From Carcharhinus longimanus (taxonomy: Eukaryota), in the NCBI GenBank assembly GCA_030264375.1, contig JASCQW010000099.1, positions 65,360,087-65,424,086 on the forward strand: a DNA stretch of 64,000 nucleotides. The letters are read 5' to 3'. This document shows, piece by piece, positions 1-64,000 of this stretch. Below the pieces are notes generated by a model. That model was not told the origin of the DNA and made no database searches. It saw nothing but the letters and a program-made list of their open reading frames with translations. The position numbers were made by a program, and so were the translations under genes. Each line of letters begins with the position of its first letter. Positions within the stretch are counted from its first letter, which is position 1.

Positions 1-615
1 TTTCAAGTTTTTAGGTGTCCAGATCACCAACAACTTGTCCTGGTCCCTCCATGCCGACACTATAGTTAAGAAAGCCCCTCAACTTTCTTAGGAGGCAGAC
101 GAAATTCGGCATGTCCACTACGACTCTCACCAACTTTTATAGATGCACCACTGAAAGTATCTTTTCTGGATATATCACACCTTGATATGGCAACTGCTCT
201 GACCAAGACCTGAAGAAACTACAAAAGGTTATGAACAAAGTCCAGTCCATCACACAAACCAGCCTCCCATCCATTGACTCTGTCTACACTTCCTGCTGTC
301 TTGGAAAAGCAGCTAGCATAATTAAGGATCCCATGCACTCCAGACATATTCTTTTCCACCTTCTTCCATCGGGAAAAAGGTACAAAAGTCTGAAACCACA
401 TACCAACTGACTCAAGGACAGCTTTTTCCCTGCTGCCATCAGACTTTTGAATGGACTTATCTTGTACTAGGTTGATGTTTCTCTCTACGCCTTAGCTATG
501 ACTACAACACTACATTCTGCACTGTGTGCACTTTGTCTGTAAAGCACAAGAAACAATACTTTTCACTGTATGCCAATACATGTGCCAATAATAAATCAGA
601 TCAAATCAAAATCAA
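1..615 (+). mobile_element. Rex1/Babar-type LINE, 3' end (ORF2 C-terminus, 3'UTR, ATCAA-like tail)
   Basis: Degenerate FKFLGVQITNNLSW...NFYRCTTESI motifs; ends AATAATAAATCAGATCAAATCAAAATC; same family as the - strand copy at 32033-33262. Confidence 0.85.
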
Positions 616-624
616 AACAGTGGC

Positions 625-845
625 TCAAATTTAAAATTGTCATCCTTGTGTTCAAATTGGTCTGTGGCATATCGTTTTGCTGCCTCTGCAACCTTCCCCA
701 AGTCTTACAATCCTCCAACAACTCTGCATTCCTCCAACTCCTGCCTCTTGTCCAGACTCACTTCTTTCATATCACCATTGCTTTCATAGCTTCTGTCCTT
801 GAGGCTCTCTGCATGTGTCCATCTTTAAGATACTCCTTTTAAATA
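625..845 (+). mobile_element. L2-type LINE 3' fragment
   Basis: FKIVILVFK motif (L2 ORF2 C-terminal FKIL.L.FK.L) followed by CTTTAAGATACTCC; resembles 12530-12995. Confidence 0.55.
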
Positions 846-1076
846 AAAAAAATGTGAAACTGGGATAGTTTGTGCTGTTTTACGGTACTAAGTGTGTCCC
901 ATGATCTCCAAAATGGCATCTGCTGTGCCTGTGCACATTTTTCTGGTGAATTGCCTTGGATGCAATATAGCTGAGGGTATTAGCCCATATGCAGTGAATG
1001 GCCTCCAGACACACGAACCAGGTAGATCATGATTCGCTGATTTTATATGAGCAGTGCCAATTTTGAGCTGATGTTC

Positions 1077-1529
1077 AGCAGCATGGTGGCAAAGTGGTTA
1101 GCACTGCCGCCTCAAAATCAGGGATGTGGGTTCAATTCCAGCTTAGGGTGGCTGTCTGTGTGGAGTTTGTTCTCCTGGGTGCTCCAGTTTCCTCCCTCAG
1201 TCCAAAGATGTGCAGGTTAGATGGATTGCCAGTGCTAAATTATCCTTTAATGTCTCAAGATGTATGGGTTAGGTGGGTTAGCCATGGTAAATGTGTGGGG
1301 TTATGGAGATAGGATTGAGGGGAGGACCTGGGTAAGATGCTGGTTGGGATTCTCTGGCTACGCTTGCCCTACGGCAGAAAATCCTGCCTGAGATCAATGG
1401 ACTTTTGCATGGTCCCTGTCCAGCCTGCTACAATTCCTGTGGCGGGCAGGGCAGTAAATTCTGGTGGCTGAGTCAGTGCAGACTCGATTGGCCGAATGGT
1501 CTCCTGCATTATAGTGATTCTATGGTTCT
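1077..1529 (+). mobile_element. HE1-type tRNA-derived SINE interrupted by a short MITE (~1345-1465)
   Basis: GTGGCAAAGTGGTTAGCACTG (A-box) and GGTTCAATTCC (B-box) head, V-SINE-like core, CR1-like tail GGCCGAATGGTCTCCT...GATTCTATG. Confidence 0.85.
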
Positions 1530-1744
1530 AACGCACTCACTTAACCACCATACAGCTGAGTGTATTCATCAGCAGGAAGGGCATACTGCACTTTTTTCTT
1601 TTTTTCTGAGTAATATGTTCAAGATGATTGAATAATCAGAATCACTTCAAATCACTCAGTGTTCAAGCATTATCCAGAAATTTTTAAAAATTATTCTTGT
1701 AACAATTTTATGTATCTACTTAGAGACTTTAATACAATTTACAG

Positions 1745-2150
1745 CAGGGGTTCCAAAAGCATGTGCTGCGACCCCCCGCGGGCTCATGGAATGAGCAACT
1801 GGGGTCATGAGTTCCAAAGCAACAAGGGCAGTTGCAGAATGCAAATTCAGGCAAGACAGGCCTTTGATCAGGTTTCAAATGTCAGGACATTCACAACCTT
1901 TTTCATTTGCTATCCAGTGGTTCATGTGATAAGGATACATGGTCCAAAACCTTTTCACTGCCGCCAGCAGAGCCTTTGAAAGGTTGGTGAGAAAATAATA
2001 CCCCACCTCCCCCTCTCACAAAGCTTCTCCACCCTTTCTCATAACTCCACCACCCCCCCCCCCCCATCTTCTCTCCTCTCTGTCTCACTGGGGTCACACC
2101 AAGTTCCAAACGTTAAAATGGGATTACGAGCAGAAGTTCGAGATGCACTG
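1745..2150. mobile_element. Non-autonomous hAT (Charlie-like) DNA transposon
   Basis: Begins CAGGGGTTCCAAAA, ends GAGATGCACTG (degenerate CAG..CTG TIRs); GCGACCCC/GGGGTCAC subterminal motifs; degenerate 8-bp flanks atttacag/atttgcca. Confidence 0.6.
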
Positions 2151-3179
2151 ATTTGCCATAACTAAAATTTAATTGGGTATAATAAAAGATCGGTTTCACC
2201 ATTAAATAGATTAGTCAACTTTAGTAATTCCAATTTAAGTCAGATCAATATTTGATTAACTAAACACGATATAAACTGAAGAAGAGGGCAATGTCCCTAC
2301 CAGTAAAACAGTAACATTCACATGTGCTTAAAAAACACAGTAAGCATCGTCTTTTCTTAATATCATGCTNNNNNNNNCATCACAAGGCCATCGTCCAGAT
2401 TTAAACCATTTAGTGAAAAATGTTGACCTCACCTGGAATATATCCTGATCTTCCCATTGTTAACTGCAGATTCCTTTAGATCATGACATGTGGGAAACAT
2501 TTTTTCAATGAACTCCACCTTTACAAAAGTGGAGAATATCATGTTGGGCTCACTAAGATGTTATACCACTTTCTTTTTCTAACTCATTACTTTAAACATC
2601 AGGATAAAGATACATGTAGTTGTAACAATACAGAATCAAGTTTTTAATGAAACATCATATTCATAATTTAATATGTTCGCAGGTCTAAATGTGCAGCGCG
2701 CCACACTTCTGTAAGTTTGCTCAGGGACAGCACACTTCATAATTCCAGTATGAGTATAGCATATAATAGCTCACATATAATTCATATAAATTCAATCTTT
2801 GATCACTACATTCCATGCATACTATCACTAAATCATAATCGATCAAAGATACATACAAGTGATATCAGAATAACAGCATTGAGCCTGAAAAATGCACTTA
2901 GCTCTTGTCAGTCTCCTCTAACCATTGTTACCATGGTTATACTGTCCTTTTAAACTCCATGGTTATGTTGCCGTCACAAATTCATTCGATCATTTTATTA
3001 CTATAAACATACGTGACCTGATTAATATCTTTCAAACCATCAGGGATATGGATGAGTGAAGTTTGCAGTCCATTAGCTTCTTTGTCTGTGAAGGCATCCT
3101 TGGCTTAGGCCCACTTACACAATTCATCTTCTGCTCAGCAGGAAGCTGTTTTAATTCATTGTGTGCTGATCTCACAGAC

Positions 3180-3790
3180 AGCCCAAGATTTCAAGGTGCA
3201 TAGTTAGCGAATTCTCATTCCTACAAGAAGTTTCCCTATGTTGTAAGGTGCCAACGACTGCATGTACATCACTTTGTGGATGCCACATGTCAACTCTTCC
3301 CTACACTGGAATCAAAAGGAATTTCACTCCCTCAATGTTCAACTGGCGTATGAGCTTTGATAGAAAATCATGCAGTATCGTAGCAGCAGTAGCAATGCCT
3401 TCCGTTGGACCCACCATGCTAAACAAATGGATGCTAGCTATACATATATTATATATATCTACTGAAGCCATAGCCAATTCTGCTGCATGACCAATGGACA
3501 TGTGTGCAGTAGACATACAAAGCCATGATGCCACCCAAAATGCGATAGAGCAGAACATTGGCTTGATGAAACAATGCTTTTGCTGCCTAGATCACACTGT
3601 GGGAGCCCTGAAAACACTTCAGGGAAGTTGTTAAGTATTGCTGGTGGTCTGCATGCTGCACAACCTTGCTATAATGAGAAGTCAGTCTTGCCAGCAACTA
3701 CAAGGTGAGCAGTTGAGGAGGAAAAAGTGAGATGGCAATTTGGACAGTTCCTTAAGGACCATCTATGAGGAAATCATTGCGTATGATACC
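3180..3790 (+). mobile_element. PIF/Harbinger transposase pseudogene fragment
   Basis: Frameshifted HARBI1-like motifs: NQKEFHSLNVQL (cf. NRKGFHSINVQ), HDATQNAIEQNIGLMKQCFCCLD, VVCMLHNLA. Confidence 0.8.
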
Positions 3791-5799
3791 AGTAACTTCA
3801 ACCCTAATTCTTCATTCACCAATAGTCTCACACCTTACTTTCCCTCCATTGCTTACAATCACAGTGCTTGCTTGGGCACAAGGCAAGAATAAAGGTGAGG
3901 GGGGGAGGTGGTTGACCTTGTCAGATGGCCAACGGGAATCCCGATGCCCCACTTACTTGGGTGTCAGCCAAAAATCCAGATTCCTGCTGGATATCATGGC
4001 TATCGGGATTGACCAATTGATTCCCATCCATAGTGGCGGGCAATCTGATTATTGCACAAAACCCACTAATTTTAATACAATTAGCAGCAGGCTTGATGGC
4101 CCATTCGCCCCCACCTTCCTCTCTCACCATTCACTTGCCTCTCCAGAAGGAAATGCATCAGGTAGGCTTTGGTGCTGGTCATGACCAGTGTAGCTAGGCA
4201 TGCTGGACCTCGAGGGGGTTCAAGGAGCTAGGTCCAGTGATCATTTGCCCTTCTGCGACTGTCAGACTGCAGAGGAAGGATCCGCTAAGGGTCCTGGGCA
4301 TTGGATGGGTTCAGGCTGGGGCAAGGAGTTGACCTTGCCATTTCCCTTCAGGATGGGAGTTTTGTGGAAAGACTGTCCCTTTTAGCCCTGCCAAACCTGA
4401 AGATCATCCCTGGCAACAAAGACTCTTAAGCTGGATTGACAGCTGTGTGTTTTTCAAAGGGAATATGGTTTCACTTCCTTTTTTGCAGACCACTTAAACC
4501 CTTTGAAGAAACCACATCTGTCAATCAGGTTTAGAGTTATCATAAACATTGCGTTAGGAACCATGGGGATACTCAACATACTTAAGCATTCAAGTGTGAA
4601 GGGGAAGATAAATAAACAGAGTTGACAGGAGGCTGAATAGAAATCCATTGAACTGTCAATCAAAGCCTATTTCAAAGCACTACGAAATTGAAAGAGATCA
4701 AATGTTTTCAATTTAGTAGAGAGGGTTCCAAAGGTTTCAGCTTTCCAGGGAGATTAAGAGACTTCATATGAAAGCTCTGTGAATACATTGGGCATGAGTG
4801 AAAAGCTGTGGAGAAGTGGACATGTCCATCCCATGAAATTGACATCCCCTTTCTGTCAGACCTGCAGCCTCTGACAAAGAGAAAGGGAAATCCTTACTGC
4901 AGAATGGAGAGCTGCTGTGACTTAAAACCTTGCCAGATGTACAGGGAGCATGGAGATTAAAGTGACAAATTTTCACAGTTGACAGGCAGGAAAGAAGATG
5001 TTAATCAGAGAGCTGCTTGAAATCACCATGCCAGGGTCATCTTCAAGTCTGCCAAGGCTTGAAGGGGCAGTCCAGCTACGAGATTCTCATCCCAAGAGAG
5101 GGACATTTTATGCACATGAACCTTTCCTCTGCAGCAACAGTGGGCACATGGGCACGGGACTTCAGGATGTAAGGTGCCAGGCCAGGGTGTCAGTGCCAGG
5201 GCACTGGTCTAATTATGGGCATGAGGGGTCTGAGGATGGAGGTGGCTGAATAGAGGGCTGAGGGAGGAGTGGGGCTGTAGCAATCTGAGGGAGGGGGGTC
5301 CTGGGGGCGGAGGGGTTGGGTCTGGTCATCATCATGCCCATGTGATGTGGGGACAAGGTCTTGACTCATTATTTAATTAGTGGGGGGAGGGGGGAAAGAT
5401 GTTCCAACTAAGGAGTTGGTGGTGCTCCCCTTGTCAGCAAGGTAGTGTGGCACCATTTTGGCTTTTTGGAGGGACGGGGACCTGTCTATGAATACAGAGA
5501 TTGGGGTTCCCTTTATAAAGGGCCTTTGATCTCTGATCGACAGGGCTGGCCAGCCTGAATCATAGGGTGTGTATATTTGCACCAATCAGGTGAGTGAATC
5601 CCACCTGACAGGTGCTGCAAGCGTGAAACCCTCCCATTTTCATGCCGACAGGAGTGCGTAGTTTGAAAGTGAATGAATCGCAGCCAAAAAGCACAACGAA
5701 ATAAGCATTCCAAGCCATGTTTAAAAATGAAATCAGTCACGATTAAGGTCAATTAATCACCTTTGTAAATCCCGTTAGTTCCTGTCTTCTGTATGCTTT

Positions 5800-7680
5800 T
5801 ACCTATTCTTGTACTCCTAGTCGTGCTACTCCAGTAGCATGGCTGATGAAAGGCTTTCAATGGAGGAGAATGCAGATGGTTCTGGAGGATGCTCTCAAGC
5901 AACCCTGGGCCCAGAAAGCCTGGCTGCAGACAATATTATCACAACACGAGCAGCAGCAATCTGGGCTGGCTGACAGGGAACTTCGAGGAATCAGTAGAGT
6001 GGCAGGGGAGGGAGGGAGAACATTGTCTTGGTAGTATTGGTGACACTTTCACTCTTTTGGGATGATGCCTCGACAAACCTGCTAACCTTGAAGGACAGCT
6101 CACTGGGCTGTTGTGAAAATCACAAGCCCCTTTACAAATTGTAATCCTCAACCACGATGGCAGCAGTTTGAGCCTTCACTGCGGCATACAAAAGGTGGAT
6201 GCTGTTTGTGCTGTTGTGCTGAAAATTAAAATCGGCAGATTGGCCATCAGATGGTACATCATGATTGGATATACAAGTGTCCAAATGCCTTACATATACC
6301 GCAAAGGATGAACTCCAAACTTTGTGTAAAGCCCTGTGCTAAGTTGGTGCTGGACTCTCCCATTTTTCTTGACTTTGACTGCTGGCTTTTTGACAGGTTT
6401 CCCAATGTAGCAAACATTTAGTTGTGCCTATCCATCAACGTTCTTCAGTAATCTGCCCCACCAAATGCTAATTTGAATCCTTTGCAGTATAGTTGTGTTA
6501 ACTTGCCTTCTTGTGAGCTAGTACCTGTATTGGCCTCGTCACCTGTAGTGCTGGAGTGTGAAATATACTGAGCCGCTTGTCAACCAACTTTTGCTGTTTC
6601 TCCACAGTGTGGCCTGTTTACACTTCCTGGGTCTCTTAAAGGAGAAAGATCAAGGGTAATACTGTGACAAGGCGAGGGGACTGAAGATAAAAGTAAGATG
6701 TACCTGTAAATCAGAAGAGATTGTGGAATGTAAAAAGAGGAATAAGTATGAGGATACTTTCTTCTGCAATCATGTAGCCCCACCACAGACCGCAGCTTTG
6801 CAATAATAATAATGCCATCTCCATCATAGAGTTAAACGATGCAGAGGTGCCTACCTCACTCTGGTTAGCTCCTCCTGCCTCCCATTGTATGTAATCTTGT
6901 TCTACAAGAGAGAAAGGAGTGCTACAGTGAATGTGATGCAATCTGTTTGGATGATATGGCTGTCATTGGATGAATAGCTGACAGTGTATGCAAGCTGTGA
7001 GATGTTAATATGAGGTCTGCAACCATGCTAAGTGTTTGAGGATGCAGTGAAGCATATGAATGTCAGGTATCAGCCCTGATGAATAAAGATTGTTGGTAGG
7101 TGATTGATGGGGGTTTGATGAATTGAGCAATTGCTGAAGGAAGCAGTACAGTAGCTAGGACATGGCATTTGAATTTGCATTCACTGAACCTAACTGTTCA
7201 TGTGAGGTAATGGAACTTATTCCATAGGACTTGAATCTTGGTACTGACCTCCTTCACTATCTGCTTCTAATGCCTTCATAGCATGTGTCTGGAGTGCCAC
7301 CTGGACACCCCTGTATATTCTGGACATCTTTCCTTCTTCTCACCTCTTCCAGTGCAGCATTGGAAAACCTTGGAGCCCACTCTCCCCATGTTGTATCACT
7401 GTTCAATGTTTCGAAGTCAGATTCACTTCTTCTACATCAGCATCTGTTCCCTCTTAATGGGGGAAGACCAGCTTTAAGAAGTGCAGGCTAGCTTTAAATG
7501 TAGCTAGCCACCCACAAAATTGGCTCCCTGCTGATAAGTCCTGCCAATGAACAGCATGGTTAGTACTGTTGGATGCTGAAATCATTGAAATCAATCTGAA
7601 ATTGACATGCTGCCCGTGTTACAATCATTAGGCCCAGGTTAATTATGATCCATGCATTTTTGGGTGCAATCAAATTTAGC
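5800..7680 (-). mobile_element. Harbinger second gene (Myb/SANT-like) remnant and element end
   Basis: - strand EWAPRFSNAALEEVRRRKDV at ~7335-7395 resembles the Myb_DNA-bind_5 start (RAPRFS..EL..LVEEV); convergent with the transposase at 3180-3790. Confidence 0.55.
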
Positions 7681-8169
7681 CCCAATCTCTGACTGAGATT
7701 TTTGCCAGTGCTCATAATATTATGTCTTTGGTTGGCTTAAATTCAATTTTGTCTGTTTATAGTCCCATGTACAACAATGGAACTATAAATATTAAATGTG
7801 CAGGAAAGTACAAGTTTTGTTATTGTAGTTGAGTGCTTTAATTACCCCAATTGCAGGTGTAGGCCCAGTTTCATTCCCTTGGGGCAGTCCTGATAGTCTT
7901 GAGGAAAGAGGACAAAAATTTTATGTACCTAACTTCAACTTCCTTTTCCTCTCCATTATGCCTGGCAATGGAAAGCTATATGGATGAATATTGTGGCTCA
8001 TATGTTATGTGAATTCTAACAATACACCCAGTGTAGTTGAAAGAAATGGAGATCCATTTCCTGTTGATGGCCAGAGTTTTTAAGAAAAGGATTATAAAGT
8101 TGTTGGATATAGAAAATAATGCTTCATGGACTTGACGTATGCCGTGGTTGATTGCTCTGGCAATATATT

Positions 8170-8520
8170 ATCAAGGGAATCCTGAAAGAAGACAGTGATG
8201 TAGAAGCTCAAGATATTTGTGACTTTCAGTGCCGTTAGCAGAACCATCTGACTCACAAGGAAGGTTTGGCAGTCTGGTTGCAGATGATGGCAAGTTCCAT
8301 GCTATTTTTCTGGTGAAATGTAATTTGCAAAGACATATCTCCTCTGACATATAAGTAACTGCGGTGGTCTCTACACACATCCCTTCTACTGAACCTTTTC
8401 TAAAGCAGGTGCATGGGCTTCTGCTGATGCTTGATCTGCTCCTTCAGTTCCTTGAGAGCAAGAGGATTTCTCAAAGTAATCTCCATCTTATGCAGGTTGC
8501 AGGCATTGTCAATGAGTAAA
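8170..8520 (-). mobile_element. Harbinger transposase N-terminal fragment
   Basis: - strand VCRDHRSYL/MSEEICLCKLHFTRK resembles the HARBI1-type N-terminus (..SYL.LSEEQC.RRLRFTK). Confidence 0.6.
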
Positions 8521-8859
8521 GGGAAATAGAAATGTTAGAATAGGGAGAAAAGGGAAGGTTGCATGAAGTGAGTATGAGAACAGCTGTATTTCCATGAACT
8601 CAGGCACTACTCAGTTTGAAATCCTTTCATTTATCACACTTACAGAGCTCATATTTACCTAACCTGGGAGTGAGAACTCCACATTATGTCCTTCGCATGT
8701 ATCCACATTACACTGCATCTGCCATGCATTTTTCACTCACTCAACTTGTCCAAATTGCATTGACGCATCTCTGTATCCTCCTCACAGCTCACCACTCCCC
8801 CACCCCCCCAGCTTTGTTTCATCTGCTCTTGAATCAGCTCTCGATCCGGCATCCTTGAA

Positions 8860-10388
8860 AGCATTACAGTTGATATTATTAATGTCATTGATAAGAAACT
8901 TAGTCTATTAGCATAAAGTATCAGTGCACATACTATAGAACTGCAGAATACTGGCAAAAGGCTTGATGAAGCGAAGGAGAGAATTGTTCCTGTCGGAAAT
9001 AAAACTTCCTCAGTTGAGGCCTGCTTGCAATCAAAAGCAGCTGCGTGATATATCAGAATTTCTTGACAATCTGAAGAACTGACACCAGAGGAAAAATGCC
9101 TGGATTATTGGTTTGCCAGAAAGAGCTGAGGTAAGCTTCCAATTATTTTCTTTGAGAGCTGGCTGCCATATTTCCTTAATTTATAAACAAAAGCTGAGCA
9201 TACCAAGTTAGGAAGGGCACATCGTGTCCTGTTTCTGAGGCCTAGGGACAATCAAAGACCCCGACCCATAATTACGTGTTTTCAAAACTTCAAAGATTGC
9301 CAAAGAGTATTGGAGGCAGCTAGACATAATGGGGCCTTACTCTATGATGGAGCGAAGATCTCTTTCTTTCAAGATTTCTCAGTGGCAATACAACAGAAGT
9401 ACAAGGGCTTTCATGATGTTAGAAGATGATTGAAAGCCATTGGAGTGTAATATACCTTACTGTTTCGTGGTACACTGAGGGTGACATTGACCAATTCTAT
9501 AAATTTGACAATCTAGCTCAAGCCATGGCTTCTGTGAACTCTGTGGAAGGCAATAGTTTGGAGTAGCAGACTGTGGCTCACTGTAAAATCCAGACACTAA
9601 TCTTTATCATTATGATTCCTTTCTGATTCTGTGTCGGTATTTATCACTCTGGCAAGGGTGATCTAGTAATTGAGCGCCACAATCCTTAAGATTTGCAGAG
9701 ACTTCCCTTCATTCTTAATGGAGGATGTTCCTCAGCATGCACCTTCCAGTTAAGGAGTACGCTGTACAGATTCTACAATTCTAGTGCTGCGTAAAAATAT
9801 CTTCCTTTCTTTTCATTTGTATTCTTATAATGGTGGTATATGTTTTATAGTCTTCTTTACTCTGATCGTGATAAACATGGGTAGCACCACTGCTGGGAGG
9901 TGGGCGAGTGGCTTAAGTCTTAAATAGGAAGGGATAGAATGCTGAAGGGGTGATGACTGCTTGGTAATTATGGAAGGTGTGGAGGTATAGCTCTACATGG
10001 CCTCACATTTGGTGAGGAAAACCCCATTTAAACCAATAGGTTTCACATTTTTTTTATTTAAAGAATTGTTAATTGGTACCTGCACATGTACAATACTTTC
10101 CATAGATTGTGAAGAACTGCCTCTAAGATACTATATGTGAAGTTTCGCGCCACTTTGCTGTGTTTCCATGGCTTTATCCTCTTTTCCTCCATTCTGTTAC
10201 TTGTCCTCTAATTTTGTGTATGTGGAAAGACTGGGTAAACTGAACAAACTGAACTAAATGTGTTGGTTTCCTTGTGTCTTTTTCCATATTTATATATGGA
10301 CATATTATCAAGCTGTATTGTACCAGTTTTGAGGGTGCTTTGCGTTATTTATAACAAGGCATAAACTCTAATAAAAATATATTAAAAA
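8860..10388 (+). mobile_element. L1 LINE remnant: ORF1, inter-ORF region and A-rich 3' end, ORF2 essentially missing
   Basis: RKNAWIIGLPERAE, GRAHRVLFLRPRDNQRPRPIITCFQNFKDCQRVLEAAR, KISFFQDFS (Transposase_22/L1 ORF1p motifs); ends AATAAAAATATATTAAAAAA. Confidence 0.8.
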
Positions 10389-10768
10389 AGGAGAAAACAA
10401 AGATAAAAATAACAAAGTACAATGCAAAAAGTTACACCTAACCATCTATTGCAACCCAAGTAATACAAAAATAGTCAAAAAATTGTCTGAAGATAATATT
10501 ATAGAGTCAAGAAGCACAACTATAAGAAGCTTTTCTTGGTGCTATTCTGCTGGAAGGTGCTCAAACTACTGATGGAAATGTGTGGGATTTGGATGACAGA
10601 TTAGAACTCCTCCCAAATACATAATGTTACATGAAATAATGAGAACTGCACCTTGGAGCAAAATTGCACACAGTTCTCCAGGTATGGTCTCACCATTGCA
10701 GTAACTCTTGCATTAGCATCCTTTCTCTATCATGGCTAACACACCATTTTTTCCAATTGCTTGCTGTG

Positions 10769-11087
10769 TGGCACAATGGCAAAGTGGTTAGCACTGCTGC
10801 CTCACAGCATTGGGGACCTGGGTTCAATTCCTATCATGGGTCACTGTCTGTGTGATGTTTGCACATCCTCCCTGTGTCTGCAGGGGTTTCCTCCAGGTGC
10901 TTCAGTTTCCTCCCACAATCTAAAAATGTGTGGGTTAGATGGATTGGCCATGCTAAATTGCCTCTTAGTGTCAGGCGGATTAGTTAGGGTAAATGTATGG
11001 GGTTATGGGAATAGGGCCTGGGTGGGATTGTGGTCAGTGCTGACTCAGTGGGCTGAATGGCCTCCTTCAGCACTGTAGGATTTTATG
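10769..11087 (+). mobile_element. HE1-type SINE, near full length
   Basis: tRNA-like head GTGGTTAGCACTGCTGCCTCACAGC...GGTTCAATTCC, core, tail GGGCTGAATGGCCTCCTTCAGCACTGTAGG. Confidence 0.9.
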
Positions 11088-11989
11088 AAACTTACATGTT
11101 AACGTTTTGTGATTTGTACACAAATCCGTTTGAAGACAGACACTTATTAATTGTCAAGAGCTCATTTTTGTAACATGTTATTGTTATTCAAGCTTTATTA
11201 TGGCTATCTCTTTCTATCATTTACAGTAACATATTGTATACCACTTATTAATCAGGTAGCTTATTTACAGACTTCTTGCCATTAGCAATCAAACAGCATG
11301 TAACAGGCTGGTATTGAATTAAATTGGCAGCTCTCCTTCCTCAGTTGATGGAGATATGTTATTATATCAGTGAAACCTTTTATGAATCACTGATAATGTG
11401 AACATAATCACAGAACACTTCTTGTGTCAGTAGTTCTGTTGGCAGCAATTTTTGTCAGATCAGTTTCCACACTGGTAAACCATGTCTGAGGAAATAGACT
11501 TGCTGAAGAAACAGGTGCCATTTTTATCATTAGTATAAATCCATTGTACAAGTAACTGTCAGAGCCTAACAACTGCACTTTCTGAACTTCTTGGCACAAA
11601 CACTGACAAATAGTGATGTAATCTGAATATACTAAGCACATTTGCCCAGTCAAACCTTTCAACACTTGCTTCACTGAACATTCAGGTTTAAAAACTATGC
11701 TAGTAAAATTATAAAGGCCACTTTTTGAAATGGAAATTATTTCTGATAAAGCTGCTCAATAAATTTGATTTTCTCATATCCAGCAAATAAATTTGATGCT
11801 GAAAAACTAGCAACTGGATCTAAAATCATTGATCAGTTTGAGAAAACAGTACCAAAACAGCTCTTATCAAAGTCACAAATGACATCATATGTGACTGTGA
11901 CAAAAGTAAACTTTCGCTCCTCGTCCTGCGTGCAGCCTTGTCATGGCTCACCACACCATCCTCTTCCAATGCCTCTCCATTGTCATCCA

Positions 11990-12995
11990 GCTAGTTGGGA
12001 GTGCTCTCACGTGGTTCCATTCTGATCTTTCTGATCATAGTCACTTGTAATGATTTATTTTCCTACTCATGCATTGTGATCTCTGTTGGCCCCCCTCCAT
12101 CCACATGCTGTCCCTTAATGACATCATCCAAAGGCACTGTCATCGTTTTCACATGTACACTGACAACAGCTCATCTGCCTTGTTACCTCTATACTTGACT
12201 ACTCCAATACACTCCTGGCTGGCCTCACACGTTCTACCCTCTGTAACCTTGAGATTGCCCAGAATGTTGTGCTCGTACCTTTCATTTATTCGTGTGTGCT
12301 CTGTCCAAAGGTAGGTCCTTGGCTCATTGCCTGCTGTTTATCTGCCAGTTTTCTTCTTAGCATTGGTTTGCCATTGCCTTCTGATCTCAAGGGCAGGACA
12401 AGGAGGCAAATCCAAATCTATTGCAGCCAGAACAGAAATCAAACCTGTGCTGTTGGCTTTTTTCTGAACCATAGGTTAGACATCTAACCAACTGAGTTAA
12501 CTTGCTGAATTCACAGCAGATCCCATTCCCCTATCAAAACTATGCTTGCTGACTTACATTGGCTTCTGGTCAAGCAACGTGTCGATTTTAAAATTCTCAT
12601 CCTTATTTTTAAATCCCTTCATGGCCTCTCCCCTCCCTACCTCTGTAATTTCATCCAATCCTTCAGTCCTCAGAGGTAACTGCACTCATCTAATTCTGGC
12701 CTCTTGAGTAATCCATTTTTAATTGTTCCACTGTTGGTGACTGTGCCTTCAATCGAGGCCTCAAGAGCTGTGCTGAAAACCTCCAACCTCCTCCATGCTT
12801 GGACTCCCCGGTGCTTCTACAGAGAATGGAGTTTTGGCTGAGTGCCAAATTTTCCATTCTTTCTGGCAGTCATGCAGCCATCGATGAGATCAGAGAATCC
12901 TGCCCCTAGAATACCTTCTCTTCACCTCTCTGCCTCTTTGTTGCGCTTTCCTTCTTTAAGACATTCAATGGAAGCTACTTCTCTGACCAAGCTTT
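11990..12995 (+). mobile_element. L2 LINE fragments interrupted by other repeats
   Basis: LTWFHS, FHMYTDNSS (FHMYADD RT motif), MLADLHWLLVKQRVDFKILILIFKSLHGLSPPYL. Confidence 0.7.
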
Positions 12996-14091
12996 CGGTC
13001 ATCTGGCTAATTGGGTGTAATTTTGTTCATCACCCTCTTTAGCAGGTGGGTGTGGGGCAGGGATGTGTGTAAAGTTGGGTGCCATGGCAGGAGCCGTGTT
13101 AACTACCTGCCACTGCCTGGAGGCACAATGGTCCAATTGAGGGCAATTAATTGCTATGTCAGAGCCTCCAAGCAGAAAACAATGTTGACAGACCTGTAAT
13201 GATAATTTCAGATGCTTTTTCTACATAATCTCAAAACCTTTGATGAATGGAAATTGTATACTTTGTGGACATGTGTTATTAGCACTAGGTCACCAAATAT
13301 TTAAGGAGGTCACCTTGTGATAGAAGAGGATAGAAGAAGATACTCTCAGGATATTACTTAGATCAATCAATAGATCTTCAACTTTATTATTTGGTTTGGT
13401 AAAGAGGATTCCAAGAGGATTTCAATTTGATTGCTTGAAAATAAAGAACTATGCATTACTGTATATTTGTATAGATCAATCAAAATATGACAGAGGGAGT
13501 CTGGATAAACCAGCATTGCCATGTGGCAAAGATTGTAATGTGACCATTGGTGCCACAAGTGTAAAGTGCTCTGCATAATTATTTTCAATAGAATTTTTCT
13601 GAACATTCTAGCCTTTGGCTAAAAATAGTGCATCCTATACGTATACCTGATATGTTACACAGTAAACATTCCAGGATCAACATTTCATGTGTAATAATGA
13701 GTCAAGAGCACTGCAAGTTAACTACCATGAAAAATATTAACTCGGGCTTCTAATAGTTGGGTTACTTATTTTACCAATCACCTTTTAAAACTATCATAAA
13801 TGACTGAGGAGAATAAATATAACAGGTATTAACTCCATGATAAATTTAACTCTAAAATGATTCTATGTAATATATTTGATAGTCACATGAGTTCTTACTT
13901 TGTATCCTTGACAGTATATGCAAAAATCCTTAAAGTGCATATGTGCACATACTCAAATGAATAAGATACATATCTTTGTGCAGCTATAAGATAACACCAA
14001 AGTGCCATAAAGGACCAAAGCCTTTGCCTTCAAAAACTTCACCAAAGTGGCAAGTTATGTTTTAAACGTATCAGAGGAATTTTCCAGCTCC

Positions 14092-14215
14092 TCCCACTGG
14101 TGGGATTTTCCAGTCCCTCTCACCAGCATCATTTTCCAGCCTCTCCCACTGGCGACATTTTCCAGTGCAACTAGACTCAACGGACTTTTGAGGCTTGCAG
14201 AATTTTCTGGCCCTG
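14092..14215. mobile_element. Short Harbinger-type MITE (family also at ~1345, ~12770, ~19968)
   Basis: GGTGGGATTTTCC ... GAATTTTCTGGCCC terminal motifs typical of the repeated short elements in this window. Confidence 0.45.
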
Positions 14216-14849
14216 GCCCCTCCATAATGGGACCATAATATTCCACCCAATGAGAGCGAACTAAAGCTGTGCAGACTGTGCATTTTACATCCATGTCTTT
14301 ATCTTTTCCACCTCTGCATTTTGCTCTGACATTTTTTTCAAGTATTTCACAACCCAGAACGTAGACAAGGTATTAAAATGAATTACATGTTAACTAGAGG
14401 TGCCAAATCTGCTACTCTTAATGAAGTGCTGGCAATTTTCCACATTTTTCTTGTTTCTTACACCTTTTCTCTGATGAACTTACTGACTCATGTTGAAGAA
14501 ATAGTCACATGCTTATCAGCAATCATCTGGGAGGGAAACTTTCAATGAGTTATCATTGTGCATGGGAGTACTCAAAATGATGTTTGAGAAGAGAACTTTA
14601 GATCAGAGCTCCGAATTTACAGAAAGGCATGGTGCTGGTAATTAATTTACTAATTAAGCATGCATTATGCTCAGGAATGTAAAATTATCCCTTAACTTAT
14701 GATTATCATTAATGGTACATATGCTTAATAGAACAAGTTTTCACGAAATGGGATGTAGTGGAAAGGGAAAACCCATTCAATAAGTGAAATACCTATTTAC
14801 ATTATGGTGTGGGGTTGGGGGGGGGGGTGGTGGTGGGGGAGCTGTGTAA

Positions 14850-15052
14850 GCCATTGACCAGAAATTGAACTAGAATAGCCATATACATGTAGCTGCAAAA
14901 GCTGGTCAGAGGCTGGAATTCTGTGGTGAGAAACTCAGCTCCTGACTCCTCAAAGCTCATCCACCTATTTACAAGGCACAGCAGGAGTATAACACGGAAC
15001 TCCCCACTTGCATAGTGAATGCAGTTTCAACAGCACTCAAGAAGCTCAATAC
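14850..15052 (+). mobile_element. CR1-group LINE RT C-terminal fragment
   Basis: IYKAQQ...SPLA.V.AVSTALKKL matches the - strand copy near 60000-60150 (IYKVLVKSGSQYAPFAWMSAAPTTLKKL). Confidence 0.65.
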
Positions 15053-16200
15053 TGTAGTATAAGGGTGTTTGGAGTAGTATGGATTAATATGGGACTGGGG
15101 AAAAAGACTGTAGTGATTCATACGATAGTAGTCTGTGTGTAGAAGAGAGCCTGAGAGATGTTGGCATGAAGGTAGCACGTAGACAGGGCTGTAACTTGGA
15201 GATATGTAAATAGTTGTTTGTTAACAATAACCAGTTTAAGTTCAGACCCACAAGTTTCCAAACTGCTTAGAGAGACACCAAGCAACCTTGCAACTTGGTG
15301 GCATCAGGGAAGGACACTGAAAGCCCAAGGCAGCAAGTGAAGGACTCCAAAATCCAAAGACACGAATAAAAAAAGAAACTACAGTCTGACCCGAGTGAAG
15401 CATGCTAAAATTGAAGACACAATTGAAGAATGCCAAAAAAAGCTCCATTGCAGGAATGGAGATGGAGAGCAGATGAAAATGTACTGTGCAGCTGAAAAGG
15501 ACTCCATCAGAGTACATGAAAGTCCATTGCCAAATATGATTGGAGGACCTAGTCAGATCACAAAAAAGGTGAGCAAAAGCCAAACCTGATCAAATGCAGG
15601 GTGTGGGAACACAGGACCTAGCCAGATCACAAAAAAGGTGAGCAATAATTGAGAAATAGCCTGAACTAACCTTTTAAAATTAACCAGGACACTAATCAGG
15701 CAGAGCAAACCAAGTGTTCAAGCATCACAGCCAGTCCAACATTGGCACCTTGCCACGTGGTGCTGAATTTGAATTAATGGGAAAAAAATTAAATAGAAAT
15801 TAGAGCAAACAAACTCACCTTCAAACCATTTTCCCAAGTTCAGAGGAACAAATTACAGGCCAAAATGGTTAGTTTTAAAGGATTGCAAAGTTAAAATTAA
15901 TGTTAAAATTAGGAGAAAGACAAAGTTTTAAAAATGGCTCTGATTTCACAACGGGAGACTGCCAAAACCTGACAAACATGGGAAGAAGAGAAAAAATGTT
16001 TTCAGAGGTGCAATCATGAAAAAAACTCAAAGCTGTGTTCCCCTGTTATGCAAAACAGCCATTGATACTGAGTTCAAGCTATCAGACCATAGTTCATGCA
16101 AGGGCTATGAGTTTCATGGAGAAGAAACTGAAAATGGTGTTCCAACATCGATTGTAACACCATTTATGATAAAAATAAATGTATAAGTGAACTACATTAT
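15053..16200 (+). mobile_element. Putative LTR (TGTAGT..., ~15053-15295), PBS-like TGGTGGCA and decayed internal sequence
   Basis: TG start, U5-like end followed by TGGTGGCATCAGG; internal ~30-bp direct repeat GGACCTAG(T/C)CAGATCACAAAAAAGGTGAGCAA at ~15545 and ~15614. Confidence 0.4.
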
Positions 16201-16614
16201 TTGTGAGTGAAAGAGTTAACAATCACCCAAGTTTAAATATCACATAAGCTGCTATGAAAGCTAGTGGCATTTGCTGCCAAATAAGCCTATTGGACTTTAA
16301 CCTAGACCTTAAGACTACTTAATGAGAAAAAAAAAGAGGTCTTTATAAAAGCCTCTACAGCTAGGGCAACGATAATTTGCAAACTATAACCCAACAGCAT
16401 TTAGGTGGGATTATGTTAAAAGTTTAACAAAATACACCTGTTCTGTCTGAAATAGCCAGTGCATTTAACACACTTTAACTGGTGATGTTCATAGTATTGG
16501 TTTGCACTATTTGCCTGATTTAAACAATTTATACCTGGGCATTTTTAAGTGGTGGGATTATAGATTTAAATATATTTCCCTTTTATGACCATTATCCAGA
16601 CAAAATTACCACTT

Positions 16615-16910
16615 AAGTTTAATTTTATTTATTAGTGTCACAAGTAGGCTTACATTAATACTGCATTCAAGTTATTGTGAAAATCCCCAAGTCGCCACAC
16701 TCCAACGCCTGTTCGGAGAGTATACTGAGGGAGAATTTAGCATGGCCAATGGACCCAGCCAGCACGTCTTATGGACTACGGGAAGAAACAAGAACACCCA
16801 GAGGAAACCCACTCAGACACAGGAAGAACATACAAGCTCCACACAGACAGTGACCCAAGCCAGGAATTGAACCCAGGTCCCTGGCTGTGAGGCAGCAGTG
16901 CTATCCACTG
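16615..16910 (-). mobile_element. HE1-related SINE with alternative tail (GGCGACTTGGGGATTTTCACA...AATAAATAAA)
   Basis: Reverse complement carries the SINE head and core; tail shared with 22395-22595 and 36989-37238. Confidence 0.85.
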
Positions 16911-17491
16911 AAAGCTTAAGCATATATTAGCTTGAGCATATACATCTCAACTAGTATTTGCAGGTAATTTGTTAAAGGAACTCTTGTTTTCTGATTTTAC
17001 TGAGGTTAAAAATGGTAAAAAAAATTTTTTTTCAATGATAGTTTTAGCAGAATGTTAGCAAAAATGAGGGCAAAATTTATTGAGAAACATCAAGTGGTTC
17101 ATCTCCAGTTTACATGGTTGCTTAATTCCATTATTTACAATCTGTGGTAAATTATCTTGCATGATTACTGAAAATAGTATATTTACTTTTCTCTAGTAGC
17201 TATTTATTGCTTATACCAAATTAATTTCCATTTTATGATAACATTGTTTGATATTGTATGACATTGTTTGATATATTTTTGTTCAGAATTTATTACACTT
17301 CTGAGAGTTAAGTGCTGTTATAGTACCTCAGAACCACACACATTGCACAAAGCACTTGAAAGGCAAAACTTTGCAAAAAATAATTCTCTTTGTAGCAAAT
17401 TCCTAATTTCATTTCTGCCATTGCAGGTAAGCAGATACTTTTCCATTGAAACAGAGGGAAGGTGACAGGCTGTTCATCCCAGATGGTTCTT

Positions 17492-17509
17492 ATGCACCCC
17501 CTAGTGGTC
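17492..17509 (-). promoter_or_regulatory. Candidate CTCF-binding site
   Basis: - strand GACCACTAGGGGGTGCAT closely matches the CTCF core CCACYAGRKGGCRC, in non-repeat sequence. Confidence 0.5.
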
Positions 17510-17849
17510 GATTATAAAGTAGCACTAATGGAAGCGCAAAAGCAGGGTTGCCTGTCCATCCTTTTAGTTGAAGGTGAAAAATGCGAGTTAACAAGAGAAA
17601 ATATTTTATTTTAAATGGAACGGGTTGTTGTCAATATTACAAAAATATTCAAATTTTCATCAATTTTATCTCACACCCTTCTCTCTTCAAGGCATTGTTT
17701 CCTTGTTGGAATATAGTTTCATGGTAGCTGGCATGTTTTCATGTTTTCTCGACTGGGAGATCACTTTCAGACATTGAGCCAGCTGTTTGATGATATAAGC
17801 TAGAAAATCTTTGAGGAACTAATAGACGAGAGTGAGTTATCATCAACTT

Positions 17850-19890
17850 CCAATAGCCAATCTTCATGAGCCTTGTCAAGAACACAACCCGGAGAATGCC
17901 ATCCTCCTCAAACAGCCACAGCGACCTGACTCAAATGCCAAAAGTGTGGGCCACCAGAAGTATCCAATGCAGCTACAAAAATAATGTGTGCTGAGCTGAT
18001 ACCAGGAAAGCCGGAGATTGCTGACAAGAGTTTAATGTCACTCAAGATCCGAATACAGCAACAGCTTTAATGGATTCCGTAGATCAGCACAATGAGAGAG
18101 AAAATCTGGATTTTCACATTCCAGCTTCGCTGGCTTTCCATCTCCTGACCTACTCCAAGAGGTACCAATACTCAGGGCAAATGCTACTGCAGCCTGACCA
18201 ACTTGATGATAACAACATCACCAAAACAAGAGTGAAAAATCTGCTAAAGCTATTTCTGTAAAATCTGTGCACTAACACTTTGGTGGTCTTCACCACTGAA
18301 AGAGATGGACAGATCACTGACAACAACCAAGTCTAGGAAGGCTACCAGAATCAATGTATTTTATCCAGAATTCTTTAAGAACTAGGGCCAAATAGATGGA
18401 TGTTGTTTGGAAATCTTACCTCCTACCGTAAAGGCATTGCCATCTTAAAGCCAGGAAACTAGGCATTGATCTTAAAACCTCCCTTCTGTCTACAAGGTGG
18501 TCAATGACCTTATCCAGATAAAACCCATCCAGAAGTCAGCCTCACAAATGAGCATGCAGGCTTCAGAAAAGGAAGAAGCTGCGTTGACCAGGTCCTTGCA
18601 CTCACTATCAATGTTCAAGCAGCATTCCAGAACAATTGAAGACTGGAACTGCTGCCACTGACTTGTCATCAGCAAAAGCACTCATTCAAAGCTCTGCTCC
18701 TGAAGTTTTCAACAATCAACCAATGCAGCAAAACTCTTAGACTTAACAACCAGCGACTGTCAATACAATGTCTATCTTGGTGACAAGATCAGCCAAACAT
18801 GGACACTCAAGAATGGATACTATAGGAGTTGCTACTTGCACCAGCCTTTATCAACATGTAAAAGGCAAACATGCCATGGAACAAGTCCCAGAAATTCACC
18901 TATATCAATTTTATATAGCACTGCTGATGTAAGCAACAACTTTGAGAGAGAGAGAGAGAGCAAACAAATAGAACACTCAAATGTGGCCAGCACCTAGTGG
19001 AATGCTATTTCCGTACCTGACACCCCTGCCCCAATCTTGAGAAGATGGTTGTATTGACATTCCGTTTGAAGAAAAACAGTGTCAGGAAGGAACTCAATGT
19101 TTCATTCTGCAGAAATTTCCCATTACTTCCCTTCAAAACACCTCAGCATCACACTGAATAGGATTTTCACCATTTAGCCTTATCACAATAACACTGGATA
19201 GCAAGCGAAAACCAGTGTGAACTTGATCTGGAAACTCACTGGAGTATCATGGGGGAGCACACCAGGATAATTTACACCTGAACAGTGTCCTTTGTTTGTT
19301 TTGTTGGAAAATGGTGTTCACCAAATCCAAAGATTATGACAATGCAGCTAAACATGGCCATGAGGATGGTGTCAGAGATGCTTCTATCCATTCCAGTTGG
19401 CCCCAGTCCTGTCTCACATTTCCCTGCTTGTTATCTACTGAAGTGCCATCAAGCTTCAAAAGATGGAAGAGAAGTCATGAACTAAAAACAAACCCTCTCA
19501 TTTGTGAAGACTTGAAAAATCCATCATGAAAGTGCTTAAAATTGTGTCAGCCATTTTGGGAAATGATACTGATATTCATGAGCCGGTATCAACCCACGTT
19601 CAGATGGACAGATGAATCGTGATGAATCATGGGACCTATGAAGCACAAAAATGTGACCCTTCATCGCTTACCCAATGGCAGAGTCCCTGGCACCAGCTTT
19701 GGAGATATTGGGCAACGCTGAATCAAATCTGCACCAGGCATGGACCCGTTCCAAGGGATGACTCAAAGTGAGGACCAGAACATGAAAATATTGCATCAAC
19801 CTGCCAGCTAAGAACTATTGTGGCAGGCACCTAATTTCTCCACACCATATTTCAGGAGGACATCATGTGGATAGCCAGACTAAATAGTCC
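17850..19890 (+). mobile_element. Vingi/Ingi-like (I-group) non-LTR retrotransposon, decayed RT and C-terminus
   Basis: IAILKPGN, HAGFRKGRSCVDQVLALT, TLKNG, HLSITLNRIF, IWKLTGVSWGST, WATLNQICTRHG motifs with many frameshifts. Confidence 0.6.
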
Positions 19891-19897
19891 ATTATAA

Positions 19898-20235
19898 TAA
19901 ATACAAAAATGTTGGAAATACTCAGTCAGACTAGCAGCATTTGTGGAGAGAGAAACAGTGTTAACTTGGGTGGGATTTTATGGCCTCGTTTGTCCCAAAA
20001 CCCTAAAATCCTGCTCAAGATCAACAGACCTTCCTATGATCTGCCCCTTGCCTGCTCCGATTCCCATGGTGGATGGGACAGCAATATTCCAGTCATCATT
20101 TCAAGTTGATAATCTTGCATCAACTTTAAACATTAACCTTGTTTTTCACTCTATGGAAGTTGCCAGTTCAGTTTAGTATTTCCAGGATTTTCTATTTTTA
20201 TTTCTGATATCCAGTATCTACACCATTTTGTTCTA
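19898..20235. mobile_element. Penelope-like terminal fragments in inverted orientation around a MITE
   Basis: AAATGTTGGAAATACTCAG...GTGGAGAGAGAAACAGTGTTAAC and its reverse complement at ~20130-20230. Confidence 0.55.
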
Positions 20236-21525
20236 GACATCCAGTTTTAAGCTTCTCCCCTCATATGAAAGTAGTTATAGTTACTGGGAGCCCTCTGGCA
20301 CTTCATCCAAGTGACTGTTTCTCACCAATAAGTCTAGACAGCTATTCAGTCTTGTAATTTGGAAGGACTGATATCTGAACTAAACTTAACTATGTTTCCA
20401 CTTGGCAGCCTGACAAGTATTTGATCAACATTGCTGTTGGACAATAACTTTTTGCAAGAATAAGGACCATTTTCCTCCTCTCTAACTATGAGCTGAATAC
20501 AATCAATGCACCTCTAACACTTCCCCAGCTGTGATCAGCTAACTCACCACAGCTAGATATCCTTCCTGATTTATATGGTTCACTGGCCAGTACATAGGTG
20601 TGTTTGCTTTCATTTCTCGCTCAGGACGTAAAAGAAATCTGACCAATGCAAAACTGGAGTACAGCAGAACATCAGTTTCAGGAACCGGAAAATGCCATTA
20701 TACATGACAAACTTGTCATTTTTGATTGATTAACACTTTAAGCATGCCAGACATATAGTTACATAATCAAAAATATAATGCAACTTTAAATAGCAGTTTA
20801 TTGGATATAAAACAAATAACAAAACCTTTGTTCACTTATTAAATAATCTTCAATCATAAAACATAAAATTAAAAATGACACTTTCAAATAAAAATAACAT
20901 TATCTGTTTAAAAGAAAGAACAAAAAGAACTGGTAAATAAAACTTCAACTCACCTTTAAAACAGCTGCGCAGATCGTCCTGATGGACTTCTGAGGTTGCT
21001 GATAGAAGCAGAAAGTTCATTGAATTTTTGAACACTGATAAGTGGACATTTTTTCCAATCAGTATCAGTGGGCCATACATGGAAGTTATGGCCCTAACTC
21101 TTTTACTGATTTACATTCATTTGCCCTCTTTTATTTAAGTGATCTTCATTCTAAACATAGATCTATTGGTGAAGAAGTTTATCATACTCATCAATTTACT
21201 AATAGTTTAATATTGAACTTCTACTTATAGCTTTGGAGAACACCTGCTCCTCTCAGCTCCATCTGAATTTAAAAAAAAACTTTCAGAGAAAGCTGTACCT
21301 CTGTCAGCAAACCTGGTACTTTTTATACTCACAGCACCCCAGTTTCTCAGTTGGAACCTGAGGCAGGCATTAGGCTCCTCATTAGGATGTACAAGAGGCT
21401 AACTTCCTGGTTCGCATGGCTTCCTAAAATGCCTGAAGATTGCATTGACCCCATATTTCTATCTTGCAAAATGGGACAATAACCAATATATGCCCTTATA
21501 CATTTCTGGATAAAGATGAAAGCCA

Positions 21526-21761
21526 TGATGTGGAGATGCTGGTGTTGGACTGGGGTAAACACAGTAAGAAGTCTGACAACACCAGGTTTAAGTCCANNNN
21601 NNNNNNNNNNNNNNNNNNNNNNNNNNNNNNNNNNNNNNNNNNNNNNNNNNNNNNNNNNNNNNNNNNNNNNNNNNNNNNNNNNNNNNNNNNNNNNNNAGAG
21701 GCAAACCTCGAAAGCTTGTGAGTTGGACTTAAACCTGGTGTTGTCAGACTTTTTACTGTGT
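21526..21761. mobile_element. Penelope-like element collapsed into a gap, with inverted termini and 15-bp target-site duplication
   Basis: ACACAGTAAGAAGTCTGACAACACCAGGTTTAAGTCCA before the gap and its reverse complement after; TAAAGATGAAAGCCA at 21511-21525 and 21762-21776. Confidence 0.75.
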
Positions 21762-22061
21762 TAAAGATGAAAGCCACATTATATATAACCTGATCAAGAC
21801 CATAAGTCAAAACTGACATTTGAATTCAAGTCCCCTCTGAAAGTCGGTATTGTTGTGCAACTGATCAGCTTTTAAAATAATCAAATTCACCTGTAATATC
21901 TTCTCAATTAATCTAAAATCACACAACAAATTATTGCTAGCAATATTCTTACAACAATAATATTTTCATAATGAAAAATATAAAAGTTATTTAATATATA
22001 TTTGTGATCTAAAAATCAAAGCTTTTACTAATCTAAGTAAAGATTCCCATCTCTGCCCGCT

Positions 22062-22367
22062 TGTATGACTTTAAGGTCCAGGCCAGAAGCTCCAAGGTGT
22101 TTTATAATGATAGCTAGCCCCTAGGTTTTTACATTTGAATTTGGCACGGTGAGTATAAGGTATTTCAACCCACATAAGATTCAAGTGACCCACTAGGAAG
22201 CTTTTATCAAACAAAGTTTATTTAAGAACACAGTTATACTGCCTCAGTAACAATACCAGACATCAGTTACAGACAAAACAGTGCCAATAAATTGCTAGGA
22301 CTGGCTTGAAAAACCGGCAAAGAAACACAATTAAAAATACATTTCTTAAAGGCACAGTATTGTCACA
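22062..22367 (-). mobile_element. Internally deleted solo LTR (same family as 56584-57534)
   Basis: Shared blocks GACCCACT(A/G)GG.AG.TTT.ATCAAA...TTTATTTAAGAA and terminal TTCTTAAAG...TCACA. Confidence 0.6.
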
Positions 22368-22394
22368 ATGGGCCTATATAAAAGTTAAGCTTTA

Positions 22395-22595
22395 AAGTTT
22401 TATTTATTAGTCACAACTAAAGCTTACATTAACACTGCAATGAAGTTACTTTGAAATTCCCCTAGTCGCCACACTCTGGTGCGTGTTTGGGTCAGTGCAC
22501 CTAATCAGCACATCTTTCAGACTTTGGGAGGAAACCAGAGCACCCAGAGGAAACCCATACAGACACAAGGAGAACATGCAAACTCTGCACAGACA
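22395..22595 (-). mobile_element. HE1-related SINE, 5'-truncated
   Basis: Reverse complement core (GTTTGCATGTTCTCC...GGTGCTCTGGTTTCCTCCC) and GGCGACTAGGGGAATTTC tail. Confidence 0.8.
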
Positions 22596-24439
22596 GAGAA
22601 CAGAGTCTCCTATTAGGCATAAGCTCTCAGAAAAATATTGTACCAGAACGTTGGACCTGAATGATATCTTAAACATTCTACTATTCAGGGGAAAAATTAA
22701 AATGATAAACATTAATATTATTCGAGAAACTTGAAAAGTGTTACATGGGCCATGAGGTCTTAGCTGAATCATTAACCTGCCTTTCCACTTTACAGATTTT
22801 GACTCACCTGCTGTGTATTTCCAGCATTTACTAATCTATTTTGAATTTCCAGCATTTGCAGTTTTTGAGAAAACTATTGATAAAATATTAACTATTTATA
22901 CAGATTGCGTTATTTAAAGTAATCCGAATAATACAAGTAATCATTATACATAACTGATCTATCTCATTTGATTTCACTGACATATTCAGTCCTCAATAAC
23001 ATAATGGCCTCCCTAGTCACAAAATGTACTTCTCTAGAGTTATGATCAATATATTTAATGTCATAAAGATCAGCATTTTCGATTTCTGTGGAATAAACAA
23101 TCTATCTGGTAAACTGATGGGATGAATACATTTATTTCATTTCACATTAGATTTATTAATCCCCAAGATCATTCATACTTCATGAATTACTCAAGGTACA
23201 TAAGAATAAAATTCAAAGCAATCTGGGGGTATTAGTGCACTCAACAGCAGAGTAATTAACAAAGAAAATAAAATACTGTATGATATAAAGAGATAGAGAC
23301 AATTAAATAGATGAAGTGGCTGTGGATGAGAATAATAAGAATGCAGTTTTGATGGACAATGTCAGTTTCACACTGGTATGAAATGACAGTGGAATCTTCT
23401 ACTACACCCCCTCCCAGTGGTGGATCACAATTCCTGCCAGAGGTTGTCTTGAAAATGATATACATCCCACCAGCCTGCTGACCAATTGGCCTTGTCATCT
23501 CTGGATGTCCTGGAGAGCTCCAGCTTTGTTTAGCTATGTTGCTGTGGACCAGCTGCTGCCTCTGTAGAGACAGAGAATGAGGCAGAAGGGGTCACACACA
23601 ATGGAGATTCGGAAGGGCTGGAGAATCTCTGAACTCCTTGGGAGGAAAGGGTACCTGGAAGAAGGTTGAGGTGCCCCATCTCACTCTCTTGCAGCCGCTG
23701 CAGAAGCTCATTCATGGCTACTGCGGTTAACTACAGATCTGTGCACATCTCCCAAAAAAATCTGTTGGCCTAGGTTCTCCATGAAGTCTGCCGTTTTCCT
23801 CATGGAGCCCTTGATGCGTGCACATATGAGCACCACTTCAACAGCCAGGAGATGGAAGCCTCCTCTGCAACCATGCCATCCCGTTTAGGGCCTCCGACTC
23901 CTCTGCCTCTCCATCTTTAGCTGACTCTGTACCACTGGTTGGACAGCTGATTCCAGAGGGCCTTGGAGCTCACAAATGCTTGTTCTCCAGCATTCCTTCA
24001 AGTGTCAGTGAGCTCATCTAACTCTACCTCCTCTTACAGTGGACATGTGTCTGTCCGGTGACCACCAGAATCGAGTCTCCCTGCCTGTGAGACAGAAGCT
24101 CTGGGTTCAAGACCCCCATCAGGACTTGATGGCTATGCAAGTTGCATTCATAATGTGACCATGATTATCAATCTGTAAATCCTTTCAATACACTTATGGC
24201 AGGGGCAAAGAGCAGGAGAATCTCCCGGTCAGCCATGCTTGGTGTGGAGTGGTAGCCTTTAGGCTATAGCCTCTGGTGACAAGCTACTGATGCATTTCAG
24301 GAAAAATCTAGTTATTGAGCTATAAGGACATGTTTCATCTTCCTCATGCATCACCGAATAAAAGAAAACCTCTAGGCCTGAGTAAGTATTATTATCTGGA
24401 TTAAAATCAGTGTGAGCATATTTAGGAGAGCTTTATTTT

Positions 24440-24660
24440 TAGCTGGTACATAACAAACCCAACAAGGGAAAGGGCATTTCTGGACTTAGTTTTGGGGGAT
24501 GACCCTGGGCAGATGGAAAGCTTTTCAGAATATTTTGATAGTTGTGACCATAGTTCAATCAGATTTAGCGTAGTTGTAGAAAAGGAAAAAGATAGGCCAA
24601 GAGTAAAAGTTTTCAACTGGGTAAAAGCCAAATCAATAAACTGAGATTTGATTAAACGTG
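24440..24660 (+). mobile_element. CR1 LINE endonuclease C-terminal fragment
   Basis: NPTRERAFLDLVLG...SCDHSSIRFS...KVFNWVKAK (PTR..A.LDL / SDH motifs). Confidence 0.75.
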
Positions 24661-26679
24661 GGATATGTGATATGGTAAAGACAATATTTGTTGCCCACAC
24701 TTGATTTCCTTTGCAAGGTTGGTGGTGAGCTGCCTTGAACCACTGCAGTTCAAGTGCTGTTTGGGAGGAATCTTTGAGGAAGGCTCAGAAAAGACTACAA
24801 TTTCCAGAAATTAGAATATCATTACTGTGACACTCATTAGCACAGAATGATCAGTTGTGTTTGGAGTGTAAGAGTTACCAGTTCAGGGGCCAAAACAGCA
24901 TGGATAGCACCTTTATTTAGGTGCATAAATATAGGCATGATGCCCACTGGAAAAACTATGCATACTGATTTCCAGCCTCAGACGCGAAACTAGTGACATG
25001 TCTACAGCTGGAATTGCATGATTAGTAATGTTTGATATATCATTCACAAAAACTAAACACAGTGGCAACAAATGGAAACATTAGAAAGTTCAATTTGGAG
25101 TGGACACAATAACAGTGCCAGGGTAAAATTGATGTTATGTCCGAGTATCTCTTCAAGCTTTTGATAAACTAAATTACTGTTGAGATTGGGTTAGTGTCAT
25201 ATGTTGAATCATGTGATGTTGTGTAAACTGCAACAAATTGATGAATAATCCTAAGTGTAACTAAATAGCTCTAAGCAGCCTGATAGTTCTGATCTGTTAT
25301 TGGCAGCACTGCTAGAATGTTAACAGTGCCATCTAGCTACCGTAATAGCATCTTTTACAAAAATAAGTTAAATCATTTCTGAAAGGCATTGCAAACAAGG
25401 TCTTTATAACTGTAGGAGGGTCAAACAAAATCTAAGTCTAATTGTCTTGCAGGATTGTTGATGTAAGATAATCCACATGGGTTTTTAAGATAACTGTGCA
25501 TTAAAGGTGCACCAGAGAACTCTGACTTACACAGCAGCAGAAGTCTGCAAGAATGACTGGAAACTAGGCAAGAATCAGGCCTATAAAGTAGATCCTGACC
25601 TACTCCAACAGCTTCCTCAATAATAAAAAAACAGAAAATGCTGGAAATTCTTAGCAGGTTAGTACTTTCAAAAGAGTGAAAACAACTGATTTGTCCTTAA
25701 TGGCACAAATTCCAAAACCCCCGGAAAATCAGTGATGGAGGTAGCAAAAGCCAAGCTTATGGCATAATTGCCAGGAATGCTGGTATGTAAATAATCAAGG
25801 TATAAAGTAGAATCTCAAATACTGGATATTCTAACTAATGCTCAGAATTCACAGCAACAATGGAAACCAAAGACAGAATTCAAGTTAGCAATGAAGGAGG
25901 ACTGACGCCATTTCTAACATTCTGAATTTCCAGTGTTTCTGTATTCTATCTCGAACAGTCTATCTATATGCTGGAAAGTCAGACAGAGAGATTTCAGATG
26001 CGGTTGAGGTCCAAAATGTGCACATTACTTTGAAAGAACATATCATTCGGATATTTCCCTCAATTATTTGTAATCTTTTCCCCTTTAGATCTCCAGTGCT
26101 GTGCTCTTTTTCAGACAAGAACCATACATCACTGACATAATGTGTTCTAAGCACCTGCATCACTATATTTATGCTGCAGGTATTAGGTGCTGAACTGTTG
26201 GAGATAGCGTCAAGTGGCCACTGTGCACAAGTGAGAAAAACAAATGGTGGTAACCGCGGAAGAGCAGATGCCTGCTGGCTAAGGGATCAATTTGTAATTA
26301 TCCTCATCCCCAGCACCTATAAATTCATATCTCACAAGGTTTTTGCATAGAAAGTATTATGATATCTGAGCATGATTACCAATTTGAATCACTTCACAGG
26401 AACTGTTGCAGCAATTTTGTCCATCGTGTCTGCACCAGCTCTCCAAATGAGCAACTCACTTGCCTTCTCCCCTAACATAAACAGCAGAGGCTGTTGTATT
26501 TCTATCATCAAGTTCTCTATGGCAACATTCAAAAAAATGTACTCCCATTGTGGGTAGAACCCCTGATATTAGGGACACAGGTGGAGATTCCTCTGGAGCT
26601 GACACACATGGAATGCATGGTGGCATAGTGGTTAGCACTGCTGCCTCACAGCACCAGGGACCCAGGTTCAATTTAATTC

Positions 26680-26950
26680 CCTTTTGAAAGTCATGTTTGA
26701 ATCTTCTTCCACCACACTATCAGATTGTGCATTCCAGACCTTAATCACTCACTGCATGAAAAATGTTTTTCTGATTACTCTAAATCTGTCCCTGTCATTC
26801 TCGATCCTTTCATGAGTAGAACGAATTTTTTCCTGTCTACTTGTCCAGACCCCTCATGATCTTGAATACTTCTATCAGATCTCCTCTCTGTCTTCACCAA
26901 GTAAAACAATCTCTTCTCCAATCTATCTTAGTGACTGAAGTTCCTAAATC
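26680..26950 (-). mobile_element. CR1 LINE 3' fragment
   Basis: Reverse complement RGDLIEVFKIMRGLD motif. Confidence 0.7.
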
Positions 26951-27074
26951 CTTCAGGGATTTTCCAAAATATTCTGCAAGGTTTGTCTGAGGTGGATAGA
27001 AGCCCTCTAGCTCCAGATTTGCAGTGATGCAGAAAGCATTTTCTCCAACGTATTCTACCACGGGGGTAGCATCA

Positions 27075-27364
27075 TTGCGCAGAAGGTGCCCATTCAGCTC
27101 ATCAAGTCTGCACTGACCACAATCCGATCCAGGCCCTATTCCCGCAACGTCAGATATTTACTCTGATAATCCCCTGACACGAGGGTCAATTTAACCTAAC
27201 CCACACATCTTTGGATTATGAGAGGAAACTGGAGCACCAGGTGGAAACTCACGCACAGATACAGGGAGATTGCGCAAACTTCACACAGATAGTAACCTGA
27301 GGTCGGAATTGAAACCACATCACTGGTACTGTGAGGCAGCAGTGCTAACCACTGTACCACAGTG
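27075..27364 (-). mobile_element. HE1-type SINE
   Basis: Reverse complement head GTGGTACAGTGGTTAGCACTGCTGCCTCACAG, core and tail. Confidence 0.85.
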
Positions 27365-28606
27365 CCATCTATGTGTGCCAGCTCCAGAGAAATCGCCACC
27401 AGTGTCCCTAATATCAGGGGTTCTACACATAATGGGAATATATTTTTTTGAATGTTGCTATAGAGAACTTGGTGTGAAACATCCAGCAGCCTTTGCTGTT
27501 TATGTTAGGGGATTGAATGGCAGGAACTACATAATAGGGCTTTACTGACCTTATTGCTGTGCTAAGGTTTAACCTTCCGAGGAGATCAGTTGATGTAAAG
27601 GAGCATGGCTGATGAAGATAAGAATGAAACTGATGTCTCAGAGCACCAAGCTTATCCAGCCTGTAACTCAGGGCTCCACCTCCAATCAATTGACATTACA
27701 AGCATGCATGACAATCACTGCTATAAAAGGAGAGAAGTGCCATTTTGCAGTCCCACAGGGGAATGCTAAGGGTCTGCATAAATGCATTGATGCCATGGAG
27801 GAAGGAAGAAATAGGAGAAGTGCCTGTGATACTTTAATTGCTAACACGTTCCAGGAAGAGTAAGGTTAAGTCCACAAGGCCATTTCCTATCATCTCAGGA
27901 TGTCCAACTAAACAATGAGAAAACACTCACATTTCTTCATTCTGTCCTGATGAATCACTAGGATATGATCTCAGCTTTGCAGTGCCATGCAAATATGCTC
28001 ACACTGGAAAGAGAGTCCACTGAGGAACAAAAGTGATGTGAAAGAAGACTTGGTATTTTGCTGCTATTACAAGCTTCGAATACTGCTGTGGCTGAAGTGA
28101 GGAAATGTCTAGAGATCTCATCCAAAAGTACATGTCTTGTGTTCTGACACTACCACTGAGGAGACAGAAATGCCAATATAGTATCTGTGCTGATGAGCTT
28201 CCCTCATTCAATGGTATTCCTTGAGGAAAAAGATTTTGAAATGCTTATATCATAATAAAGATTTAAACACATCTCCCTGACCCACAAGGCATAGAAGGTG
28301 TTCAGCTGAGATTGACATCACAGGAATATTAATCAGAGTGGGAAACTGTCACTGATTGGGAGAGTGGTGAAACCTTGACATAAGAGGATTCCAATGTACA
28401 AATTCACAATGCCTTCAGTTGACCAGAACGTTCACAGACCTATCAAATGTATTCACAAAAGTGCAATTTATTTACAGTGACAGCACACCTGTGAACCATA
28501 GGTGATATCAATTTTTTTAATGTTTCTTATCCTACCACTACACCTAGGTGCAGCCCCAACATACGCAGCAGAGGCTGAGGTAGTCTACTGACTGTTACAT
28601 CCTGAT

Positions 28607-28871
28607 GTGGCACAGTGGTTAGCACTGCTGCCTCACAGCACCAGGGATCCATGTTCAATTCCGGCTTTGCTCGTTCTCCCCGTGTCTGCATGGGTTACGT
28701 CCACATGGTCTGGTTCCCTCCCAAAGATGTGTGGGGTAAGTTGATTGGCAATGTTAAAATTGCCACTTAGTGTCAGGGAGACTAGCAGGGTAAATGTGTG
28801 GAATTATGGGGTTAGGGCCTGGGTGGGATTGGTGTCGGTGCAGGCTTGATGGACCAAATGGTCCCCTTCTG
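28607..28871 (+). mobile_element. HE1-type SINE running into an assembly gap
   Basis: GTGGCACAGTGGTTAGCACTGCTGCCTCACAGCACCAGGG head; tail truncated by Ns. Confidence 0.85.
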
Positions 28872-28971
28872 NNNNNNNNNNNNNNNNNNNNNNNNNNNNN
28901 NNNNNNNNNNNNNNNNNNNNNNNNNNNNNNNNNNNNNNNNNNNNNNNNNNNNNNNNNNNNNNNNNNNNNNN

Positions 28972-29082
28972 AGTGGAACTGAGCCACTTCAGATCAGCCA
29001 TGATCTTATTGAACGGCGGGGCAGGCTCGAAGGGCTAGATGGCCTACTACTGCTCCTATTTCTTATGTCCTTACGTTCTTAT
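28972..29082 (+). mobile_element. Young CR1/HER1 LINE 3' end
   Basis: GATCAGCCATGATCTTATTGAA...GGCCTACTACTGCTCCTATTTCTTATG tail, near-identical to 53944-54016 (-) and 55730-55803 (+). Confidence 0.85.
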
Positions 29083-29326
29083 GACAGGGTGAATATGAAG
29101 TTTTTTTTAACAAACAGGCTTTTTGCTGCTATTAAATTGGTAAAAATGTGAGTACACAACAGACAATTTTGGAGATGGGGTTTATTTCAATAAAAGTATT
29201 GTAGATACTCTCCCATTGCCTTCAGAGTATCTGTTTCGTTGTTCTTCCAATATGTCAATGGGTAGCTGTGTTCTTATCTGCTGTCAGAAGAGTTACAATT
29301 TTGTTAAATTATATTTCTATTTCTAG

Positions 29327-29410
29327 CCTTCGAGAAAATTCTATTGGCCTCAATGGTGCAAGGGAAATTGCGAATGCATTGCGTGTGAACAAGGTGCTCA
29401 GGGCATTGGA
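29327..29410 (+). CDS. NLRC3: NLRC3 LRR exon (84 bp, phase 2-2): LRENSIGLNGAREIANALRVNKVLRAL(D)
   Basis: ttctag acceptor, gtaagt donor, one 28-aa RI-type LRR; matches recalled human NLRC3 LRENSISPEGAQAIAHALCANSTLKNLD. Confidence 0.93.
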
Positions 29411-30483
29411 GTAAGTCTGCTCAAATAAAAAAAACTTATTGTTTTCAAAGGGCAGCGTTAAGTTGTTCTCATGGATTGTACTGAGTTATTAATAGAATGT
29501 GGGCCCTTTAAACCTATCATTTGGAAGTACTTTCCTCCTTCGAAAGAACTTTGTATCTTAGAGGGGTTATGATTCATGCTGAATTGGCCCAGCTCCTAAA
29601 TACAACAACTTATGTCACTCTGTCAAGAATAACACATGTTGGAAATAATTTACCTCTGCGTATATTGCTGATGTTATCAGAAATACTCTGACTGAAAGCA
29701 ATTCTGGGTGCTGCCCTTGAATATTTGTTTAAATATCAAGTGTTGTTTAAGATACACACAGAGGGGATTAGCTCTGTGTCAAGGTTTCTGCCCAGCTTTA
29801 ACTATTATCTGAGTAAGTGGTAAAAACAGGTGAAAGTGAGGGTGTGAAGCACCAGCAATGGCCCAAGTACAAGTTTAATATTGTGCACCCATCTCCTGAT
29901 GAGAGCAGTGTGATACAGTAGCTGGTGGATAGGTTCTGCAATCCAGAGTTTATAAATCCAAATCCCACTAGAGCTAGTTATGAAATTGCATTAGAAGTCT
30001 GGCAATTAATGGTATACAAACTATCAAATTGTTGTAAAAACTCAACTAGTTCACAGACATCCTTCAGGGAAGGAAATGTGCTCCGACTAGTCTACATGTG
30101 ACTGCAGTCCCACACTGAAGTCACCAAGTAACAAACAATTATACACAATAACCACTGGCAATTGGGAAATAAATGTAGCTTTGCCAGCATTGTCCAGCAG
30201 AAGCCTTCAGGAGCACAGCCATCACCTGATACAGCATGTACAGAAACATGTTTTACAAAGCAAAATATTGTGAATGGAAATTTGAAATAAAAACAGAAAC
30301 TGCTGCAAATATATAGCAAAGGGGGAGAAACACAGAGTTGATATTTTAGATCAATGCCCTTTAGTGAAAAAGATTTTTAACTTCATTGCAATGTAAGATT
30401 TCACAGTCCCATCCTGAGAACACCTTCAGGCCGACACTGTTTTTAATATAAGAGTTGCTGGATGTTCTGTTTCTCATTCTCAG

Positions 30484-30567
30484 TTTAACAGCAAACTTGT
30501 TACATGACGAAGGAACAGCAGCCATTGCTTCAGCTATCCGAGAGAATCAAACCCTCAAATCTCTGCA
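30484..30567 (+). CDS. NLRC3: NLRC3 LRR exon (84 bp): LTANLLHDEGTAAIASAIRENQTLKSL(H)
   Basis: tctcag acceptor, gtaagt donor; matches recalled human LTANLLHDQGARAIAVAVRENRTLTSLH. Confidence 0.95.
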
Positions 30568-30732
30568 GTAAGTACATTGATTGTGCTCCACTTTTTTCTA
30601 TCTCTACCTCATTGGATCCTATCCATGCTGCAGCACAATCTTAGCCCAAATCCCAAATCACATGGCTTTTCTGTTCTTGACTCAGATACTGACATGCCGC
30701 ACCCCCCGCAACCGCCCCCCCCACCCCCTCAC

Positions 30733-30885
30733 ATTGTTGTCAGTGCAGTCTAAATACATCAATTGATTAGATTTATTATTGTCATATGTATTATTATACA
30801 GTGAAAAGTATCGTTTCTTGCACACTACACAGACAAAGCGTACTGTTTATAGAGAAGGAAAGGAGAGAATGGAGAATGACGTGTT
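30733..30885 (+). repeat. 153-bp local duplicate of 32004-32156 (SINE/Rex1 junction)
   Basis: Near-identical sequence with about four substitutions. Confidence 0.9.
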
Positions 30886-31004
30886 GGTTTGGCTCCTGCT
30901 CTGACCAGTGTTGAACAATGAAGAAATGGGAAGAACATACATGGGAATTGCAAACACTCAATACCATAACTATATTGAAATTTAACATGAGATTGAAGTT
31001 CCCA

Positions 31005-31290
31005 TTAACTGGCAGTGCGAGTGTGGTGTATTAATAGTAAGCAGGGTATGTGTAGAGTTAATGGGAATGAGAGTTTGGAGAGATTGTGTTAATGACAGAG
31101 TGAGTGCGTTAATAGCAGAATGAATGTGTTACTGGCAGAGTGAGTGTGTTAATGACAGAGTGAGTGTGTTGCTGGCAGAGTGAGTGTGTTAATGACAGAG
31201 TGAGTGTTCTCATGGCAGTGAGTGTGGAGTGAGTATGATAACGGCAGAGTGTGAAATGAGTGTGTTAATGGCAGAGTGAGTGGAGTGGGT
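31005..31290 (+). repeat. Degenerate ~20-bp minisatellite (GTGTTAATG(A/G)CAGAGTGAGT)n
   Basis: About ten imperfect units visible. Confidence 0.85.
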
Positions 31291-31603
31291 GTCTAACAAC
31301 AATGCGATCGAATTAATCTTCACTGATTAAGATATTTCTGCTGCTTATTGTGTTGTTAAATTTCAGCAGATAATACAAAATAATGGATACAAATTTGCAT
31401 TCATTTTGAATGAGTGGTCATATTTACCTCTGAAAAAATAGTAAAGTTGGAGACCAAACCCAGTGCCCCACAGCCAGTGATGGCTGTAAAGGTTTGAATA
31501 AGATCAATTTAAATTATTGAACCATGCTCTTGAAATAGCTGCAGTATATGGATGTGAGAGGTGATGGGCATTAACCATTTAATGTCTATGTTCTCTTTTA
31601 CAG

Positions 31604-31687
31604 TCTTCAGTGGAACTTTATTAGTTCAGAAGCTGCAAAAGCTTTAGCTCAAGCACTACAGTCCAATCACAGCATCACCAGTCTTGA
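31604..31687 (+). CDS. NLRC3: NLRC3 LRR exon (84 bp): LQWNFISSEAAKALAQALQSNHSITSL(D/E)
   Basis: ttacag acceptor, gtaagt donor; matches recalled human LQWNFIQAGAAQALGQALQLNRSLTSLD. Confidence 0.95.
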
Positions 31688-31743
31688 GTAAGTCTCTGTC
31701 TCCTTAGCTGCCAACTGCATTTTATTTACTGCTGCACCTCCAC

Positions 31744-32022
31744 GGCAACACAATGGCACAGTGGTTAGCACTGCTGCCTCACGACGCCAGGGACCCAGGT
31801 TTGATCCTGGACTTAGGTGACACTCTGTGTGGAGTTTGCACGTTCTCCCCATGTTTGCATAGGTTTCCTCCAAGTCCTCTGGTTTCCTCCCACAGTTCAA
31901 AAATGTGTGGGTAATGTTAATTGACCATGCTAAGTTGCCCCTTAATGTCAAGGAGTCAGCAGGATAAATACGTGGTGTAATAGGCATAGGGCCTGGGGTT
32001 GGAATTGTTGTCAGTGCAGTCT
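31744..32022 (+). mobile_element. HE1-type SINE truncated by a Rex1 insertion
   Basis: Head and core intact; stops at GTGCAGTCTCAAT where the LINE tail begins. Confidence 0.85.
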
Positions 32023-32032
32023 CAATACATCA

Positions 32033-33262
32033 ATTGATTAGATTTATTATTGTCATATGTATTATTATACAGTGAAAAGTATCACTTCTTGCACACTACA
32101 CAGACAAAGCATACCGTTTATAGAGAAGGAAAGGAGAGAATGGAGAATGACGTGTTACAGTTATGGCTAGGGTGTAGAGAAAGATCAACTTAATGCAAAG
32201 TTGGTCCATTCAAAAGTCTGATGGCAGCAGGGAAGAAGCTGTTTTTGAGTCAGTTGGTATGTGATCTCAGACTTTTGTATCTTTTTCCCAATGGAAGAAG
32301 ATGGAAGAGAGCATGTCCAGGACACTTGAGGTCCTTGATTACGTTAGCTGCTTTCCAAGGCAGCAGGAAGTATAGACAGTGTCAATGGATGGGAGGCTGT
32401 TTTGAGTGATTGACTGGGCTTCATTCACAATCTTCTGTAGTTTCTTGTAGTCTTGGACAGAGCAGGAGTCATACCAAGCTGTGATGCAACTGGAAAGAAT
32501 ACTTTCTAAGGTGCATCTGTAGACGTTGGTGAGAGTAGTAACAGACATGCCAAATTTCCTTAGTCTCCTGAGAAAGTAGAAGTTTGTTGGGCTTTCTTAA
32601 CAATAATGTCTACATGAAGAGACAGGACATGTTGTTAGTGATCTGGACACCACAAACTTGAAGCTTTCAAGCATTTCTGCTTCATCCCTATTGACGTAGA
32701 CAGGGGCATGCCCTCCACTATGCTTCCTGAAGTTGATGACCATCTCCTTCATTTTCTTGACATTGAGGGAGAGATTATTGTCATCAACCAGAGGGGAATT
32801 TGGCCATCCAGTCAAAGATGCCTAAAGAGTATAGTAAGGGGCTGAGGACCAATCTTGTGGAGTACCGGTGTTGAGGATGATCGTGGTGGAGTGTTGTTGC
32901 CTATCCTTACTGACTGCAGTCTGTGGGTTAGGATGTCTAGGATCCAACTGCAGAGGGAAGAGCTGAGCCTCAGGCCACGAAGTTTGGAGATGAGTCTCAT
33001 AGGAATAATGATGTTACAGTCTGAGCTGTAGTCTATGAATAGGAGTCTGACATAGGTGTCTTTATTATCTAGGTGTTCCAGGGATGAGTGCAGGGCCAGA
33101 GAGGTGACATCTGCTGTGGACCTGTTGCAGCGATAGGCAAACAGTAGTGGATCCAGGCAGTCTGACAGGCAGCAATTGATTTGTGCCATGACTCATATAA
33201 CCTCTCAAAGCACTTCACACTGATGGATGTCAGAGCCCTCGGTTGCTTGGCTTTTCTTTGGT
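32033..33262 (-). mobile_element. Rex1/Babar-type LINE, RT domain to 3' end
   Basis: [15 protein letters not shown]...[70 protein letters not shown]. Confidence 0.92.
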
Positions 33263-34432
33263 GTTGGACAGATGTTTAAATATGGCACTCAGAGTTCCAA
33301 TACCCCATCTAATGGCGAGCAGACAAATCAGCTTCCAACCCACCAGCTGATTCAGTCTGATACTCACCAGTGCCTCATTAATGAACTTCCAAGCATGGAA
33401 TCAGCCACAATGTTCTCACCATTCCAGTCAGCAGAAAGAGCACTGCCAGAGTCATATGCCACTACATTTCGTCACAAAAATTGAAAATTCTGCTCATTTA
33501 CTCAGCAAAGGTCTGTTTTGAAAAACTGACCTGGAGTGTTTACTTTGCTTGATTGATATCCTTATGAGGTTATAAAAAGTTATTCTTCCTGTGGCTTTTT
33601 TGTTAATGTCTATGTTTGTCTGGACAAGATTAAAAGTGTTCAATGGGTAAAGCTTGTGTTATTGATACTAAAATGGCTTGATCTGATTGACACTTTTGTA
33701 GTGTTTTTTCAAAGCGGATTTCTGAATTGCTGTTTTCTTCTTCTTCAGCAATTCAACATTCACCGTGTTATTATTTGGCTCATTGGTTCTATACATAGTG
33801 CATACTGGGTGAATGGGCATGGGGGCATCAAGGTGGCATGGAAAGTGGGTGGCAGGTGAGAGTGTGTGAGTGACCTAAGTGTTTTTAATACAACAGAGAC
33901 AAAATCTCCAAACATTTATGTTGGGCGTTGTCACCAGCCCAGATCAGTACTTGCCCTTCCCATCACTACCTATGATCTACTTCTGGGGTTGGTGAGTCCA
34001 ACACTATTGCACCCCCATCTCGCTGAAGTAAAGATTGTGTATAACAGGACTCTATCAAGCTGTGTCTGCCATGTGGGGAAGTTTTGTTAATGAAAATCCA
34101 GTCAGACTTCTGATTCGGATAATTAAAATAATGACAAGAATCACATTTGTGTTTTGGTTCACTGCAGAGTGCGCATGTGGATAGGGCCATTAGCTGATTT
34201 GGTGTGTGAGGATCTACTGCAAATTTGTTTTATTCACTGCACTTGTTTTTAGTGCTCTGCTCTGGTCTTACCTGAAGGTGGCGGTCCTGATCCATGGTAA
34301 GGCCTATTTGGATATGTGGCGCATGCAACAAGTCAGCAAAGTTATTAGAGATCCTAATGTAGCTATACTGATTTTTAAAGGCATCTGAAATGAGGATGTT
34401 TTCATTAGCCTCATTGTACCTGTCCTCATTTT

Positions 34433-34525
34433 CTTACAACACCAGGTTAAAGTTCAACATTAATCTGGTGTTGTGAGACTTCTTACTGTGCTTACCCCAG
34501 TCCAACACCAGTATCTCCACTTCAT
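34433..34525 (-). mobile_element. Minimal Penelope-like terminal hairpin with 12-bp TSD
   Basis: ACAACACCAGGTTAA...TTAATCTGGTGTTGT inverted repeat; TCATTTTCTTAC at 34426-34437 and 34522-34533. Confidence 0.7.
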
Positions 34526-36249
34526 TTTCTTACCAGAGTGCCATTACTCAGGGTTACGTGGGCAGAGATTCTAGTCACGCACCTGTTAATTAGATGTTAA
34601 GGTGTGTAAATGCATGCTATGTCTGTTGCGTTGATTTTCAGCGTGGATCCATCAACGCCAAAAAATTTAGGATGCAAGATGTGCAGAGGCCCAGATGCCC
34701 AGCGTGAATCGGTCACCACTCAAATCTCTCAGTGCGCTGCATTAAAAGGTCAATGCAGTGGGGTGGGAGAATTGCCCCCATTGTTTTTGAATTAGGAAGC
34801 TGATTAAGGTAAATATTCTGTAAATGAAATATCAGTAACTTTTATTGCAGATGGGCCCTGTGATAACTTGCAGAGATGTAAAACTTGAGAACAGAGATAA
34901 CATTGACTGTCAGTGTGATCAATGTTGCCTCATTACAAAAAAAAAGTTCCCTAGAGAGCCTGAAACTGCAAAGATAATTTCCCCTTGGAAATATATTTGC
35001 GTGTTATTCCCCTTGGCCAGCTTTAAAAAGCGTATGGAGAGAGAAAACACATTGCCACAAATATTTTAGGAAATATAATCTGCAACCAAATGCAGCAAAG
35101 TACTTCAAAGGAATTACTTCCTCCAAGGTTGCACAATGACTAGCTTTTAAGGGCCCATTGCATACAGTTAGGAAAGATTATTTAAGATGGCATTGTTAAA
35201 TTGGATGTAGACCTGGTTTTCCTGAATATAATCAGAGGCTTAGGTAAGGTCCCTTATCTGTAAGAAGCAAAGAACCTAACTCCTATTTTAAAACTGATTA
35301 CCTACAGTGGCTACATGCTCATAATTCATTTTCTGTCTGTCAAATCGGAAAGAGCCGCCTGTTTAGCATTCAAAAAGAGCACCATGCCACCTAATTTCTA
35401 AGCCATTACTACAGGAAGAGTTAATATAATGAGGAAAATGAAAGGACTCAATACAAGAGGAATGAAAAGCTACACAGCTCAACAAACTCATGCAATGACT
35501 CAAAAATCAAGAAATGAATTAAATTGTAGAACTGACTTGAAATCATCTGATGTTCACCATTCAGGCTGCCTCCTTCTATATTGGAGATGCCATTTAAACA
35601 GGGAGATTCCTCATTGTTTTCAAATCAGATACATATGTGAACAATACTGAAGCACTAATCTGTCAAGCATAACCCAATTCTGACAATTTCGACGATTATC
35701 CTTTTGAGAACATGTCACATGGAACAAATTTAAACCAAAAATAGGCTACTTAGTATGTGAAATTTTATCAGGGTTTATTGTCAATCATCATCGTTACTTT
35801 TATAATAGAACTCCTACTTAAGAAATGATCCACAGATTTGACTTTCTGGTGATATTTAAGTTATAATTAATATGTTTGACATTTTACTACTGATTACATT
35901 ACAGTGGACTGATTGCCATCTTCTTAAATTATCTCAAGGCTGTCAGGTTATTTGACTAAATATTTTGCAAAGACTGACATAGGTATAGAATCTCACTCTC
36001 CAATATCCTCTTTGTATTCCTGATGTTATCAAACTGGCACATTTCTTCTGAGGAGTGACAGTAAATTTTGCAAGGTTTTTGTAAACTCAAAGAGTGTTCT
36101 CTGTCCTAGAATAGAATCAGAGATCATAGCACGTTAATAACACATTAGGAAGCCATTCAGCCCTTAGTGCCTGTGCCAGTCCAAAGGTCAGATGTACCAC
36201 ATTTGAGAGCAACTATTAGAATTTGCAAAAGCTAAGGACAGTCTGCAAT

Positions 36250-36880
36250 TGCTCTAGTATGAAATGCCATTGACTCAGTATTTGCTTAAACTAACAGGGA
36301 GGCAGTGGCAAACTCAGCCATGTCGACCCTGCTAAGTCCTCCTTATTAACTAATCTGTGGGCTTGTGACACATTTGGGAGAGCTGTCTCACAGACTTGTC
36401 AAGCAGCAGCCTGACATAATTATACGTACAGAATGATATCTTACAGATAATATCCCAGACATCATCATCCGTGGGCATAACCTGTTCCATTGGTCGGACA
36501 GACTGGAGTATAGTTGGGAGGGAGTTGACCTGGGAGCCCTTGACATTGACTCCAGATCCCATAATGTTTCACAGCATCAAGTCAAACATGGGCAAAGAAA
36601 CCACGTACTACCATCTCCTAACCTTCTTCAGAAGATGACTCAGTACTCCTCCATGTTGGAGGAAGCACAAAGGACAGGATACTCAATGTCCATCACCAAG
36701 AGTATCTTGGTAGCACAAGTACAGTCCTAAGGGACTCAGTCAGACTAGGTGTATGGAACATGATGAAGGAATCAACAAGATGTAAAAATATACTTGATTT
36801 TGTCCTCATCTGTGTGCCTGCCGTAGATGCCTCTGTCCATGACAGTATTGTTAGGAGTGAGCACACACAATCCTGCTGGA
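36250..36880 (+). mobile_element. CR1-group LINE endonuclease fragment
   Basis: GLVTHLGELSHRLVKQQPDIIIRTE, HQVKHGQRNH, NVHHQEYLGST, PTR-like/ILDFVL motifs. Confidence 0.7.
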
Positions 36881-36988
36881 GATCTTTCTTTTAATTTATA
36901 TTTTTGTATACTAGATTCCTAGTGAATCTACATTTTATGTTTTCTAATGCCTCAACATCTTCCTTATTATATGGAACTCAATACTGCA

Positions 36989-37238
36989 GTGGCACAGTGG
37001 GGTTAGCACTGCTGCCTTACAGCACCAGGGATTCCCGGCTTGCGTCACTGTCTGTGCGGAGACTGCATGTTCTTCCCATGTCTGTATGGGTTTCCTCCGG
37101 ATGCTCCGGTTTCATCCCATAATCCGAAAGATGTTCTGGTTAGGTGCATTAGCCATGCTTTATTCTCACTCAGTGTTCCTGAACAGGCGGCTAGGGGATT
37201 TTCACATTAACTTCATTGCAGTTGTGACACTAATAAAT
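36989..37238 (+). mobile_element. HE1-related SINE
   Basis: GTGGCACAGTGGGGTTAGCACTG head; GCTAGGGGATTTTCACA...GTGACACTAATAAA tail. Confidence 0.8.
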
Positions 37239-37989
37239 ATATTGTGATTTTACTATTGTTTTATATGAATTTATCACTGCATCTCAGCTTTTAACTACCT
37301 TTTATATAACTGATGCACAGTGGCAGCAGTGTGTACACCATATAAGATGCACTGCAGCAACTCAGTAACACCACCACCTGCAAATTCCCCTTCAAGCCAA
37401 AGGGTATTTCTTATTTCCAGACTTTCTCAATTGTTATGATCTTTGGGTCACTGTTGCCTATTGGTGCAATATTTGCTACCAATTTGCTATTTGGGCCATT
37501 TGCTAACACCAAGTCAAGGTGTACACTATCTCTTGTGACTTTCATAACATGCAGGATAAGAAAGTATTTCCAGTTTAGATTAGGTTGCTAACCCCACCCA
37601 GCCACCCCTCCTCCCCAATCAGTATGATATTTTAACTACTTTTTTTATCTCTTTGTGAATAACTTGTACTTCTTATTACTTTGATCTGATACCCTCTAAT
37701 AACTGTAATCTTACCTTTGCTGATTTTGTATTGCATATTTCCAACTAGACCAGCTGCCAACATTTAACAATATACATCTTAATAGGCTAATCCTAATTCT
37801 CAAAATATTGCTTTTCTTATTTGTTCCCTTCAGCAATAACACCATTAATTTTCATCTTTTAATTTATTTTGTGGACCACTTTTTAAGTATACGAGTTTAA
37901 TAGTTGACCTATTTATTGTCTCTAACAGGACACTGGCACCAATCTAGTTTAGATGAAGTACAAAGAACGTAATATATTCTAATCTGCAT

Positions 37990-38740
37990 CCCTCACCATC
38001 CATTGATGTACTAATTCACTTTCTGACAATCCACGGATTGGATTTAATGGGGTGCCATAGGCCCTGCCATTGCCTGCCCATCCTCCCGATTCCCCCCAAC
38101 TCCCCCTCCAGACAGCTGCTCTGCATCTGTTAAAGGGCCTCAATTGAGTTGAGGTGGAACTTGTTCTTCTCAGAAATAGGAAGTCCTGCCTCAAAGATCT
38201 GTCGCTAATCAAACAGCTATATGGACTGGCAGCGCCACTGGGAGCAGTAAGCATAGTTGGTACTGCAGTGAAGCTGAGGGCAGCATGTGGCGTTGGATTA
38301 CAAATGGCTGGTGAGTCTGGCATTTCGCTAGGGCCAAGCTGGTGAGGGGTTCCAGGGTGTTGGCAGGCTGTGGTACTTGAGCTGGGGGAAGAGGGGAGAA
38401 GCAGGGGTAGGGTTGGGAGAATGAATTAGCTCTTTGGGACTCTTTGTTGAGCTCTAGGAACTTGTTAAAAAGGGATTGCTATCACTAGCCTATGCAGGGT
38501 AAATTGGTATTGACCTCTCCCACCATATTTAAATCCCACAAATGGTCTGATGAGCCCCTGAGGTGGAAATTAATTATCCACAACAGCCTAAATTGGCCCA
38601 ATGCTGGGCCAGTTATCCAAAGCCCCCCACCTCTGATATAATTGTGGAAGGAGCAGTGATGTAAGCAGCCCACTGCATTGGATTTAATTGCCTTGCCCCA
38701 GGCTTCAAACCCACTGATGAGGAAATCTTAAATCTAGCCT
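37990..38740. mobile_element. Decayed GC-rich non-autonomous DNA element (Harbinger-like)
   Basis: Shares GGCCTCAATTG/ATTTAAAT subterminal motifs with other GC-rich repeats in the window. Confidence 0.35.
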
Positions 38741-38895
38741 GTCCAATGCATGCCATCAAGAATAGTTCAAATTTCTACCCCCGAGATTTGACATTTTAAT
38801 CCAGAATTGAACTCCTCAAACTTCCTCTGCCTTTCAAATACCATTCTTTCTAATCTGAACTGTAATGTCTGGATGTTTTCCTTTCCTCTCCATAG

Positions 38896-39012
38896 GTTTT
38901 TGCATCAATTCCTTGATATTCCAAAACCAGGTGTGCTGGAAACAGGATTTCATGCAGGATCTGTTATTAAGACTCATTGTTTAGATTTGAACATGAGCAA
39001 TGGTCTGTGGAG
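38896..39012 (+). CDS. Candidate 117-bp exon (phase 2-2): FLHQFLDIPKPGVLETGFHAGSVIKTHCLDLNMSNGLW; host gene uncertain
   Basis: Strong acceptor ttttcctttcctctccatag and donor GAG|gtaaga; only one open frame; its 3' 87 bp recur at 54117-54203 ending exactly at the donor. Confidence 0.55.
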
Positions 39013-39147
39013 GTAAGATAACAGGAGGATTTGAAAACATAGTAAAAATGAAATGACACCCGACTTCCATCAACAACCCAACTATCACCTCAGAGTTTTA
39101 GGCAGGAAACTGACAACAGTATGCACAGGATACCCAGGAGTTAACAT

Positions 39148-39402
39148 TCAATCTGCACCGACCAGAATCCCTATCCAGGCCCTATCCCCATAACTCCATG
39201 TATTTACCCCCCTGAGACTAAGAAGCAATTTAGCATGGCCAACCTAATCTGCACATCTTTGGACTGTGGGAGGAAACCCAAGCACCCAGAGGAAACTCAC
39301 GCAGACACAGGGAGAATGTGCAAACTCCACACAGTCACCCGAGGCTGGTTTTGAACCCGGCGCTGTGAGGCAACAGTGCTAACCACTGAGTCACTGTGCT
39401 GT
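39148..39402 (-). mobile_element. HE1-type SINE
   Basis: Reverse complement head and core clearly present. Confidence 0.85.
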
Positions 39403-40859
39403 CAGAGTTGCCATCATGGTGCCAAAATAAGGCCTGTTTATTGCCCAACTTGCCCTTGCATGCTCAATCCCCACCCTAAACTAAAGTTGTGGCTTGAATT
39501 TTTCCCACTTTACATTTAATATTATTATAAAATAATGGCCACAGCCAGGGTTTCCACCACACTTAAGGCTCCAAGGAATTTCCTTGTCTTCTCCTTTAAA
39601 TTGAACAAAATGTCTTTTACACCAAACATTTGGCAACATTTGCAAATTTGACATACAAATGGGCGGTAAGAGAAAATGGATTCCTTTGTTGTAAAGTAGG
39701 GCACATTAACTTGGATTTTAAAATCCATGAATATATTGTCTTTCAGGTGGATTAGATCAAACAAAATCCCTCTTGTGTAGCATGTATGTGATGTCATGTT
39801 AGACCTATTTAAGTGACAAAACAGATCAGATCTTGATTACAAAAGAAACAAATACACTGTATAATTGAGTAAGCTTTTATGTACATGAGAAAGACATTTC
39901 AGAATTGCACGCAATCTGTGTTCATTAATAAATTTATTCAGTAGACTTCATATATATATACACACATAAAATATGCTACAGTGGAACACCCCTTGTGTTG
40001 TCAAAAATGCTATTATTAATTTGCAGATCACATCATAATCATTAGTCTTTAATGTAGATCAGTATCATTAATTGATGCATTAATGCATCGAACATGACGT
40101 ACTTTGTCAATTTCTTTCTCCTTTGTCCAGCTGCTTTCAGTCACATTTCTCCTATTGCAAAAGGGACTGAAAAATCGCTATCCTGAAGATTTATACCCAA
40201 CCACTCTGGTGCCATGCCAAGTCAAAAAATGTTCCCTCCACGTCAATGCCGCCTGTCGTGAAAGACAATTGCCACTCTCAAATCTCCCTTATCTGAATTT
40301 CTGAATCATACTTCACTGCAAAAACAAAGTATCAGCCTATTTGTAGCTTGGCCTCTCCTCATTTACTCACTGGTCTACAGTAAACCTCTACTTCAGGGTC
40401 TGTGCTGTGCTTTTCCTAATGCAACTCTAATCTCTGCTGCCTCCCACATTTACAGTTTCAACAGCAGACCTTACATCTAGGGAATTCCATCCATGTGGTT
40501 CAAATACCAGAAATTTTAAGTACAGGAAGAGAAGCTTCTTGTTGGCTGTCATGGCTGTTCTTTTGGAGAGTTTCCATGACCACTGATCAAGAGATGCTGA
40601 TTGATCATTGATTGCTTACTAGAAAGATGGTTGCTTGTCTACATCAGGAAATATCAGTAACAAACCAGAAAAAAAATGTAAGTAGAAGCAAAATGCTAAC
40701 ATACTTCACTAAGTCAGAGACACACTCTGCAAAGCTTTAAAAACAATATGAAGGTTCAACGTTCAGATAAACTAAGGGAGCTAAGAGGTGATAACATTTA
40801 GTTTATTTTTATTCTAATGTGGCAACAAAAAAGAGGAACCTTTTTTAAGAGACAACATT

Positions 40860-41170
40860 ACGGGATGGACAAGATAGACTCAAGAGATTACACTGACTTG
40901 GCAGGGATACTGAACAGATGCTTTGCATCATTTTTCACTGAAGACGCTACTAAAGACGAAATGATAACAGTAGAAGGCAAGATTAGTATTACAACAGTTC
41001 AGATAGAAAGAAAGGGAAACTGGATAAGCCAGGCAATTTTAAGTAAGCAAGATCCCAGGTTCCAATGGATTACACCAACAATTCCTCAAAGCAATTGGAG
41101 AGGTGACAGCAGAGGTATTAGGATCAATCTATACAGATTAATTAACTAGAAAATGGAACCATGCTGCAGA
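40860..41170 (+). mobile_element. Old CR1 LINE fragment
   Basis: LAGILNRCFASFFTE (A.ILN.YFASVFT) followed by a K.PG.DG.HP-like region. Confidence 0.55.
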
Positions 41171-41261
41171 AGGGTTATAGAGAAAATGTCAGGGGCGATT
41201 AGCACTACAATTTACACTAATGCGTTTAATACAAATCGTATAAATTAAGGTTAAGTGTTAT

Positions 41262-44200
41262 GGGGCGGGGGATCTCACTGGGCAATTATTTATGCACATA
41301 TAAAGAGACATTTATTGACACTGGTGGTGGGCTGTAGAGTTAAGGAATTTTAATTTGTTGGCAAAATCTTTTGGTCCCACAAGCAGTGAAAAGGTTGGCA
41401 GATGGGGGAACTTAATTTGGCCAAAAATCAGTTTCCCGGGATGTTAAAGGTAGATTAAGCCAGGACAAAGTTCATGATGTACAATGTCAGGAAGCCCTTT
41501 TGCATGCATTAATATGTCATGCATGCTCATCAAAAGGCATGCATTGAGTCATGTATCCCTTGAAATTAAGTTCCCTACCAGCAAGAAATTAGAATGTTCA
41601 TTTTTTCAACTGCATATAAGAAGCGTGCACCTTGTCAGCTTCACTTCTTCCATGGCTTTGAGGTGAGTAGACGCTACTTCTGCCTTCTTGGGAGCTACTC
41701 ATACCTTGACATATATCAGCTGCTGGTAAGACAAGGGTGTAGTGGGCTAGACACAGGAGGCAGGCTAAGGGTGAAGGATGGGTATGGAGGCTGGATTTGA
41801 AGGGCAGGCAAGGGCTGCAAGGGAATAGAAAGCGTCAGGAAGGAAGACACTGCCCAGAGAAGAACAAGTGTGTTCAGGAAAGGATGAGGTAAATAACATC
41901 TGGGGGAAAGAAGAGACTGTTGGGGTAAGGGGGTGAGGCAGTGAGGGGAATGTGAAAGTGCAGCAACATGAGATGGAGGGAAAGGCCTTTCATGTTAAGT
42001 TTGAGAATCTTATGGCTGGGTGGAAGAAGGGGGTTTATAGCAATGATAGTTGGAGAGAGATGGTCCTATAGGATGGGCCTCAGTGCTGTCGATGGTGGGA
42101 TCCTGGGGTTGAACTGAGGGCACTGGGCAGAAGAGGGAATAGTCAGGGGGAGAACGGGATGTGGTAGGATGGAAAGTTCAAGGTAGAAGTACAGTGGATG
42201 AAAGTTTCATAGGGTGATTGAAGCGGACTATGCAGGTTGCTTGGATAATTGGGGGCACGGGGCAATTTCAGCTGAGCATGGGGACAGCCCTGGAACGAAG
42301 GAAAGCATATGAAGGTGGAGGTGAATGGTAATCGGGTTTGGGGTAATGGAGGAAGTTTAGGGGTGTCAGAAGGGAGCGGAATGGTGATATTGCGTGGGTC
42401 TAAGCTGATGGGAGGGAAGTTGGTGATTGACAGTGGGAGGGTAAAAGGTAGTAGAGTCAGTCTCAAAACTGACTTGCACCATTTTTCCAGTAGCAAAGCA
42501 ACACATTTTAAAACGGCAATGGCTAGAAGTGGAAGGAAGGTCTTTTCTGTGGCTGGTATTCAGGGGCAGTGTAATTGCCGACTGTAGGGACACCTAAATA
42601 AACAAGAGACAACTGCATGTCAACCATGCTCAGTTATATTCTCCACTCCATGGTGAAGCCCACTTGGCAGCAATACAAATGTCTCAACTTTGAGATCCCA
42701 ACAGGATGAACAGGAAGAACAGGATGTCCTCCAGGATGTCTTTCACCTGGAAGGACTGGAGTGGGAAAGTCATGTCCAAACAGAAGCCAGAGACAAGGCT
42801 AAGCAATGGCTTGGTGGCTTTAAGATGGAAGCAAACCTGTAAAAAATATATTCAGTAGATTAATTACTTCAATTCATTCACACATCCACTGAGGCAACAG
42901 GGTGAGGAGCTGCCATTCATTCTGTGCCATTTGTTATCTGCTACTGTCAGAGACAGGGCTAAAGGGAGGGAGGTGGATGCTTCAAGGAGCACAGCTTGTG
43001 GATGGCAGCCAACTCCCAGCACCAAATCTCCGTCCTCCCAGGTGAATGGTCATGTCTGACAAGGGCTCATGTGATTAGTCTTTCTATGCTGTCAAGATAA
43101 TGATCTTTCTATAGAGTCTGAAGAATAAGCTGAATAGTGTTGGAGGAAGGCTTCTTGCACATGGCTCTCAGCACCCTGGTCAAAAAGCAATGCTTCCTTG
43201 TGCAGTCATTTATGAACAGAAAGAACAGGATGTCCTCCGGGACGTCTTTCACCTGGAAGGAATGGAGTGGGGAAGTCATGTCCAAACAGAAGTCAGAGTC
43301 AAGGCTAAGCAATGGCTTGCTGGCTCTGAGATGAAGGCAAACATATAAAAAATATATTCTGTCAATTTATTTCTTCAATTCATTCACACATCCACTGAGG
43401 TATAGATGATGCAGAGTCCAAGAAACACTGCCTTTCTATTGGCTCTCGTCCAGATGAGGAGAAGGAGGCTGCAGGTTGGCACAGGGCCATGAGGAGCATG
43501 GCCTGAGCAGCAAGAAGCAGTGGGATGTCAAGAAGGTCAAGATGCTGGCAAACAGGGTTCACTGCATTGGAAAGCAATGGTTTGATCACAGCTATATCAC
43601 AGGCAGCACAGCTATCTACAAATGAGCAAAAGGTAATGTTGGAGGCGTCTTCAGATGTTTAGGAATGTGATGGCACAAAGCTTCTCCATGCCAGTTTCTC
43701 CACGATGACCTGCAGCCACAAAGAATTGGTGTAATCCCATGCTGGTGGCATTGAAGGTCACTGCCTAAATCTTCTCTACAAGTGCTCCTTCCAGGATTCC
43801 ATTGTGGCTCCATACTGCATCTCCCTGTGTCAGCATACTCAAGTGCATTTTGGTGGTGAGATGCCCTCTTCAGGAGATCGCACCAATTTGTTCAATTCTG
43901 CCTGGATCTCAGAAGCCAGGCTCCAAGACAGTTGGGATTTGCAGCAATCTCAGGTTTGCTACAAGTGCAGGGTGCGATTGATAATATGCATGTGGCCTGA
44001 GAGCTTTTGTTTGTGCTCAGTTCCCAGGGAGCTCTCATGGCACCTACATTCTGACCCAACCCCAGGTGCCACAGGGTTCTGAAGAACCTCAGCGATTGCA
44101 GGGCTGGTTCCTTGAGGACAAGAAATACCCCCAAAGGACCTGAATAATGGCACCAGTTCGCTGTCCACAGAGTGCTGCAGAGGAGAGGTACAATTCCACA

Positions 44201-44600
44201 TTGGCTCCTGGCTAAGCAAATAATAATTTTCTAAAGAGGAAGTTCAGATGTCTAGACTGCTTAGGCAGGACTCTCCAATACTTATCATTGTGTGTGTCCC
44301 AGATCGCAACTGTCTGATGCACCTTACACAACCTAACGCTACAAAGGGAGGTTGCCTTGGCTGAGGGAGACAAGGAGGACTGAAATGTAATCTCTGATAG
44401 GAGGATGGTAAAGGGGATGGAGCTAACGAGGACCAGGATGTCACCGAGCCACATGCAGAGGCCACAGCAGGACTGCAACGTGGCAGACAGACCCTTAACA
44501 ATTTGATAACTATCAGATGCCAGGCAGTGTCTGCAAATTGCTCATTTATTTCTTTAATCTTCTGTTTTTTATCCTCTGCTGGCTGGAAGGTACAAGCTCA
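41262..44600 (+). mobile_element. PIF/Harbinger element remnant with transposase pseudogene (~43560-44520)
   Basis: GLLQVQGAIDNMHVA (cf. GFP.V.GAIDCTHV), KFRCLD, CTLHNL, acidic tail; possible Myb-like KRAP at ~41620. Confidence 0.7.
42706..43400 (+). repeat. 189-bp direct duplication (42706-42894 and 43212-43400)
   Basis: Colinear copies, roughly 85% identical by eye. Confidence 0.9.
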
Positions 44601-44627
44601 TTTTTGGTTACAGGCACTGGTGGGGGG

Positions 44628-45790
44628 TAGGGGGTTCTCCTAAAAAAAAATCTTAAGTGTTGAATTTGTGTAAAAACTGGAGTAAATCATGCTGGTTTAC
44701 TCAGCGGGAATTTCAAAATGAATCTCCCACACTCTCTGCACTGCAGAGTGCACTCATGTGAATCAGTCCAAAGAGCCGTGGGTGGGGCCTATTCCCACTA
44801 GAGAGGCCAGCAGCATAGCACTGAGCAGGAAATTTCACATGTGCTGATCTCTTGGCACCAAGATTGGCGCATGCGCAGTGACCTCGCATTGCTGGTCTCC
44901 TGATTGCTGGCTAGCTCAATTGCTGGCCATGCAACCCCCCAACATTGCTGAATCACTGGCCCTCCAAACATGCCCAGGCCCGCTTCGACTTTTCACCCTC
45001 TCACCCACAGGCCGCTTCACTGTTTGCCCCCTCCCCACAGCCCCGATCTGCCTCGTAGTCCCAATCCCCCCCCACCAGTATCCCAGAAGACCCCATAGCA
45101 GGCTGACCGCCCCTCCAACCATTCCCCTTCCCCCCACCCTCCCCGATGGCCAGCTCCAATCGCTGGCCTCCCTCCTTCCCTCTGTCACTCAGTCCAAATG
45201 CAGGGTGGCAGCAGGACCCCTCACCCCACCAATCGCCCCCAGAGCCCCATCCCCATTCAGCCTCACCCCTTGGCACTGCCCAATGAGTGTTGGGAAGTGC
45301 CATGATTCTCCCTGGACATCAGTACTTTGCCCGTTGGGCAGCGCCAGGGGGTCCAGCTGGCATTGCTAAGATGGCAATGCCCAAGGGGCACCCACCTCAC
45401 CACCCGACCCTCTGGTGGACCCTTGATGGCCAGCCCCTTTACAACAGCGAGGTCAGATTGCCAGCACCTTGCAAGAGCAGAGCTATACTAAACCCTGCTG
45501 GAGTGAACCACTCCTGGCCAGGGCGGGGAGCAGGAGAAAGATACTAGCGTGCCTGGAGATTTCAGTCATGGGCCCGCTAATGAGATTGAAGTTGAATGCA
45601 AATGAATATTTGCATAAACTGTGCAGCTCCGCACCAATTTCTGCAGCGAAACCAACGGCACCAGAAATCCGGCTGCCAGAGATTGCGGAGGCTGTGGCGC
45701 CCAGTGGGGAGCCTGCAAAAAGTCCTCTGCTAGAGTCTCCTGGCCTGCTGCAGTACAAAAGCAGTACAGTGGACTAAGAGAATCGCCTGC
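44628..45790. mobile_element. GC-rich non-autonomous DNA transposon (Harbinger-type MITE)
   Basis: GGGGTTCTCC left end and GAGAATCGCC right end; contains AATGAATATTTGCAT. Confidence 0.55.
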
Positions 45791-47015
45791 TATGCTTTTT
45801 TCTAGTGTACCTTGATAGCTGAATTAAATTGCACACGTTACCATTTGCCCTGCTGATGGTTTGATCCTTTGTATGTATTAAACTATACTAATGTGCAGAA
45901 CTCTGGTACTAAATGTACACATTAGAACCTGTACAGCACGCCATTCTCCCACAACCTTAGGCACCTGTAAGTAAAATTGTAATTGCACCCATGTCCTCAC
46001 AAAGTTCTTATGTATGGCAACTTGGAAGGATTAGTAAATCTAATCTCGGCAGGAATGCACTCTTGAATGACTACTTGCTCTCAATGGAGGGCTGATGCAG
46101 AGAACCAGATAGATGGGTCCACAGAAAACAGCAGCAACAGTACACCATTTGGCCACTCAAGATCATTCCTCCATGCATGTTGATGGAAGATCGTGTTCCT
46201 GTCTCCTCGCTCATAGAAAACCCATATCCTTTTACATCCTTATCCTGCAACAATATATTAAGTTAACTCTGGAGTCCACTCACCAAGAATGCCTCATCTG
46301 CATCATGGGTTTCTGAGGTGCAACCACTCAAGACCCTCCAATCATTGAGGCCCCTAGTCCTAGATAGCCTTAGCATTAATGCAGGAGTATGATCCATCAT
46401 TGTGGACATCCCAACCAAGGTAAATTTTTTTGCATGGACTTTGCAGAGGCCTGTTAGAGCTGCTGATGTTTCATATGGATAGTTTCACTATCCTCAGCAC
46501 TGTCCTCAGCACGGTCCAGTAGGTCTGTTCTATTCTCTCATCTCATGCACTAAAAGCCCACCCTTCAATGTTATCTGAGGCACTTTGGTAGCAAACCCTT
46601 TTTTTGAGTTTAAGATCAGGAAAAAGAAGGCTTAAGGGAAATGACTGGAGGCAAATTTACAATAAGCTGCTTCTTTGTGAATGGTACATATATTAGAAAT
46701 AAGATGCCAGAACTGGATGAGAATATCAGAAATAAGCCCAGCTGTGGCATTCTGTGACACTACGGCAACTGACAGTGTTGGAAGTTTGAACATGGGGCAA
46801 CAGGAGACTTTTAATGTTTACACCACACAGTATAAAAAGGGAAATCATTGCCTTCTTATCTAGGTTTTGTTTTGTTCCGCAGTGTAAATAAATATAAATT
46901 GAGTTGCATACAATACCAGCTTAAATGCTCTTTAAATTACTATATTTCTTCAATAATTTGTTCTTCTCATTGAGTATATTATTCAAATGTTTTTGGATGC
47001 ATCTTATGTTGTATT

Positions 47016-47115
47016 TTATATCTGTAAAGGTAGATGATGTACATTGTAGACAAGAGTTTCAACAGGCTTAAAGGTTTTCCCTTGAAGTACAAATCCATTT
47101 GATGTTGAAGCAATT
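47016..47115 (-). CDS. MUC4/SUSD2-like gene, probable last coding exon: (E)IASTSNGFVLQGKTFKPVETLVYNVHHLPLQI*
   Basis: Acceptor ttttcctattgtgtttacag; phase 2 matches the TM exon; in-frame TAA. Confidence 0.65.
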
Positions 47116-47179
47116 CTGTAAACACAATAGGAAAACAATTTGTTATAACTGGATAAATTAACAGTAGCAGCATTAAATG

Positions 47180-47570
47180 TTATTCAATATCTTTGAGAGC
47201 TGCATGTTATTGAATATGTCATATTATTAAACATATTTATTTGAGAATTGCACATTATTAAATATATTGGGGAACTGAATTCAATCATTTAGACAATCGA
47301 ATGCTGTTAAACAAAAGCTTGTTATTGCTGGTTTATAATTCAGAATTGCTCATTGCTGAATATGTTTGAGAATTGTGTCTTACTGAATAACTTTGAAAAC
47401 TGGGCATTGTTGCACGTGTTTGAGAAATATAAATTATTGTAACTTAAGTTTGAGAATTATGTCTTACTGTGTGTGAATTGTACGTTCTTGAATGTTGCAT
47501 ATTCCAATTGGATGGTTTTGACAGTATTTCAGAATTCTACAATATTGAAGAACTGTGTCATATTGAATGT
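47180..47570 (+). repeat. Degenerate ~28-bp AT-rich tandem repeat (TTTGAGAATTG...TTATTGAATATG)
   Basis: Repeated TTGAGAATT / TTGAATAT units. Confidence 0.6.
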
Positions 47571-47784
47571 ATTTAGATTTGCATACTTTGAAGGCATCTC
47601 TAACGCCATTGACTACTTCATCCTCCTCCAATGTCCTTCCTTTGGTCCATCTCTGAGATACTAATCGATTTGGTTCCATGCTTACCTGACCTAACACAGG
47701 CACTAGGTTGTTGATAATGATTTCTCCTCCTCTCCTTTACAATTATCTGCACACTGCCCTTTGGAAACATTTTAGAGAAACATA

Positions 47785-48590
47785 GGGGGGAATATTACCA
47801 ATAAATGGTAGAGTGTTGGTTCCAGTGAGAACCCAAGTTGTTTCACACCATTATGCAGCGGGGTAGGGCCTCAACATGCCAGCAAAACCTGGATGCACTG
47901 AGAATGGGGTGCCATCTTTAAAGGGCACCCCGATCATAACAGGAATAAACCTCTCCCAAAACCCACCACTGAGGTCTCAGGGGCTCTCCTCCCCAGAGTC
48001 AGCACTTCCTCCCTTCCCTGATCATTGACCCCTTCTCCTGACCATCAGCCCCTTACCCCCTCACCCCTCTCACAATGCCCCCCCACCCCCGATCTCCCAC
48101 TCTATTGCTAGCATCCCCTGCTCCTCCATCTATTCTCAGTCCACAACCAAATCTGAATTAATTCCCACCCCTCCCCATATAAGACTCCCATAGGGGTCAG
48201 TTCCTTGGTATAAATGGGCACAGGCAGGTTGGAATTGTCAGGTTGGCATGGGCATGATGCCAAACTGGCAGTGCCAACTTGTGCCAAGAGACAGTGCCAA
48301 GAGGCCAGGCCACTACCTGCCCATGAACCTCTCCCTTGGGGGCTGAACGCGCCTTTATGCCCCTGAGGAGACCCTCACAATATGTTTACATCTTGTTGTA
48401 AATGGCATCAGTGTGACGTCATGCGGATGCCCATGAATATCCGGCGGGGGGGCAGAGGGGGGTTGTCCCAGAGACAATAGCTTATTATTGACATGCTAAC
48501 GTATTAAAATGAGCTTCTTGGATGCCCGCGGCATTTTGCAAGCTACTCCAACTGGAACGTGGAAACCAACTGACATGAATTGCGCTGAGT
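47785..48590. mobile_element. GC-rich non-autonomous DNA element
   Basis: GGGGTGCCATCTTTAAAGGGCACCCC palindrome and GGCAGTGCC motifs shared with 44628-45790. Confidence 0.45.
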
Positions 48591-49649
48591 CTCTCTATTT
48601 TCAGGTTTGCTATTTTGCAATTATGCTTAAAGGCATACATTCCCACTTGCTGCTGTTTAATAATTAATAATCACCTTCAACCTGCGGTCATTTCAGCAAC
48701 TGAAGTTTTGTTTAAATAGATTCAATATTTCCTCCTTTTTTGAAAATACTAACGCACTGGGATAAATGCTAACATATTATCCAGCTGCCCAATTCTATGT
48801 GTGAGTGAAGACAGTGAATGCATGTTATTAGAACCTAAAAACAAGCATCAGAGGTAAATTTGAGCCCAGAATTTCCTGCAACTGCACAATCTGTGTTTAA
48901 ATTACACAGTTTTGTGCTGTAAACAAATACCATGGTTTCCTGGAGAAGTAATTTGATCATACTGCAGCAAGCAAACCAAGGGTCTCAAAAGTGGTGCAGC
49001 CTATGGCTAATCATACTATATTGACGACTTAACTGGGCACAACCTGAATTATTGAATTCTTTTCGCTAAGAATTAAACATGTTAAGAAAGAACAAACATT
49101 TTACTTTACTCAGTCAATTAGTGTAATTCATGAGTTCAAACATTCACGTTTTTCAATCTCAGTGGTTACAGCAAGAAAACTTACACAAATTCAGCAAATG
49201 TGTTGCTGCATTGATATAATGCTGTTGGGAGGGAGAAGTGTAGTAGCACAGCTAGGATTATTTTGCACAAATTTTGATGACAATGCTGCCTGAGCAGCAA
49301 AACAATCCCATGAAATTATGGCATGGTGTAAATAATGACACAACTTACTTATGCTGTAATTTTATCTATCATTTGTGACAAAAAACTAATGCATTATTCC
49401 ACTGGTGCAAGTATCTAGAAAATTCTGGGTCTTTTTTTTGATCTTATCCTCACCCTGACATTCACACATGCACAGTTTCCAACTGAGGTCACTGTACTAT
49501 ATTCACCAATGTGTTTTTTGCCTTCCTCTAGTCCAATGGCACAGAAGTAGATGTTGGTATTTACGCTACTGGTGAAAAGTTACCACAGTTAACTCAAAAC
49601 AGACCAGAGATCAGAGCTAGAATCTCTTGAGTCTGTGTGTTTCATATTT

Positions 49650-49788
49650 GTGATGTGGATATGCCGGCGTTGGACTGAGGCCAGAACTCTCCATTCACCT
49701 GACGAAGGGGCTAACCCGAAAGCTAGTGAATTTACTATCAAATAAATCGGTTGAACTGAAACCTGGTGTTGTCAGACTTTTTACTGTG
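49650..49788 (+). mobile_element. Short Penelope-like pLTR insertion with 14-bp TSD
   Basis: TGATGTGGATATGCCGGCGTTGGACTG...AATAAA...ACCTGGTGTTGTCAGACT; TGTGTTTCATATTT at 49636-49649 and 49785-49798. Confidence 0.8.
49693..49731 (+). ncRNA. Minimal type I hammerhead ribozyme (Penelope-associated)
   Basis: ATTCAC-CTGACGA-A-GGG(gctaa)CCC-GAA-AGCT-A-GTGAAT: helix I 6 bp, CUGANGA core, helix II, GAAA, palindromic helix III. Confidence 0.75.
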
Positions 49789-50559
49789 TTTCATATTTAG
49801 CAGCAAATGTATTTGCCCGGTATGAGAGACTACTGATTAGACAATTATTTTGAACACATCAGGCTGGCACTTGCTGTTGATCTCTAAGAATGCTACCAAC
49901 AAAGGTCTCAATCCTCCCTGGCAAGTGGATTTTCCTTTTCTCAACGTCAGTTTGAATCTGGCGCCAAGTCAAGGGGATCTCCTCATGTCCAGCAGCATTG
50001 ATGTTATCAAGCACAGTAAGCATTTTCAGACAGCAAACCGGGAAGTAACAATCACTTTTAATTTTAAATTTTACGTATAACAAAATAAATAATGGGGCCC
50101 ACAATGGAATTCATGTAGAAATGTTAATTTTGATTTACTATTTTAAAAGTCTGTAGTATCAAAATGAAGAATTTGGCACTCAATAAATACAAAATTACTC
50201 ATTCAAGGCAAGTGAGGCTATGTAACAGTAATTATGAACTTATTATCCACTTAAAAACCCTATCACACCGCATTTAACAAGATATAATTTTATCAAAGAT
50301 CTTTACAATGTGACTAAAAGCATAAGAGTGGAAGTTCTCATCAGTTCATTGATTTAGAATTGATTCCATTCTGGGAGAACCTCAAAGGTTCACCCTTAGG
50401 GGAAGTGTAAAATAACTGACTGCAATGTCTCGATTTCTGCTTTTGCTTGTGAAAGTGTGGACTACAGAAATTGCTGTCAGTTGCAGAGGAGTAACAATGG
50501 AAAATATCGACAGTTTCAGTATCATTACAACTGTTGTGTTTAAAGCTGAGCATACTTAC

Positions 50560-50683
50560 TCTGCTTTCACTTTCCTTCTAATGCAATAGTAGAAAATTGG
50601 TAATGCAAGCAGAAGTAACAGTAATGGGATTCCTATTCCCAACACCAGGCCTATCAGCAGTCTGTCTTGGTTGCCAGCATTGT
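50560..50683 (-). CDS. MUC4/SUSD2-like gene, transmembrane exon: NAGNQDRLLIGLVLGIGIPLLLLLLALPIFYYCIRRKVKA
   Basis: cag acceptor and gtaagt donor; hydrophobic helix followed by RRK stop-transfer; phase 1-2. Confidence 0.88.
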
Positions 50684-51242
50684 CTGATTTAGAGTTAACA
50701 TAAATGAACAGTGGTGAGAATTATACAGAAATATCTTACTAACTGATATTTTTACTAAGTATTGGAAGTAAGTTTTGCTTCAGTGCTAAAAGTTCTTATA
50801 TTCATAGTTAAAATTAAAAAAAGCTAACATCATAATCCATACATAACTTATTTCCTTCCAGTTCTCATTTAACTTGACTTATGTGCTTTCTATATATTAA
50901 ATTCTCTTGTAGAACTTTCTAACATAATGGTTATGTTATTAAAATTATAATCCAGAGAACAGGAGCTCGTAGTTCCAACTTGGCAGCATAAAAAATCTGA
51001 ATATAAGAAACTGGTACTAGTATATGTGATCATAAAGTTGTTGGATTATTGGAAAAACCCATAGACACCTGAATAAGCTTTAGGCAAGAGAGCCAGTCAG
51101 CTTTGCCCACAGGTCACTCCAGTCCTGAAACAACATGTTTGACATTTAACTGCCCTTTCACCCAGTTGTATCACAAACTGCAGCACTTTCTTCAGGAGAA
51201 CCAGGGTTTTACTCCTTAGAACAATCCAAAAACGTTAGTATA

Positions 51243-51408
51243 AAGATTTGTGCTATATCTAGGTGGATTGGCCCTGTTAAATTGCCCCCGAGAATTGGGG
51301 ATCAGCAGGGTAAATATGTGAGGTTACGGGGATAGAACGTGGCTGGGGATTATTGTCTGTGCTCAACAGGCTGAATGCCCTCTTTCTACACTGTATGGAT
51401 TCTATGAT
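51243..51408 (+). mobile_element. HE1-type SINE 3' half
   Basis: AGGTGGATTGGCCCTGTTAAATTGCCCC...GATTCTATGAT. Confidence 0.7.
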
Positions 51409-53033
51409 CCCATAATTTTATATCTCCCAATGATTAGAAAGCAAATCTGCATATTATTAGGATGATATTTCAGCATTTAGACAGTTGCAATAGAAACATT
51501 TAAAGGAGGATAATGAATGAACAATGACATTATGAGCTTTGTTGATGACAACAAACTGCATGTAGATGATCTTTGTAAAGATGAGTAATCATATTCAAAT
51601 GGGGAAGATGAGCTAAGGAACACAGGTGAATTTAATATGAATACATGAACTTGTGTTTTTCGACAAAAATGGACAGACAAGCTGTAGAACTTCACCTGGC
51701 ACCACACCAAGGTGCTGCACATAATACTGAACAGACATTTTAAGTTACTTGTGCTTGCTGAGAACACCCTTTCCAAACTTACTTAAATTAACTCTGCGCA
51801 TGGGCAACATTGTAACTTTGGTCCCTGGGATTAAGGCTGCAATGGAAATGCTTTGAGATAGGTCAAAGTTTTATTGAATTTGGGATGGGATCGGTTTACA
51901 GTTTGTTACTACCCTATTTTGTCAGCAATGATGTTCAGGCCTTTTATCTTTAAACAAAGGAAAAGAACACAAAAAAATGATAAATTTTAGCTAGAAGCAA
52001 GATCCTGGACGTTAGCCTACTAAGATGGGCAAGAGAGGGTCAAAATCTAAGATACATATAATATGAACCCAAACAGCTATGCAAACAGTGGCTGCCTTTG
52101 CTTTTATAGTGTCAGGTATCAGGGCATCTGAGTGTCTTGCACTTGACAAGTGGGATGTTAATTAATACATTTGTATCAGACAGTCACTGTGCACTTAGGA
52201 ATCTGATATCAAATTTACCGTGCCATACAGGTTTCACAGGCATCTGGAAACTCGACCAAGAAGGAGAGGCAGGAGCAATCAGTTCCTAAAGATAACTGCC
52301 TCTTTCAGAACTACTGTGGACAAGGAGATTCAGGAGTGCTTCCCCAAGTTCCCACAAAAAGGATCTTCAGCTGCCCAGCCCTGATTGTAAACCCCCCTCA
52401 GCAATAACTGCCAATCATTCACCTGCTTTCCCACTGTGCGCCTCTTCCCACTTTTGATTTCAAGAGTCTTCCTCCTGATTATCAGGGACTATCCCCAAAG
52501 GTGTCTTTGTCACTTTTGTTGGCCCTCGTCCATCCACCAGATTGTCCATTTGGGCAGCAGGAGGATGTGAGACAATTCTATAAAATGGTCCTGCTATTGC
52601 CCGAGGCCCTGTTGCATCCTTCAGCCATTTTCAGCCTCACTCACACCTTGCTTCTCCATAAAAATCAGGACTGAAGTGTTTGTAATCTGTGAGGTAAGGT
52701 GCAGCTGTAACAGTTTCTAATGGGTCAGAAGGACCATAAAAGAACGCTGAGGAACTATGATGGAAAGATAAATGCACTAGTGTTACCTGTGAGCTGATAC
52801 TTGTTGCTCAGTCCACCCAAAGTGCACAGTAACTCATTTCTAACTAACAACCTCATTTTCAAGCTCCTTCTTGAACACATGGACTGCAGTGGTTCAGGAA
52901 AGCTGGCCCATCACCACTTTAGTCAGGGCAATTAGGGATGGTCAACAAATGTTGACCTTACCAGTGACACCCACATCCTGTGAATAAGTGAGAAAAAAAG
53001 TATTGCTTGTTCTTGAGTAAATTAAGTTCCTAC

Positions 53034-53156
53034 TGGAGCATGATTGTGATTCCATTTCATCTCTTCCATTACAAATGCACTTGAAGCCACCATAAGTGTT
53101 CTCACACAGGGCAGTTCCCTGACAGTTTGCTTCTGCACTGATACATTCATTTAAGT
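53034..53156 (-). CDS. MUC4/SUSD2-like gene, calcium-binding EGF exon: (D)LNECISAEANCQGTALCENTYGGFKCICNGRDEMESQSCS
   Basis: ttttccag acceptor, gtagga donor, phase 1-1, DxNEC and CxNTxGxFxCxC consensus. Confidence 0.9.
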
Positions 53157-53526
53157 CTGGAAAACATAAGAAATTTTATTGTCATGCCTAGCCATGTTAA
53201 TTAAATCAGCTGTTCTGCTGAATGTTAACCATCCGTTAGCAGTATTTAAAAAGGATTTGAGAATTATCCTAGATTTCTGTCTAACAACTAACACAACCTA
53301 AAGAAAAGATAAATTGGTTAAAAAAAGCACATTTCTTTGTGGGATTTAGTTGTGCAGAAAACAATTGCTGCATTTCTCCACAAAGAGAGTGTAACAGTAC
53401 TAAAGTAGTTCATGGTAATTAAAAAATGTAAAGAAGATACTTCAGGGAGATGTGATAGAGTATTTTCCTTTTGTTTAACAACTCCCTATCCTCCTTTGAT
53501 GAAAGTTATTTCAGGATTTCTTTGGA

Positions 53527-53645
53527 ATACAGAAAATGCTGGAAAATCTCAGCAGGTCTGACAGCTTCTGTGGAGAGAGAATAAAGCTAATGTTTCAAGT
53601 CTGACAAAGTGTCATTCAGACTTGAAACGTTAATGCTATTCTATT
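53527..53645. mobile_element. Penelope-like terminal fragment with degenerate hammerhead (CTGACAAAG...GAAACGTT)
   Basis: ACAGAAAATGCTGGAAAATCTCAGCAGGTCTG...; TCAAGTCTGA/TCAGACTTGA inverted repeat. Confidence 0.6.
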
Positions 53646-53943
53646 ATAACTTGACCATGGTTTGGCTTAACTTGATTCACTAATTAAATCTGGAAAAGTC
53701 CCATTATGATAATAATAATAGGTTGTAGAAAGCAGTCAAGCATCAATAACAGTATAATGGTAATACTAGGGTTATGACAACAAACAAACCTTTAAACTGT
53801 CTCAGATGCAGGCAGGCAATTTGTTTTAATTTTTAAAGGACTGGCTATTCAAATGACTTGACAGTTGACAGTCTTAAAGACCTTATCCGCCATTTATGAC
53901 TTTTTTAAAGATTCAGAATTCCCAAACTGTGGGATGAGACCTT

Positions 53944-54016
53944 ATAAGAACATAAGAACATAAGAAATAGGAGCAGGAGTAGGCCAACTAGCCCTTCGAG
54001 CCTGCCCCGCCATTCA
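53944..54016 (-). mobile_element. Young CR1/HER1 3' end adjoining a gap
   Basis: (CATAAGAA)n tail plus GGAGCAGGAGTAGGCC. Confidence 0.85.
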
Positions 54017-54116
54017 NNNNNNNNNNNNNNNNNNNNNNNNNNNNNNNNNNNNNNNNNNNNNNNNNNNNNNNNNNNNNNNNNNNNNNNNNNNNNNNNNNNN
54101 NNNNNNNNNNNNNNNN

Positions 54117-54203
54117 ACCAGGTGTGCTGGAAACAGGATTTCATGCAGGATCTGTTATTAAGACTCATTGTTTAGATTTGAACATGAGCAATGATCTGTG
54201 GAG
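54117..54203 (+). repeat. 87-bp copy of 38926-39012 (one mismatch)
   Basis: ACCAGGTGTGCTGG...TCTGTGGAG identical except AATGGTC versus AATGATC. Confidence 0.95.
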
Positions 54204-54458
54204 TTGGAAGACTGCCACCCCGGAACTTCAGATAATCCCCATTTGGATACAAAAATTCATCTGCTATTGTACTGCTCCACAAGCCAAGAAGACCAAGCGT
54301 CCTGTTGTAGAAAACATGTGGCAAATAGACTGTTGCCTGGAGGAAGCCATCTATGCCTAACTCCACTGTAACTTGTAGTCCAGAAAAATATACTGCAGAG
54401 CATCTGGTCCTCTTTTCACATACGAGCGCCAACTGATTCTGACTGAAATGATACACCT
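54202..54458 (-). CDS. MUC4/SUSD2-like gene, VWD C-terminal exon, 3' end missing in this assembly
   Basis: ttctcttcacag acceptor; EVYHF...VYLPHVFYNRTLGLLGLWSSTIADEFLYPNG (cf. T.GLLG.WN.N..DDF..PNG); expected ..F.FG..W ending replaced by the 87-bp copy. Confidence 0.88.
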
Positions 54459-54769
54459 CTGTGAAGAGAAACAACAGAGAAATGGAAAGGTACAATTATT
54501 TACTGAAATTCCTTTGAATTGGTGTCAACATTAGTTATCAGAAGCTGATTAAAATGGCAAGTGACCAAATCTTAGAATCAATGTTATTTAAACAGAGAAG
54601 TAAATTGGAACACATTTCACAAAATACATATTGTTACAATGACTAAATATTAAGTGATTAACTCACAGCTATTAATGCAACAGGTTAATTTATTTGACAT
54701 ATACATTTCAGAAAACAATTCAGAATTGAGTTATTTGTATGCATGTGAGATTTACAGATCAACTTCACA

Positions 54770-56340
54770 GTAGAGTCAATGCTCTCATTCCCACTCCCTT
54801 TGTTTTGCATTCCATGACATCTTCGCCATTTAATCTTTCCTGCCCTCTAACTTATTTCTGGCCTTCTTTCTATTTTTCTTCATCTGCCCCTCCCTCCCTC
54901 TTTTCAACATAAAACCCATCACATTTCCACCCCTCGCCATTTCTGAAGATGAGGCATAATGGATTTAAAATGTTAACCCTGCTTCTCTCTCCACAGCTGT
55001 CGCCAAAATTGCTTTTCCTGCAATATTTGATCTTATTTCAGATCTCCAGCATCCGCAGTGTTTTGTTTTAATTTTTGTGTTTAATTCATTGCCACTTCAC
55101 TTCCAGAAATGCCTACCTTGAAGAAATTCTGCTCCTCGCTTCAATGGGATTTCTGTTTCTCTCTTGTTCACCTTCATTGCATTCCCTCTCCTCCTGGTGT
55201 TTTGTGGCATTTATCAAAACTCACTTTCACATCCACATTTCCTTCCTCAGTGACTGTTGTCTGCCCTGACTTACCCCACATAGCTTCCAACTGAATTTAC
55301 ATCCTTTATATTTCAAATTCATATAGAGTTACATATATCTCCAAGACATGCCACATCTCTCAGACTAGCCACATTCTGAGATCCACAGAGTGCTATGTGC
55401 CACTCCATGTACACACTCAACCCAGCACTGACTCATCTTATCTCAAAATTCTCTTTCTCCTCAGTTCCATTTCACTCTTCGAATTAGCCGGTACCTTAAC
55501 ACGAAACGTTTTCTCTTCTTTTCAGGTGTTAAGGATTTATCTGAATGCACGAAGCATTCGGAATAAAGTGGATGAGCTGGTGGCGCAGATCAGCACAAAC
55601 GGATATGATCTGGTGGCCATTACAGAGACNNNNNNNNNNNNNNNNNNNNNNNNNNNNNNNNNNNNNNNNNNNNNNNNNNNNNNNNNNNNNNNNNNNNNNN
55701 NNNNNNNNNNNNNNNNNNNNNNNNNNNNNATTGAATGGCGGGGCAGGCTCGAAGGGCTAGATGGCCTACTCCTGCTTCTATTTCTTATGTTCTTATGTTC
55801 TTAAAAGCCCAATACCTTACTGGTACTGACACCCCTCTGGTTCATTCCTCCCCTTCCCTTCCCTCTGACCCCATTCCTTCATCTAATCCCAGCCCTTGCC
55901 ATGTATCCAGTCTACCCTCTGACTTTCTCCTCTCTGATGCTGAATGATCTGAGCTCAGCAAAGGACTCAGTTTTATCCCTTCGCATCATCACTTCAATGA
56001 ATTTTGAGCCTGCCAGGATATTGAACTCTCCTACCATTGCCTTCTCTGTCATGCTCACTTCTTTGGGCAGGAGTCCTTCTTGCCACCCATCCCCTGCACC
56101 TTCTAACCCCACCACCATCACCACATCCCTCCATGCAACAGACCTTTTCAACTGCCTCCAATATTCTCCCTCTGGTGGACATCTCCCACAGAACCCTTTT
56201 ACTTGCTCTTGATCTTTTCACTGAGATGATTTCAATGATTGTATTGGTGCTGTTGCACGCTCATATCTAGAACTGCTTCCAATTCCTACCCTTCTCTCAC
56301 CTTCACATGGTCCATCTCCAACATTTCTCTTCCCTTCTTG
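54770..56340 (+). mobile_element. Penelope-like element (pLTR and ORF fragments) interrupted by a CR1
   Basis: pLTR-type TTCTGAAGATGAGG...GTTAAC...TTTCAGATCTCCAGCATCCGCAG; ORF motif LSDAE.S.LSKGLSFIP. Confidence 0.65.
55525..55803 (+). mobile_element. Young CR1/HER1 LINE collapsed into a gap (endonuclease start and 3' tail)
   Basis: YLNARSIRNKVDELVAQISTNGYDLVAITE before the gap; (TTCTTATG)n tail after it. Confidence 0.88.
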
Positions 56341-56583
56341 TGTATTGTTTCCCAAATTGATTTGTTAGGAAGTATGCAGTATTGTATTTATATTAATATG
56401 ATAGTACAGATTTGTTAAGATATGATGTTCACAATAACTAAATTCAAATAGAGATAAACATTTAATCCAAGTTTGACGATTTGCACCATAATGATAGATT
56501 TAATTTATTTGTTATGGCTCTCTGATCTCTTGCTCTACATGTGCATCGTATTAGCCAATGAACTACACAGAGGAGATCTCATG

Positions 56584-57534
56584 TGTTAGGAACCAGATCA
56601 GAAACTCCAAAGTATATTATAAAGTTAGCCTATATCCTAACTTTTTCTTTTGGTTTTGACATTAGGGTGAGCATAAGATATTTTGCTCCAGGTATGGTTC
56701 AATGGACCCACTGGGGAGTTTTCATCAAAACAATTTTATTTAAGAATATTTAAGAATAGTTCGAACATAACAAAAAGAATTAGCATAACTTTTACCAATT
56801 AAAATATTTAAACATGACAAAGTATAATTCTTAACAACTAGCAATCTCTATTGTTCCAATTTAAACCAATATTCCCATAGACATACATCCTTCTTCAGAA
56901 TTAGTTAGCACAAAAGAAAACACATGTGGTGCTTGGTTTCCAGCCTCTTAATACCCCTGGATAGAGATCCAAACAGATTCTCACACAGCTACCCTCAGAG
57001 AAAGATCTACTCCAAAACAGCAAAATCTCAGNNNNNNNNNNNNNNNNNNNNNNNNNNNNNNNNNNNNNNNNNNNNNNNNNNNNNNNNNNNNNNNNNNNNN
57101 NNNNNNNNNNNNNNNNNNNNNNNNNNNNNNNCCAAAACAGCAAAATCTCAGAGAAAAAGACTTATTTCCTGGTAGATTCCAGTCTCCACTTCAGAGAGAG
57201 AAAGGGAGATAGCAAAAGCAAACACTATCCCAACAGCAACTGACTTGATTCTTCTGTATAAGCCTAGCTCCACCCGGTCATATCGCCTTAGCTATCAATC
57301 AACCTAATCAAGCTCCATTCTGAAATAGCTCAAGGGATAACAATAAAATAATCACCCTGCATTAGTCCAGATTAAAACAAACATTGCAACTATCAAAATC
57401 AATTATGCTGCTGCAATAACAATAGAGTGCTGCTGGATCCAGACAAAATGGCCTTGAGTGCATAGAACTGCTACAACAGATGCTGCGCAAGGGATGTGAC
57501 ACAAATACAATTCTTAAAGATACACATTATCACA
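56584..57534 (-). mobile_element. Solo LTR (Gypsy-type) with 4-bp TSD CATG
   Basis: TGTTAG...ATCACA termini; CATG at 56580-56583 and 57535-57538. Confidence 0.75.
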
Positions 57535-57671
57535 CATGTGATTCAATCAATAATCTCATTTACACTGGAAATTTGTTTCTAATTGGTTGCCAGCTACAAT
57601 TGACTTTCCAGCACTGCTGAGCATTTGCTGTCATTTGTGACAATTCCACTGACCTTTTCACAAACTCTTAC

Positions 57672-57759
57672 CTAAATCTTCACCTTTGTGTAAGCTGATA
57701 TCCTTATCATTTACTGTAACAGAAAGTTCCTTTTCAGACTTGGAGCATTCCCATTGTAC
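57672..57759 (-). CDS. MUC4/SUSD2-like gene, VWD exon: VQWECSKSEKELSVTVNDKDISLHKGEDL
   Basis: tttctcatttcaattag acceptor, gtaaga donor; phase 0-1 links the neighbouring exons. Confidence 0.85.
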
Positions 57760-57875
57760 CTAATTGAAATGAGAAAAGATTTAGTTTAAGATAGGAGATA
57801 ACAGAAATGTTAGTTACTGTTTCAAAACAGAATTTTTAAACTATCTGGTCATGATTTTGAGAATAAACTACTTAC

Positions 57876-58096
57876 TTTCATCATTACCATCCCTTGATAA
57901 AATGCAGCCAGCTTTACCAAGGCCACTGTATTTATAAAGGTGTTGTTTTTAATTGTTAGGTAACTTTGCCCTTGAAGAGTAAATATATTGTGTCCTTTGG
58001 CTGATGATAACCTGACAATGACGTACTCTCCGAGTCCATGAAATATGTAGTCAACTCCATCAAATGTTTTCACATGTAGGGTTCCATAAACCTGAC
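57876..58096 (-). CDS. MUC4/SUSD2-like gene, first VWD exon: GQVYGTLHVKTFDGVDYIFHGLGEYVIVRL...FTLQGQ...AAFYQGMVMMK
   Basis: aag acceptor (phase 1), gtaagt donor (phase 0); TFDG..Y.F.GLGEY signature of MUC4/SUSD2 VWD. Confidence 0.92.
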
Positions 58097-58884
58097 CTTA
58101 ACAATAAATAGTTTTTGAGAATTTATCCATATACAGTATTTATTTTAACTCCTCTTTCTCTCTAAAAACAAATGTTGTTGAGTCTAAATCTATTTAGTCT
58201 GAGTCCATGTTTGTGCTGTTGCCATTTTTCAATTACACTGTAAATTTAACAGGATGTATTTACATTGTTGGAGTTATTTTTCTTCTCCATCTTAAGTTCC
58301 TCATTCACTTCTAATTATACCTCTTTCTTAACACTCTTGAGTTAGCTACTAGTCAAGATCATCCAGGATGACATAACCTCTAATTCTCCATCCTTTTCTG
58401 TGGGGAAATATCTATCTTTGGAAATAAATCGGAACCGCCATACAACACTGTGATTCTGAAAATATGCAAGAACATTTATAACTGCAGCTGCCTCAATGGA
58501 TTAGAGGATAAATGAACTGTTCAGTGTGGAAAAGGGCACCATAGTCTAGTTAGGTCTATGTTGATCTGCAGTCTATGTTTGGTTAGCTCAAATCACCTGG
58601 GTGGCATTTGAGTGCTGCATTTGGAATCAGTGCCCATGGAAATGGAATAAAATCAGGCAAGCGTTCTTGCTCTTAACTCCAATGAAGTGAAACCTGCTTA
58701 AATGTGCACGGCATTGATGGAACAAGAATGTGTTGCAATGGATTTCCCATTAGTTAGATTATTTTTATTCATTCATGGAATATGAACATCTCTGGTTAGG
58801 CCAGCATTTATTTTCCATCCTTAATTGCCTCTGAGAAGTTGGTGGTGAGCTCTCGAACTGCTGCAGTCTACGCAAATGTACAAA

Positions 58885-59690
58885 CATATGAAAAAAAAAG
58901 CAGGAGTAGGCTTTTCAGCCTCTCAAACCTGCTCCTCCATTCAATGAGGCCAAGGCTGATCTGATAGTAACCTCAAACTTGCACCTGTCTATCCCTGATA
59001 ACCCTCTTCTTTGCTGAGAATCTATCCACTTCTGCCTTAAAAATATTCAAAGACTTTGCTTCCCCCTCCTTTTCAGGAAAAGAGTTCCGAAGACTCATGA
59101 CTCTCCAAGTGAAAGCATTTTGCCCTATCTCCGTTTTAAATGGATGATCCTCTATTTTTAAACAATTATCCCTACATCTAGAGCCTTCCACAGGAGCAAA
59201 TATCCTCTTCACGTCCATCCTGTCAAGATCTGTCAGGACCTTACATGTTTCAATCAAGTCACCTCTTACTTTTCTAAACTCCAGCAAATACAAGTGTGGT
59301 TTGTCCAACCTTTTGTCATAGGACAAGCCATCCATTAGAGATATTAGCCTGGTAAACCTTCTCTGAACTGCACTCAACATCCTTCCTTAAATAAAGTGAT
59401 CAATATGATTCACAATGCTTCAAATGTAGTCTTGTACAACCAAAGCATAACCTTCCTGTTTTTGTATTCAATTCCCCCTGCAATAAGTGATAACATTCTA
59501 TTCGCTCTCCCAATTACCTGCATATTGGTCTTTTGCGATTCATGCACTATGACACCCAGATTCCTTTGTACCTAAGAGCTCTATAATCTCTCAAAATTCA
59601 GGGAATAATTTTATTTTTTATTCTTTCTGCCAGAATTCATATTTTCCTACATTATATTCCATTTGCCAGGTCTTTGTCCAGGTTGTGTAG
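58885..59690 (-). mobile_element. CR1 LINE RT C-terminus and 3' UTR
   Basis: LSAVQRRFTRLI...LSYDKRL...LEFRKVRGDLIETCKVL...LNIFKAEVDRF. Confidence 0.9.
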
Positions 59691-59709
59691 ATATAATCTG
59701 GGGTTTACC

Positions 59710-60950
59710 ATCACACAATGCTGTTTGGGAGGGAGTTCCAGGATTTTGGCCCGGTGACAGTTAAGGAATGGTGATATATTTCTATGTCAGGATGGTGATT
59801 GGCTTGGAAGGGAACTTCCAGGTGGTGTTGTTCCTATGTGTCTACTATCCTTGTTCTACTAGTTGATAGCAGCTGTGGGCTTGGAAAGTGCTTTCTATGG
59901 AGCCTTGGTGAGTCCCTGCAATATATCTTGTAGATTGTACACACTATTGCCATTGCATATTAGTGGTGAAAGGAATGAATGGTTGTGGATGGGTACCAAT
60001 CAGGCAGGTTGCTTTGTCCTGGATGGGTTCAAGCTTCTTGAGTGTTGTTGGAGCTGCACTCATCCAAGCAAATGGAGCGTATTGCGACCCACTCTTGACT
60101 AATACTTTGTAGATGATGAACAGGCTTCGGCGAATCAGGAGGTGAGTCACTCACCACAGAATTTCCAGTTGCTGACCGCATCTTGTAGCCACAGTATTTA
60201 TATGATTAGTCCAGTTTGGTTTTTGATTGATAGTAACCCCCAGATTGTTGGAAGTGAAGGTAACGTCACTGAATGTCAAGAGGTGATGGTTAAGTTCTCT
60301 CTTGTTGGAGATGGTCATTGCCTAGCACATATGTGGTGCGAATGTAATTGCCACTCGTCAGCCCAAGGCTAAATATTGTCCATGTCTTGCTGCATTTGAA
60401 CATAGACTGCTTCAGTATCTGAGGACTTGCGAATGGTGCTGAACATTGTGTAATTTCCCCACTTCTGACCTATTTTGTCATTGTTTGAACCAAGATCTCA
60501 AGCTCCCAACCTGAATGGCCTGGTAGAACACAAACTATGTCATTAAATAGGTTATTGCTATACAAGTGTAACTTGATAGCACTGTTATAGATGGCTTTCA
60601 TCACCTTACTGATGATCGAGAGTATACTGATGAGGTGGTAATTCAATTGCCTTGCTTTTTGTGTACAGGACATACTGGGCAGTTTTCCACATTGCTGGGT
60701 AGATGACAATGTTGTCACTGTACTAGAACAGCTTAGCTAGGATGCAACGAATTCTGGAGCACAATTCTTCAGTACTATTGCCAGAATATTATCAGGGCCC
60801 ATAGACTTTGAAGTACCCAGTGCTTTCAACCATTTCTTGATATCACATGAAGTGAATCATATTGATTGAAGACTGCCACTTATGATGCTGGGAACCTCTG
60901 GAAGAGGCCGAGATGGGTCACCCACTTGACACATTCAGCTGAAAATAGTT
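59710..60950 (-). mobile_element. Second CR1-group LINE (RT and 3' region)
   Basis: ISILSIISKVMKAI, IYKVLVKSGSQYAPFAWMSAAPTTLKKL; 3' end continues at ~58760-58870. Confidence 0.8.
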
Positions 60951-61506
60951 TACCAACACTCTTTAGTCATGAAGAATGGTCATGAAAATGCAATGCACTG
61001 ATCCAATTCTCCAAGAGAAGTGAAAAGGGGAGATTGTTGAAGAAAAAGTATCTTATCAATTAGAAAGCACAAACACTAACCTAAACAGCCTACTCATTTG
61101 ATTTCTGATACTCAAAGGCTGTGAGTGTGTATCCTACAGTTACTTATAACTTCAAATCGATTACCAAGGTTGGTTGGGTGTGTTTAAGCTATTCATGAGG
61201 CTGAACACAACATAATTACTAGTTCACCTTCAATAAGGCAAAACTGTTACGTTGCAGTTTTCCTGACTTCAGTCACACATCTTTGGGTAAATTATGGAAA
61301 ATTGGTCTATATAGTCAGAGATATCTATGACTTTGTTCTCCTATCTGGAGCTCAATGAGTGATTGATTGTAAAAGGGAACAACTGAAAAAGAGAAAATAA
61401 CTTCTGAAAAGCACTGAATTAAATGAATACAACTAAAGCCAATGCAATTCTCAACATAGTAAGCCATAATAGTCACAATGCACAAAATAAATTGTCATTT
61501 GCTTAC

Positions 61507-61617
61507 CTAAACCCAATGAAGTATAATTCTCACACATATCAATAGGTCGTTTTTCATAATACAAATTGCATAATGAAGATCTTCTGCAACACCATTCAAA
61601 AGGTTCCAAGTCCCCCT
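61507..61617 (-). CDS. MUC4/SUSD2-like gene, AMOP C-terminal exon: KGDLEPFEWCCRRSSLCNLYYEKRPIDMCENYTSLGL
   Basis: aacag acceptor, gtaagc donor, phase 1-1; DL.P..WCC....C.LY..RP...C..Y AMOP signature. Confidence 0.93.
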   Translation of the reverse strand, partial: RGTWNLLNGVAEDLHYAICIMKNDLLICVRIILHWV

Positions 61618-63120
61618 CTGTTAATATATAATAAAACAATTATGACTAAAATTCAATGCAAGCTGTTTATTATTTGCAAATATTGCCTACATAAGATTGC
61701 ATGAGTTCAGCACATCAGGCGTTTCTCACAATCAAAATCCACAATTTTGAATAACAATATATGTGTACAAGTTTCCAAATTGGGGTCTGTAATGTCAGTA
61801 CACCTCTGTCTACCTGGAGACAAAAATGAGATACTCAGTCCCAGTTCTGAAATATTTATTGATAATAGGTGGTGGCATCTATTACATATAAGTATTGAAA
61901 TTTTTATTCTGTATGTTAGCTGGAAGCATTTGTTTCCAAATAGCTCAATGTCCATTTAGTAGATTTCTTATTGACTCCCATATTAGCATGGCCATGTATG
62001 AAATGTTACCATCTAACAATTTCACAGCTTGTTGTCTGGTTGCTAGCTATCAGCACTGTTGATGGTAGCAATGATAACGTAAATAATTATAATGTGTTCC
62101 ACATATATCCCGAATGTTAGTCCACAGACAGGTGCTTTAAGTGGGAACTTTATGTATTAGTAGAACTAGAGCAGACTACTTCCAAGAATTACACAGGGAC
62201 GTTTTTCTCATTCAGAGTAAAAATATCCCAAGCTAATTTCAAGAACATTCAGGTAGATTTTAAAGCTCTTAAAGTTTTCTGCAGTGAAGCAAACTTTAAT
62301 GTAGATATCAGGTTGGCAATTTAATAATTCAGTGAACTGATCTAAGCTAATAGTTAGTGTGAATACAGCAAGATTATACTGAGCCTAAATCAACCTGATC
62401 TAAGCTGAGATCTTGTGATAAGGCGTAGTAAAACATTTTGGATGTTAAACTGAACATGACTTGTCTAAAGTCTAATCTCTGAATAGTTGCATATTTATTT
62501 GAGTAAAGGGACATTTAATTAACCAGTTTTGAATGAGCTGTGTAGAAATATTTAAAATGGAAATTAAAAAAGCATCTGGTTAAAATAAAAGTCAATTTTC
62601 CACATGCTTTTGGGCTTTATGCTCAGGAAGCATTCATTATTAAGATTTTCAATTCATTTTCAACAGTAACAGCACAAAGTAGGAATCAAACATGCCTTTC
62701 TCCACCTACCTGTCTAGTTTTGGTGATTTTACATCTATGAAAAGGTGACAACGCTGACTAATTTTGATAGCACAAAACGCCACCAAGGCTCAAAAGGGTA
62801 GAGGAGCTTTTGCAGTGAAAATCAAAACGTAATAGTTAATGAATGCCAAGGATTGAAAAAGATTGCAGGAGGATTAAAAGCCAGGGGATGGAAGGAATTC
62901 TGCAGTTTGCAGGACATGAGAAGCCAACAGTTAGAGCTAATCCCAAAACCTGTCATCAGTGTTAGCCACACATAAATTTCCAATCAGAAGTTACTTGCAA
63001 TCAGTTAGAAGTTGAAATCCTGCCTGATTCATTTTCTAGGCATTAAGGCTACTGATTTCCCAACAGCATCAACTGAATACTTAACCTTGGGCAACAGAAG
63101 TAATTTTAATCTATACTCAC

Positions 63121-63715
63121 TTATGTGATCTTGCATCATTGTTGCTTCTGGGGAGTAAATAAAGTAACGATCAGTTATGCCCGTAATCAGATACCCTGAG
63201 CTATAGATGCATCTTCGGCCAGCCTTGAACCTATTAGGCAATGCAGATTGAAATGTTATCCCTTCGCCTTCCAGCTTCTGTTTGGTTGAAGCATTGAATA
63301 GCATAATCTCTGGTATAAAACGGTTGTCTTCCTTTGCTTGTGACTCGTGACAGGGACAAGAATGTACGTTGGTATTCCAGGCAGAAGGATTTGGTTCAGT
63401 TAGATACCAAAGCCAGCACTTTTGCTGGTAGCTTTTATTGTATTTACTGGAGTTTTGCAGATCCAGCCGGTAAGCCCATTGCCCAAGGAGTCCTGTGTTT
63501 CCAATTGCTTGATCTGGCCTGTATCTTCCTCCTGGGCCATATGTGTTAACTTTTTGAGTTTGGGGATCATTGTAAAATATTCCTTTACCATTTGTGTAGC
63601 CAATCAATGCTCTGTGGAGTAATCTCTGACCGGGGTACCAGAGCATTTTAGCATATTTTAACAAAGCAAAGGAGAGAATTCCATCCGTAGTCAATATGCA
63701 CTGAAATGTGTTTGT
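63121..63715 (-). CDS. MUC4/SUSD2-like gene, 595-bp exon (NIDO C-terminus plus AMOP N-terminus)
   Basis: tttacag acceptor, gtgagt donor; TNTFQCILTTDG..SFAL..Y, RYRPD...GNTG..GQWAYRLD, KCWLWY..EP, SCPC..SQA.ED.RF. Confidence 0.95.
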
Positions 63716-64000
63716 CTGTAAATGAATATGTAGAGAAAAATTAAAAATATCTCTGAAAAAGTAAATAATGTCACATGAAAATAGCAATTACAAATCAACA
63801 AACCAAGCATTTTCAAATATTCAAGAGCATGTAGAGAATTAATTTAGCTTACAGAGACAATCAATTTGTTACACCTAAATGAGGCAAATCTAACAGTGGA
63901 ATTACTCAGGTATGGAATAAAAAATATAAAATATGTTGGAAAAATAAATCACATTGATCAATGTATGAAGAAGAAAAAAGTTTAAAACTTTGAATGTGAC

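Follow-up and report, generated by a model that had tools for sequence, protein, structure and literature searches.

The window analyzed here (the whole stretch of 64,000 nucleotides) contains, on its minus strand, part of a gene for a mucin-4-like membrane protein with NIDO, VWD, C8, and EGF domains. The VWD exon of this gene is 88% identical to a basking shark protein and 82-88% identical to the three cartilaginous-fish mucin-4-like proteins compared (P0001-P0003), with which the gene shares the domain order; the stingray homolog carries NIDO, VWD, C8, and EGF domains (Pfam). Unlike P0001-P0003, the gene is here split across one scaffold and four unplaced contigs, and ~12 of its codons are unassembled. 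The mucin exons, the gap that interrupts them, and the plus-strand features that cross them are the following.

47019..63718, minus strand: the part of the mucin-4-like NIDO-VWD-C8-EGF membrane protein gene that lies in the window (eight exon matches)
54202..54458, minus strand: VWD-domain exon of the mucin-like gene, of which the last ~12 codons and the donor are absent from the assembly
53941..54016, no strand: end of a short high-copy repeat, forming the left flank of the gap
54017..54116, no strand: gap of 100 N, of undefined size, representing at least 24.8 kb and ~400 mucin codons
Unplaced mucin contigs C18360, C1474, C68621, and C1437: reported sizes of 4373, 6736, 4343, and 9396 bases
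38896..39012, plus strand: antisense exon A, 117 nt, with an acceptor behind a tract of 14 pyrimidines in 15 positions and the donor GAG/GTAAGA
38926..39002, plus strand: 77-nt word that exactly matches the contig start at 54117, where genomic (G) and spliced (A) paths diverge
54117..54203, plus strand: borrowed 3' end of exon A, made up of the 77-nt vertex, the variant A at 54194, and 9 more bases
54204..54489, plus strand: antisense exon B of 286 nt, which overlaps the VWD exon of the mucin and has the donor AAG/GTACAA
G000:C99:65452112 (window-equivalent 92026), plus strand: antisense exon C, spliced to exon B in sequencing run X1
54118..54360, plus strand: open frame that runs through the junction, with 80 codons inside the window and 58 from its first ATG (54184)

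The mucin-like gene skips from approximately residue 402 to residue 806 of P0001 right at the 100-N gap. The absent residues (565-1009 of P0003) were found in the same assembly (G000) on the four unplaced contigs, where the mucin exons are unbroken and have AG/GT ends in all eight cases checked. Positions 53964-54016, immediately left of the gap, coincide exactly with the opening 53 nt of C18360, the unplaced contig that bears the next mucin exons. A LINE insertion was considered as the content of the gap and dropped, since C18360 runs on into unique sequence directly past the end of the repeat. The final ~12 codons of the VWD exon were found nowhere in G000 when one mismatch was allowed. Among the five matches to PF23263, four belong to other mucin-like genes. 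Upstream of the NIDO exons, the minus strand of G000:C99:65435790-65449802 holds a pair of frames, uninterrupted over 579 and 790 residues, that consist of tandem EGF-like repeats (window-equivalent 75470-77206 and 87407-89776, respectively); many EGF repeats per exon are unusual, and the same mucin-like gene may have its 5' part here.

The first base past the gap is also the first base of a copy of the exon A end. Comparison within the 64-kb window confirmed the original prediction that the last 87 bp of this exon reappear at 54117-54203 with one mismatch: 86 of 87 bases agree with 38926-39012, the sole difference being G at 39003 and A at 54194. As had also been claimed, identity is lost precisely at the exon A donor, after 39012, and the joined frame stays open up to a TAA, at 54358-54360. 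The 87-nt stretch occurs at only these two places in G000. The AG at 54202-54203, which forms the last two bases of the copy, is equally part of the mucin exon's own letters.

The original prediction further held that the mucin codons continue as PTEE and that their plus strand forms a ready-made acceptor, and this was borne out in a relative. In DNA of run X5, the mucin exon continues on the minus strand as PTEEEIYKFQQS, in agreement with protein P0002, and the plus strand accordingly reads 12 pyrimidines in 15 positions followed by CAG, the AG being equivalent to 54202-54203. The orthologous exon end, sought in relatives, is thus intact; its basis is runs X5 and X20 together with proteins P0001-P0003. 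The letters of the exon A donor are identical in X1 and X5. The proposal of a cDNA-like join over a ~15-kb intron stands as to splicing and fails as to size, the skipped plus-strand intron between A and B being at least ~39.8 kb.

A second junction joins exon B to exon C in run X1, where the path leaving the donor at 54489 enters a strong acceptor 37.5 kb farther on, with one base differing from the genomic form. The exon C letters as spliced are absent from the window and have no exact match in G000, and were matched with one mismatch in the downstream loci. Both plus-strand introns are canonical GT-AG, opposite to the minus-strand mucin-like gene. Because A-B and B-C both occur in X1, a spliced antisense molecule of at least three exons is present in that run, and the junction claimed for a natural antisense transcript is upheld by an exact donor-acceptor match at each step.

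We considered whether a duplication at the DNA level, or a chance join, could end on splice-like sites by accident. With 29 donor-like and 94 acceptor-like sites per 64,000 plus-strand positions, the joint expectation is ~7e-7 per junction, a crude count from simple site patterns that were picked after the sites had been seen. Two joins, each exactly donor to acceptor, are not attributable to chance. In favor of a duplication, the X1 contig shared by both paths has 58 letters before 54117 that are readable to 30 only, so that sharing of upstream intron is possible; overall, we regard this explanation as extremely improbable. These 58 letters equal 30 of exon A plus 28 expected from a GT-sharing junction, and by its size alone the shared contig suggests a fourth exon upstream of A.

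The open frame across the A-B junction ends 129 nt ahead of the B-C junction. The joined frame had no homolog among proteins of 44-140 aa, and no Pfam or Rfam family was matched by the frame or its region. The antisense RNA is thus likely non-coding as judged from its sequence, although a short peptide may be made from the joined frame. Natural antisense lncRNAs overlap coding exons and are multi-exonic with GT-AG introns. The transcript resembles them in being multi-exonic with canonical GT-AG sites, in having no protein family or homolog, and in having its stop codon over 50 nt ahead of a junction; it differs from known examples in that only the junctions of a single run, whose type is unrecorded, attest to it. 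None of the 23 listed runs covering 54117-55100 is recorded as RNA. Two runs from more distant relatives that we guess to be RNA, X20 and X21, contain mucin mRNA contigs spliced at 54460 only and no antisense junction; their tissue is not on record, so that this absence weighs neither way.

As extrapolated from its exons, the antisense RNA would traverse the entire mucin-like gene, its end falling close to an intermediate-filament gene. The first exon of the latter (L046:703-912, window-equivalent 94703) lies within a CpG island and faces the mucin-like gene head to head; it matches Pfam Filament (E 2e-5), and the gene presumably resembles IFFO. A further CpG island with repeated GCATGCG motifs (L102) lies 12.4-13.2 kb left of the window and is a candidate promoter or start of the plus-strand RNA, possibly acting in both directions.

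Six of the 23 listed runs were compared over the locus. Run X1 is identical to the window throughout 54117-54770 and probably is the source sample of the assembly, hence not independent evidence; its library type is not on record, and its contigs total 2,102 million letters, intronic sequence included. Five X1 contigs lie at the locus, with depths that are contig means at low depth: the shared part of exon A (14.9), the G path from exon A into the intron (10.6), the contig of the junction and exon B (54164-54489; 23.4), the intron after exon B (6.9), and the path departing at the donor at 54489, that is, the B-C junction (9.1). The two exon depths thus stand above those of the introns (6.9-10.6) and of the B-C junction. 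Contig sizes match a 31-mer graph to the base, the B-C contig having 80 letters (30 + 50) and ending 30 nt past a T/C difference.

The relatives present a different arrangement. In the DNA-type runs X2, X5, and X6 (~1% diverged), all three break with the window at 54202/54203 and lack an A-B join; exon A is on one contig and exon B on another, and the latter contig extends beyond 54202 (the complete letters of this extension are from X5). X20 contains a spliced mucin mRNA that runs through the VWD exon. The genomic continuation of the mucin exon was found neither in the X1 contigs nor in G000, for which a tip clipped at low depth is a plausible reason in X1. We infer that this animal carries the continuation, which is observed in relatives X5 and X20.

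The left end of the copy bears on how the junction entered the assembly. The copy starts 77 nt ahead of the mismatch (39003 - 38926 = 77), and 77 nt is the longest exact overlap of a contig end with another place; it occurs at 4 of the 147 contig ends counted in 334 kb plus the four unplaced contigs, the end at 54117 included. Word lengths of 55 and 77 are usual in multi-k assemblers. Since the copy begins exactly one such maximal overlap before the mismatch, its left end is a vertex of a 77-mer graph and not a breakpoint, and the adjacency of exons A and B in the assembly is most likely an artifact.

The same assembly commits the same type of error with a proven retrocopy of EF1A. At two gap edges (G000:C146:25993137 and 25996045; L086, L075), the intron-bearing EF1A gene on C146 carries letters of the retrocopy contig C15434 that are exactly 55 and 77 nt long. 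The 55-nt edge places 5' flank of the retrocopy within exon 3 and breaks that exon, and the 77-nt edge gives a false poly(A) end where the adjoining contig holds genomic sequence. Collectively, the unbroken missing exons on the unplaced contigs and the same borrowing at the EF1A gap edges make a real truncating insertion unlikely. The suggestion of an RNA-templated insertion that truncates the mucin is therefore rated unlikely; if the favored reading is correct, "truncated" is the wrong label for the mucin, whose gene is probably intact.

The other source originally suggested for the junction was RNA-assisted gap filling, in which RNA-guided scaffolding or gap closing would have pasted transcript letters at a gap edge after assembly. 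The copy does adjoin the 100-N gap, yet the junction is already in contigs built directly from X1, the size of the borrowed segment is set by the 77-mer vertex, and the exon A end at 54117 is the only exon copy of its kind in 334 kb holding 69 gaps. This explanation is already largely refuted and we rate it as very unlikely. The earlier reading did not include a route through a retrocopy and a chimeric contig, nor the ~400 codons concealed by the gap.

We consider it probable that the spliced form derives from a young, collapsed retrocopy elsewhere in the genome, from which the assembler crossed into the mucin locus. A B-C depth near single copy, two base differences between the spliced and genomic forms, and the fact that relatives lack the junction together fit a young retrocopy. 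A-to-I editing was dropped as the cause of the two differences, which on the RNA strand read G>A and T>C. The directly observed elements are the A-B and B-C junctions of X1 beside genomic paths, the start at a 77-mer, and the unbroken middle of the mucin gene; the following steps would connect them. A plus-strand non-coding RNA would be transcribed over the whole mucin-like gene, with the mucin's PTEEE codons serving as its polypyrimidine tract and acceptor. This RNA would have undergone reverse transcription and germ-line insertion once the lineage had separated from the compared relatives, turning exon B (288 shared bases) into a two-copy repeat in the assembly graph. At low depth, the genomic entry to exon B may have been clipped, or dropped as a piece shorter than 500 nt, such that the contig entering from the intron (54490 onward) passed through B onto the spliced A-B edge and halted at the vertex. 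The scaffolder would then have placed this contig beside the neighbor of C18360 with a 100-N gap between them. The shortest of 20 sampled contigs is 523 nt, which suggests that the assembly has a 500-nt contig floor.

This genome does make real retrocopies. Among 45 EF1A matches in G000, two intronless copies are decayed retrocopies that are 87-96% identical to their parents. One of them (G000:C162:120964317-120966962; L096) lies within its own parent gene between two 100-N gaps, is 87-94% identical to the exons of the surrounding gene, and has frameshifts and an A-rich tail. Its position is probably due to homology-guided scaffolding, although it may be a real insertion in cis; a captured cDNA was rejected for this copy, which is decayed and frameshifted.

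Several points speak against the retrocopy. Searches around exons A, B, and C and the first poly(A) signal yielded no additional near-identical copy, and neither an insertion site nor a flank contig, poly(A) tail, or target-site duplication came to light; one of these searches scored 40 of 8201 candidates, the first and last exons were not reached, and short contigs were likely dropped from G000. Exon B depth (23.4) exceeds the ~15 expected for two copies. Non-coding RNAs are also expected to give rise to retrocopies only rarely.

In an alternative, RNA-derived reads, from a mixed or cross-contaminated library, supplied the spliced form and the assembler took the same chimeric path, leaving the mucin intact with no retrocopy. 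In its favor, no retrocopy flank was found in G000, the depth of exon B exceeds that of both junctions, a pattern expected from several isoforms, and a DNA origin of the X1 reads is not on record. However, a non-coding RNA present at genomic depth would imply far deeper EF1A and GAPDH and hence identical intronless contigs for both, and none were found among the 45 EF1A and 4 GAPDH matches (7 GAPDH candidates scored). The EF1A gene on C146 was moreover assembled gap-free over five introns, and the B-C junction depth of 9.1 is close to the single-copy depth of 6.9-10.6. We therefore judge an origin in RNA reads to be unlikely. One GAPDH contig (L137; G000:C50706) has its third exon interrupted after TQKTV by unrelated sequence and is another chimera or an insertion.

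A further alternative is a real change in place, in which repair templated by the antisense RNA or its cDNA either joined A to B, cutting the mucin exon, or deleted the antisense introns on one allele and with them most of the mucin gene. The genomic exon end is missing from both X1 and G000, no retrocopy flank was found, the 1:2:1 depth pattern suits a deletion on one allele equally to a retrocopy, and whole-intron deletion guided by spliced RNA is reported in human cells (PMC12065846). Against this, a one-sided repair leaves the B-C junction unexplained unless there is a second cDNA copy, the left end of the copy is a graph vertex, the mucin exons show no decay, and introns of ~40 and 37.5 kb would need precise removal. 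G000 retains both introns, and the mucin exons there are unbroken; an intron loss, if any, could be restricted to one allele. Nothing points to halved depth: gaps per kb amount to 0.19 between exons A and C versus 0.24 outside (placed sequence without unplaced contigs), and two long unrelated X1 contigs have depths of 8.0 and 9.2, like the introns, a weak comparison given that such contigs are shallower than the locus in X2. A change in place thus appears unlikely. Its strongest form, in which antisense RNA templated a heritable one-allele loss of the ~40-kb intron(s) or a cut of the VWD exon and thereby knocked out the mucin-4-like gene, is improbable; if true, it would be a new and natural route to gene loss through antisense intron loss.

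Repair of breaks templated by RNA (PMC12065846) is similar in that exons become precisely joined in the genomic sequence of the parent locus itself; it differs in that here the intervening sequence is retained at ordinary depth, the introns are tens of kb long, and heritability is required. The favored retrocopy reading resembles young retrocopies and retroCNVs (PMC4314676; 10.1101/2023.10.31.564742): exon-exon junctions occur in a run dominated by DNA, the spliced form is almost identical to its parent, exon depth is raised, and close relatives lack the junction. Unlike in retroCNVs, the parent would be an unannotated antisense non-coding RNA, and no insertion site, poly(A), or target-site duplication was found. 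A mapped insertion site is the gold standard for retrocopy calls, and calls from junctions alone reproduce worse than calls with a mapped site (PMC4314676). Retrocopy screens begin from protein-coding mRNA and bypass non-coding parents (PMC13320880); our literature search, whose narrow terms make a negative outcome weak evidence, yielded no publication dealing with this locus or with non-coding RNAs as retrocopy parents. The mis-join beside a gap through a shared segment, which recurs at EF1A, resembles chimeric contig ends from collapsed duplicates (10.1101/2023.10.31.564742). It is unlike other contig chimeras in that the shared segment is an exon of an antisense RNA and mimics a splice within a gene on the opposite strand.

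The locus would thus combine known kinds of elements, namely an antisense non-coding RNA, a probable young retrocopy, and a chimeric contig end. The RNA would be an unannotated multi-exon antisense transcript spanning more than 78 kb that borrows an acceptor from the mucin's own codons. A very recent copying of this RNA into the germ line is likely and would mean that non-coding RNA is actively retroposed in a shark. For draft genomes in general, a simple check follows: where a copied exon abuts a gap and begins exactly one word length ahead of its first mismatch, its start is a graph vertex.

Within 54266-54743, differences from the relatives are skewed, the window having A where the relatives have G at six of nine listed places (X2). 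The difference at 54266 changes a Thr that is conserved in P0001-P0003 to Ile in the mucin. Away from gaps, the window also contains two local direct duplications, 30733-30885 / 32004-32156 (153 nt, 97% identical) and 42706-42894 / 43212-43400 (189 nt, 90% identical).
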